A stretch of DNA of 64,000 bases, from positions 107,694,001 to 107,758,000 of the forward strand of contig CM126215.1 of NCBI GenBank assembly GCA_052327205.1. Reading direction: 5' to 3'. The stretch's first letter is position 1. Every line of letters begins with the position of its first letter. The DNA is from Somniosus microcephalus. Lineage: Eukaryota. The notes under the pieces are model-generated. The model was not told the origin of the DNA and ran no database searches. It saw only the letters and a list, made by a program, of their open reading frames with translations. Shown here one piece after another: positions 1 to 64,000 of this stretch. The translations under genes and the position numbers were made by a program.

Positions 1-974
1 AATTCAGTACAGAATGAAATGATTGCTGAAGGTGGTAATTGCGCGGTCTCAATCAATCTTTGCATCTCACTAGCGGTATTATTCTCAGTATCACATCTCG
101 GTACAGCATTCCCAGCACAAAACTGACACATTCTCTCTCGGGCTCAAGTTCTCTCCCTACTGATTGCCACTGTCTACTAGCGCTGTTTACTGAACAGATT
201 ATCCATTCTTCTCACTGCCTATTGAGATGTTGCACTGGAAATCTGGATCGCAGCTGCCTCTGTTACAGGCCCCAGCTACTTCTCGAAAGTCTGGCACCAT
301 GCGACCCTGGGTATATTACCATAATAGAAAATGCAAATTAATTCTTCATAGGAAATGGCAGATGTTCAATTCCAGGAGAAGGCAGACTGCTCAGATGCCA
401 TCCAGTCTGAAATTGAAATAATGATTTTGTTGAAGGAAAGACTTAAACTTGACCCAGGGATTACAGATTCCCACTGCTTAACAGGTGAGACAAGTGAACA
501 ATTCAGAAAATTGGAAATGACATTAAAACTATAACAGTTCACTTTCACAGTTATGAATTCTTTTAACCCAGTAAAATGCAACTGCTGATTACTGTCCCGT
601 AATCAAATGGAAAATCCCACAAGCTCAACAGAGTAACCTACTAGGAAGAGTTTAAGAAGGACAGCTATATCTAACTTTACACAATGAAAGTGTCCCAGCT
701 ACTCGTATGACCTCTCTTGATTCTACATCTCATGGGTCATTGAGAGATTTGGCAAAGCATCATAATAATAGTGTGTATCAAACTGCATCACTGACCTATC
801 TCTGGTACCTCTCCACCTTCACGAAAGAAAGAGCTTACACTTTTAATAAGTAACATTTAATATCTTTTTCAGATTCAACAACAAACTACAAAAACAAAGC
901 AACTGATGTTATAAATGTAGACTAATATCCAGCCCAGTGTGTATAGGGTCAGCATCACAAAGCAGGGTGCAAAT

Positions 975-1143
975 ATTTCAGAGATCGATAGATTTTTGAA
1001 TATTAAGGGAATCAAGGGATATGGGAATAGTGCAGGAAAGTGGGGATGAGGTAGAAGATCAGCCATGATCCTACTGAATGGTGGAGCAGGCTCGAAAGGC
1101 CAAATGGCCGACTCCTGCTCCTGTTCCTTATGTTCTTATGTTC
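975..1143 (+). mobile_element. CR1 LINE 3' end fragment
   Basis: ORF2 C-terminal KGIKGYG-like coding, the CR1 3' module (AGCCATGATC...GGAGCAGGCTCG...GGCC.ACTCCTGCTCC) and a TTCTTATG tail, like the other CR1 ends in the window. Confidence 0.85.
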
Positions 1144-1629
1144 AATTAAATTTCAACACTAACCCTGCATCTCACAGCCATGCAACCTAATGAATGGGGA
1201 AAAAAGGGGGAAAACTTGTATGTATGGATTAAATTATGACATCTTTAGAGTATCTCCCACAAACAGCAAGTAATATCAATGACCAGTTAGTCTGTCTTTT
1301 GTTCAGAAAGGAATATTGGCCAGCATGCAAGGTCTGCTTTTCTTCAAGTAGTGTAACAGAATCTTTTACATCCACATGAACTACTGGATTAGGTAGTCTA
1401 ACTGTCACATTTAAACTTTTTTGCCTATATGTCCTGGAAGGGATTCATATTATTCTGTTACTATGAAGTTAATCTTAGTTCAGAAGGGGCGAATGCCCAG
1501 AAACACAAAAACTATCTGGATTTACTGGGGATGGAGGGATTATCTGGATTGCCAACCACCTCAGCATTATGTTTCTCATATACCATATCAGATTGAGACA
1601 ATTCCAGAGAAGTGTGCACCTATAATTAC

Positions 1630-2856
1630 ATAGGATTACACAGGTTATACGGCACAGAAACAGGCCATTCAGCCCAACCAGTCCATGCTGGCTTTTATGC
1701 TCCACTCGAGCCTCCTCCCATCTTTCCTCATCTAAATCTATCAGCATAACCTTCTATTCCCTTTTCCCTCATACGCTTGTCTAGCCTCCCCTTAAATGCA
1801 TCTATACTGTTTGCTTCAACCACTCCCTGTGGCAACGAGTTCCACATTCTCACCACTCTCTCGGTAAAGAAGTTTCTTCTGAATTCCCTATTGGATTTCT
1901 TGGTGACTATCTTATATTGATGGCCTCTAGTTATGTTCTTACCCATAAGTGGAACCACTCTCTCTGTATCCACTCTATCAAAACATTTCATAATTTTAAA
2001 GACCTCGATTAGGTTACGCCTCAGCCTTCTTTTTTCAAGAGGAAAGAGAGCCAGCTTGTTCATCCATTTCTGATAGGTATACCCTCGCATTTCTGGTATC
2101 ATCCTTGTAAATCTTATCTGCACCCTCACCAGTGCCTCTATATCCTTTTTATAATATGGCGACCAGAACTGTATGCAATACTCTAAGTGTGGTTTAACCA
2201 AGGTTCAATACAAGTTTAGCATAACTTCCCTACTTTTCAATTCTATCCCTCTAGAAATAAACACTAGTGCTTGGTTTGCTTTTTTAATGCCTTGCTAACC
2301 TGTGTCGCAACTTTTAGTGGTTTGTGTATTTATACTCCGAGATCCCTTTGCTCCTCTACCCCACCTAGACTCGCACCCTCCAAGTGATAAGTGACCTCCC
2401 TATTCTTCCTACCAAAATGTAATACCTCACATTTATCTGTGTTGAACTTCATTTGCCAATTATATGCCCATTCTGCAAGTTTATTAATGTCCTCCTGTAA
2501 TTTGTTGCAGTCCTCCTCAGTATTGACTATCCCCTCAATTTGGTGTCATCCGCAAATTTAGAAATTGTGTGTTTGATTCCAAAGTCTAAATCGTTAATGT
2601 AAATTGTGAACAGCAGTGGTCCCAGCACTGATCCTTGTGGAACACCACTACCCACCTTCTGCCACTGTGAATAGCTACCCTTTACTCCTACTCTCTGCTT
2701 TCTGTCCTGAAGCCAGCCAGCAATCCATTCTGCTACTTGTCCCCTGACTCCGCATTCTCTGACCTTGTTTATTAGTCTATTATGGGGTACCTTATCGAAG
2801 GCCTTTTGAAAATCCAGATAAATGACATCTACTGCATTACCATTGTCTACTCTCTC
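1630..2856 (-). mobile_element. 5'-truncated CR1 LINE (RT C-terminal half plus 3'UTR)
   Basis: ORF 1728..2201 (PHLEYCIQFWSP...RNFFTERVVRMWNSLP); upstream sequence encodes [22 protein letters not shown] and FADD; 3'UTR type shared with 11499-11850. Confidence 0.9.
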
Positions 2857-2864
2857 TATGTTGA

Positions 2865-5800
2865 GATGTCCTAGGGGGAGTGTTTGCTAGTGCTCTGGGG
2901 GAGGGTTTAAATTAAAATGGCAGGTGGTTGGGAACCTGAGCAGGGAGACACAGGAAAGTGAAACAAGGATAAAAGCAAAAGATAGGAAGGAGAAAAACAA
3001 AAGTGGCAGTCAGAGAAATCAGCGGTTTAAATCAAACATGGCTACAGTAAATAATAATTCTAAAAGGTCTAAGAGCGTTAAAAAAACAAGCCTGAAGGCT
3101 TTGTGTCTTAATGCGAGGAGCATTCGTAATAATGTGGATGAATTAGCTGCGCAAATAGAGGTAAACGAATATGATTTGATTGGGATTACAGAAACATGGC
3201 TCCAGGGTGGCAAGGCTGGGAACTCAACAGCCGGGGGTATTCAATATTCAGGAAAGATAGACAAAAAGAAAAAGGAGGTGGAGTAGCATTGCTAGTTAAA
3301 GAGGGGTTTAACACAATTGTAAGGAAGGATATTAGCTCTGATGATGTGGAATCTGTATGGGTAGAACTGAGAAATACCAAGGGGCAGAAAACGTTAGTGG
3401 GAGTGGTATATAGACCTCCAAACAGTAATGCGGAGGTTGGGGATGGCATTAAAAGGGAAATTAGAGAAGCGTGCAATAAGGGCACAGCAGTTATCATGGG
3501 TGACTTTAATCTACATAAAGATTGGGCTAACCAAATTAGTAACAATACTGTGGAGGAGGAATTCCTGGAGTGTATACAGGATGGTTTCCTGGACCAATAT
3601 GTCGAGGAACCAACTAGAGATCAGCCCATCTTAGACTGGGTATTGTGTAATGAGAAAGGATTAATTAGCAATCTTGTTGTGCGAGGCCCCTTGGGTCGGA
3701 GCAATCATAATATGATAGAATTCTTCATTCAGATGGAGAGTGAAGTAGTTGACTCAGAGACTAGGGTCCTGAATTTAAATAAAGGAAACTATGATGGTAT
3801 GAGGCGTGAGTTGAGTAGGATTGATTGGCAAATGTCACTCAAAGGGTTGACGGTGGATAGGCAATGGCAAACATTCAAAGACCGCATGGATGAACTACAG
3901 AGTTTGTTCATCCCAGTTTGGCATATAAATAAAATGAAAAAGGTGACTCAACTGTGGCTAACAAGGGAAATTAGGGATAGCATAAGATCCAAGGAGAGGA
4001 CATACAAATTGGCCAGAAAAAGCAGTAAACCTGAGCATTGGGAGCAGTTTAGGATTCAACAAAGGAGGACAAAGGGATTAATTAAGAAGGGGAAAATAGA
4101 GTATGAGAGAAAGATTTCAGGGAACATAAAAACTGACTGTAAAAGCTTTTATAGATATGTGAAGAGAAAAAGATTGGTGAAGTCAAGTGTAGGTCACTTG
4201 CAGTCAGAATCAGGGTAATTTATAATGGGGAACAAAGAAATGGTAGACCAATTAAATACATATTTTGGTTCTATCTTCACAAAGGATGACACAAATAACC
4301 TCCCAGAGATGTCGGGGAACATAGGGTCTGATGAAAGGGAGGAACTGAAAGAAATCAGTATTTGTAGGGAAATGGTGTTAGGGAAATTGACGGGATTGAA
4401 GGCCGATAAATCCCCAGGGCCTGATAATCTACATTCTAGGGTACTTAAGGAAATGGCCCTAGAAATAGTAGATGCATTGCTGATCATCTTCCAACATTCG
4501 ATAGAATCTGGAACAGTACTCATGGATTGGAGAGTAGCTAATGTTACCTCACTATTCAAAAAAGATGGTAGAGAGAAAACGGGGAATTACAGAATGGTAA
4601 GCCTGACATCGGTAGTGGGGGAAATGCTAGAGTCCATTATAAAAGATGTAATAGCAGAGCACTTGGAAAACAGTGACAGGATCGGACAAAGTCAACATGG
4701 ATTTACAAAAGGTAAATCGTGTTTGACTAATCTACTGGAATTTTTTGAGGATGTAACTGGTAAAATAGATAAGGGAGAATCAGTGGATGTGGTGTATTTG
4801 GACTTTCAGAAGGCTTTCGATAAGGTCCCGCATAAGAGATTAGCATGTAAAGTTAAGGCACATGGGATTGGGGGCAAGGTATTGATTTGGATAGAGAACT
4901 GGTTGGCAGACAGAAAGCAAAGAGTTGGAATAAACGGGTCTTTTTCCGAGTGGCAGGCAGTGACTAGTGGGGTACCGCAGGGATCAGTCCTTGGACCCCA
5001 GCTATTCACAATATATATTAATGATCTAGACGAGGGAACTAGATGTAATGGCCTAGAAATTCACTATGGCCCCGCCAGCTGGCTAGCGCCCAAAAGTTAG
5101 CGCTGGGCGCGGAGCCAGTTGCGACCATCAGAAATTCAGTTTTTGCGCCCCAAGTCGGAACCGGGCGCTATTCCAGGGTGTGCCCGCCCCCGCTTGGGGC
5201 GCTGAAGCTGAATTTCAGCGCTGTAGGCGCCGCTGCGCCACCCGCTGCGGAGCGGCAGGCTGCGGTACTGCAGGCCTCCTCCTTCTCTTAAGGGGGAGGT
5301 GCCTGCAATGGGGAGATCGCCGCTGGATAGTGCCGGCAAATGAGCCCGGCACCACGGAGAAGTGCCGGGTTCACGGAAAGCAGCCAGCAATGCCGCGGGG
5401 GGGGTGGTGGAGGAGGCCGGGGAAGGAGGTGCGGGCAGGCGGCCGCCGAAAAAGCGGCCGGCCGCACCTCCACCTTAAAGCGCCCCACTAAGGCTACAGT
5501 ACGGCCCCGTTTTCTGGTCGCTGTTTGCGGCCGCTGCGGAAGAGGCGGCCGCAAATCAATATGGGGGTCGGGCCGGTAGCGGGGCACTGCGCACACCGAT
5601 GACGTCATCGGTGCCGGCGCAGCGCTAACGGCTACCGTCGCTATTACCACTGCGCTGAATATCAGCGCAAACTCCTCTATTGGCGCAGAAGCCCTCTTTG
5701 GGCAGTAACTGGCTGCAAAGCTGGCAGCGCCTTACTGAATTTCTAGGCCAATATCTCCAAGTTTGCAGATGACACAAAGCTGGGTGTGCATGTGTGCTGT

Positions 5801-6710
5801 GAGGAGGATGCCGAGAAACTCCAGTATGATTTGGACAAGTTGGATGCTTGGGCAGAAGCATGGCAGATGCAATATAACGTGGATAAATACAAGGTTATCC
5901 ACTATGGCATCAAAAACAGGAAGGCAGATTATTATCTGAATGGCAATAGATTGGGAGAAGGGGAAGTGCAATGAGACCTGGGTGTCCTTGTGCACCAGTC
6001 ACTGAAGGTAAGCATGCAGGTGCAGCAGGCAGTTAAGAAGGCAAATGGTATGTTGGCCTTTGTAGAAAGAGGGTTGGAGTACAGGAACAAGGATGTCTTG
6101 CTGCAGTTGTACAGGGCCTTGGTGAGACCACATCTTGAGTATTGTGTGCAGTTTTTGTCGCCTTATCTGAGGAAGGATGTTCTTGCCATGGAGGGAGTGC
6201 AGCAAAGATTCACCAGGCTGATACCTGGGATGGCAGGAATGGCGTATGAGGAGAGATTGGGTCGATTGGGGTAATACTCATTGGAGTTTAGAAGAATGAG
6301 AGGGGATCTCATTGAAACTTATACAATTCTGACAGGACTGGACAGACTAGATGCAGGAAGGATGTTCCTGATGGTCGGGGAGTCCAGAACCAGAGGTCAC
6401 AGTCTAAGGATAAGGGGTGGGCCATTTAGGACAGAGATGAGGAGTAATTTCTTCACCCAGAGAGTGGTGAACCTGTGGAATTCTCTACCACAGAAGGCAG
6501 TAGAGGCCAATTCATTAAATATATTCAAGAAGGAGTTGGATATATTTCTTAAGGCTAAAGGGATCAAGGGATATGGGGAGAAAGCAGGGACAGGGTACTG
6601 AATTTGGATGATCAACCATGATCTCATTAAATGACGGAGCATGCTCGAGGGGCCGAATGGCCTACTCCTGCTCCTATCTTCTATGTTTCTATGTTTCTAT
6701 GTTTCTATGT
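2865..6710 (+). mobile_element. CR1 LINE subfamily A, from ORF1 end to 3' tail; decayed and interrupted by a MITE
   Basis: ORF1 end [16 protein letters not shown]; APE endonuclease (NARSIRN, ITETW, GDFN); RT ([21 protein letters not shown] split by the insertion); (CTATGTTT)n tail; several stops/frameshifts. Confidence 0.95.
5050..5749. mobile_element. PIF/Harbinger MITE (700 bp) inserted in CR1 RT
   Basis: TIRs GGCCTAGAAATTCA / TGAATTTCTAGGCC; 3-bp TSD AAT (5047-5049, 5750-5752); removal restores GATGTAATATCTCC as in other copies; non-coding, GC/CpG-rich. Confidence 0.95.
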
Positions 6711-7309
6711 TACATTCATTGAGCACAGCAGGAGACCTAGCTAAACAGGTAATGTAGTTACCATGGATCCTACACCAAGAAGGGGATGGAAGTTTATTAT
6801 TCAAGATAATGTTTGACTTCCTCTCTCACAGGAAGACTCAGTCTGAGCAGTCAGAGATGATTTGCTTTCTTAATTGGTCTGAGTCAATTCAGTGATGATG
6901 ACTTGTAAAGTGAAGTAAGGCCAAATAAAAACATGTATAGTTTATTATTTTCCATGTTATGAGATGCAATAGGAAACAGACAAATCTCATTGTACAACTG
7001 GTACTCTGCTCACTTATATATTGTATGTAAAAGAAATCAGTTTATAGGTTTAGAATTAGCCTTGCCTTACTAGAGCGTTTGTCATTTCGCTTCCAAAAGA
7101 TATGAGAACTGGAAGTAGTATTTGTATGTGAACGATTACAGCATCCAGTACACACAATGAAGGATCTTATTGTTATAGCCCCTGGGTCACACTATTGTTT
7201 AACTTGATATTGGACCTTAAAAGTGTCCTCCTAATTATATTGCTTATGAAAGTGACTGGTGACAGTAAACCCAAGAGAATATCTAGTACAGACTTGAAAT
7301 TTATAACAC

Positions 7310-7450
7310 TCAACATTTCATCTGAAAAACCACTCCTCCAGTAATGCAGACGTCCCTCGGTGCTGCACTGAAGTATCGGCATGATAATGTGCTCAAATCC
7401 TAGAGTGGGGCTTAATCCTTCTGACATTTGGCTTAAAAAGGTAAAAAGAT
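7310..7450 (-). mobile_element. Degraded tRNA-derived Deu-type SINE fragment
   Basis: Reverse complement resembles the head/body of the SINE at 38875-39295 (CAGTGCAGCAC.GAGGGA...CTGCATT). Confidence 0.5.
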
Positions 7451-7684
7451 GCTTTACACTGCAATGTCCGCCCCACGGTTTACTCACTAAACATCACCAT
7501 AACTTCTTAGCTCCCTCACCCAAAAAGTGAGCTTAATTGGAATACTTATGCATTAAGCATATGTCATTAGACATATGTGTGGGTCAGAGATTGCGTTATA
7601 ATACTAGTCCTGATTCTGTTTGCTGCTGCTGAGGCTCCACCCCAGGAGTGTAGCCCTGTGGAATTATACCTAATATCTTATTCT

Positions 7685-10600
7685 TTGAAAGTTCTCTATC
7701 TGAATGCACGTAGCATTCGTAACAAAATAGACGAGTTAATGGCACAAATAACTACATATGGGTATGATCTTGTGGCCATTACAGAAACATGGCTGCAGGG
7801 TGACAATGCCTGGGAATTAAACATACCAGGTTATTTAACGATCAGGAAGGACAGGCAGGAAGGAAGGGGAGGTGGCGTGGCTATGTTAATAAAGGAAGGA
7901 ATCACTGTAATACAGAGAAATGATACTGGGTCAAAAGATCAGGATAATGAAACAGTTTGGGTGGAGGTAAGGAATAATAAGGGGAAAAAAACACTAGTGG
8001 GCGTAGTCTATAGGCCTCAGAACAGTGGCAACTCTGTTGGACGGAGTATCAATCAGGAAATAGTTGAGGCTTGTAATAAGGGAGCATCTATAATTATGGG
8101 GGATTTTAACTATCATATTAATTGGACAAATCAAATTGGGCAGGGCTGCCTTGAGGATGAGTTCATTGAGTGTATTAGGGGTGGGTTTCTTGAGCAGTAT
8201 GTAACTGAACCGACCAGGGGGCAAGCAACCTTAGATCTGGTCTTGTGTAACGAGACAGGATTAATTAAAAATGTCCTAGTAAAGGATCCCCTTGGAATGA
8301 GTGACCATAACATGGTTGAATTCCATATTCAATTAGAGGGCGAGAAGGTTGGATCGCAAACAAGCGTGCTAAGCTTGAATAAAGGAGACTATGAAGGTAT
8401 GAGAGCGGAATTGAGTAGAGTGGATTGGGAAAATAGATTAAAGGGTAAGACGATACATGATCAGTGGTGTACATTTAAGGAGTTATTTTACAACTTCCAA
8501 AAAATATATATTCCACTGAGAAGAAAAGGGTGTAAAAGAAAAGACAGCCATCCGTGGCTAAGTAAAGAAATTAAGGATAGTATTCGACTAAAAACAGGGG
8601 CATACAAGGTAGCCAAATCTAGTGGGAGGATAGAGGATTGGGAAAACTTTAAAAGACAGCAAAAAATAACAAAAAGATTGATTAAGAAAGGGAAAATAGA
8701 TTATGAAAGTAAATTAGCAAAAAATATAAAAACAGATAGTAAGAGTTTTTATAGTTATATAAAAAGAAAAAGGGTGGCTAAAGTAAATGTTGGTCCCTTA
8801 GAGGATGAGACCAGGAAATGAATGGTGGGAAATATGGAGATGGCAAAAACACTGAATGAATATTTTGTATCAGTCTTTACAGTAGAAGACACTAAGAATA
8901 TCCCAACACTGGACAAACAGGGGGCTATAGGGGGGGAGGAGCTAAACACGATCAAAATCACTAAGGAAGTGGTACTCGGTAAAATAATGGGACTCAAGGC
9001 GGATAAATCACCTGGACCTGATGGCTTACATCCTAGGGTCTTGAGGGAAGTGGTGGTAGGGATTGTGGATGCATTGGTAATAATTTTCCAAAACTCCCTG
9101 GACTCAGCAAAGGTCCCGGCAGACTGGAAAACTGCTAATGTAACGCCCTTATTTAAAAAGGGCAGTAGACAGAAGGCTGGAAACTATAGACCGGTTCGCC
9201 TAACATCTGTGGTAGGTAAAATATTGGAGTCCATTATTAAGGAGACAGTAACAGGACATTTGGATAATCATAATTTAATAGGACAAAGTCAGCATGGTTT
9301 TATGAAGGGGAAGTCATGTTTGACAAATTTGCTGGAGTTCTTTGAGGAAGTAACATATAGGGTGGATAAAGGGGAACCAGTGGACGTAGTGTATTTAGAC
9401 TTCCAAAAGGCATTTGACAAGGTGCCACACAAAAGATTATTGCTTAAGATAAAAAATCACGGGATTGGGGGCAATATTCTGGCATGGATAGAGGATTGGC
9501 TATCTAACAGAAGGCAGAGAGTTGGGATAAATGGTTCATTCTCGGGCTGGCAATCAGTAACTAGTGGTGTTCCACAGGGGTCAGTGCTGGGTCCCCAACT
9601 CTTTACAATCTATATTAACGATTTGGAGGAGGGGACCGAGTGTAACATATCAAAGTTTGCAGATGATACTGTGGCGTTGCCACATTGGGGAAACACTGTG
9701 TGTATGTAGATAAACCTGTATAATCCCCTTTTAACTGCTGTATTCCCCTCCCCCCGCAAGACAGTTGCAAGCTGAGAGGAATAAGGCACGTTCAGACTTG
9801 CCTGCAGCTGATAGAAGGAAAACCAATCAGGTTCCAGCAGGTGACCAATCCGTGAGTCATCACAGGTTCGCGGGCTTCACGAATTCAGTACTGTATTGTG
9901 AGAGTTGGAGTAAAGACCTATTTCTTGTAGCTCGCTGGGTTGCCTATTTCTTTACGCGGGAGACCGTAGCCCCCCACAATACTAAGATGGGAAGGAAAGT
10001 AGTGAGTGAGGAGGACATAAAAAACCTGCAAGGGGACATAGACAGGCTAAGTAAGTGGGCAGAGATTTGGCAGATGGAATGCAATATTGGAAAGTGTGAG
10101 GTTATGCACTTTGGCAGGAAAAATCATAGAGCAAGTTATTATCTTAATGGTAAGAAACTGGAAAGTACTGAAGTACAAAGGGATCTGGGGGTCCTGGTGC
10201 ACGAAACTCAAAAGGTTAGTATGCAGGTGCAGCAAGTGATTAAGAAGGCCAATGGAATGTTGGCTTTCATTGCTAGGGCGATAGAATATAAAAATAGGGA
10301 GGTATTGCTTCAAGTTGTACAAGGTATTGGTGAGACCGCACCTGGAATACTGCATACAGTTTTGGTGTCCATACTTAAGAAAAGACATACTTGCTCTCGA
10401 GTCAGTACAAAGAAGGTTCACTCGGTTAATCCCGGGGATGAGGGGATGGACATATGAGGAGAGGTTGAGTAGATTGGGACTCTACTCATTGGAGTTCAGA
10501 AGAATGAGAGGCGATCTTATTGAAACATATAAGATTGTGAAGGGGTTGGATCGGGTGGATGCGGGGAGGATGTTCCCGATGATGGGTGAAACTAGAACTA

Positions 10601-11042
10601 GGGGGCATAGTCTTAGAATAAGGGGCTGCTCTTTCAAAACTGAGATGAGGAGGAACTACTTCACTCAGAGGGTGGTAGGTCCATGGAATATGCTGCCCCA
10701 AAAAGCTGTCGGAGCTACATCATTACATAAATTTAAAACAGAAATAGACAGTTTCCTAGAAGTAAAGGGAATAAAGGGTTACGGGGAGCGGGCAGGAATT
10801 TGGACATGAGTCTAGGTTCAGATCGGTCATGGCCCTGTGGGTAGCGGAGCGGGCCCAGGGGCCGTGTAGCCTGATCCTGCTCCTATTTCGTGTGTCTAAT
10901 TCTGTTAGATTCAGGAGATGGTTCTGTGATAGTAGATTGGCGGTTAGGATCAGATCAGCCATGATCTTATTGAATGGCGGAGCAGGCTCGAAGGGCTGAT
11001 TGGCCTACTCCTGCTCCTATTTCTTATGTTCTTATGTTCTTA
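7685..11042 (+). mobile_element. CR1 LINE subfamily B, ORF2 plus 3'UTR; decayed and interrupted by a solo LTR
   Basis: Endonuclease LKVLYLNARSIRN...SDHN; RT ORFs 8822..9709 and 10315..10809; (TTCTTATG)n tail; nearly identical to the minus copy 42325-44408. Confidence 0.95.
9670..9978. mobile_element. Solo LTR (309 bp), probably Gypsy-type
   Basis: TGTGG...CCACA termini; 4-bp TSD ATAC (9666-9669, 9979-9982); removal restores GATGATACTAAGATG; AGTAAA polyA-like signal near 9910. Confidence 0.85.
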
Positions 11043-11498
11043 TTATAAACTTATTTTGTGCAGTGGAACTGCTGATAGCTCTTAGCAACTTAATTGCATA
11101 AGCAATAAGCAGATGGCTGGTTGTGGTCTTGGCTGGAAATAGCGGGGGTCATTTATACAGTTCATAGTTGGATTCATTCAGTCTATAAGTATTATATTAC
11201 ATCACTAGCTTGAGCTATGCTGTACTTTGTTCCTGAAGCAGTAACATAATGAAAGTTGCCTCATGTGAATATTGCTCAAAGGTATTAGTATTTGATCCAA
11301 AATGGATCCTCATTCTGATTATTCAATTGGGTTAAGGTGCCCATTTGAGTTACTTTTTAGATCATTTAAATTATTTTGGAACCGATTACCACAAAATTAC
11401 TTTGACACCTCCAGGCAGAAATCTAGCCGCAAACTTTGTTATTAGCAGCAGAATTTACAACTCTGGAGGTAATGTACAAACCATATGTAAAGTAACAT

Positions 11499-11850
11499 AT
11501 GCATAGGGTAGACATAGAGAAGATGTTTCCACTTATGAGGGAGTCCAAAACTAGGGGCCGTAAATATAAGATAGTCATTAATAAATCCAACAAGGAATTC
11601 AGGAGAAATCTCTTTACTCAGAGAGTGGTGAGAATGTGGAACTTGCTAATGTATGGAGTGGTTGAAGCAATTAGCTTAGATGCATTTAAGAGGAAGCTAA
11701 ATAAATACATGAGAGAGAAGGGAATAGAAGGATATGTTGATAGGATGAGATGAAGTAAGGTGGGAGGAGGCTCGTGTGGAGCATAAACACTGGCACGGAC
11801 CTGTTGGGCCGAATGGCCTGTTTCTGTGCTGTAAAATTCTATGGAATTTA
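11499..11850 (+). mobile_element. CR1 LINE 3' fragment
   Basis: ORF 11499..11753 (RNLFTQRVVRMWN...KGIEGY) followed by the CR1 3' hairpin module. Confidence 0.85.
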
Positions 11851-13555
11851 TACTATGGGGAAGTTTGCACAGCAGCAAAATCCACGTTAAAACAAAAATG
11901 CATATCGTCTCCAATACACAGTAGACGGGGATTCCAGGTATGCTTCACGGGGATGTATGGGAAAAGTGTGAGCTCTTCAGCTGATCAGCTACAAAAGGGC
12001 CTCCTCCAATGGCAAATTGTTTTAGATTTATGTTGCTGTCGGATGAGGTGCTGCCATTGGAAACGTAGGCTCTTATGGTGGCATGTGCCACGTTCCTGAC
12101 ATTGCCAGCTTTCCGTCAGATTCAGACCTGCTGTTAAACAAGCTATCAGAAATATTAAATAATTCTGTTTAAATTGTTCAACGAGTTGTGACTTGGGAAT
12201 TGCAAGAAATTAGTGTGTATAAAGGGGTGTATAAAGGGGTTGTTGTTGACAGAGCACGCAAAGTGTCCCTGGATATCACGTTTGATCAGTTGGTCACACC
12301 GCAGGCAAAGGTTGGACAGGCAGAAAGGGAACGGGTGACCAACAGACAGAGTATTAGGCACAGGCAGGTAGTGCAGGGGTCCCCGGTGGACATCCCCCTC
12401 TCAAACAGATACACCACTTTGAGTACTGTTGGGGGGGATGGCTTATCAGAGGAAGGCAGCAGCAGCCAACTTCCTGGCACCAGGGGTGGCTCTGCTGCAC
12501 AGGACAGGAGGAAAAAGAGGGGTAGAGCTATAGTAATAGGGGATTCAATTGTAAGGGGAATAGATAGGCGTTTCTGCGGCCGCAAACGAGACTCCAGGAT
12601 GGTGTGTTGCCTCCCTGGTGCAAGGGTCAAGTTTGTCTCTGAGCAGCTGCAGCACATCTTGGAAGGGGAGGGTGAACAGCCAGTTGTTGTGGTGCATAGA
12701 GGTACCAACGATATAGGTAAAAAACAGGATGAGGTCGTAAAAGCTGAATATAGGGAGTTAGGAGGTAAATTAAAAATAGGACCTCAAAGGTAGTAATCTC
12801 AGGATTGCTACCAGTGCCACGTGCGAGTCAGGAAAGAAATAGAAGGATATTTCAGATGAAAACGTGTCGAGAGGAATGGTGCGAGGGGGAGTGATTCAAG
12901 TCCCTGGGACATTGGAACCGGTTCTGGGGGAGGTGGGACCAGTTCAAACCGGATGGTTTGCACCTGGGCAGGGCCGGGACCAATGTCCTAGGGGGAGTGT
13001 TTGCTAGTGCTCTGGGGGAGGGTTTAAACTAAAATGGCAGGGGGTTGGGAACCTGAGCAGGGGGACAGAGGAAAGGGAAACAAGGATAAAAGCAAAAGAT
13101 AGGAAGGAGAAAAACAAAAGTGGCAGTCAGAGAAATCAACGGTTTAAATCAAACATGGCCACAGTAAATAATAATTCTAAAAGGTCTAAGAGCGTTAAAA
13201 AAACAAGCCTGAGGGCTTTGGCCTAGAAATTCAGTATCGCCACATTTGGGGTGCTACTGCCGAGTGGTCGCTAAATTTAGCGCCCGGCGCAACTTCGCGC
13301 CACCTTCGTCGAAATTGAGTTGCATCACACCAAGAGGTTGCTGCTGCGCTAAAGCAGGTGGTGCATGACTATCATAAGGTGCTAAGCCAGCGAGCCGAGG
13401 CGCAGCGCAGGTGTGGCGAGTTATCGTTTGCAAGCAGACACGCTGGCGCCGGTCAGCTCTTAAAGGGGGAAGGTCGAATTGGTTTGCAGCCACGCCCTGC
13501 ACACTGCAGTCCTGAATCTAGGCCTGGACAGACCTGCTTCGACAACGCCACGCCC

Positions 13556-15463
13556 ATGACCATGGAGAAGGCCAGGGAGCGAGCGCAGCGCTTTAGTGAG
13601 GGTGCCCTGAAGGTTCTGGTTGGCGCAGTGGAGCGCCGGCGACCTGTCCTCTTCCCTGACAGTGGCAGGAGGCCGCTGCCCAGCAAATACAGGAAAGCTT
13701 GGAGGGAGGTGGCACACAGAGTGACCTCCAGCAGCATGGTCCCCAGGACACCCACGCAATGCAGAAAAAAGTTCAACGACCTCACTTGGGTTGTCAGGGT
13801 GAGTACCCTTTCCAGCATCCTCTTCATCCCTGCATGTGCACATCACTTTATGGCCAAAGGGTCCTGAAAGCCCCAATGCCCAGCCCTCATCCAACACCTA
13901 TGGCACTCTCATGAAAATCACACGCACGTTCACCAATTTACACACTGTCAGGGCTATTCAACCATGGGAGGCAGTGCAGGCAAGATGCGGGCTTGACACT
14001 GTCAGGGCTATTCCACCATGGGAGGCAGTGCAGGCAAGATGAGGGCTTGACACTGTACTCACAGCCCGTCCTTTCTCTTGCAGGGCAAGCTGGCGCACAA
14101 CAGGAGGCAGCAGCTACGGACCAGAGGAGGCCGTCCTGAACTTAAAGACCTCAGCGACCTGGAGCAGCGAGTGGAGCAGATTATGGAAGGCCAGCTGATT
14201 GGCCCTGTTGCCACTGGAGATGCCGACCCCATTCTGGACAGCAATGGTAAGGTCATCACCTTTTTGACCTCTCTCTTTCCACTTGTGCCTCACACCAGCA
14301 TCCTTTGCCACTCTCGAACCAATGCAGTGCATTGCAGCACTCATGCCTCCCTCGCTGCCGCCCTGTCCTCACGCTAAAGCAACTCTTGTGCCTCCCTGCT
14401 TTCAGATGCTGATTCGCCAGGTGAGGAGGCGGGCCCTCAAGCTGGCACTGTGAGTGAATTGGAAGGCGAGGAGGAGGAAGAGGAAGCCAGCCCATCAGTG
14501 CCACCCTCAGCCGAGGCAGCCCATGGCCATGATGGGGACACGTCTTCCCTGGAGGGAAGCAGGGGGGAAGAGTCTGATGAGGGTGAAGCTCCGGGGCCCA
14601 GCGGGCTGCAGCAACGCGGGAGGGGTGGGGAAGCTCGGTGGCCTTCTCGCCGGAGGGTGAGTTCGGCCTCCAGTCCTGCTACGGTGAGCGCAGAGGAGGT
14701 GCGGCTCCTTGGTGAAATGGGTGCCCAAGCTGAGCGCAGGCACATTGAACTCATGGCTGCAGTGGCAAGGATGCCTGACTGCATAGAGTCACTGGCAAGG
14801 AGTGTGCAGGAATTCGGGGCAGCACAGGCCAGGAGTCTGGAGGAATTCGGGGAAGCACAGGCCAGGAGTCAGCAGGAGGTCGCTGCATCACAGGCCAGGA
14901 GTCAGCAGGGCATCGCTGCATCACATGCGGCTTCCAGCCAAGTGCTTATTCGTGCCATGCAGTCACTGGCTGGTCTGATGCAGACACAGATCAGGGCCAC
15001 ACGGGCACTAACTGCTGCCACCCTCGCTGGATCGGCCAAGAATCGTCGGGGCCCTCGCCGCACCGCAGCAGCCCAGCAGTCTGTGCTTCAGCAGATTGCT
15101 GCGCATGCTTCAGTGCTGGCCTGTGCGAGGGCCAGTGTCTCGGCCAACCAGGGAGTGCCTGTGCTCTGTCAGGTTGGCAGCATTCCTGCTGCCAACACTG
15201 TCACTCCTCCACTGCAGCTGCCACCACCCGTAGGACAGACTGCTGCCGCCCAAGCAGAGTTGGAGCAGTCAGCAGCCGGGCCCTCCAGGCCCAGAGCTGG
15301 TCCAGGCCGTCCCCCAAGGGCATCTGCCGACTCAGTATCTGACCCTCAGCAGCCTTCCCCCAGCCTTGCTGCAGCCACTGGGGTCCCATTGAGGAGGAGC
15401 TGCAGGGCGGGAAGGGGCCAATCGCGCAAGCGAGGCGGATCACCCTCGCAGGCCAAAAAGTAG
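13556..15463 (+). CDS. Harbinger Myb/SANT-like DNA-binding protein, 3 exons (13556-13798, 14084-14246, 14406-15463), ~487 aa, apparently intact
   Basis: Exon 1: RAQRFSEGALKVLV...WREVAHRV...RTPTQCRKKFNDL (trihelix/Myb_DNA-bind type). GT-AG introns with polypyrimidine tracts (AGG|GTGAGT, CTTTCTCTTGCAG|, ATG|GTAAGG, CTGCTTTCAG|). Phases 0 and 1 join with no stop. Confidence 0.85.
13942..14056 (+). repeat. 54-bp tandem repeat (~2.1 copies) in intron 1 of the Myb gene
   Basis: ACACTGTCAGGGCTATTC(A/C)ACCATGGGAGGCAGTGCAGGCAAGATG(C/A)GGGCTTG starting at 13942, 13996 and 14050. Confidence 0.9.
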
Positions 15464-15703
15464 GTGTGGCAAAATGTTAAGTTTTTTATGAAGGCCGAGA
15501 ATATTGTGTTTGTTTTTTATGAAGGCCGAGAATGTTGTGTTTGTTATTTATGAAGGCCGAGGATCATGTTCATTTTTGTTTAACTGTTTTGTTCATTTTC
15601 TCCAGGTTGTGAGAGCCAGTTACGTGTCTGACTGTTTTTTGGGGGGTTTCTCTGTATTTGGTTGTCATGCGGGAAGGGCACAGAGTTTGTTTAAAAAAAA
15701 ATT

Positions 15704-16401
15704 GGCCTAGAAATTAGGTATAGCCCCGCCAGGTCTTTAGCGCCCGAAATTTAGCGCTCGGCCGGATTCCCGTAGCGCCCGCCTGAAATTCAGTTGCGCC
15801 GCCCCAACACGGAGGCGGGCGCTATTGGAGGGTTTGGCTGCCTCGTTTGGGGCGAAGAATGTCAGTTTCAGGCGTCCAGCTGCCGCTGCGGCACCCGATG
15901 CGGTGCGGCAGGCTGGGGTACTGCAGGCCTCCTCCTTCTCTTAAGGAGGAGCTGCCTGCAGCCGTGAGATCGCCGCTGGATTCCCCCGGCAAATGAGCCC
16001 GGCACCACGGAGAAGTGCCGGGCTCGCGGGAGTGACACACCAATGCCGCGGGGGGGTGGTGCAGGAGTCCGGGGAGGGAGGTGCGGCCAGGCGGCCGCCG
16101 GGAAAGCGGCCGGCCGCCCCTCCACCTTTATGCGCCGGCCTCTCGGAGCTGCAAGGCACCGTTTTGCAAACGCTGTTTGCGGCCGCCACGGGAGAGGCGG
16201 CCGCAACTGAATTTGGCGGTCGGACCGGAATTGCATTGGAACCAGGGCGCTGCGCACACCGATGACGTCATCGGTGCCGGCGCAGCGCTACCGGCTAACG
16301 TCAATGTTATGGACCAACTGAATTTCGGGCGCGAAAAAACTTCCGGCGCAAACCACTCTATAGCCCATAAGTGGGCGCAAACGCAACTGAATTTCTAGGC
16401 C
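15704..16401. mobile_element. Harbinger MITE (698 bp) nested between the two genes of Harbinger #1
   Basis: TIRs GGCCTAGAAATT / AATTTCTAGGCC; TSD ATT (15701-15703, 16402-16404); homologous to 5050-5749. Confidence 0.95.
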
Positions 16402-16526
16402 ATTATCTTTATTCAGGTTGTCCATGTTTCCACTTTGAACTATTTGTTGCCTTAACCGCCTCAGGGTTTGCAGAGCGGCTCCATTCATGTTCTTTCAATG
16501 GCTCAAGCCATTCCCTGAGAGGGGGC

Positions 16527-17645
16527 CTAGAACCGACTTGCAATAAGCCGCTGACGGACGGCCCTTGCACTTTGTGCCTCCCTCCTGTCTTGGTGCTCCT
16601 CCTCCTCCTTCTCCTCCTCCTCCTATGGTGGTCCTCCAATGTCTGCTGGCAGTGGCTGAGTCCTGAGGATAGCCAGGTTGTGCAGCATGCAGCACACTAC
16701 AACAAAATGGGAGACTCGCTCAGGCGAGTACTGTTGGGCTCCCCCGGAATGGTCCAGACAGCGGAACCGTTGCTTCAGCACACCGATTGTGTGCTCAATG
16801 ATGTTCCTGGTCACTTGATGGCTGTCACTGTATCACTCTTCAGCAGGGGTGGTGGGCGCATGGAGCGGGGTCATCAGCCAGGTGCACAAAGGATAGCCCT
16901 TGTCCCCGAGAAGCCAGCCTCCTGGGTGAGCCGGGGCTTCGAAAATGTCTGCCACAGAAGTCTGGTGCAGGATGAAGGCATTGTGGCTGCTGCCTGGAAA
17001 GCGGGCATTGACAACTAGTATGAGCTGCCTGTGGTCACACACCAACTGTACGTTCCGCGAATGGTAGCCCTTCCGGTTGCGGTAATCCTCGGCATTCTCT
17101 AGAGGCGCCCGCAAAGCCACATGCATGCAGTCAATGGCGCCCTGGACCATGGGGAAGCCCACTATTCTTGCAAATCCCATTGCACGCTCTTGCTGCTTGT
17201 CCAGGGTCATGGGGAAGGAAATGTAGTGACGTCTCCTTCTGAAGAGAGCATTCGTGACCTGGCGGATGCAGCAATGCACCGCGAACTGGGATATATTGGC
17301 AATGGCCCCAGTAGCAGATTGGAAGGAGCCGGTGGCATAGAAGTTAACAGCCACTGTCACCTTCACTGCCACCGACAGAGACGTCCTGCTCCTCAGCTGA
17401 GGCTGCAGATCTCTATGAAGCAGGTGGCAGATCTCAGTGACCATCTCCCTTCTGAATCGAAGCCTCCGAATGCACTGCTCCTCAGATATGTTGAGGTAGG
17501 AGAAGTGCTGGCGGTATACCCTGGGAGGGTAAGGCCTCCTGTGCCGACGCCTGTTGGCCCTTCTCCATCTGGCCATGATTGGCACTCTCTCTCTGCGTCT
17601 CTGAGCCATTTCAATGCAATGCAGAAACCCAACGTTTCCACCCAT
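16527..17645 (-). pseudogene. Harbinger DDE transposase (HARBI1-like, DDE_Tnp_4) with two in-frame nonsense codons
   Basis: [56 protein letters not shown] and acidic tail; premature TGA at 16835-16833 and TAG at 16625-16623; natural stop ...LIASRF* at 16527. Confidence 0.9.
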
Positions 17646-20045
17646 TGCACTCAAGGCTATGGCACTGAAAAATAAATTGAACTGCAAATCTCTGGCCTGA
17701 AGCCAGAAGTACCTGTGCGAGCGCTGAGTCAAAGCAGAAACCTCTCTCCCTTTGTCTCTCTTCAAATCACTCTCTCTCACACAGAAGGAGTGGAACAAAA
17801 TGGCTACCACCAAGAATACAGTAAGAGTCCCCTTTAAATAGCGCCCCCCCAGCCCCACAGCGACTGTGAACCATTCCACTCAACCAGTCGCTGGGCGTGC
17901 CAGGCGCAAAGAAGGGGGGCGCCACTGAAGCTCCGGTTCGGGGCGCACCAAGGGCGTTACACCATGAAATGACGTCAGGATCTGTGCACACAGCTTTGCG
18001 GGCGCTGTGGTTTTGCGCCGCCGCAAATTCTTGACTCAAGTTCGCAAGAGGCGCAGATCGTGCCGCGCCCGGGTGCTCGCCGCTTCACGCCCCACTTCTC
18101 ACCCTCTTAAGGCGCTAGCAGCTGGCGCTAACAACTGAATTTTTAGACCTTTGTGTCTTAATGCGAGGAGCATTTGTAATAGGTGGATGAATTAGCTGCG
18201 CAAATAGAGGTAAACGAATATGATTTGATTGGGATTACGGAAACATGGCTCCAGGGTGGCCAAAGCTGGGAACTCAAAATCCAGGGGTATTCAATATTCA
18301 GGAAAGATAGGCAAAAAGGAAAGGGAGGTGGGGTAGCATTGCTGGTTAAAGAAGGGGTTATCACAATTGTAAGGAAGGATATTAGCTCTGATGATGTGGA
18401 ATCTGTATGGGTAGAACTGAGACATACCAAGGGGCAGAAAACGTTAGTGGGAGTGGTATATAGACCTCCAAACAGTAATGCGGAGGTTGGGGATGGCATT
18501 AAAAGGGAAATTAGAGAAGCGTGCAATAAGGGCACAGCAGTCATCATGGGTGACTTTAATCTACATATAGATTGGGCTAACCAAATTAGTAACAATACTG
18601 TGGAGGAGGAATTCCTGGAGTGTTTACGGGATGGATTCCTGGACCAATATGTCGAGGAGCCAACCAGAGATCAGGGCATCTTAGACTGGGTATTATGTAA
18701 TGAGAAAGGATTAATTAGCAATCTTGTTGTACGAAGCCCCTTGGGTCGGAGCGATCATAATATGATCGAATTCTTCATTAAGACGGAGAATGAAGTAGTT
18801 GACTCAGAGACTAGGGTCCTGAATTTAAATAAAGGAAACTACGATGGTCTGAGGTGCGAGTTGGGTAGGATTGATTGGGGAATGTCACTCAAAGGGTTAA
18901 CGGTGAATAGGCAATGGCAAATATTCAAAGACCGCATGGATGAACTACAAAATTTGTTCATCCCAGTTTGGCATAAAAATAAAACAAAAAAGGTGACTCA
19001 ACCGTGGCTAATGAGGGAAATTAGGGATAGCATAAGATCCAAGGAGAGGACATATAAATTGGCCAGAAAAAGCAGTAAACCAGAGGATTGGGAGCAGTTT
19101 AGGATTCAACAAAGGAGGGCAAAGGGATTAATTAAGAAAGGGAAAATAGAATATGAGAGTAAGCTTTCAGGGAACATAAAAACTGACTTATAGATATGTG
19201 AAGAGAAAAAGATTGGTGAAGTCAAGCGTAGGTCCCTTGCAGTCAGAATCAGGGTAATTTATAATGGCAGACCAATTAAATACATATTTTGGTTCTGTCT
19301 TCACAAAGGAGGACACAAATAACCTCCCAGAGATGTCGGGGAACATAGGGTCTAATGAAAGGGAGGAATTGAAAGAAATCAGTATTTGTAGGGAAATGGT
19401 GTTAGGGAAATTGATGGGATTGAAGGCCGATAAATCCCCAGGGCCTGATAATCTACATCCCAGGGTACTTAAGGAAGTGGCCCTAGAGATAGTAGATGCA
19501 TTGCTGAACATCTTACAACATTCGATGGAATCTGGAACAGTACCCATGGATGGGAGGGTAGCTAATGTTACCCCACTATTCAAAAAAGGTGGTAGAGAGA
19601 AAACGGGGAATTACAGACCGGTAAGCCTGACATCGGTAGTGGGGAAAATGCTAGAGTCCATTATAAAAGATGTAATAGCAGAGCACTTGGAAAACAGTGA
19701 CAGGATCGGACAAAGTCAACATGGATTTACAAAAGGTAAATCGTGCTTGACTAATCTACTGGAATTTTTTGAGGATGTAACTGGTAAAATAGATAAGGGA
19801 GAACCAGTGGATGTGGTGTATTTGGACTTTCAGGAGGCTTTCGATAAGGTCCCACATAAGAGATTAGCGTGCAAAGTTAAGGCACATGGGATTGGCGGCA
19901 AGGTATTGACTTGGATAGAGAACTGGTTGGCAGATAGAAAGCAAAGAGTTGGAATAAACGGATCTTTTTCCGAGTGGCAGGCAGTGACTAGTGGGGTACC
20001 ACAGGGATCGGTGCTTGGACCCCAGCTATTCACAATATATATTAA

Positions 20046-20936
20046 CTAGCATGGGGTGCCCGGCGTTGCCAGGGCAATTTTGGGCTGCGCGGGCTCCCTG
20101 CCCCTGTCTGTCCCCTCTCTCTCTCCCTCCCTCTCCCCCTCTCTTCTCCTGTCCCTCCCTCCCATCTCTCCCCATCTCTCTGTCCCTCCCTCCCCTCTCC
20201 CTGCATAGCGCCTCAGGCCCGGTGCCATTTTGATAGTGGCTGTGCGGGGCCTAGCGGTTGAGGGCCGGCCGGGATGTCGGGCCGAGACGGACCCGAGCTG
20301 AGCTCCCCAGGGAATCGCGCGGTTGACGGCCGGCAGCTGCCACTCCCCCGCCCACTGCGTGTGTCGGGCCTAGCGCTTGAGGCCCGGCCGGGCTCTCGGG
20401 GCGAGACGGACCCGAGCTGAGCTGCCCCGCGGGTGGCACGGTTGACGGGCGGCCGCTGCCGATGACCCGCCCGCTGTGCGTAAACTTACCTGCCACTCCC
20501 GGAGTTGCAATGTGGGGGTTTGTTTGGCTGGTGTGTCCCTGTGGGGATGAAAAAAATGGCGGCGAAGTTTAGGGAGACTGGAGGATTAGGTCCCACCCGT
20601 GACGCACCGATTGGTCAACCATCAGGTCACTGAACTGTAGGATTGGTCAAGCAGCAGGTCACTCAACGTTAATGAGAGGTAGGATTGGTCAACCGGTAAT
20701 GAGTGGATTTTTGAGGACTTTTGAACGTTTTTTGTATACTGTCCGAACAATTTTTGTCTGACCAAAAAGTAAATATGCCTATGAGAGTCCCCTAATGATA
20801 AGCTTTCTTTTGATATAACATATGTGTAGGTACGCTCTATAACTTTTGATTGTATAGCCGGACAGACAGAAAGACGGAAAGACAGACAGAAAGAGAGACG
20901 GACCGTTTTATGTAGATAGATAGATAGATAGATAGA
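20046..20936 (-). mobile_element. Non-autonomous Helitron (~890 bp) in CR1 RT
   Basis: Minus strand starts TC(TATC)n TACATAAAA and ends with hairpin GCCCTGGCAACGCCGGGC followed by CTAG-3'; inserted between A and T with no TSD. Confidence 0.85.
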
Positions 20937-22929
20937 TATCTAGACGAGGGAACTAGATGTAATATCTCCAAGTTTGCAGACGACACAAAGCTGGGTGGGC
21001 GTGTGTGCTGTGAGGTGGATGCCGAGAAACTACAGGATGATTTGGACAGGTTGGGTGATTGGGCAGAAGTATGGCAGATGCAATATAACGTGGATAAATG
21101 TGAGGTTATCTACTTTGGTGGCAAAAACAGGAAGGCAGATTATTATCTGAATGGCAATAGATTGGGGGAAGGGGAAGTGCAACAAGACCTGGGTGTCCTT
21201 GTACACCAGTCGCTGAAGGTAAGCACGCAGGTGCAGCAGGCGGTTACGAAGGCAAATGGTATGTTGGCCTTCATAGCGAGAGGGTTTGAGTACAGGAACA
21301 AGGATGTCTTGCTGCTGTTGTACAGGGCCTTGGTGAGACCACATCTTGAGTATTGTGTGCAGTTTTGGTCGCCTTATCTGAGGAAGGATGTTCTTGCCAT
21401 GGAAGGAGTTCAGCGAAGATTCACCAGGCTGATATCTGGGATGGCAGGAATGACGTATGAGGAGAGATTGGGACGATTGGGCTTGTACTCGTTGGAGTTT
21501 AGAAGAATGAGAGGGGATCTCATTGATACTTATAAAATTCTGACAGGACTGGACAGACTAGATGCAGGGAGGATGTTCCCGATGGTTGGGGAATCCAGAA
21601 CCAGGGGTCACAGTCTAAGGATTAGGGGTAGGCCTTTTAGGACAGAAATGAGTAGGAATTTCTTCACCCAGAGAGTGGTGAACCTGTGGAATTCTTTACC
21701 ACAGAAGGCAGTAGAGGCCAATACATTAAATATATTCAAGAAGGAGTTGGATATGTTTCTTAAAGCTAAAGGGATCAAGGGGTATGGGGAGAAAGCAGGG
21801 ACCGGGTACTGAACTTGGATGATCAGCCGTGATCGCATTGAATGGCGGAGCAGGCTCGAGGGGCCGAATGGCCTACTCCTGCTCCTATCTTCTATGTTTC
21901 TATGTATACCAATGTGCAATAAACACCACTGAACTGCAGCATAGGATTTTACCCTGAAGTGGCACCACCCCTTTCAATTGGAGCTGTTGCCCTTTAACAT
22001 GTTTATGACATTTTACAGTTCCCTCCTTCTCTCTCTCTCTCTCTCCCCCTCTCCCACCCAACCCACACTCTTAATTGCACTCGCTGTGCAAGTCCCAACC
22101 AGCACAAGGAGTTTATTTAAATGAGATCCATCAGCTGGCCTCACAGACTCTGTTGGTACCACTTCATCACCCTGTCAGCACAGGCCTCAGCTCTTGTATA
22201 GTGGTCCTCGAAGCACTTGTGCCAGGACTGCTGAACCAATGCTCTTAACAAGGTATTATGCCAACAATAATAATGCTAATGACCACAACGCATGTCTTCA
22301 GTGCTGCAGTGCACAAAATCACCTTTCAATCAACAGCAGTTTTGTACCATTCGCAGTACAGGTCGTAACTGTGTGCTAAACAGCACTCACTAAATTACTG
22401 ATCAGTAACATTCCAGTACCACAGTTATTACATCCCCTCTTATATATTTGAAACGATCGATTGCTTTTAGACAAAAAATTCAAGTGGAATAGGTTTAGGT
22501 ATTTTAAGCCCAGTCAGCTTTAAGGCATGTTTACTCTGAATGTGGTGCTACAACAGCCACCTGTACATTATAGCATAAAGATCAGTTCAATTCCATGCCT
22601 CTGATCAAACCTAGGATCCAGCTTTTCATTGGTCTGGAGGGCAAAGGCACCAAGAATAAATGCCTCTTTGGTCCTCCGATAGGCAACTGGCAACACGCAA
22701 GGAGATTTTCCTCTTTGTTGTGCCTGAGGTATTCTCAGTTCCCAGGTGAAGTGAAGAGGAAAAGGGGCCAGAGATCAGTTGCATCAGGTCTCCAGCTCCA
22801 CTATTTCTCCAAAGAAATGTAACTGGGCCTGGGCCTGAAGTAGGCAGAGGCACCACATAGCTATTGTAATGAGGTGGAAGGGAGCGTTCCCGGCTTACTG
22901 CCTCAGCTTCCTCCTTGATGCCCTGTGGT

Positions 22930-23093
22930 CTCTTCTCTTAGGCAGTCCCTCGGAACCGAGGGTGACTTGCTTCCACATTAAAAATGAGTTCTCAGGTGAC
23001 TGATGAGTCCAATGCGGGACCTACAGTCTCTGTCACAGGTGGGGCAGACGGTGGTTGAAGGGGCGGGTGGGTGGGATGCTTGGGTTGACATGC
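22930..23093 (-). mobile_element. RTE-clade LINE 3' end fragment
   Basis: CPTCDRDCRSRIGLISHLRTHF C2H2 finger and 3'UTR nearly identical to 41139-41300. Confidence 0.8.
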
Positions 23094-25117
23094 GGTCCTG
23101 TGGTGCGCTCCAGTGGAAAATCACCCTAACAAATCTGGCGGTAGGGCTTTCACCAAGATGTTGCTCAGACCAGCAGGTCTGTGGGGATCCCAGAGGCAGC
23201 CTAAACTTACTTGCAGCGTTGTTCTGAAGAATCTGTCCCAAATTTCCCCCTCCACTCCCTCCGAGCAATTGTCCAGCCTCAGGGTTGCAGCAGCAGCCTA
23301 CAGCTACACTCGTGTTTCCACCCCCAATCCCAACACATTGTCCTACCAGGGAACAGGCCTGTGCTGGGATTGCCTTTGGGTGCCATATAAATAGCTGGGC
23401 CAGGGAAATTTTGGGCACCTCTCACTTTACAAGCACAGTGTACCTCAAGAATGCTGTGCCTGTTGGGCACCCTTCTAGTGACCCCCTCCTCTCCCCAAGA
23501 GGAAAGTCAGAACGAGCAAAAAGGGGAATGTGGCACTTGGAGGTTGTGGTTAGCTGCTTAAGTAGAACTCACCCAGAGCCCCCAGCCGCAATGTAAAACA
23601 CCTATAGGTTCATTACTAAATTCACCCTCTAACTCACATCGTCCATTAACATAGAAGATCCTGAAACAGCATCTGGGTGACGGAGTGAATTGGATGGACT
23701 GAATGGACTTTTCTAGTTCTTACATCCTTAGGTGTGAGCACTGAAAATATCAGCTGAAATGTTAATCCATCTTTTTGATTGCCACATAGCTGCAGAATTT
23801 TCTGCTTTTATTTCAGGTTTCAGATTTTTCTACGGTGCTCTTCAGCATCATGCGTGACTTGGGAGTGACTTGTGTGGCTGCAAAATAGGAAAGGGGAGGG
23901 CCATCCTGCCCCTCACTTTCATAAGAGTACATTCAGACAGACTGTTCCGGTAGGATATGGGCCTGTAGAATCCCATCAGCACTTGGTTTATTTCCCTGAA
24001 ACCAGTCACAACAGAACTGCATAGCTTTGTCTCAAAGAAAATGCCACAATTCAATATACTGCCCACACAGCCAATACTAACAGTTTGAGCCTTTATGCCT
24101 AACAAAAACAGTTTCATTTTACTGACCTCACACAGTGAATCATTTCTTTTAATGTTTGGTAATTTCCTGCATTCTCTTTTCCCACACATTGCTCAAGATG
24201 AATACAGGTATCTAAATGACCCAAGCCGTCTTCTAAGTTGTTTTGACATTTTCAGCTTACAGTGTCACAACAGAAACAATGCAATATGTTATTCTTCCAA
24301 CCCTCTATCCTGGCTCCTAGCCCAGAGCTAGCATGTTTTCTGTAGGCTTAGCTATCTGTTGAAAGACAGCAATCTAGTATGGAAAACACCACACTTTCCA
24401 AAGCAAGCTTTATTATAATTTAAGTCTGGGGAAAAAAGATGAAAGATGCTTGACGTAAAACCTAACTCTCTCACTCCTTCAGTTATCTACATTTCCAATT
24501 AATTTAATTTCAAAAACTTGCATTCATGTACCAAAGGCATGTTACGACTTGAATTAGAAGTGTCCCTATGCCTGAAAACATCATTGCAGAGAAACATTTA
24601 CAATGGAGTTGGAAAAAAAATACAAGTGTCAGGGCACTTGACTCTGAACCAGAAGTCTATCAGTTCAGTTTCCTGGGCTGCTTGTCACTTAAGCTGACTT
24701 GCCTCCTGTGGATGAGTTAATTTGTTCACAGCCAGGCTTGTCAAATGCTCCGTTTTAACCTGCCTAATTGTGGAGCAGGCCTGATAGCAGTCATAGAGAG
24801 CTCTGCAGCCCAGACACCTCCAGTTTCCTGGCTGGCGGAAGACGTCTGAACTCAATTCAAGTCCGTTTGTTAGAGCTGAAGGATTGGTGCTCCAAAGTGA
24901 TGTTTCCAATGTCTTCTGCAACAGTGGGGGTGATAATGTAGGCCCGGCCCTGGTACCAATGCTTTGCACTTGAATGCAATCACTCCTTATTTTAGCGCTC
25001 TCAACACTGGGGAGGCCATGGGGTCTGGGGACACGTCATCCAGCGCCAGCAGCTCTTGATGGCCTGCTGGTCACCCTCAGAGCCATTCTGCAACTGAATT
25101 AAAATGTCCATTACAAG

Positions 25118-28100
25118 GAAGTGGTAACAGGGCACATAGAAAATCATAATATGTTTAGGCAGAGACAGCATGGTTTTATGAAAGGGAAATCAAGTTTGAC
25201 AAATTTATTAGAGTTTTTTCTGAATGTAATTAGCATGGTAGATAAAGGGGAACCAGTAGATGTATTATATTTGGATTTCCAAAAGGCATTCGATAAGGTG
25301 CCACGTAAAAGGTTGTTACGCAAGATAAGGGCACATGGGGTTGGGGGTAATGTATTAGCATGGATAGAGGATTGGTTAACGGACAGAAAACAGATAGTAG
25401 GGATAAGCGCTTCATTTTCCAGTTGGCAGGCTGTAATTAGTGGGGTGCCGCAAGGATCAGTGCTTGGGCCTCAGCTATTTACAATCTATGTTAATGGCTT
25501 AGATGAAGGGACCAAGTGCAATGTATCCAAGTTTGCTGACGATACAAAGCTAGGTGGGAAGGTAAGCTGTGAGGAGGATACAAAGAGCCTACAAAGGAAT
25601 ATAGACAGGTTAAGTGAGTGGGCAATAAAGTGGCAGATGGAGTATAATGTGGGGAAATCTGAGGTTATTCATTTTGGTAGGAAGAATAGGAAAACAGAAT
25701 ATTTTTTAAATGGTGAGAAACTATTAAATGTTGGTGTTCAGAGAGATTTGGGTGTCCTTATACAGGAAACATAGAGTTAGGCATGCAGGTACAGCAGGCA
25801 ATTAGGAAGGCAAATGGCATGTTGGCGTTTATTGCAAGGGGGTTGGAGTACAAGAGTAAGGAAGTCTCGCTACAATTGTACAGGGCTTTGGTGAGGCCAC
25901 ACCTGGAGTACTGTGCAGAGCTTTGGTCTCCTTATCTGAGGAAGGATATACTTGCCTTAGAGGCGGTGCAACTAAGGTTCACTAGATTGATTCCTGGGAT
26001 GAAAGGGTTGTCCTATGAGGAGAGATTGAGAAGATTGGGCCTATACTCTCTGGAGTTTAGAAGAATGAGAGGTGATCTCATTGAAACATACAAGGTTCTG
26101 AGCAGGATTGACAGGGTAGATGCTGAGAGGTTGGCCGCGATTTCCCCTACCTTGGTGTGTCCGGGGCGGGCAACATCAGTGGCGGATCCTGACCCCGCTG
26201 CTGGCTCCAGCCCGCTTTGTAGAATGATTTTACGTTGATTGGGCTTGTTAAGCCTGCCCAGCGCATTTGCCAACAAATTGAAGGAAGCGGGTCTGGTGGC
26301 GTCATTTGATGATGCGTCATCAGCCGGTTTCCTTAACGGACCATGCGCAAATTTATTTTGACTGTTGTGCTGTCAGTGTTCTACAGCATTGAAGTACTGC
26401 AAACACTGACAATCACTCCTTGTGGAGGGTGTTACAGCACACAGGGAGGTTCTCTTCCCTTTCAATGGGGGGGAAGAGACCTCCCCAGGAGACCAACGCA
26501 GCCTGGTTGCACATTGCACAGGAGGACACAAGCAGGGATGTGGTCAGGAGGACCAGGCTGCAGAGGCGCAAACCTTTTAATGATCTCGGTAGATCACAAA
26601 ACGTTACTGCAAAGCCACACTCAACCTCATCCTGCTGTGCCTCTCATCACATCCCCATCACTCTGCCTTCCCTACCCTACTCCTGCACATCCTTGCTCAC
26701 ACCAACTTACCTTGCCCCTCCACCCATCCCTCTCTATCTACATTATCACTTCCCCATCTCACTAGCCACCTCTCGCACTCATCCTCATCCTAGTCCAATC
26801 ATACCAACTAACAACACACAAGGGTCGGCACTTGGGTGTTTTAGCCAATGTTCATGTAAAGTTTCTATTAATGTGGTGTTGAACATTGAAACCTTTATTC
26901 TCAACACTTTGCGTTCTTGGACAGATCTGTGTGCACCTTTGGAAGTGGCTTAGTGAATTGCAGTGAATGGTGAGACATAATGTTACCCCCCACAATGGTG
27001 ATGAGTGTGAAAGGAATGGCTTGGGATTTGTGGGGATGTTTTATGATGTTGGTGTGGGGTGGTGCCAACCTGGTGCATTATGTGGCAGCCAAGGTGTACA
27101 ACATCGAGTGAAGTAAATCTGGCCATGGTGAGGCCATCCCTGGTGTCCTGGCAGCAATGTGGTTGGGTGCTGATGCCCTCTGTCCTGTGCAGCTTCAGGT
27201 GATTGTGGAGAAGGTTGGTGTTGATGTTGGTGCTGCTGGTGTGCCTGGTGCTGCTGGTGTTGGGGCTGATCATGGTGGGATTCTGAGGACCAAGGTGAGA
27301 TAGTTTCAAGGGCACCAATGCTGATGGAATGGATGGCAAGTGAGATTGAGATGACAGAAGCGATCTGTCAGTGGTGAGAGGGGTTGTTCCAATGAGGTGA
27401 CACTGGATAGAGAGTTTGCTCCAAACACTTGCAACCTGCATAGAACTCAACCTGTCTTCCAAATGTAGTAAGCAACAGCTTCTGAGCTTGGAAAATGAAT
27501 AGCTGTGAGATGGGAGCTTTTATAGCACATTTTCAGCTGTCAAAAATTCCGATCCCTACGGGTGAGTACGCGCTGTGTACTCACCCGTCGGGACATTGGA
27601 AATGCCGGTTTCAGGCATGCACTGCGCATGCGCTGGAAACCGGCATTTCTGATCTGTCAAGAAAGCTCTTGACAGATCCTCCGGCTGCCCTGGAGCAGGG
27701 CCTCTGCGGGTGGAGAGTTCTGTTTTTTGGAGACCCTCCGCCCGCAGAAAACATTTACAATTTTTGTGCCTGGTAAAAGCAGGCGCAAGGCCTGCTTTTA
27801 CCAGGATAAGAGTTGAAAAAAGTTTTTTAAAAAATTCCTTTGATTTATCATTTAAAAATACTTTAAAGAAAGGTAAGTTTATTTTTAGCCCTGTTAAAAA
27901 CTTTAATTACTTTTTTCAAAAGTTTAAATTTTTGTTTAAAATAGTTAATTTATGTAATTTCAAGTCATTTTAAAAATGTGATGCTTTTTAAAAATTTATT
28001 TGAAGTTTTACTATCTTTTGGGGTGATCTCTATTCATATATTTGACAGGTCTTCCTGTCAAATCTATGAACGGAGATTCCCTTTTCTGATTGGTTCCCCA

Positions 28101-28852
28101 TGGCCCTCCTGATCCCAGGGACGCTGTGAGCTGCCTGCACCTCTGGGATACGTGGGCCCTGCGCACTGGCAGTTTGGAGAGGCCCAGGTAAGGAACTCTG
28201 CGCCACCCGGGAGCCCTCCGGTCCAAGCGCAGATTTTTCCAAATCGCAGCCCTCCACCTGCAGGTGGCCTGCGAACAGAATTTCTGGGCCATTATTCCAT
28301 GGTCATACAACTCCTGACCTTCTTACCTGACATGATTCCCAAGCAGCGTGGACCTCGTGGGTGACCTCGTAAAATGGTCAAGTGAGCTCAAGATACTTTT
28401 TAAAGGGCTGTTAACAAGGTCATTGTTAACTGAATTGCCTTCCCCACCGCTGCGTGCCGGGTCTGTCCCAACCCGCTGTCAAAATTTTTTTTTCCCCACC
28501 CGACCCGCCACCGAACACGTCCGCTGACCCACCGAAAAATTCCCCCCGTTGTTTCCCCTGGCTGGAGAGTGTAGAACTAGGGGGCACAGTCTCAAGATAA
28601 GGGGCCGGCCTTTTAAGACTGAGATGAGGAGGAATTTCTTCACTCAGAGGGTTGTGAATCTTTGAAAATCTCTGCCCCAAAGGGTTGTGCATGCTCAGGC
28701 ATTGAGTATATTCAAGGTTGAGATAGATAGATTTGGGGATAGGGCAATAAAGTGGAGTACAGGTCACAGATCAGCCATAGTCTTATTGAATGGCGGAGCA
28801 GGCTCGAGGGGCTGTATGGCCTACTCCTGCTCCTAATTTTTATGCTCTTATG
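25118..28852 (+). mobile_element. 5'-truncated CR1 LINE (RT to 3' end) split by a Harbinger derivative
   Basis: ORFs 25121..25774 and 25783..26132 (FADD); sequence resumes at 28548 with GTTGTTTCCCCTGGCTGG and runs to the CR1 3' module. Confidence 0.9.
26133..28547. mobile_element. Non-autonomous/degraded Harbinger element (2.4 kb)
   Basis: TSD GTT (26130-26132, 28548-28550); degenerate termini GGCCGCGATTT / AAATTCCCCCC; Myb remnant near 26400-26600 (WLHIAQE...RRT.LQ.RK.FNDL). Confidence 0.75.
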
Positions 28853-29303
28853 TCTGGAGGTAGACAAGGACGATGAACTTCTTTGCAGCTCCTACAGAGA
28901 TGGATGGCTTCTTTTTGGAGGTGAGGGTCGCCCTACAATAAAACAGAAGTGCCAGAACAGCATGAATAGAGGTGACAGAGATAATGGAATGTCTTACCTG
29001 TGGCCTAAACCTGGGAGCAGGTAAGGAACAAATTTGCTGGGCTACACACTTTGCAAGTGTGCTGACTTGTTATCGGACTTTACAATGTTGGCTTACAATG
29101 CATCTTAGCTGCACTTCACTCTTGTCGCAACATCACAGAAATAATTCATTTGGCAAGTGTTCTTGCACTTTCTAAATGCACAGGCATGCTTATGTTGTAC
29201 CAGGGCACTGTGTAATGTTGCTATATGAGTATGTCTATCCCTGTGGCCCATCAAATATGGCAAGCACTAAGTAGACTGCCACCCCGAGATACTTGAAAGT
29301 TAC

Positions 29304-30132
29304 AGGCTGGATTTTCCAAGCCCTGAGGAGGCGGGCATGAAGGCGGGACAGCTGGTAAATTTGGAGAAAGTGGGGGCGGATGGCAAACCTGCCCCCGTCC
29401 CGCCTCCATGCCCTTTTACCAGGAGGTGGGAAGATGTGCTGCTTCGGGTCCCATCTCCTGAAGGCGGGAAAGGCATTTAATCCTTTTAACTGCCTGTTAA
29501 CAGGTAGTTAACAGGCAGAAAAAAGGATTAGTTCCATTTTACCTTCACAGGTGGAGAACCCCGCCGGGTTGGAGGAGACGTGAAGGAGGTCTGCGGTGGT
29601 CGGAGGCACCTGGAAGTAAGATGTAGAGGTGAGTGATGGGTGCAAGAGTGGAGTGGTATGTATGCAAGGTGAGTGATAAGTTTAAAAAGATGTTCACTTA
29701 TCTTGTTTTCTTCCTACAGCCATCAGCCGCGTTGGATCAGGAGAGCCGACATCCTCCTTGTCGATTTCACAGACTGGCTGTTGGATCCTCCGAACCAACA
29801 GCCATGTAAAATCAACAAAGTTGAAAGGTTTGATGAGTCCTGAACACAAGGACACATCAAACTACAGAGAATGTCAGTGTTTGACAGCTTCACAGAGCTG
29901 TCAAACGCTGACATTTCTTCTTTCAAGAAGTCTTGTCAGATGGCAAGTCTAACGTTGACGTGCTCTGATAGTGACTTCCTCCCTAATTGGCCTGCTGAGC
30001 CCACAGGGCAGGCTTAACAAGGTCAATCAGGGGAAAATCCCTCTGGTTGGTCAGGCGAGGATGGAGGCGGGACAGTGACACGACAAGCAGCAGTCCCGCC
30101 TCCAACTCGCCTCCATTCACAAAGTCCAGCCC
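29304..30132. mobile_element. Harbinger-type MITE (829 bp)
   Basis: Termini AGGCTGGATTTT / AAAGTCCAGCCC; TSD TAC (29301-29303, 30133-30135); subterminal GGCGGG repeats. Confidence 0.75.
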
Positions 30133-30186
30133 TACATGTTCACACAAAGTTGATAGATGGCCTGGGCACTTGGGTGACAGACATTA

Positions 30187-30895
30187 GGGGAAAAATTCAG
30201 TATTGACCATTTTGGGGTGCTAACATCACCTGGGCGCTAACTTTAGCGCCCGGTACTAATTAGCGCCGGTGACCACAAAATTGAGTTTTAGCGCCCCAAG
30301 AGGGTAGTGGGACGCTAAATCAAGTGCTCCACTTCCTTCTTAGGGAACTAATGTCAGAGAGCGGGGCAGAGGCTTCAGCAGCGCTGCACACTGGGCCGTG
30401 CAGCGCTGCCGCATTCAAAGGCTCCTTCCCTCCCTTAAAGGGAAGGGCCATCGCTGCAGGCTTTGCAATTTAAAAAGTACCTACCTGGACCACCAAGGCA
30501 GCCGCGATCCCGCGTGATCAGCCCGGCACTCAAGCAGAGCGTTGGGCTGATCGATCACGGGCAGGAACCCGCGAAAAAATCTGGAACAAGAAAGGTAAGT
30601 TTTATTTTACTTACCTCGGCCACCTCACCTTTAATAATCGCCCCCGAAGCGGCCGGCCGCCCGATGCTCGCCTCCTGCAGCTGTCGGTGTTTTCGCCCGA
30701 CGCTGCCGCAGGGGGCGGGAGCCAATTTTGGGTCCAGGGCGCTACCGGGGCGATGCGCACGGCGATGATGTCACGATCTCCGGGCGAAGGAGATCGGGGC
30801 GCAACGCCATAGTGCCGCCGCAAAACTCCCACCGAATATGGCAGGGGTCAATATCCACGCCGCACCCGATCGCAAAGGCACGCAATTACTCCCCC
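30187..30895. mobile_element. Harbinger MITE (~710 bp)
   Basis: Termini GGGGAAAAATTCAG / AATTACTCCCCC; left arm homologous to the Harbinger #1 left end; TTA flanks (imperfect on the right). Confidence 0.75.
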
Positions 30896-31474
30896 GTTAT
30901 CTCTCTCAGTCCTTTTTCCAGCATAGGTTCTGTTTATATTTGCTTGTGGAAGAAATTTGCATATAATAAAATTTAGAACGTGCGGAGAGGAAGGGGAGTC
31001 ACCGTAAGCCATGACTTTGACTCCTTGTAAAGATGCAATGAAGATTCTGGGTATGAAGACAATAATAAAGTGGCTTGGGGGGCGGGGGAGGTAGCTGAGT
31101 TTGGAGGTCCTCCCAAGCTAAGGGCCAGTATCCTATGCTTTTCATTCCTTACATCGTTATTCACTCACTTATTCACTGTCTGACATACAGGCAAACATTG
31201 CAACATTGGTGTCTATTTTTTAATCTGTTCTCGGCATGTGGGCAACGCTAACATTTATTGTCTATCCTTAGTTGCCCTGAAATGGTGGTATAGTTACCAT
31301 CACAAATACCATGACTGGGGCTCTTGAGCCTTACCACTCTTTTGTTTTATCTCATGTGTGTTCATACTTCAGCAGGGCACACATTCAAGCTGCAACTTAC
31401 ATTTGAAGGCTGCAGTACAATGGTATCTTCCAAGGGCTTCATCATTGTAGAACAACCTAGCCACATGATACATA

Positions 31475-32372
31475 GGGGGAGAAATTCAGTATCGCCCCGT
31501 TTGGGGCACAATTACCGGCCGGGCGCAAAGTTTAGCGCCTGGCGCTAATTATCGCCTCCGACTGCAAACTTGGCTTCTATCGCCCCTGGAGGTGATTGGA
31601 GCACTAAATCAGGCGCTACACACCTCTCTTAAGGTGCTAACGCCAATGAGCGAGGCGCTACCTCAGAGCGCTGGCGAAGCTCATGTGATGTCGGTCAGCA
31701 ATGGACCACAGACACACTGGCGCCAGCCAATTCTTAAAGGGGAGGGTCGATCTTGCTCATCATTCACACCCTGCTCATTTCAGCCTTGAATCTCGGCATA
31801 GAGAGACCTCTACATCAATTCTGCTGGAAAGAACAGTGGAGAGGCCCAGGGAAAGAGCTCAGAGTGCAGCCCCCATAGTCTCTTCTAAATCGATGCAAGG
31901 AAGGTCAAATCAAAATGAACCTGCCAAGTGCTGCTCAGTACCCAAAACTCCTTCACACAGTGTTGAATCTCTCCAGAAGTCTCTCTCTCTCTCTCGCTCA
32001 GAATGCGTGGTGTAAAAATGTCGCCGACAAAAAAAGGCAGGAAGCGGTCGCCTTTAAATAGTACTCCCCCAGTCCCTACCCGACTGCAAAACGCTCCCCT
32101 CAACCTGTCGTTGCTAGCGGCAGGCGGAAAGGCAGGGGGCGCCATTCAATATCCGGTCCTGAACGCTACCGGGGCGTTGCACGCTCGACTGACGTCATGA
32201 TCTGCGGGCGCAGGAGATCGTGGCGGTAGTGTTTAGCACCGCCACAAAATGTCTAGTCAATTCCGTGAGCAGCGCAAACATCGCCGCGCCCGGGCGCTAG
32301 TTACTTTGCACCCCATTAGTGCCCTCTTCTGCTGGAAAGAACAATGGCGCAAAGCAACCAAATTTTTCCCCC
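31475..32372. mobile_element. Harbinger internal-deletion derivative (898 bp)
   Basis: TIRs GGGGGAGAAATT / AATTTTTCCCCC; TSD ATA; near-identical to 60322-61205; both arms align to the ends of Harbinger #1. Confidence 0.9.
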
Positions 32373-32793
32373 ATAGTCACTTACTAACACCAGCATGGAC
32401 AGACGTTTGGGCACATATCCATGATCTTCTGTGTGCTCCTTCAACTTATAATATCTTGTCCGGATTCACTATTTTGGGGAACCAGATCAAGACAGTCATG
32501 ATGTAGGTCTTCAACAATTTCATTGCTGCCCAGCCTAGACCTTTAGCAATACTGAGGGAATGCCCAGCAGCAGGGGAGTGGCAATAGTTGGCATAGATGA
32601 TTACGCTATATCTCAAGACAATATCACATCTGTAACATCCAACAACCAAGGTGAGATGACTAGCAATATGTAACATAACATTCAGACCCATGCAACCATC
32701 ACATCAATACCCATGGCACTTGTAAATACAAGGCCACTTTTTGATCCAGCAAAACAAGGTACTGCCACCTCCACCCCTAGTGGCAGACAGCTA

Positions 32794-33127
32794 CAGGAAA
32801 CTCTCGATTTACCGGCACCTAAATAACCAGAAATCTCTGTTAACCGGCAAAATTCAGGAGTAGGTTCAGGTAAGTTTTACTTCATATTAGTGGCTGTTCC
32901 TGGATCTGTGGCCGTGTAACTGGGGTTCCTGCACCTGTTGCTATGCAACAGAGACGCTTGGTCTGTGGCCGGGGTTCCTGCACCTGTTGCTATGCAACAG
33001 GGATGCCTGGATCTGTGGCCGTGTACGGGGTTCTCGTACCTTTTACTATACCTCTCTGTAAACCGGACTTTTTGATAAACCGGCACCACGCCGGTGCCGT
33101 CGGTGCCGGATAAAAAAGAATTTCCTG
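32794..33127. mobile_element. Tc1/mariner (Tigger/pogo-type) MITE, 334 bp
   Basis: TA|CAGGAAACTCTCGATTTACCGGCACC ... GGTGCCGGATAAAAAAGAATTTCCTG|TA: imperfect ~26-bp TIRs, TA TSD, internal duplicated GGGGTTCCTGCACCTGTTGCTATGCAACAG. Confidence 0.75.
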
Positions 33128-33524
33128 TACTTCACTTCCTCCTCTCACTGGCTAGGCAGTTAGATGAAGCAGAATGACATGAATCAACTGAGCGGCCTGC
33201 GGGTGGCGCTGTCCAGGGAGAGTATAAATACTCGGGCATGGGCCCAGCTTGCGCAGGACATTCTTAACAGGAACTAGTGAAGGACACAACTAGACCTCCA
33301 TGTTGTAAAACAGTTGATTAAAGCTTTGTTTAACGCTTCGACCAAGTGCCTAGAAGTTTTCTTACATCACAGATGATTAGGAAATAAAAGACACACACCA
33401 TACACTTTCACTAAGTGGTAGGATCTGGGCAACGTACACAGAACACAGCTGAATTACATGCCGTAAAGGTTAAAAAAAGTTGTGATTACTGATACTAGGA
33501 TGTGTCACAGACTACTGACACTGA

Positions 33525-33665
33525 GGAACATAGGAACAGGAGTCGGCCATTCAGGTCCTCAAGCCTGTTTCACCATTCAATTAGATCATGGCTGATCTGT
33601 ATCTTAACTCCATCTACTCGCTTTGGTTTCGTAACCTTTAACACCCTTGCCGAACAAAAATCTAT
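33525..33665 (-). mobile_element. CR1 3' end fragment
   Basis: Reverse complement of the CR1 3' module (GAACATAGGAACAGGAG..GGCCATTC...AGATCATGGCTGATCTG). Confidence 0.8.
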
Positions 33666-36461
33666 GGCTCAGAGATTGGACTAGGACACGAAATTGCCGG
33701 TGTCGCTGCGGCCTCGGGTTAACAGCCGCTGAAAATGGTCACGCCGATAAGAGAGAAAAATTCGCGCTGGGGACGCAAGATTTTTAGCCCAGCGCTAAAC
33801 TCACCATTTAGCGCCCTGCTGGTGGCATCAGTGACAAATGTGGCATCCAGAAGCGGCGCTGCATCTTCCAACAGCCTCTGGAAGCGAGGCTAGGCATTCA
33901 CTAGGCATTGTGGGATATTAAAAGGGCAATGCATTGTCGTTTGCTTAAAAGGGCAATGCCTTCTGAATTGATAAAAAATAAAAATGCAGTAAAAGAAATG
34001 CAGTTTTCAGCCATTACAGTTCTAATGCCTATTAAAAGAAAAAAAATTAACATTTGAAAAAGCACTCCCAAATGGGAGTCTTCAGCTATTAAAGCTGATT
34101 TCCCTTCTGCACCTCAAAAAAATGGGAAAAGTGCTTCAGCACCAACACAAATGGCTTAGCAAGCCAGGGAAGGGGCCTCCAGGATCTCGCTCGCAGCACT
34201 CCAGCTTTGTACAGGGGGTCAACACTGCAAGAAGGGCAAGGAGGCCTTCCAGAAAGAATGATGTGGGACCACATCACCGAGGCCCTCACTGCCAGCAGTG
34301 TCACCCCCACCACCTGGCTCCAGTGCCCAAAGAAGCTTCATGACCTCAGACCAGTGGTTAAGGTCAATTAACATATCTTCAAAAGCCATCTACTACCAAC
34401 TGCATCACTAGCCTCACACGCTGCTCAATGCACGACTCCTCCCTCCCCCCACAATCACTCATCTACCAACAATCTGTACCAATCACAAGGCACATCTCCC
34501 ATTCCTAGCTTCACCTCACCCCCTTGGAGGAGGCGGTGCAGGCCATTCTTGGCAAGGGCACGGCTGAGCCCTTGGCCAGTGGCGGGGCTGAAAGGATACA
34601 AGATGCTGGTATCCTCGTACGTTATCCTCCTTCTGGCATGCACCTCTTGGTTTCCCACCCTCCCCTCACCACAACTCCACCCTTGTGCCTTCCTCATTTC
34701 ACACACCCAAGAAATGCAGCCTGCCCAGCTAGTGGAGGAGGAGGAAGAGGAAGAGGAAGAGGAGGAAGAACAAGACAAAACACCATCACTCGATTTCACA
34801 CTTCCAGCCACCAGCTCCTCAAGGTTGACCAGCAAGGCCATCTGCAGTGTCCCCCACTGAAAGTCAGCAGCTTTCCACCAGCCATGCTGCAGCCACTAGG
34901 GTAGCACTGTGTGACATCACTAGGATAGGCAAAGGCACACACAAGACAGTCACTAAGGGAATGCATAAGGGCGATGAGTTGACTCTTGGGGGGAGAAATT
35001 GGGTGAGTAGCGCCACCTGTTAGCGTCTAAAGAGGCAGTCAGTGGCTGTAGCGCCACTGGCTGCGCCTCCCGCGATATTCAGCAGGGGCGCTAATGGTGA
35101 CGTAAGCCTTTTGCGCTGCGCCGCCACCGATGACGTCATCGGTGTGCGCAGTGCCCCATTCGCGCCCCGATCGCAATATTTGGTAGCGAACGCCGCTGTA
35201 GCGCCGTTCGCTACCCGCGCCCGGTTCACGGGGCCTTGCTGCGCCAGCAGAGGTGCAAGTTAAGGTGGAGGTGCGGGGCGGCCGCTTTTTTGGCGGCCGC
35301 CTGCCAGCACCTCCGTCCCCGGCCTCCTGGTCCCCCCCCCCCCCCCGCGGCATTGCCGGCTGTTTCCCGAGAGCCCGGCACTTCTCCTTGGTGCTGGGCT
35401 CTTTTGCAGGCACTCGCGATCGGGGCTCGCGCTGCTGCAGGCCCCTCCCCCTTAACAGTGGGAGGAAGGCCTGCAGTACCGCAGCGTGCCGTGCCGCAGT
35501 GTGTGGCGCTGCGGCACGTAGCGCTGCAAAATTCACTTTCAGCGCCCTAAGAGGGATGCGGAGCGCCTCGAGCCGCGCCCCATCTCCCTCTAGGGGCACT
35601 TCAACTGAATTTGCGATGATCGCTAATGCGGCGATCGCGGCACAAATTCCAGCGCCCAGGCGAACTTTGCGCCGCTTGGGCGCCTCAGGCCAATTTCTAG
35701 GCCTTGATGTCATATTGGATGGATAGACGTATAAAGTGGGATTGGAAAGTTTGCTTTGTGGTGGCTTTTATTTCAGCATTGTGGCCAAGAGGACACTATG
35801 ATGGTCAGTAACAGAGGGAAGGTAAGGTGTTGAACAAATGTTGAAAGTGGAATTGGGGTTGTGGTCACTGGTACCACAGGCGGATGATTCCATCCCAGAT
35901 GTCTGGGTTGCATCCTTCCTTCTGCTTCCTCCTCTTCGGCTTCTTCATCTTTGACTTCCTCCTCTTCGGCTTCCTCCTCTTCTGTGTCTTCCTCTTTCCT
36001 CTGCGAGCGGATGCTGTAAATCTGAAATAAAAGCATTCCTTTACCATCCGAGGCCTTGGAAGCATCCAGCAGCATGCCCTGCGCATTAAAAAAAACTTTG
36101 AACATGTATTGCAGCAAGCCATTACTTCAATAAAATCAAAAAAATCCAGTCCAAAAGCTTAAATACAAACTTACCAGAAAGATATATGTGTCCCTTGAAG
36201 AGGTGCTGACAGAGCCTCTGTGAGTCTGCTGAACACTGGGTTTTTCATGACAAGCTTAGGACCCAGTGCCGAACTCAGCACAAAGGCCCAAGTTTGCCGA
36301 GGTGATGGTAAGTCGGTGTTGCACGCAGACTGACATCACTTCTCCCTAATTTAAATTTGCAGGGCCATCGCTCTTACTGCTGGGAAAAGAGCAGCAGCCG
36401 CCGTCTTTTCACTACATTTTGATGGTAACGGGTGGCATAAAGCACCCGAATTTTCAGCCCC
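33666..36461. mobile_element. Degraded Harbinger element with Myb and transposase remnants
   Basis: + strand MWDHITEALTASSVTPTTWLQC.KKLHDL (~34260-34360) and poly-E exon; - strand acidic transposase tail (~35880-36120); right end AATTTTCAGCCCC; left boundary uncertain. Confidence 0.65.
34989..35703. mobile_element. Harbinger MITE (~715 bp), inverted relative of 5050-5749, nested in a degraded Harbinger
   Basis: Termini GGGGGAGAAATTGG / CCAATTTCTAGGCC; TSD TTG (or CTT); body homologous to the 5050 and 15704 MITEs. Confidence 0.85.
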
Positions 36462-36719
36462 ATCTTCTTTAAATCTGAAGCACAATACAATATTTGCAGA
36501 GTAATTGTATACCGATAATGGTGCCAGAGGCTCAAACGAAGTAAGATTGACACAGCAAGGGTATTGGGCACATGTGGAGATGCCTGTTGTTCATTGAAGG
36601 TTTCAAGCACTTCATTAAATATTTGGTCTATTGAAGTATGCCTGATGATTCTTACCCAGTGAGCTGTTAGTTATTTTCTGCCTCACCGTTTGGTTCATCT
36701 CCTGCCAATTTCTAGTCCA

Positions 36720-37030
36720 CTACAGCAACTTGCCAAGGCTTCTTCGGCAGCACCTCCCAAACCCGTGGCCTCTTCCACTTAGAAGGACAAGTGCATGGGA
36801 ACACCACCACCTCCAAGTTCCCCTCCAAGTCACACACCATCCTGACTTAGAAGTATATCGCCGATCCTTCATCATCGCTGGGTTAAAATCCTGGAACTCC
36901 CTACCTAACCGCACTGTGGGAGTACCTTCACCGCATGGACTGCAGCGGTTCAAAAGGCAGCTCACCACCACCTTCTCAAGGGCAATAAATGCTGACCTTG
37001 CCAGGGACACCCACATCCCATAAACGAATA
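36720..37030 (+). mobile_element. LINE 3' end remnant (CR1/L2 group)
   Basis: RSFII.G.KSWNSLP..TV....LQ.FK motif typical of CR1/L2 ORF2 C-termini, followed by an A-rich tail. Confidence 0.65.
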
Positions 37031-38874
37031 AAGAAACCCACAGTGATAAGTACAGAAAGAACAGTTTTAACCTTTCTGTTAGGATGTTCAGAAAACTTTC
37101 AATTTGAAATTGGTCTGTGCAATATTAATAACGCAATGCATTAATGTGCATTAAGGTATGTTCATTACTAGCATCACGTCACAATGTCAACCAAATGCAT
37201 TGAAATTTCACAGTGCAAAACTGCTAATTCAAAGTAATTTTTTGTGCTAAAAATAATTGAATTATCAGATAACTTGAATTAAGCAACTTTAGAGTAAGAG
37301 TAGACTGTATTAGTAACAAACATGTTAAAACATTTGGATGAAGTTCCTTCATCTACTGATTTAACAAAGGAGTAGACACAGTTATTATTGATAGGTTGAC
37401 CTTCACAAATTTTAGACAGAAGAAATCATAGTAACACACTAATGCATTTGTTACTAATATCATGCAAGGAGATTTCAACCTATTTATGTACCAATGCTTT
37501 TTTCGACAAGAAAACCTAACAAAAGGCATCACCTTTGTACTAACCGCATAACTTCGTAAATCCCAGCTATTTGGTTCCTTCTGTATGTTGCTTGTCATCA
37601 GAGTGGAATTGAGTACACAAGCAATATTGCTAAATCTGCAGTCGAGTGGGAAATCTTTCATCATTCCTTTTTAAAATGAGTCGTGATTAAGCAATGACAA
37701 CAGTTGTCCCCATTGTGATAAAGATGTTTTCTTCCAAAGAAAGCTGCCAAGCAAAAATGTAGCACAATCACCCCGGCTTGAATATAGCGCTTCCTGTTAG
37801 ACTATACAATGGAAATGGAGGACTAGGTGGCTCAGTCCTGGCTGCTTGGCAAGCACTTGAAGGACAGCTTTTGTACAGTAAGATTAGTTTAAATGGCCCT
37901 ATGAATTAGAACTAAATAAACCGCAGGAGCTGATTAAATAGTCTTAAGTGAAGCATACGCATTAGAAAGGTGTTGTAACATGTTCTCAATTCATAATTGA
38001 GAGCATTTTCTTTTCTCATTTGCAACGCAGATGTGTGCAGAAAGTCAGCCAAACTTATAAGGGATAAGGGGAGCTTGAAGGTTTTGCTCTGAGAATGTAA
38101 CAATCTCCAGTAAGTTCTGATCTCAGTGTTGCTCAGACTGTATGAATGAAGTGCTGAATGGGTGATGACAGATTTATGAAGACACTGTTCAATGGTGGTG
38201 GTACAGTCTATTGTCATTGTCTCCAAGAAAGGGTGGAGATTGTTTTTGCAAAGTCTGAAATGTCCTATCTTCCCATTTTGCACTGGAAACTCACTTTCAG
38301 GGTACAGCCTTTAGAAATACAAGATTAGGCCCTTAGAAAAGCAGTATTCTCTCATTTATCAGATGTTTCTACTTTTTTTTGTCCTATTATACATAAAGAG
38401 GAGTTTAACTCGGGAGGCGTGTGGAAGGGATTGGGGAACCCATTGCCTTACATCTACCATATGCATAGTTAGTCGTGCTGATACTTTTCTGTTCCCTGTC
38501 ATGAGAGAGAAGTTACACAGGAAATAGTGATTAGGTGACGCTAAGCTTGGGCTGTGATTTATGCTGTAGGAAGACCTTCACGTTCCAGCCATTTCTTTAA
38601 ATGAATTATTCTTTCTAAATGATGAGACATTAGAAAAATCCATTAAAAGTGTATAACTCCATCAAAGGGAACTAAAGTGGGAAATGGCATTTTTATGACA
38701 TTAACCTCAGTACCTTTTTCCACATACATTTCCCCTTAATCTGAGTTTTACTCTTGTAATGCATTTTCCCAATGACTCAGCATTCAGAGAGAATAGGATC
38801 ATCTCTACCATTGTCTGTCAACCCACACAAGTTGGCATTTCAACTGATCTGACACCAAACACCTTCTTTGAATT

Positions 38875-39295
38875 GCCAGCTTGGCTCAGTTGGTAGTATT
38901 TTTACCTCCAAGTCATAAGATTGTGGGTTCATTCTCTACTTCAGGACATGACTATATAATCTAGGCTGACAGTTCAGTACAGCCCTGAGGGAGTGCTGCA
39001 TTGTTGGAAGTACCGTCTTTTGGTTGAGACGTTAAACCAACGCTCTTTCTTTCCATTCAGCTGGATGTAAAAGATCCTATGGCACTATTCAAGAAGAGTA
39101 GGTATTTCTCTTGACGTACTAGACAATAATCTGCCCTCAATCATCACCACTAAAAGCAGGTTAGCTGGTCAATCATCTCATCTGCTGCTTGTGGGAATTG
39201 ATTGCCGTATTTTCCTACAAGACAGCAGCGACTACACTTCAAAAACACTTGGGGCATCCTGAGGACATGATAAGGAACTATATAAATGCAAGTTT
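38875..39295 (+). mobile_element. tRNA-derived Deu-domain SINE (SacSINE1/AmnSINE1-like)
   Basis: Pol III A-box TGGCTCAGTTGG and B-box-like GGGTTCA; core GTAAAAGATCC.ATGGCACTATTC.AAGAAGAG; L2-like tail CTATATAAATGCAAGT. Confidence 0.75.
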
Positions 39296-41138
39296 GTTCT
39301 TAATTTGTTTCTGTTTCTGCCTTTGTTCAGAAATTAGGAAAACCAGCTGGGGCAGATATTTCTGATTGAAAATGCTGACAGGTCTAGCCAGTTATGTATA
39401 TTGGTCATCACGGGCACGGAAACAATGAGATTCCCTTAAAGATGCAGATGGCCAAGTTGTTTTTAAATCGCATTTATCCTATCTATCTAAAACTATATGA
39501 AATAAAGTACAGAAATCTTATTTTGTAACAGTTACCTTTATGAAAAATATAACTAAAAGCTAGAATATAAATCACTGGTCAATCAAGAGTGTTCCAGCCC
39601 TCAGAATACACTTTCGACAAACATGGAAGAATCTAGAATATGTGCTCTCGGTCTGGGCATCCTTTACTAATATCTTATAACAGCCGTGAGAATATCTTGG
39701 TGAGACACCCTGCCGTATACCATGACTGCTCAGATAATAGCTCACAGTTATAAAGCCATGAGGGAGCCCTTCAAGAAAGTGTTCTCAATCTGGAAGTAAA
39801 TGCCTCCAAACTCATAACAGAAATCAAAACAGCCCACCGCAAAAAGCTCAAATCACTGCAGATACAACATGTGGCAATGGGAGACTTTTAAGTATCAAAA
39901 CCAGCCAGTTTATTTTTCCTTAAAGTTTAAAGCTGAAAGTGACTTAATATGGACACGGTATGATTTCTGTTTATTATTGTGTTTTGGAAACTTTATTGTG
40001 TGGTAAACGCCTTCATATGTTCACTCCGCTGTATAAAAACTTTAATTTAGCACATTTGTTAAAAACCCAACCATTTTTGTAACAGAATACCTGGAATAAA
40101 GTAAACATGAGACAGCAGTGATTAAAATGAAACACAGCCATCCTGCTATATCAGGCCGCAAGTGGATTAGTTCCATCAATACAGAGACAAACAATGTGTG
40201 TTAGCGAATTAGGCATGAGAAAATTAAAAACAGCAACACAACCTCGTGGCTGAAGCAGTATAAACTGCTCGAGTGTTACTTTCAAATGTGAGAGAGAAAA
40301 ATAAAGAGGAAGGGCTTGTTGTATCGGTACCTACGCAGCCAGCAGAATTAAAAGAGACTGCTGTCTCCTCATCACACACTGCGCAGCTACAAAAGGAGCT
40401 CCTCACATATGTGTACACACGTAGGGGCAGAGCTCTGTTCAATGGTAAAGCTTCAAAGTTAAGACAGTGCAGGTGGGACCATCAGATCTATTTAACGTTG
40501 AAGACATTTAGCTTTAAGTTTGATAAAGTTCCCATGCAGTCCTATTGGTTTAATTAGACCAGCAGTCAGATTATCTCCAGACTCCCGATTTATACTAACC
40601 CCTCAGCATTGACATGTATCCAAAACTGTTTCCCCTCGACAGGAAAGTGGTAGACTTACTGGCCCATTAACAACCATGACTAATGAATATTCTCTTGCAA
40701 TGAACTACACTCTGCCAGGGTTCCTCTGGCAAGATGACCAGTTTCAGTGACCTCTTAGAAAATCGATTATGTAAACTGTCAGCCCAGTGAGCCACAGCAG
40801 AACTGAATACAGTATTGTCAGTAATTTAAAAGTTGTGTTTTGCTTAACAGGTTCCAAAGGCAAGTGTAAAATCGGATTAGAGTAAGTTTCAAAATTGCAA
40901 CCGTTTTCAATGTTATGTGCACAGGAATGTAGTGAGCTAGATCTTTATAATCCATTCATGACTCTGATCTTCGCCCATCCATCCAGAAAGACCCCAGATA
41001 TTCCCAGCATGGCATCTAATTGTTTCTCAAATGATTTCAGGGTTTTTGCTTCCATTGCTCTATTTGGAGCGCTTGGATGATCTGGCCAGACTCAGTTATG
41101 TATAATGTAAACTGCAACAGACCTTTGACTAGACAGTT

Positions 41139-41759
41139 CTCCTTCTTAGGCAGTCCCTCGGAACCAAGGATGACTTGCTTCCACATTAAAAATGAGTTCG
41201 TAGGTGACTGATTAGTCCAATGCGGGACCTACAGTCTCTGTCACAGGTGGGGCAGAAGGTGGTTGAAGGGGCGGGTGGGTGGGGTGCTTGGGTTGACATG
41301 CGCTCCTTGCGCTGCCTGCGCTTGGTTTCCGCTTGCTCCCGGCGAAGGGACTCGAGGTGTTCGGCGCCTTCCCGAATGCTTCTCCTCCACATTGTGCGGT
41401 CTTGGCCAGGGATTCCCAGGTGTCAGTGAGGATGTTACACTTTTCCAAGGAGGCTTTGAGGGTGTCCTTGAGGCGTTTCCTCTGCCCACCTGGGGCTCTC
41501 TTGCCGTGCCGGAGCTCCGAGTAGAGCGCTTGTTTTGGGAGTCTCGTATCGGGCATGCGGACAATGTGACCCGTCCATCGGAGCTGATTGAGCGTGGTCA
41601 AAGCTTCGATGCTGGGGATGTTGGCCTGAGCAAGAACACTGACGTTGGTGCGCCTATCCTGCCAATGGATTTGCAGGGTCTTGCGGAGGCAGCGTTGGTG
41701 GTACCTCTCCAGTGCTTTGAGGTGCCTACTGTACATGGTCCATGTCTCTGAGGCATACA
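41139..41759 (-). mobile_element. RTE-clade (BovB-like) LINE 3' fragment
   Basis: YASETWT...LRWTGHIVRMPDTRLPKQALYSEL..GKRAPGGQRKR.KDTLKASL and terminal C2H2 finger; one frameshift. Confidence 0.85.
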
Positions 41760-42029
41760 CCAGACAGTATGCTCTATTTAATCAACTGGTGTCGAGATAA
41801 ACTGAAGGAGATAAGCTGATATTACCGTACTCACTTATCATATGGTGTGATTACATTGCGATTGGAACTACATTTGCCTCACTATTTTTATCAACTTTAC
41901 TAAAATACTTGCTTATCTTTTAGTTTTCAGTTTTGATGAAGGGTATGCATCTGAAATGCTAACTTACCATATGGTGTAATCACATTGTGACTGGAACTAC
42001 TTTTCCATTTTTGATCACTAAAGTAAACT

Positions 42030-42320
42030 GAATCTCCGTTCCTCAAACTCTGGACTTTTTTGAATACCACCCTCCATTCGCTCCACCATTGGCAGCCGTG
42101 CCTTCGGCCACTTAAGTCCCACTTTTTGGAATCCCCCCTCAAAACTCCTCTGCATCGCCACCTCCCCCTCCTTTAAGACAGTACTTAAAACCTAACTCTT
42201 TGACCAATATTTTGGTCATCCTTTCGAATATAACTTTCTTTGCCCAGGCATTTTTTTTTTAATATACCTCTGTGAAGCACTTTGGGACATTTTCTACATC
42301 ACTGGTGCTATATAAATACA
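42030..42320 (+). mobile_element. L2 LINE 3' end fragment
   Basis: TIG.RAF...P..WN.LP-like degraded coding followed by TGTGAAGCACTTTGGGAC...GCTATATAAAT L2-type tail. Confidence 0.65.
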
Positions 42321-42324
42321 TATT

Positions 42325-44408
42325 ACATAAGAACATAAGAACATAAGAAATAGGAGCAGGAGTAGGCCAATCGGCCCCTCGAGCCTGCTCTGCCATTCAA
42401 TAAGATCATGGCTGATCTGATCCTAACTGCCAATCCCCTATCACAGAACCATCTCCTGCATCTAACAGAATTAGACACACGAAATAGGAGCAGGATCAGG
42501 CTACACGGCCCCTGGGCCCGCTCCGCTACCCACAGGGCCATGACCGATCCGAACCTAGACGCATGTCCAAATTCCTGCCCGCTCCCCGTAACCCTTAATT
42601 CCCTTTACTTCTAGGAAACTGTCTATTTCTGTTTTAAATTTATGTAATGATGTAGCTTCTACAGTTTTTTGGGGCAGCATATTCCATGGACCTACCACCC
42701 TCTGAGTGAAGTAGTTCCTCCTCATCTCAGTTTTGAAAGAGCAGCCCCTTATTCTAAGACTATGCCCCCTAGTTCTAGTTTCATCCATCATCGGTAACAT
42801 CTTCCCCACATCCACCCGATCCAACCCCTTCACAATCTTATATGTTTCAATAAGATCGCCTCTCATTCTTCTGAACTCCAATGAGTAGAGTCCCAATCTA
42901 CTCAACCTCTCCTCATATGTCCATCCCCTCATCCCCGGGATTAACCGAGTGAACCTTCTTTGTACTGACTCGAGAGCAAGTATGTCCTTTCTTAAGTATG
43001 GACACCAAAACTGTACGCAGTATTCCAGGTGCGGTCTCACCAATACCTTGTACAACTGAAGCAATACCTCCCTATTTTTATATTCTATCCCCCTAGCAAT
43101 GAAAGCCAACATTCCATTGGCCTTCTTAATCACTTGCTGCACCTGCATACTAACCTTTTGAGTTTCGTGCACCAGGACCCCCAGATCCCTTTGTACTTCA
43201 GTACTTTCCAGTTTCTTGCCATTAAGATAATAACTTGCTCTACGATTTTTCCTGCCAAAGTGCATAACCTCACACTTTCCAGTATTGTATTCCATCTGCC
43301 AAATCTCTGCCCACTTACTTAGCCTGTCTATGTCCCCTTGAAGGTTTTTTATGTCCTCCTCACTCACTACTTTCCCCCCCATCTTAGTATCATCTGCAAA
43401 CTTTGATATGTTACACTCGGTCCCCTCCTCCAAATCGTTAATATAGATTGTAAAGAGTTGGGGACCCAGCACTGACCCCTGTGGAACACCACTAGTTACT
43501 GATTGCCAGTCTGAGAATGAACCATTTATCCCAACTCTCTGCCTTCTGTTAGATAGCCAATCCTCTATCCATGCCAGAATATTACCCCCAATCCCGTGAT
43601 TTTTTATCTTAAGCAATAATCTTTTGTGTGGCACCTTGTCAAATGCCTTTTGGAAGTCTAAATACACTACGTCCACTGGTTCCCCTTTATCCACCCTATA
43701 TGTTACTTCCTCAAAGAACTCCAGCAAATTTGTCAAACATGACTTCCCCTTCATAAAACCATGCTGACTTTGTCCTATTAAATTATGATTATCCAAATGT
43801 CCTGTTACTGTCTCCTTAATAATGGACTCCAATATTTTACCTACCACAGATGTTAGGCTAACCAGTCTATAGTTTCCAGCCTTCTGTCTACTGCCCTTTT
43901 TAAATAAGGGTGTTACATTAGCAGTTTTCCAGTCTGCCGGGACCATTGCCGAGTCCAGGGAGTTTTGGAAAATTATTACCAATGCATCCACAATCCCTAC
44001 CGCCACTTCCCTCAAGACCCTAGGATGTAAGCCATCAGGTCCAGGCGATTTATCCGCCTTGAGTCCCATTATTTTACCGAGTACCACTTCCTTCGTGATT
44101 TTGATCGTGTTTAGCTCCTCCCCCCCCTTTAGCCCCCTGTTTGTCCAGTGTTGGGATATTCTTAGTGTCTTCTACTGTAAAGACTGATGTAAAATATTCA
44201 TTCAGTGTTTTTGCCATCTCCATATTTCCCACCATTAATTTCCCGGTCTCATCCTCTAAGGGACCAACATTTACTTTAGCCACCCTTTTCCTTTTTATAT
44301 AACTATAAAAACTCTTACTATCTGTTTTTATATTTTTTGCTAATTTACTTTCATAATCTATCTTCCCTTTCTTAATCAATCTTTTTGTTATTTTTTGCTG
44401 TCTTTTAA
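42325..44408 (-). mobile_element. 5'-truncated CR1 LINE subfamily B
   Basis: Near-identical to 8650-11042; TTCTTATG tail at 42325. Confidence 0.95.
42555..44087 (-). pseudogene. CR1 reverse transcriptase domain, uninterrupted 510-aa segment of a truncated ORF2
   Basis: [42 protein letters not shown]; no endonuclease or promoter upstream. Confidence 0.9.
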
Positions 44409-44959
44409 TTGTTGTTATTAAGACCCGTCAAAATGGGCCTCCATCCCTTTTTCCTGAGCTTATTGTTCCTCGGAGTCCAGGGTCAGGAAAATCAGCCGTA
44501 AAGTCTCCTCCAGCTATTTGATGTTCAATGCACTGGTGTAGTTAATCTACAGCCTAATGACATCCAAGTACAGCAGCACATTTTAGAAACACAATTACGA
44601 AGCTACTGAATAAAACCAAAGCCTTCAAAAACAGACTATCTGTTCAGCCATTTGTTTGTCTTGGGATCTTGCTATGTGCAAATTGGATGACAAGTTTGCC
44701 TACAGTGACAGTACTTCAAAAGTTACCCATTGTAGAGCATTTTGGGATCTCTAGAGGACCTGAAAAGGCATCATGTAAATTAAAGTTCATTTTCTTCATG
44801 CTTTCCTTAAAATACTTCTGTGTTCGTACGGCAGCAATCAGTGTATGCTTACCTTTCAATTATCTAGATATTAAGCAGCGCCACTGAGCAAAGCATCAGT
44901 GGTACGCCGGACTGCCAAGTCGGAAAAGTCAGCTGATTTGTCAATTCTTATTTTGAAGA

Positions 44960-45225
44960 TGATCAGGGGAGTTCTCCCCAGTGCCATGGTCAATATTTAT
45001 CTATCAACCAACAATACTAAAAAACAGATTATCTGGCCAGTACCTCATAGCTGTTTGTGGGAGCTTGCTGTGCGCAAATTGGCTGCCGCGTTTCCTACAT
45101 TACAACAGTGACTACACTTTGATGCGCTATCAGTGGTTTACCACACACTTTAAAAGTGTTTCATTGGCTGTAATGTGCTTTGGGACATCCTGAGGCTGTG
45201 AAAGGCGCTGTATAAATGCAAGTCT
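44960..45225 (+). mobile_element. Deu-type SINE 3' half
   Basis: GCTGTTTGTGGGAGCTTGCTGTGCGCAAATTGGCTGCCGCGTTTCCTACATTACAACAGTGACTACACTT and tail TATAAATGCAAGTC; related fragments at 44620-44790 (+) and 59735-59840 (-). Confidence 0.7.
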
Positions 45226-45227
45226 AT

Positions 45228-45930
45228 GGGGGAAAAATTCGGTTGGTTAGCGCCTCCCGTTAGTGCCTCCATGCGTGGCGATTTTAGCGCCACCCACGAA
45301 ATTCAACTGGCTGTTTGTGGTGGCACTAAACACTACTGCCATGATCGTGACATCATCCAAGCGCGCATCGCCTCAGACCGGAAATTGATTCTCGCCCCCT
45401 GCCTCAGCACCTGGCGCTAGGAATGACAGAGGGGGATGGTTTGCAGTCGGCTGGGAGCTGGGGGAGTGCTATTTAAAGGAGTGTGCGTCCTGTTTTTTCC
45501 ACAGCCACAACTAGAGCCTCCAATGCCTGGTCGCTGAACCGGCGAGCTCTCTCCCTGGGCCTCTGAGCAGCCATGTTATTCCTGGTTGAAGAATTGCACC
45601 TCCTTGCAGGCCCAGGTCACAAGCAGCAATGATCAGGGTGAGGCTGTGCAGCATGATGGACCCTCCCCTTTAAGAACTGGAAGGCGCCAGTCTGTCTGAG
45701 TACTCGGTAATTGACAGTGCCTGAGCTTAAGTAGCGCTCGGAGGTAGTGCCCCATTCTCCAACGTTAGCGCCCTAAGAGAAGTGTGTGGTGCTTGATTTA
45801 GTGCTCCAATCACCTCCAGGGGCGCTGGAGACGAATTTCGCGGTTGCCGGCGCTAATTTGCGCCGGGCACTAAAGTTTGCGGCCGGCCAATGTTAGCACC
45901 CCAAAATGGTCGATACCAGACTTTTCCCTC
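45228..45930. mobile_element. Harbinger MITE (~700 bp), inverted relative to 31475/60322, inserted in the SINE tail
   Basis: Left GGGGGAAAAATTCGG; right arm is the reverse complement of the 30187/31475 left arms; TSD not clean. Confidence 0.7.
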
Positions 45931-46420
45931 TTTCTTTCTTTTTACAGATTACTGAACTTCCACCAGAAACACTGATTTGAATCTCATCCTTCGACAAATT
46001 GCAGGGTTAGGCGGTATAATTGCATGTTGATTTTGCTTGGATTGAATTGCTTGATGAGTGATTAAATGAATATTAACATGAGATTTCCATACTGGTTATT
46101 TTCAGATTTGTTTTATTGATCTGACCCATAAATGTTCTTTGGCTAGTCTTATGTTTATCCGGATTAGGTTGTCATTTTCCCATATGGTTTAAAGTAGGAA
46201 ACGTGTCTTCTAGTTACTGCTATAAATAACAGTCACCTTTAGATATTTTGGGAGCGATTTTAACCCTACTGGCTCAGCAGAAACCTGGCGGGTGGGCAGT
46301 TAAAATCTCCCTGGCTCTGACCAGTCCGAAAGCCGCCATGATCACAACATCTGCAATTTTAACCTGCTCTCCTGAGCAGGCAGCAAGGACGCGCGCCCAG
46401 AGCCAACAGGGTCCTTCTTT

Positions 46421-46708
46421 ACAGCGGCTGGACCTGGGAGGCGAGCAGCGAGGCCCGACCACAGCGGCTGGACCTGGGAGGCGAGCAGCGAGGTGGAGCA
46501 TAAAAGGAGCAGCGAGGCCCGACCACAGCGGCTGGACCTGGGAGGCAAGCAGCGAGGCCCGACCACAGCGGCTGGACCTGGGAGGCGAGCAGCGAGGCGG
46601 AGCATAAAAGGAGCAGTGAGCAGCGAGGCCCGACCACAGCGGCTGGACCTGGGAGGCGAGCAGCGAGGCCCGGCCACAGCGGCTGGACCTGGGAGGCGAG
46701 CAGCGAGG
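46421..46708 (+). repeat. CR1 5'UTR tandem array: six ~40-bp monomers arranged as three dimers
   Basis: ACAGCGGCTGGACCTGGGAGGC(G/A)AGCAGCGAGG at 46421, 46461, 46525, 46565, 46636, 46676; dimers separated by GGAGCATAAAAGGAGCAG spacers. Confidence 0.95.
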
Positions 46709-46939
46709 CTTACCAATTCAGCAGCGGGGGAGAGAGGTAAAAAGTAATCAAAGTGTGACGTCACCAGGAAGCAGGTAAGTGATTGATTGGTGAGTATTTC
46801 TTTTTAAACTTTAACTCCGTGGTTTATAGTTGCTAAGGTCTCTCTGGTGTAACAGGGACTGTTGGTAAACCATTTAACTGTAGTGTAATTAGTGGGATTG
46901 ATTGATTTCATTTAAATTCAATTAATTAAAGGGTAAGTC

Positions 46940-47891
46940 ATGGCAGGACAGCCCGGCCACATGATATGCTCCTCCTGCGATATGTGGGAACTCAGAGACA
47001 CTTCCTGTGTCCCTGAAAACTACATGTGCAGGAAGTGCATCCAGCTGCAGCTACTGACAAACCGCATTGCGGCACTGGAGCTGCGACTGGATGCATACTG
47101 GAGCGTTCACGATGCTCAGGACATCGTGAATAGCACGTTTACAGAGTTGGACACACCGCAGGTACAGGTTGGACAGGAAGAAAGGGAATGGGTGACCAAC
47201 AGGCGGAGTACTAGGCGCAAGCCGGTAGTGCAGGGGTCCCCTGCGGACATCCCCCTCTCAAACAGATACACCACTTTGAGTGCTGTTGGGGGGGGATGGC
47301 TTATCAGAGGAAAGCAGCAGCAGCCAACTTCCTGGCACCAGGGGTGGCTCTGCTGCACAGGACGGGAGGAAAAAGAGGGGTAGAGCTATAGTAATAGGGG
47401 ATTCTATTGTAAGGGGAATAGATAGGCATTTCTGTGGCCACAAACGAGACTCCAGGATGGTGTGTTGCCTCCCTGGTGCAAGGGTCAAGGATGTCTCAGA
47501 GCGGCTGCAGAACATCTTGGAAGGGGAGGGTGAACATCCAGCTGTCGTGGTGCATATAGGCACCAACGATATAGGTAAAAAGCGGGATGAGGTCCTAAAA
47601 GCGGAATATAGGGAGTTAGGAGGTAAATTTAAAAATAGGACCTCAAAGGTAGTAATCTCAGGATTGCTACCAGTGCCACGTGCTAGTCAGAGTAGAAATA
47701 GAAGGATATTTCAGATGAATACGTGGCTAGAGGAATGGTGCAAGGGGGAGGGATTCAAGTTCATGGGACATTGGAACCGGTTCTGGGGGAGGTGGGACCA
47801 GTTCAAACCGGACGGTCTGCACCTGGGCAGGGCTGGAACCGATGTCCTAGGGGGAGTGTTTGCTAGTGCTCTGGGGGAGGGTTTAAACTAA
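46940..47891 (+). pseudogene. CR1 ORF1: N-terminal C4 zinc finger/leucine zipper plus SGNH esterase; frameshift in the G-run near 47290
   Basis: CSSC...CRKC then L-heptads; esterase blocks IVIGDS, LPGA, HIGTND, DGLH; ORFs 46940..47383 and 47280..47891. Confidence 0.9.
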
Positions 47892-50841
47892 AATGGCAGG
47901 GGGTTGGGAACCTGAGCAGGGAGACAGAGGAAAGGGAAACAAGGATAAAAGCAAAAGATAGGAAGGAGAAAAACAAAAGTGGCAGTCAGAGAAATCAGCG
48001 GTTTAAATCAAAAGTGGCCACATTAAATAATAATTCTAATAGGTTTAAGAGCGTTAAAAAAACAACCCTGCAGGCTTTCTGTCTTAATGCGAGGAGCATT
48101 CGTAATAAGGTGGATGAATTAGCTGCGCAAATAGAGGTAAACGAATATGATTTGGTTGGGATTACGGAAACGTAGCTCAAGGATGGCCAAGGCTGGGAAC
48201 TCAACATCCAGGGGTATTCAATATTCAGGAAAGATAGGCAAAAAGGAAAGGGAGGTGGGGTAGCATTGCTGGTTAAAGAGGGGATTAACACAATTGAAAG
48301 GAAGGATATTAGCTCTTATGATGTGGAATCTGTATGGGTAGAATTGAGAAATACTAAGGGGAAGAAAACATTAGTGGGAGTGGTATATAGACCTCCAAAC
48401 AGTAAGGCAGAGGTTGGGGGTGGCATTAAAAGGGAAATTAAAGAAGCGTGCAATAAGGGCACAGCAGTCATCATGGGTGACTTTAATCTACATATAGATT
48501 GGGCTAAGCAAATTAGTAACAATACTGTGGAGGAGGAATTCCTGGAGTGTTTACGGGATGGTTTCCTGGACCAATATGTCGAGGAACCAACCAGAGATCA
48601 GGCCATCTTAGACTGGGTATTATGTAACGAGAAAGGATTAATTAGCAATCGTGTTGTACGAGGCCCCTTGGGTCAGAGCGATCATAATATGATCGAATTC
48701 TTCACTAAGATGGAGAATGAAGTAGTTGACTCAGAGACAAGGGTCCTCAATTTAAATAAAGGAAACTACGATGGTCTGAGGAGCAAGTTGGGTAGGATTG
48801 ATTGGGGAATGTCACTCAAAGGGTTGACGGTGGATAGGCAATGGCAAATATTCAAAGGCCGAATGGATGATCTAAAGAATTTGTTCATCCCAGTTTGGCA
48901 TAAAAATAAAACAAAAAAGGTGACTCAACCGTGGCTAACAAGGGAAATTAGGGATAGCATAAGATCCAAGGAGAGGACATATAAATTGGCCAGAAAAAGC
49001 AATACTCCTGAGGATTGGGAGCAGTTTAAGATTCAACAATAGATTATGAGAGTAAGCTTTCAGGGTACATAAAAACTGACTGTAAAAGCTTTTATAGATA
49101 TGTGAAGAGAAAAAGATTGGTGAAGTCAAGCATATGTCCCTTGCAGTCAGAATCAGGGGAATTTATAATGGGGAACAAAGAAATGGCAGACCAACTAAAT
49201 ACATATTTTGGTTCTGTCTTCACAAAGGAGGACACAAATAACCTCCCAGAGATGCTGGGGAATATAAGGTCTGCTGAAAGGGTGGAACTGAAAGAAATCA
49301 GTATTTGTAGGGAAATACTGTTAGGAAAATTGATGGGACTGAAGGCCGATAAATCCCCAGGGCCTGATAATCTACATCCTAGGGTACTTAAGGAAGTGGC
49401 CCTAGAAATAGCAGATACATTGCTGGTCATCTTCCAGAACTCGATAGACTCTGGAACAGTACCCATGGATTGGAGGGTAGCTAATGTTACCCCACTATTC
49501 AAAAAAAGTGGTAAAGAGAAAGCGGGGAATTATAGACCGGTAAGCCTGACATCAGTAGTGGGGAAAATGCTAGAGTCCATTATAAAAGATGTAATAGCAG
49601 AGCACTTGGAAAGCAGTGACAGGATCGGACAAAGTCAACATGGATTTACAAAAGGTAAATCATGCTTGACTACTCTACTGGAATTTTTTGAGGATGTAAC
49701 TGGTAAAATAGATAAGGGAGAACCAGTGGATGTGGTGTATTTGGACTTTCAGAAGGCTTTCGATAAGGTCCCGCATAAGAGATTAGCGTGCAAAATTAAG
49801 GCACATGGGATTGGGGGCAAGGTATTGACTTGGATAGAGAACTGGTTGGCGGACAGAAAGCAAAGAGTTGGAATAAACGGGTCGTTTTCCAAGTGGCAGG
49901 CAGTGACTAGTGGGGTACCGCAAGGATCGGTCCTTGGACCCCAGCTATTCACAATATATATTAATGATCTGGACGAGGGAATTGGATGTAATATCTCCAA
50001 ATTTGCAGACGACACAAAGCTGGGTGGGAGGGTATGCTGTGAGGAGGATGTCGTGAAACTCCAGTACGATTTGGACAGGTTGGGTGATTGGGCAGAAACA
50101 TGGCAAATGCACTATAATGTGGATAAATGTGAGGTTATCCACTTTGGTGGCAAAAACAGGAAGGCAGATTATTTTTTGAATGGCAATAGATTGGGAGAAG
50201 GGGAAGTGCAAAGAGACCTGGGTATTCTTCTGCACCAGTCGCTGAAGGTAAGCATGCAGGTGCAGCAGGCGGTTAAGAAGGCAAATGGTATGTTGGCCTT
50301 CGTAGCAAGAGGGTTCGAGTACAGGAACAAGGATGTCTTGCTGCAGTTATGCAGGGCCTTGGTGAGACCGCACCTTGAGTATTGTGTGCAGTTTTGGTCG
50401 CCTTATCTGAGGAAGGACGTTCTTGCCATGGAAGGAGTGCAGCGAAGATTCACCAGGCTGATACCTGGGATAGCAGGAATGACGTATGAGGAGAGATTGT
50501 ATCGACTGGGCTTATACCCACTGGAGTTTAGAAGATTGAGAGGGGATCTCACCGAAACCTATAAAATTCTGTCAGGCCTGGACAGACTAGATGCAGGAAG
50601 GATGTTTCCGATGGCCGGGGTGTCCAGAACCAGGGGTCATAGTCTAAGGATAAGGGGTAAGCCATTTAGGACAGAAATGAGGAGGAATTTCTTCACCCAG
50701 AGAGTGGTGAACCTGTGGAATTCTCTGCCACAGAGGGCGGTGGAGGTCAGTTCATTAAATATATTCAAGAAGGAGTTGGATATATTTCTTAAGGCTAAAG
50801 GGATCAAGGGATATGGGGAGAAGGCAGGGACAGGGTACTGA
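47882..50841 (+). pseudogene. CR1 ORF2 (APE endonuclease + RT); RT segment 49102..50841 open for 579 aa
   Basis: -1 frame open from 47882 to NARSIRN; W>TAG near 48173; ORF 48266..49042; complete RT motifs. Confidence 0.9.
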
Positions 50842-52656
50842 ATTTGGATGATCAGCCATGATCTCATTGAATGGCGGAGCAGGCTCCAAGGGCCGAATGG
50901 CCTACTCCTGCTCCTATCTTCTATGTTTCTATGTTTCTATATGTATGTTGCGGCCCGATGACATCGTTGAGACCCGACTGTAATTTTAACACAGGCCTGA
51001 GCGGGGAATCCACCTGGAGTTAAAATCGGGGCCAAATCCTTTGTGCATTGTTCAATGATCTGGTAGGTAAGCCTTGCAGAGAAAGCCTGGAGAATGTTAG
51101 CAAAGGAACATTAGCACAGGAGGTTATATCCTGTTCTTTTTTTAACGGAATCTTATTTCACAAGAGCACATGGCCGTGTTTAAGAAGGCTTACAGTAAAT
51201 TGCAAAGGTGACCACGTAGGGGTTTAATTTGTTCTGTATGTGAGATCTAGTGCACAAACTAACTGGACATTAAGTTGGCATTAATTTAGCAGACATTAAC
51301 GTTTACCCACTCAACTAATGTTGCCGCTGGGGTAAATATTTCTGATCCATGTTAATGCAAAGACCTAGGGGTCGATTTTAACTCAGATGCGGGCAACTGT
51401 CGGGTTCCCCGAATTTCGTGATTCCCACACGAATCTAAATGGATGTGTGAGATTGATGCAATTTTAACTCAATTGGCCAATTGATTTCCAACGTGTGGGA
51501 AGCCTTTGCAAATGGGTTTTTCATGACTGCAAATCCCCTCTGATGATGTCATCATTGCTGCTGCATTTAAGGTCCACAGCAAGCCTGGCTTCCTCTGCAG
51601 GCTTCCAAGCTTTCCCCTTATGATGGCACAGGAGCCTGCAGGAACAATGGCCAGTGGGAGGGCAAGAGCTGCGCCTAAATTTGATGAGGCATCACTGCAG
51701 GCATTGTTGGATGGGGCTAGGGTCCACAGGGAGGTCCTCTTCCCTTCTTCAGGGAGGAAGAGGCCTCCCAGTCAGACCCTGTGTAGCTACAGGTGGCTGG
51801 GGAAGTCAATTCCTTGGGGCTCACACGGCGCACCTGGATGCAGTGCAGGAAAAGATTCCATGACCTTCATCGCACTGGAAAAGTAACTATGAAGTTTCCA
51901 TCACCCTCAATCTGATCCCCATTGCCTTTCCTCACCAGCACTCAGCTTTAGCAATCTCTTCCTCCACATCCCACTTGACACTTACATCCATGCACCCTTA
52001 GCCATTCCCTCTCTCTCTATGCTCACATTCACCTAACTATTCGAGCATGCAGCCCTCACACTCCCTCTCACTCTGATGCTTTGAACACAACTGACAACAC
52101 ACAGGGAGGGCCCTTGGTCTTACAACCTCACTCCATCTTTGTCTCCTTCTATGTAGCTATGCTATGCAATCTCTACACTCACTCCTTCGTTCTCACTCAA
52201 CCTCCACTTATCTCCCTCATTGCAGGAGAAGAGAGCTCACAACAGGAGAGAGCGAGCCAGGACAGGAGGCGGGCCACCCTCATTAGCCCAGCTCACCCCC
52301 TGAGAGGAAGCCGTCCTGGAGATTGTCGGGGCTGATACAGATGTGGAAGTTGGGGAAGGACAGACAGGTGCATCCCCGCAAGCTGGTGACAGAATAGTTT
52401 TCCATCTCTCTCATTGACATTGCATGAGTCGCTGATAATGATTCTGAAGCTACATCATATGGACTTATGATCATCTGCAAAATGCAATGTGCATGTAACC
52501 TTGGCATCACAGCTCTGACTTTTTCCTTGACTCCCCCACAGGACCATCGAGAGCCCCCGTCCCCACTGTGCAGGAGGAAGAGCCTGAGATTCCAGACTCC
52601 TCAGAGGAATCTGCAACCTCTGAGGGCGCAGCGTCAGCAGAATTCAGTGCACCCAG

Positions 52657-53627
52657 TGTATTGATTTGTATGTGGGTTCAATGACGACACATTCATGAAA
52701 GAGAATGGGCTAGATTTTCAGTTGCTTGCGCCAGCAGTTAGCGCCTTAAGAGAAGTGATTTTCGGGCGCTATTCGTGTAGCGCCCGGGCGCAGCGCAGTT
52801 TGCGCCCCGCCCCAAATTAAGTTGCCCGTTAGCGCCGGCGCAAAGTTTAGCGGCCGCCCGGATGCACGCGCAGAAAATGACGTCACATCCTCGTGCAACG
52901 CCCTTTGGCCGCCCCGAATCCAAACTTCAGTCGGACCGCCCCATTCTGCGGCTGGCGTCCAGAGCGTTTGTAAAATGGAACGCAACACACCCTGGGGAGC
53001 GCAAATTAAAGGGCACTCCTCCTGCACTATAAACGGCAGTCTGCATGTGTTGTGTGGAAGGATCCAGTGTGTTGTTGTGAACGGTGTATTTATGTTTCCG
53101 ACCACCACCACCACCACCTCCTCCTCCTCCTCCTCCTCCTCCTCCTCCAAAAAAAACACATGCACCCTTCCCCTTTAAGAGCTCACTGGCACCAGAGTGT
53201 CTGCCGTGCGCTGCGCCCGAGCTCGGGCGCTGCGCTCTGCACCGCCGGCTTAGCGCCTAAAGATAGTAGTGGAACGCCTCTTTTAGCGCTCCACCAACCT
53301 CTTAGGGCGAAGCCACTGAATTTCCGGCAACGGGGCGCTACTTTGGGGCGGGCGCTAACTTCGGGCGGGCGCTAAGGTTATCGCCCCAAAACTGTCTATA
53401 CTGAAAATCTAGCCCAATGTCTTTTAACCTAAAGCTTGTTCATCTATGTTAACAGCATTACAGGAGACACCATGTTAGAGATCCATCTAAAACGAAACTA
53501 AAACTAAACTCTGCCTCTCTCACATGCCCTCTGCTGGTAAGGCATAAATAATCAAACAGGCAAATATGCTGGTAAGGCATCATAATCAAACAGGCAAATA
53601 CCATCACTATTTGCTGATATCATTACA
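52657..53627. mobile_element. Solo LTR (~260 bp net) in Myb exon 3, itself carrying a MITE
   Basis: TGTATTGA...TCATTACA termini; 5-bp TSD CCCAG (52652-52656, 53628-53632); internal duplication TGCTGGTAAGGCAT.ATAATCAAACAGGCAAATA. Confidence 0.8.
52707..53415. mobile_element. Harbinger MITE (709 bp)
   Basis: Perfect 16-bp TIR GGGCTAGATTTTCAGT / ACTGAAAATCTAGCCC; TSD AAT; (ACC)n(TCC)n microsatellite inside. Confidence 0.95.
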
Positions 53628-54861
53628 CCCAGCACCAGTGCAGACACTCACACCTCGGGGGGACCTTCGGGACATAGAGTAGTGTTGTCACCTGGTGTAT
53701 CACAACACACAAGTGGGCATCAGCAGATTGTGGAGACAGGGACAGCAGTGGAGAGTCCTTGTCGGAGGGCGCAGGACTCTGCCAGCTCGGCTCAGCTGCA
53801 TGTCGACCCTCTGCCTCTGGGTCCATCCATAAGATCAGAGGTGATGGAACTCCAGGCACAGATGCAGGAGTCTTTGGCAGGTTTTGTCTCCAGGGTCGCT
53901 GCGAGTATGGAGCGAATGGAGGAGTCCATAGCGAACATGAGCAGAGCCTTTGTGGAGTCAGTGGCGCATGAACGCATCAACACAGAAAGGATGGCTACCT
54001 ATGTGGAAATGATTGCTGCCTCCGTGGTAAGGCTGGCTACGGTAGAGGAGAGGAGGGCTACAGCCATGGAGGAGGTTAGTCACCAGGGTATGGAAAACAT
54101 GGTGAGTGTTCAGAATAGAATGACATCTCTTGAGGAGCGATGGGCATCTACTGAACAGAGAAACCAGACCTTCATGGAAGTCCTTCTGAGTAGGACTGCC
54201 ATTGCAGATACGGGTCCGCATGGCCCCCCTGATGTGCAGCAAGGTGCTCTCAAGCCACTTGCAGGCACGGAGGGGGAGCTGACCCATGAGAGGGAGGTTG
54301 GTAGCAGGCCTCAAGGAAGTGGTGGTTCCTCTCCAAGCGCTCACACTTCCATGCCACTGCAGAGCCCTCGGTCAGAGCCCCGCCAAAGTCCACACCCAAG
54401 TGAGGTAGACGTCTCAACCCCTGCACAGCCGCAGGAGCAACAGACTGCTGACAAGCCCTCACAGGCTCGCCACCCCAGAGGATGCCCGCCAAAGGTGTCG
54501 AGACAGGAGCAGCAGGAAAGTGAGCAAGGGGCCTCCACATTTGCTGAAGCTACAGGGGAATCACTACGTAGGAGCACGCGTAAGAGTAAAATAAAGCACA
54601 AGTAGTCACAAGGGTAGTCACTTGGGTGAAATGTTGTGTATATTGTAAAAATGCCATCAGTTGGTTCTTGTGCATAAAAATTCTGACGGCAAATGTTGCA
54701 GTACTGGCGTGTGTCATTTCGCAAATGGGGCTTTCACATTGAGGGCTTAGGATTACTTGCAGTTGTCAAGATGCTGGTGAAATAGCTAGGAATCCGCAGG
54801 GTTTGGCCATTGTTGATGCTCAGGTAAGAAGCTGCAAGGCAAAAGAGTTTGATTTACTAGG

Positions 54862-56090
54862 CTAAGCAAATCTGGTCAGGATGACTGCGTTCCTTGCATC
54901 CCGGGCAGCAATGTTCTCGCGTAATGCTGCCGCTGGTTGATGGGCCTCGGCAGGATGCTTGTTTTCGCCCTCCTCCTGCTCATCATCATCATCTGAGGAG
55001 GGTATGTGAGGAGCCACTTGGTCCTCAGGAATCTGCAAGCCACGACGCTGTGCCATGTTGTGGAGTGCACAGCAAACCACGACGATTCTGGAGACCCTGG
55101 CTGCTGAGTACTGTAGGGCTCCACCTGATCTACCCAGGCATCTGAAGCGCATCTTCAGCAAGCCGATGGTTTGCTCGATTATGGATCTGGTGGAAATGTG
55201 GCTGGAGTTGTAGCACTCCTCAGCTTCGTTGGTTGGCCTCCTCAACGGCGTCATTAGCCAAGTCCTCAGGGGATAGCCCTTGTCTCCAAGTAGCCATCCG
55301 TTAAGTTGGTCTGGCGGCCTGAAGAGCAGAGGCACACTAGACTGGCGCAGTATGAAGGAGTCATGACAACTGCCATGGTACTTGGCACAAACATGCAAAA
55401 TCTCCTTCTTGTGGTCACACACCAGCTGAACGTTAAAGGAGTGGAAGCCCTTGCGGTTGACAAAAATACCTGGATTGCGATGGGGTGCCCTAAGGGCCAC
55501 ATGTGTGCAGCCAATGACGCCCTGCACCCTTGGAAAGTCTGCCAGATGAGCTAATCCAACCGCTCGCGCCATCACATTTGCGTGATCCCTGGTGAAATGG
55601 ATTGTGCGCGAGGGCAAAGAGGGCATCGGTTACCTGCGTGATGCAAGTGTGTGCGGCCGACTGGGAGATGCCGCTGATGTCTGCTGATGATTCCTGGAAT
55701 GAGCCTGAGGCAAAAAAGTTGAGTGCGGTGGTGACTTTGATGGCCACTGGTAAGGAGTGTCCACCTGGTCCTCTGGGCAGCAGGTCTTGCTGTATCATTG
55801 CACACATGTCAGTCACTACCTGTCGCGAAAGTCGGAGCCGCCTTCGGCACTGCTGCTCAGTCATGTTGAGGTAGCTGACCCTGTGTCTGTAGACCCTGTT
55901 TGGGGGGGTATCTCCTGCGCCAATGGGCTTCCATGCGCTGGTCCCTTCTGGCCTGTGCTGCCTCAGGTGGGTGAGCAGCAGCCTGTTGCTCCTGCTGCTG
56001 CTGCTGTTGTTCCTGGTTCAGCTGCTGCTGCGCCTGGTGCTCGAGCTCATCTAATGCGCAGAAGGGAAGGAGAAAAATGGCTCCCATGCT
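54862..56090 (-). pseudogene. Harbinger #2 DDE transposase, frameshifted
   Basis: ORFs 55857..56135 (poly-Q N-terminus), 55490..55864 ([17 protein letters not shown]) and 54862..55626 (GVIGCTHV with first catalytic D>[24 protein letters not shown]). Confidence 0.9.
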
Positions 56091-56628
56091 TCTGGCATAT
56101 GCCTCCGCTGAGGAAGCGCTGAGTGAGGGTGGCAAGAGGGGGTTCCCAGGAGGTCATACTGGAGATGGGTGTGAGGCTCCAACCTTCCACAGGTGTGGTT
56201 AAGCCTTCTAAAAGTTGCTCCAGACCTGAGACAACAAAGTCCTGCCACCTGCAAATGATGGCTGATCAAATCTCCTCTTTAATAGTTGACCTGCAGCTCA
56301 TAGTCAGCAAGCCAATAGTGCTCCTGCCAGGTTTCACAGGCGTGATCCCCACCAGGCGTGTTTTACGTGGGAAAAGGGTTAAAAATGCAAGGGCCTGTTA
56401 AAATGGCATTATAAAGGCCAATTATTGCTGATTAAGGGCCTTAAAGACCAGTCCCGACTGTTGGAGGCGGGACTGATTCGGGACCATCAGACACGCCTGG
56501 GTTAAAATGGCTCGGGGTCGGGAACCAGGCGGGCGGGATCCCGCCCGCCAGTTTTAGCAATTTTAACCCCCCTGCACGCCTCAAAGCCCGCCTCACGGCT
56601 CAGTTAAAATCGACCCCCTAGTTTTAAT

Positions 56629-56834
56629 AACAACAGAAAATGCTGGAAAAACTCAGCAGGCCAGGCAACATCCGTGGAGAGAGAAATAGAGTCAACGTTT
56701 CAGGTCGAAACCCTTCATCAGGACTGAAACGCTGACTCTGTTTCTCTCTCCACGGATGTTGCCTGGCCTGCTGAGTTTTTCCAGCATTTTCTGCTGTTAT
56801 TTCGGATTTCCAGCGTCTGCAGTATTTTGCTATT
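56629..56834. mobile_element. Penelope-like element-derived palindrome with hammerhead-like core
   Basis: 78-bp inverted arms 56626-56703 / 56724-56801 (3 mismatches); minus-strand CTGATGA-AGG..CCT-GAAAC; flanked by a 14-bp duplication GACCTAGTTTTAAT. Confidence 0.7.
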
Positions 56835-57029
56835 GACCTAGTTTTAATGTTTGTTTTGTTGTTCACTGCTTGTGGAGATCAGCAATTAATGTGGAGCATC
56901 CAAATTTACTGAATATTTACTACATTCTCACATCTCTCATTTCAACCTGATGTCAAAACACAGGAGAGAGCTGGCAGAGTTTGATTGGTGAGCAGAACAG
57001 GAGCTAATGGTTACTTGGATATGCACTTG

Positions 57030-57142
57030 AAGGATACGGACCAAGTGCTGGAAAGTGGGATTAGGGTGGATAGCTCCTTGTCGGCCGGCACGGACAAGAT
57101 GGGCCGAATGGCCTCCTTCTGTGCTGTAAATTTCTAGGATTC
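57030..57142 (+). mobile_element. Short CR1 3' end
   Basis: GAAGGATACGG...GGCACGGACAAGATGGGCCGAATGGCCTCCTTCTGTGCTGTAA. Confidence 0.7.
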
Positions 57143-57149
57143 TTAATGG

Positions 57150-57860
57150 GGGAGTCTTTCAGTGAACTCTGCAGCATAAGCATTCTACCAAGCCTGTCGA
57201 TACTAGATACACAGGAGGAGGAGAAGGAAAAGAAACAGCAGGAGGAAGGAGGCTTTGAGGCCAAAAGAGGTGGACTTCAAGGCTTGGTACTTTCAGTCAG
57301 GATGAATGCTGCTGCCATGCCAGCTACCTTGCCCATGAGGGAAGCAGTGTGTAAAGAGGTTCTCCACCCAGATGGCACACTCAGTGCAAAGGGAAAGGAC
57401 TACTGCACTAAACTTCCATGTCACTGGATGCTTTTAGGTGCCAACAGGACACATCACCTGGACCAGCCAATATGCATAATTGAGGCAACAGATGCTCTCA
57501 TCCACCATGTGTGCATACACATCATGTTTAAGAATGGCACATAAAACCAGGTGGAGAGACAGACACAATTTTACCCATGATGTGGCATTGCCTGAGTACA
57601 AGGCACACTGTCAGTTGTCCGTCTGCAGGCAGTGCCCTCCCTTTCATCAGGAGAGAAGACTACTGCTTCTTCAACATTCACATGGCATGTGACTACCAGC
57701 CAGAAATTATAGAAGTGAATGTTCATTTTCTGGGGTGTTCTTATCTTGAGAAAATCAAGATACTGTTTGAGGGGGAAAACAGTATGCAAGGGTGGCTCTT
57801 GAGATATGGGTAACCCTTTCACACAGAATCATCAGACCCCACAGGAAAGGGCTTATATTA
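57150..57860 (+). pseudogene. Highly decayed Harbinger transposase remnant
   Basis: FFNIHMACD...EIIEVNVHFLGCSY (cf. SLNVQLVCD...VNARFPGSSH) and QGWLLRYG (cf. GWLLGDKGY) in the expected order. Confidence 0.55.
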
Positions 57861-58269
57861 ATACACATTCACAGGGCAAAAATGTAATGTAGTAGATCTT
57901 TGCCCTCTTGATGATTGGACCATTGTGTTGTTTTGCAGTTTGAGCTGAAGTGAGTTGGCAGAATAATTGTACTATGATGCCCGTTCACATTTTGCACACT
58001 CATTTCCTGCAGTCTGCTCTCCCACAGCTCAGTGGAAGTGCTGAGGCCCAGCCCCATGGGAGTGGCAGTGGTGCGATGGGTGCCTTTTTTTAAGTTTGTC
58101 AGAATGTCTGCTCCTTCGCCACCCATTCAACCAATACCCATCATGGGGCCAACAGATTAGCTGAGCTAGACTGCCCGGGCAGCAGACAAGGTGCAGCGGG
58201 CAGCAGTCGGGCCTTCACAGGCTCGAGCACCTAGATGTCATCGGTCACAAACATCTCAAGGGTCCCCAC

Positions 58270-58638
58270 TAGAGTTGCCAACCCTCCAGGATTGATGATT
58301 AATCTCCAGGAATTGAAGATTAATCTTCAGGATGCAAGCAACCCGGGAGAAAGATCCTCAGGGCATTAAAAATAAATTGACTTTTTTCATATTCTTTGAA
58401 CACTTACACTTATTAGTTATAAAACTGTTGGAGATGGGGTAAAAGGCTGTTTGACTGAGAATCAAGAATCGTCCAATCAGGTAAAAAAAAGTCTGTGCGT
58501 TTTCCCAATTGGTGTGGGAGGGCAGTGCGCCGTGGGGATGGACATGTTGGCTGACCAATGGCGGGAGTGTGGGGGCGGGGCAGGATGTCATGTGATGAAA
58601 CCTCCCGGAATACATCCAGCCAGAGTTGGCAACCCCTA
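58270..58638. mobile_element. hAT-type MITE (~370 bp)
   Basis: Termini TAGAGTTGCCAAC / GTTGGCAACCCCTA; 8-bp imperfect TSD GTCCCCAC / GGCCCCGC. Confidence 0.7.
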
Positions 58639-59087
58639 GGCCCCGCATGAGGAACGACAGCCTTCCACCAGCTCGGCTGAGGCCCCTAGGAAAGCACCTT
58701 CTAGGAGTAGTAGACTTTGTAAACCTTTGTTTCAGAAAAGCTCTATGGGTTGATCACTTGGGTGAGAAATGAATGGATGGGAATTATGATGTTTGCCTTT
58801 AAATTAATCACCTTTATCTCACTTGGCACTTTGTTCTGCAGTGTGGTTTAATAGGGGCTTAGGTCTTCATTGTCAGCATGTCATTGATATAGAGGTTATT
58901 TGAATGCTCTTTAATGCAGGGTGAAGGGAATGGTGAAGGATGTATCGAGGACTGTTATGCACTAGGGCTCTGTGTAAGTTCTCAGGACAGAGCAATGAGT
59001 AGCTCAGTGGAGTCGCTGAGCAAGGAGCCTGAACCTTTCCCAGTAGATCAATATTCCTAAAACTCCATACAATGTGAGGAGATTTCA

Positions 59088-59731
59088 GGCCCACTTTTAA
59101 CCCAGAGTGGGGAGAGTGAGGCAATGGCAAACCTCACCACCCCCGCTCCCCCCTTGTCCTCGGCAGCATGAGGCCTGGATGATTTTAACTCCTGGGGCTT
59201 ATTTACATGCCCTTGCTCGGTTGCCCATTCAGAACAGGCAGGAACTGGCAGCCAGCTGGCAGATGGTAGCGGAATGTCGGGCAGCAGGGGGCCGCTGGCC
59301 GGCACCGAAGGAATGGTTGCTGGCACTCAGGCAAGTCGCGGGGGGGGGGGGGGGCGGCGGTTTCAGTAGGGTCTTGCGGCAGGGAAGGGGGTGATCCCGG
59401 GGCAGTCCTGCTTCTTTTGGCCCCACAAGGAAAGTAACAAAAAAGTAAAAGTCTTAGCTGTCTGGCTACTTCGGGCCATGGCTACTCTTCTCGCTACCGC
59501 CACCTGGCGGGGAAGTCACAACAGCTTCCACGCTTGGGCCATCAGTTAGAATTGACGTCATCAGATTCTGATCTGCATATTTGAAGAGGGACCCCATCAT
59601 CTTCAAGCAGGCACCCTTGCCGCCTGCTCATAAGAGCAGGTTGAAATAGAAGACAGCGAGAACGGAGCGGGATGTCGGCGGGTAAGTGTCTTGGCTGATT
59701 GTAACGAATTCCACTGGGTGGGTAGGGTTAA
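59088..59731. mobile_element. Degraded GC-rich MITE of the TTTTAAC Harbinger family
   Basis: GGCCCACTTTTAACCC ... GGGTTAAA, internal TTTTAAC and TGACGTCA; right end cut by a SINE fragment. Confidence 0.45.
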
Positions 59732-60321
59732 AGAAAGACTTGCATTTATATAGCGCTTTTCACGACTACCAGACATCCCAAAGCGCTTTACGGCAAATGA
59801 AGTACTTTTGAAGTGGAGTCACTGTTGTAATGTGGGAAAATTGCCCTTTTCATCTGTGTTAATGACATAGTAAATACAATGGGAAGATTTCTGAGGAAAT
59901 GGTAAAAGCATATTAAAAGAACAGAGTTTGTTGAAAATGGTGACCAGAGGAAGTGGTCCTGCTTTGATTATGACATTACTAACACATAAACAGATGCTGT
60001 CTTCCTCTGATATTCTAAATGAAGTTTTACCAATAAAAGCTAAGATAATTTGTTTCAACATATAATCAAATAGCCTTATGATGCATCTCAGTACTTGACT
60101 GGTTTTATGGATTGGGTATCTGGAAGTTAGATACTTTGATTAAAATGCTAATAGTCACTCATTTCTTTTCCTTTTCTGTTTTTATGAATGGACATCCCTT
60201 CATCACGTTACATATACTTCATGGCTCCTCTTCCAATATACGAGCATCAAATCGGGCAGGCTGGTCTCAATGCACAAATTTCTAACATGTGTCCCGTTGC
60301 GTGAAACATCAGGAAGTCTTA

Positions 60322-61205
60322 GGGCGAGAAATTCGGTATCACCCCGTTTGGGGCGCAATTATCGGCCGGGCGCAAAGTTTAGCGCCTGGCGCTAATTATC
60401 GCCTCCGACTGCAAACATGGCTTCTATCGCCCCCAGAGATGATTGGAGCGCTAAATCAGGCGCTCCACACCTCTGTTAAGGCGCTAACGCAGAGGAGCGA
60501 GGCACTACCTCAGAGCACTGGCGAAGCTCCTGTGATGTCAGTTAGCGATGGAACACAGACACACTGGCGCTGGCCAGTTCTTAAAGGGGAGGGTCGATCT
60601 TGCTCTCCATCCACACCCTGCTCATTGCAGCCTTGAATCTTGGCCTGGAGAGACCTGTACATCAATGCTGCTGGAAAGAACAATGGAGAGGCCCAGTAAA
60701 AAGAGCTCAGAGTGCAGCCCCCATAGTCTCTTCTAAATTGATGCAAGGAAGGTCAAATCAAAATGAACCTGCAAAGTGCTGCTCAGTACCCAAAACTCCT
60801 TCACACAGCGTTGAATCTCTCCAGAAGTCAGCCTCTCTCTCTCTCAGAATGCGTGGTGCAAAAATGTCGTGGACAAAAAAAGGCAGGAAGCAGCCACCTT
60901 TAAATAGCACTCCCCCAGTCCCTTCCCGACTGCAAAACGTTCCCCTCTACTTGTCATTGCTAGCGGCAGGCGGAAAGGCAGGGGCCGCCAGTCAATATCC
61001 GGTCCTGGGCGTTGCACGCTCGACTGACGTCATGATCTGTGGGCGCAGGAGATCGTGGCGGTAGTGTTTAGCGCCGCTGCAAAATGTCTGGTCAATTTCG
61101 CGAGCGGCGCAAACATCACCGCGCCCGGGCGCTAGTTGCTTTGCGCCCCATTAGGGCCCTCTTAGGGCACTAACAGGAGGCGCTAATCAACCGAAATTTT
61201 CCCCC
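60322..61205. mobile_element. Harbinger internal-deletion derivative (884 bp)
   Basis: Termini GGGCGAGAAATTCGG / CCGAAATTTTCCCCC; TSD TTA; homologous to 31475-32372. Confidence 0.9.
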
Positions 61206-61299
61206 TTAAAGTCATAAAATTATTTTTAAAAATCTACCTCTATGTTAATGCAAGGCTTTTCTTTCGTTCCATTTATGCATTTAAAGTTTTATTCTTCTA

Positions 61300-61550
61300 T
61301 GGGGAGATGAGAATTTTTCCACTCCGAGAGTAGTCGGGATCTGGAACGCTCTACCTGGAAAGGTGTTGGGAGCTGATTCCACAAATAATTTTAAAAGGGA
61401 GTTGGACAGCTTCTTGAGGATGAGGAACTTACAGGGTTACAGACAAAAAGCGGGGATGTGGGACTAAGCATGACTGCTCTTTCAAGGAGCCAGCACAGGC
61501 ATGACGGGCCGAATGGCCTCTTTCTGTGCTGTAAGTTTCTATGACTCTAT
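61300..61550 (+). mobile_element. CR1 3' end fragment
   Basis: NFSTPRVVGIWNALP..V-like coding plus the CR1 3' hairpin. Confidence 0.75.
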
Positions 61551-62107
61551 ATAACAAGTTACTTTAGGAACAAGGTAAATTCATGATAATATGTGCACTA
61601 CAATCTGTTGCTTTCTAACATTGATGGAAATTGCAAATCTGCTCACTTACCATCTCCCTGGTGTATCAGTCTGTCAGACCACATCAAAATGCCTGTAGGT
61701 TGCCCATGAGTTTTAAAAGATACATTTTGTTTTCATTCCTAGTCACCTGAGGTTTGCATATTTATTCCACACTAATTAAAATGACTATTGGAGCTGCTTT
61801 AATAGCTTTCATTTATAGGAGCCCTCTGGAGGTTTCCTGATGTTAAGGACTACATTTATATCGGCAGCCTGAATCAACCCTTTAACTAGCCAGTGTATCA
61901 ATTTCTTACACACATGATAACAGGTGCTGCAATGTGCCAGTAATTACACTCTTGCAGTTATGTCGTTAGAATTCTTTCATCAGGTAATAAACTATCTATT
62001 TTTTTCTTCAGCATCAGTTGGCCCAACTACATCAGGAGTTAGTGAAGCAGCATTTCGTTTATTTTTTTTTTACAAGGGATACTACTGTACCTTATTCACG
62101 AACACAA

Positions 62108-62303
62108 CAGCAAAATACTGTAAATATTGGGAATCTGAAATAAAATAAAGAGAAAATGCTGGAAATACTCAGCCGGTCAGGCAGCGTCCGTGGAGAGTCT
62201 GTGACCTTGCTCCAGAACTCTGACGAAAGGTCACAGAGCTGAAAATGTTGACTCTGATGCTGCCTGACCTGCTGAGCATTTCCAGCATTTTCTCTTTTTA
62301 TTA
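62108..62303. mobile_element. Second Penelope-derived palindrome with hammerhead-like core
   Basis: Inverted arms AGAGAAAATGCTGGAAATACTCAGC.GGTCAGGCAGC / GCTGCCTGACC.GCTGAG.ATTTCCAGCATTTTCTCT; CTGACGA (62220-62226)...GAAA (62241-62244). Confidence 0.65.
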
Positions 62304-62959
62304 CTACTTTATTCACATTGTGAGCTGTCACTTATGGGATTTGGGGAGCATGGATTATGTTGACAAAGAAAAGAAAAAGCAGGAGCTTTTTTGGCCTTTG
62401 TGAGCAAATCAAATATTTTTACTTACAAATTCTCAAAGTAATATATGCAGTAAATGTTTGTGGCTGTCAGAGTCAAACTGAAGGCACCGCAGCCAATGAA
62501 TCTTTACCCAACCGCTTTTTAAATAGGCTCGAAAACTGATTTTACATTGTTAGTGGTATTAGGAAGCAACATGTTAATGCTTTTTTGTGAAATTCCCCTG
62601 CTTGCTTTTAATGATCATATTAATCCTTTTAATGGAATGTTCCCTTTAACCAGTCACTCTGGACTGGGTTTAAACCCAGGTCCCAGCAATGAGAGGTCAC
62701 AGTCTAAATCCACTGCACCACCCAGCTCCTCACTGTCCACTCTTTGGATTATGCAACTAAATATACTTGGATCTGGAAGTTCTATATAACAGAACTGAAT
62801 GGGATTTTATTTCTATATTGAAACTCTAGATAATGCAACTGAATTGGGGAATGACTTGGTCATTTAGAATGTAGATATTGGCAGTGAAGGAGGAGTGATC
62901 TGGTACAATGGGATTCTAGATAAGAGGAGTGAATGGAGAATGATTTGATGATGGGACTT

Positions 62960-63415
62960 CAAGGGTTAAGCTACGAGGAGCGATTAGACAGATTAGGGTT
63001 GTATTTCCTAGAATTTAGAAGGTTAAGGGGTGATCTGATCTGATTGAAGTTTTCAGGATATTAAAGGAACAGATAGGGTAGATAGAGAGAAACTATTTCC
63101 GCTGGTTGGGGAGCCCAGGACTAGGGGGCATAGTCTAAAAATTAGAGCCAGACCTTTCAGGAGTGAAGTTAGGAAACACTTCTACACACAAAGGGTGGTA
63201 GAAGTTTGTAACTCTCTTCCGCAAATGGCAATTGGTGCTAGATCAATTGTTAATTTAAAATCTGCAATTGATAGCTATTTGTTAACCAAAGGTATTAAGG
63301 GATATGGGGCAAAGGCGGGTATATGGAGTTAGATCGCAGATCAGCCATGATCTCACTGAATGGCAGAACAGGCTCAAGGGACTGAATGGCCTCCTCCTGT
63401 TTCTATATTCCTATA
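62960..63415 (+). mobile_element. CR1 3' fragment
   Basis: YEERLDRLGLY.LEFRRLRGD...FYTQRVVEV.NSLP and the CR1 3' module. Confidence 0.85.
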
Positions 63416-64000
63416 ATTTGCAATCTGGGTAAGGGGGTCTCTGATGCTGAAAGGCTACAATACTTTGGGTGCCACAGGCAGCATCATCTACCTCTAGGTA
63501 AAGGGCCAAGATCCATAGTGTAAGACACCAGCAAGGTTCAAAAGAGTAGAAGGGAAGATGAGGTAAATCAGGGCGCAGTGATCGGGCGATACCATGCTTG
63601 AGTTTTAAAGTCTATAGATTACAGGAGGAAGTCGAGACTGAACGAGGTAAAGACTTCGACAGTTTTGAGATCCTGGGAAAGGACGTTAGAGTGGGAGATA
63701 GTGTAACAAGTCTTGATTTCAACAATGAGAAGATGTAGGCAGAACGAAAAGCATGTCGGGTTGGATATTTGTAGCTCAAGAGAAGCAAGAGAGGAAGGTT
63801 CAGAGGGGAGGACTGACCATAGAAGTATTGATAAAAATAGAAAGAGACAAAAACAGTTAAGACAGAGAGAGGTTAGAGGCTAGAGGTGAGAGAAGGACTA
63901 TGTATCAGATGACAAGCCTTTTCTTGTATCCTGTCCAGAAATACAAGGAAGGCATTGAACGAGCCTCATATGCTGTCTGTAATAAACATTTTAAAGCAGT

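Follow-up and report, generated by a model that had tools for sequence, protein, structure and literature searches.

The textbook view of how the second open reading frame (ORF2) of LINE elements is translated rests on mammalian L1. LINE ORF2 translation has been described as unclear (PMC3708506). Mammalian L1 and SART1 resemble CR1 in their bicistronic RNA, and L1 ORF2 is likewise AUG-independent (PMC5009743); L1 and SART1 use a spacer or a UAAUG overlap with reinitiation, whereas in CR1 the two frames overlap at a slippery heptamer. Closer to the arrangement discussed here are the Dictyostelium elements TRE5-A and TRE3-A, L1-clade LINEs with APE-type endonuclease whose ORF2 is stated to require a -1 frameshift (PMC5911963). 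They belong to another clade and carry another type of ORF1, and the likeness is drawn from a review statement only. For some Penelope-like elements, a frameshift with a pseudoknot after ORF1 has been shown (PMC8557442). The TRE and Penelope-like cases are thus precedents for frameshifting among non-LTR elements. The best described -1 signals, those of coronaviruses (U_UUA_AAC) and retroviral gag-pol, share with CR1 an in-phase X_XXY_YYZ heptamer at the end of the structural ORF (PMC5009743) and a polymerase ORF in the -1 frame without a reliable start. CR1 differs in that no conserved 3' hairpin or pseudoknot was found, its stop codon adjoins the heptamer, and the host is a non-LTR element.

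Vertebrate canonical CR1 and zebrafish ZfL2-1 have the same domain organisation as the element studied here, with an SGNH esterase ORF1 and an ORF2 of APE endonuclease and reverse transcriptase, and in the corresponding papers ORF1p and ORF2p are two distinct products (PMC3905857, PMC13343379). The word 'frameshift' occurs 0 times in the main texts of both. The literature searched, much of it represented by parts of papers, also took in PMC4120745, PMC2734521, PMC4255032, PMC5408684 and PMC4316615; within it we found no -1 frameshifting for CR1, and 'CR1' occurs 0 times in the first 300,000 of the 449,034 characters of the frameshifting review PMC5009743. Haas 1997, Kajikawa 1997, Kapitonov and Jurka 2003, Alisch 2006 and the Repbase notes lie outside this set and may mention an overlap. 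A frameshift in CR1 has apparently not been described before.

The window, i.e. the whole stretch of 64,000 nucleotides of Somniosus microcephalus DNA analysed here, contains a decayed full-length LINE at about 46400-50945 and two partial copies (Table 1); the genome comprises 6.4 Gb. By its domains and ORF1 homologues, the element is a CR1-group LINE with an esterase ORF1. ORF1 matches Lipase_GDSL_2 (E 4.3e-12) and the ZfL2-1 esterase structure PDB 4c1b (E 9e-34), and its nearest homologues are named as cartilaginous fish. Chondrichthyan L2 is described as lacking ORF1 and canonical CR1 as carrying the esterase ORF1 (PMC13343379). An L2-like esterase query of the same genome gave 128 matches at about 40% identity. 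The full-length copy is dead: its ORF1 is broken into two frames (46937-47383 and 47280-47891), and its ORF2 has a stop at 48173 and a frame break near 49040. The two arms in the 3' UTR presumably form the stem-loop recognised by ORF2.

Table 1. Features of the CR1 copies in the window and of the ORF1-ORF2 junction
Feature	Coordinates	Strand	Basis
TTTAAAT variant of the heptamer in the third copy, 5'-truncated (from 2865)	2906..2912	+	sequence
Heptamer in the second copy, 3'-interrupted (12270-13219)	13023..13029	+	sequence
CR1 ORF1 (Cys-rich N-terminus, SGNH esterase)	46940..47891	+	domain and structure matches
-1-frame stop TAG, 5 codons before the heptamer	47864..47866	+	upstream limit of the ORF2 frame
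Slippery heptamer T_TTA_AAC (X_XXY_YYZ), in ORF1 phase	47882..47888	+	sequence, conservation
ORF1 stop TAA, directly after the heptamer	47889..47891	+	sequence
Open -1-frame linker, Lys/Arg-rich, 68 codons counted from the heptamer	47892..48085	+	frame reading
G-rich tract from 7 nt after the heptamer, candidate stimulator	47895..47908	+	shared G positions
ORF2, APE endonuclease and reverse transcriptase	48086..50841	+	Exo_endo_phos; RVT_1 E 4e-32
3' UTR with arms GGAGCAGG/CCTGCTCC and short-repeat tail	50842..50945	+	sequence

ORF1 of the full-length copy ends in G_GGT_TTA_AAC_TAA. As the first-pass annotation had noticed, a heptamer of the X_XXY_YYZ type thus stands in ORF1 phase and adjoins the stop, and the matching junctions that it listed for the two other copies, TTTAAAC and TTTAAAT, are present as described. 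From the heptamer the -1 frame reads FKLKWQGVGNLSR... (FKLKWQG...) and continues to the endonuclease start LNARS; it is open over this distance, as had been claimed, with the first stop lying beyond 48086. No ATG is found between the upstream -1-frame TAG and the heptamer. About 44 open codons had been counted ahead of the first possible ORF2 ATG, which was said to be GTG in the full-length copy, and inspection of position 48014 bears this out: codon 45 of the -1 frame is GTG there, whereas both other copies have ATG, and the copy at 13023 ends at 13219, short of the endonuclease. An out-of-frame ATG follows the ORF1 stop at 47893 (+1 frame, 22 codons) in the window's family and is absent from most others. 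Pairwise identity among the three window copies is 92-97%, so they are members of a single family and their junctions are not independent. TTTAAAY followed by a stop has 5 unrelated matches elsewhere within the 64-kb window and is by itself not rare; the signal above chance is its conservation across families at the ORF1 end. With one family, a broken full-length copy and these five matches, the window by itself proves little.

Among the 30 copies nearest to the window's, 29 carry TTTAAAC and one TTTAAAT. The genome-wide count was anchored on the upstream esterase motif DGLHLN, so as not to select on the junction. This anchor has 28,379 matches in the genome, 19,205 of which encode Leu-Asn-stop 54 nt downstream, and exact TTTAAAC-TAR is found in 18,077 of these 19,205 copies (94%), which are not independent of each other. 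A closer look at 70 anchor loci, made up of the 30 listed first and of 40 taken from the following 70 to vary the anchor codons before any of their junctions was viewed, gave TTTAAAC-TAR in the scanned stretch of 56. Most of the remaining 14 differ from it by 1-2 letters; in one the junction is lost by deletion, in one it is displaced, and one sequence is unrelated. Within the anchor itself, Leu-Asn is written TTA AAC in only 3 of the 70. In a second family, with ORF1 about 50% identical and a linker unrelated to that of the window's family, T TTA AAC is present in 23/23 loci that reach ORF1 (30 examined), followed by TAA in 22. Two further sets of loci were seen: L140-L159 belong to the same family as L031-L060, and ORF1 is reached in only 3/46 of L160-L205.

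Since genome copies are not independent, 191 copies were clustered by linker into 31 groups, and 9 groups without an indel-free ORF1 tail were dropped. The resulting 22 families are related by descent, and the counts that follow are taken without tree-based correction. The residue before the terminal Leu varies between G, A, D, V and S, yet the third base of its codon is T in 20/22 families. Leu at the heptamer is TTA in 19/22, compared with 5/65 at three other Leu positions, and Asn is AAC in 20/22. The stop is TAA in 13 families, TAG in 9 and TGA in none, while third-position identity upstream of the heptamer averages 0.56. Restricting the count to the 12 multi-copy families gives T before Leu in 12/12, TTA in 11/12 and AAC in 11/12; two further third positions (-9 T and -4 G) are also invariant in 12/12. 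The upstream DGLHLN shows the same preference for AAC, so the C of AAC is not diagnostic. Judged by its silent positions (18,077/19,205 copies; 22 families), the heptamer is conserved beyond amino-acid need, a point that the first-pass annotation had proposed to test. The free synonymous change that it regarded as counting against a frameshift signal is not seen across families.

For the linker between heptamer and endonuclease, both anchors are present in 13 groups, 7 of which have at least 2 copies of the modal linker length. For these 7 multi-copy families the distance is 141, 156, 171, 177, 180, 204 and 207 nt, in every case a multiple of 3, and modal lengths are uniform within families. 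The linkers are unalignable between families, i.e. non-homologous, yet all seven contain 0 stops in the -1 frame as against 2-10 in the other frames; shuffled linkers are stop-free in 0.4-4.3% of cases (P 0.004-0.043 per family). Stops at this place, which had been named as evidence to the contrary, are therefore lacking in 7/7 multi-copy families. Each of the 6 other groups is represented by one decayed copy; the linker keeps the frame in 3 of them, 2 without and 1 with a stop, and has lost it in the other 3. In 21/22 families a -1-frame stop lies 1-5 codons upstream of the heptamer, and the frame has no ATG there. No synonymous bias is detected in the linker, where shared changes are 34 non-synonymous and 5 synonymous with about 26% synonymous expected, so that frame and openness, not sequence, look selected. 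Among the variants listed from contigs of four sequencing runs, none falls between 47874 and 47914, which we do not count as evidence.

An ORF2 ATG is absent from several abundant families. No Met precedes the endonuclease in 3/7 multi-copy families; an in-frame ATG is kept in the other 4, at codons 17, 20, 44 and 58, and the near-cognate codons GTG, CTG or TTG occur in frame in the linkers of 7/7. In the window's family, codon 45 is GTG in 41 of 47 scored copies and ATG in 4, while position 48014 is A throughout in contigs of three other, related organisms, which thus have ATG. The GTG majority here against A elsewhere marks a lineage that lost its ATG and still multiplied.

The junction is real and conserved, and from its sequence it is very probably functional. 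We consider it likely that it serves programmed -1 ribosomal frameshifting. At U_UUA_AAC and the ORF1 stop, a fraction of ribosomes would slip back by one base into ORF2, with the Leu and Asn tRNAs slipping in tandem from UUA AAC to UUU AAA. The predicted junction peptide is ...GL(N/K)LKWQG..., and the product would be an esterase-endonuclease-reverse transcriptase fusion. In the intact copy L288, ORF1 has 314 aa and the -1 frame 980 aa, giving a putative fusion of about 1,290 aa. The majority of ribosomes would terminate and leave ORF1p in excess, as for Gag and Gag-Pol. That this CR1 may make such a fusion was already suggested in the first-pass annotation; the sequence tests support the suggestion, and from them we infer the frameshift itself.

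At the protein level, a Leu-Asn C-terminus is found in 52/96 ORF1 homologues and in 51/57 of those ending near the catalytic motif, with representatives in rays and sharks, in an eel and a mormyrid, and in frogs. A profile search, biased in its ranking because the profile included the LN columns, extended the set to turtles, squamates (a snake, a monitor lizard) and three birds with ends ALN, TLN or FLN. One turtle model with a slipped frame reads KSFKLG, which is the -1 reading and back-translates to the same heptamer and stop. A bird gene model that joins ORF1 and ORF2 skips the junction. Credible ends are available for 164 distinct proteins out of 241: 126 terminate in Asn (LN 101; GN 15, 14 of them QGN; KN 4, all SKN and from a single cluster; other 6), and 38 homologous esterase ORF1s end otherwise. 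X_XXA_AAC encodes Leu, Gly or Lys before Asn, and a preceding Gln or Ser supplies G or A, so these ends fit slippery heptamers. Reasoning back from the protein ends, QGN and SKN of the distant relatives would fit G_GGA_AAC and A_AAA_AAC. All three heptamers, U_UUA_AAC, G_GGA_AAC and A_AAA_AAC, count among those most prone to shifting (PMC5009743). A residue at -3 whose codon is unable to end in T occurs in 1/101 LN proteins versus a 20% background at -4 to -8, a comparison weakened by helix periodicity and by the LN columns in the search profile; at the buried positions -6, -7 and -9 such residues number 6-7/101.

Beyond these relatives, the CR1 type of junction is absent from 16 distant esterase loci of a metagenome scan, 4 of which run on in the ORF1 frame into an endonuclease-like frame. 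Prokaryote genome contigs gave 3 fragments, none with the junction, and viral contigs, plasmids and phages gave no match. The search for annotated ORF1-ORF2 fusion proteins returned 1 match, which is uninformative.

Downstream of the stop, G is shared at position 8 in 22/22 families, at 11 in 21/22 and at 15 and 16 in 20/22, within a G-rich tract that spans 7-20 nt past the heptamer. The first-pass annotation had proposed that this tract could fold as a hairpin or a G-quadruplex. The tract itself is borne out as a shared feature. ViennaRNA predicts a G-quadruplex in 13/22 families, a figure computed without a control set. The hairpin does not hold: its fold is weak, at -6.5 kcal/mol with z -1.4 in a sister copy, and it lacks conservation. 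For each of the 22 families one real copy was folded over the 70 nt that follow the stop; no hairpin was shared or significant, and z values 3' of the heptamer ran from -1.7 to +1.5 in a model of pseudoknot-free structures. Folds across the heptamer in 12 families share no structure, and Rfam has 0 matches at the junction. Distal stimulators exist in the plant luteovirus BYDV (PMC5009743); for CR1, pairing of the G-tract with the 3' tail shows no cognate preference (cognate -18.7 vs -18.9, p 0.61, 14 elements), with one family only (z -2.4) looking specific. A C-rich site in ORF1, some 640 nt upstream, ranks high as a pairing partner of the tract in many copies and failed the swap test (cognate -18.8 vs non-cognate -18.3, p 0.23, 8 elements). 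We rejected both pairings. Our best guess, which may turn out right or wrong with about equal chance, is that slow termination at the adjacent stop acts together with the G-rich tract. In the umbravirus PEMV2, a stop at or near the shift site matters (PMC5009743).

The missing classical stimulator, sought in local folds and in the two long-range pairings, would suit termination at the ORF1 stop followed by reinitiation further down in ORF2, at an AUG or another codon, with the conserved letters acting as a reinitiation signal; this route has been proposed for mammalian L1 and shown for SART1. Initiation of mammalian L1 ORF2 is believed not to depend on its AUG (PMC5009743), SART1 uses UAAUG (PMC3708506), and CR1 itself keeps a Met in 4/7 families and in-frame GTG, CTG or TTG in all. 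We nevertheless regard reinitiation as unlikely. It leaves unexplained both the phase-exact X_XXY_YYZ motif and the different slippery heptamers to which distant relatives seem to have switched. The frame is open from the heptamer up to Met codons 17-58, with no fixed start position, and the stop-adjacent ATG at 47893, missing from most families, does not lie in the ORF2 frame. A start of the SART1 type, an ORF2-frame AUG at the ORF1 stop, was not found, and the 3/7 families noted above are Met-less up to the endonuclease.

An RNA-level route, by a spliced or internally started RNA or by polymerase slippage on TTTAAA adding a base, is in our view very improbable, even though CR1-group elements lacking ORF1 exist (PMC13343379). 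The motif is tied to codon phase, and spliced RNAs should leave retrocopies, whereas each family has a uniform modal linker length. With three T and three A, TTTAAA moreover offers only short runs for transcriptional slippage. The least probable explanation is that the esterase needs its terminal Leu-Asn, the DNA is inherited by shared ancestry and ORF2 has its own start. The terminal residues do lie within a patterned helix and the families are related, with tail identity of 0.45 and up (mean 0.64). This explanation is already largely refuted by synonymous positions that are fixed at the heptamer and variable at other Leu codons, by the 38/164 homologous esterase ORF1s with other endings, and by linkers that cannot be aligned and yet are always in frame and open in multi-copy families. 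Programmed frameshifting thus remains the reading that we prefer. A wider version of it is possible but doubtful: the Gag-Pol-like CR1 esterase fusion may predate the jawed-vertebrate split, its deeper relatives swapping U_UUA_AAC, G_GGA_AAC and A_AAA_AAC, with the adjacent stop and the G-rich tract, as G-quadruplex or through a bound protein, replacing hairpin or pseudoknot.

Natural G-quadruplex stimulators were anticipated, with none known as of 2016 (PMC5009743). If the G-tract drives the shift, CR1 would provide, within a cellular genome, a natural frameshift stimulator that is a G-quadruplex or depends on a protein. Most vertebrates have CR1 as their dominant retrotransposon (PMC13343379). 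If frameshifting at this junction is true, CR1 ORF2p is annotated with the wrong N-terminus, and the fusion would guide the design of CR1 retrotransposition constructs. A signal of 7 nt would set the ratio of ORF2p to ORF1p, and ORF2p would be tethered to a membrane-binding esterase in a Gag-Pol-like manner.

A −1-frame stop (47864-47866 in the window, with its equivalents in other copies) occupies a fixed position 18 nt 5′ of the slippery heptamer T_TTA_AAC. In all 12 multi-copy families, which are groups of CR1 copies clustered on the linker, the T of this stop never varies, and neither does the G closing codon −4; this invariance hints at a wider 5′ cis-element. The ORF1 stop (47889-47891 and equivalents) is TAA or TAG in 22/22 families with an indel-free ORF1 tail and TGA in none, even though TGA would preserve Leu in the −1 frame.

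In a second CR1 family, the same heptamer junction is present in full-length relatives. The two window copies of this family share 97-98% identity with each other, compared to about 67% with the first CR1 family, that of the three window junction copies. At the 3′ ends, the CR1 families of loci L291 and L301 carry a different tail type from that of locus L300, yet their sequence 3′ of the slip site is near-identical, suggesting modular end exchange among CR1 families.

Elements and element parts located in the window
Feature	Position	Strand	Basis
5′-truncated copy, second young CR1 family	7686-11043		
DDE_Tnp_4 (PIF/Harbinger-type) transposase fragment	16833-17879	−	domain match
5′-truncated copy, second young CR1 family	42327-44408		
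Tandem repeat units, 5′ UTR region of CR1 copy	46421-46709		
DDE_Tnp_4 (PIF/Harbinger-type) transposase fragment	54862-55629	−	domain match

CR1 ORF1-like sequences also occur under bacterial names, as a Pseudomonas aeruginosa protein (P0008) and on a contig named Providencia (L109); both labels probably reflect animal contamination.

Distant esterase ORF1s from the metagenome scan end differently. In L093, L095 (1939) and L102 (1933) the end reads GAA TGA CCA TGC ATG. Past this stop, L093 and L095 continue in the same frame into an endonuclease, which would be compatible with either readthrough or reinitiation; L102, unlike these two, has a break ahead of the endonuclease. In the metagenome contig L094 (from 1326), ORF1 terminates in TGA CTA, and an endonuclease-like frame lies beyond the TGA in the frame of ORF1. 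UGA-CUA is a readthrough-type context. L094 suggests that esterase LINEs may use a second recoding route.
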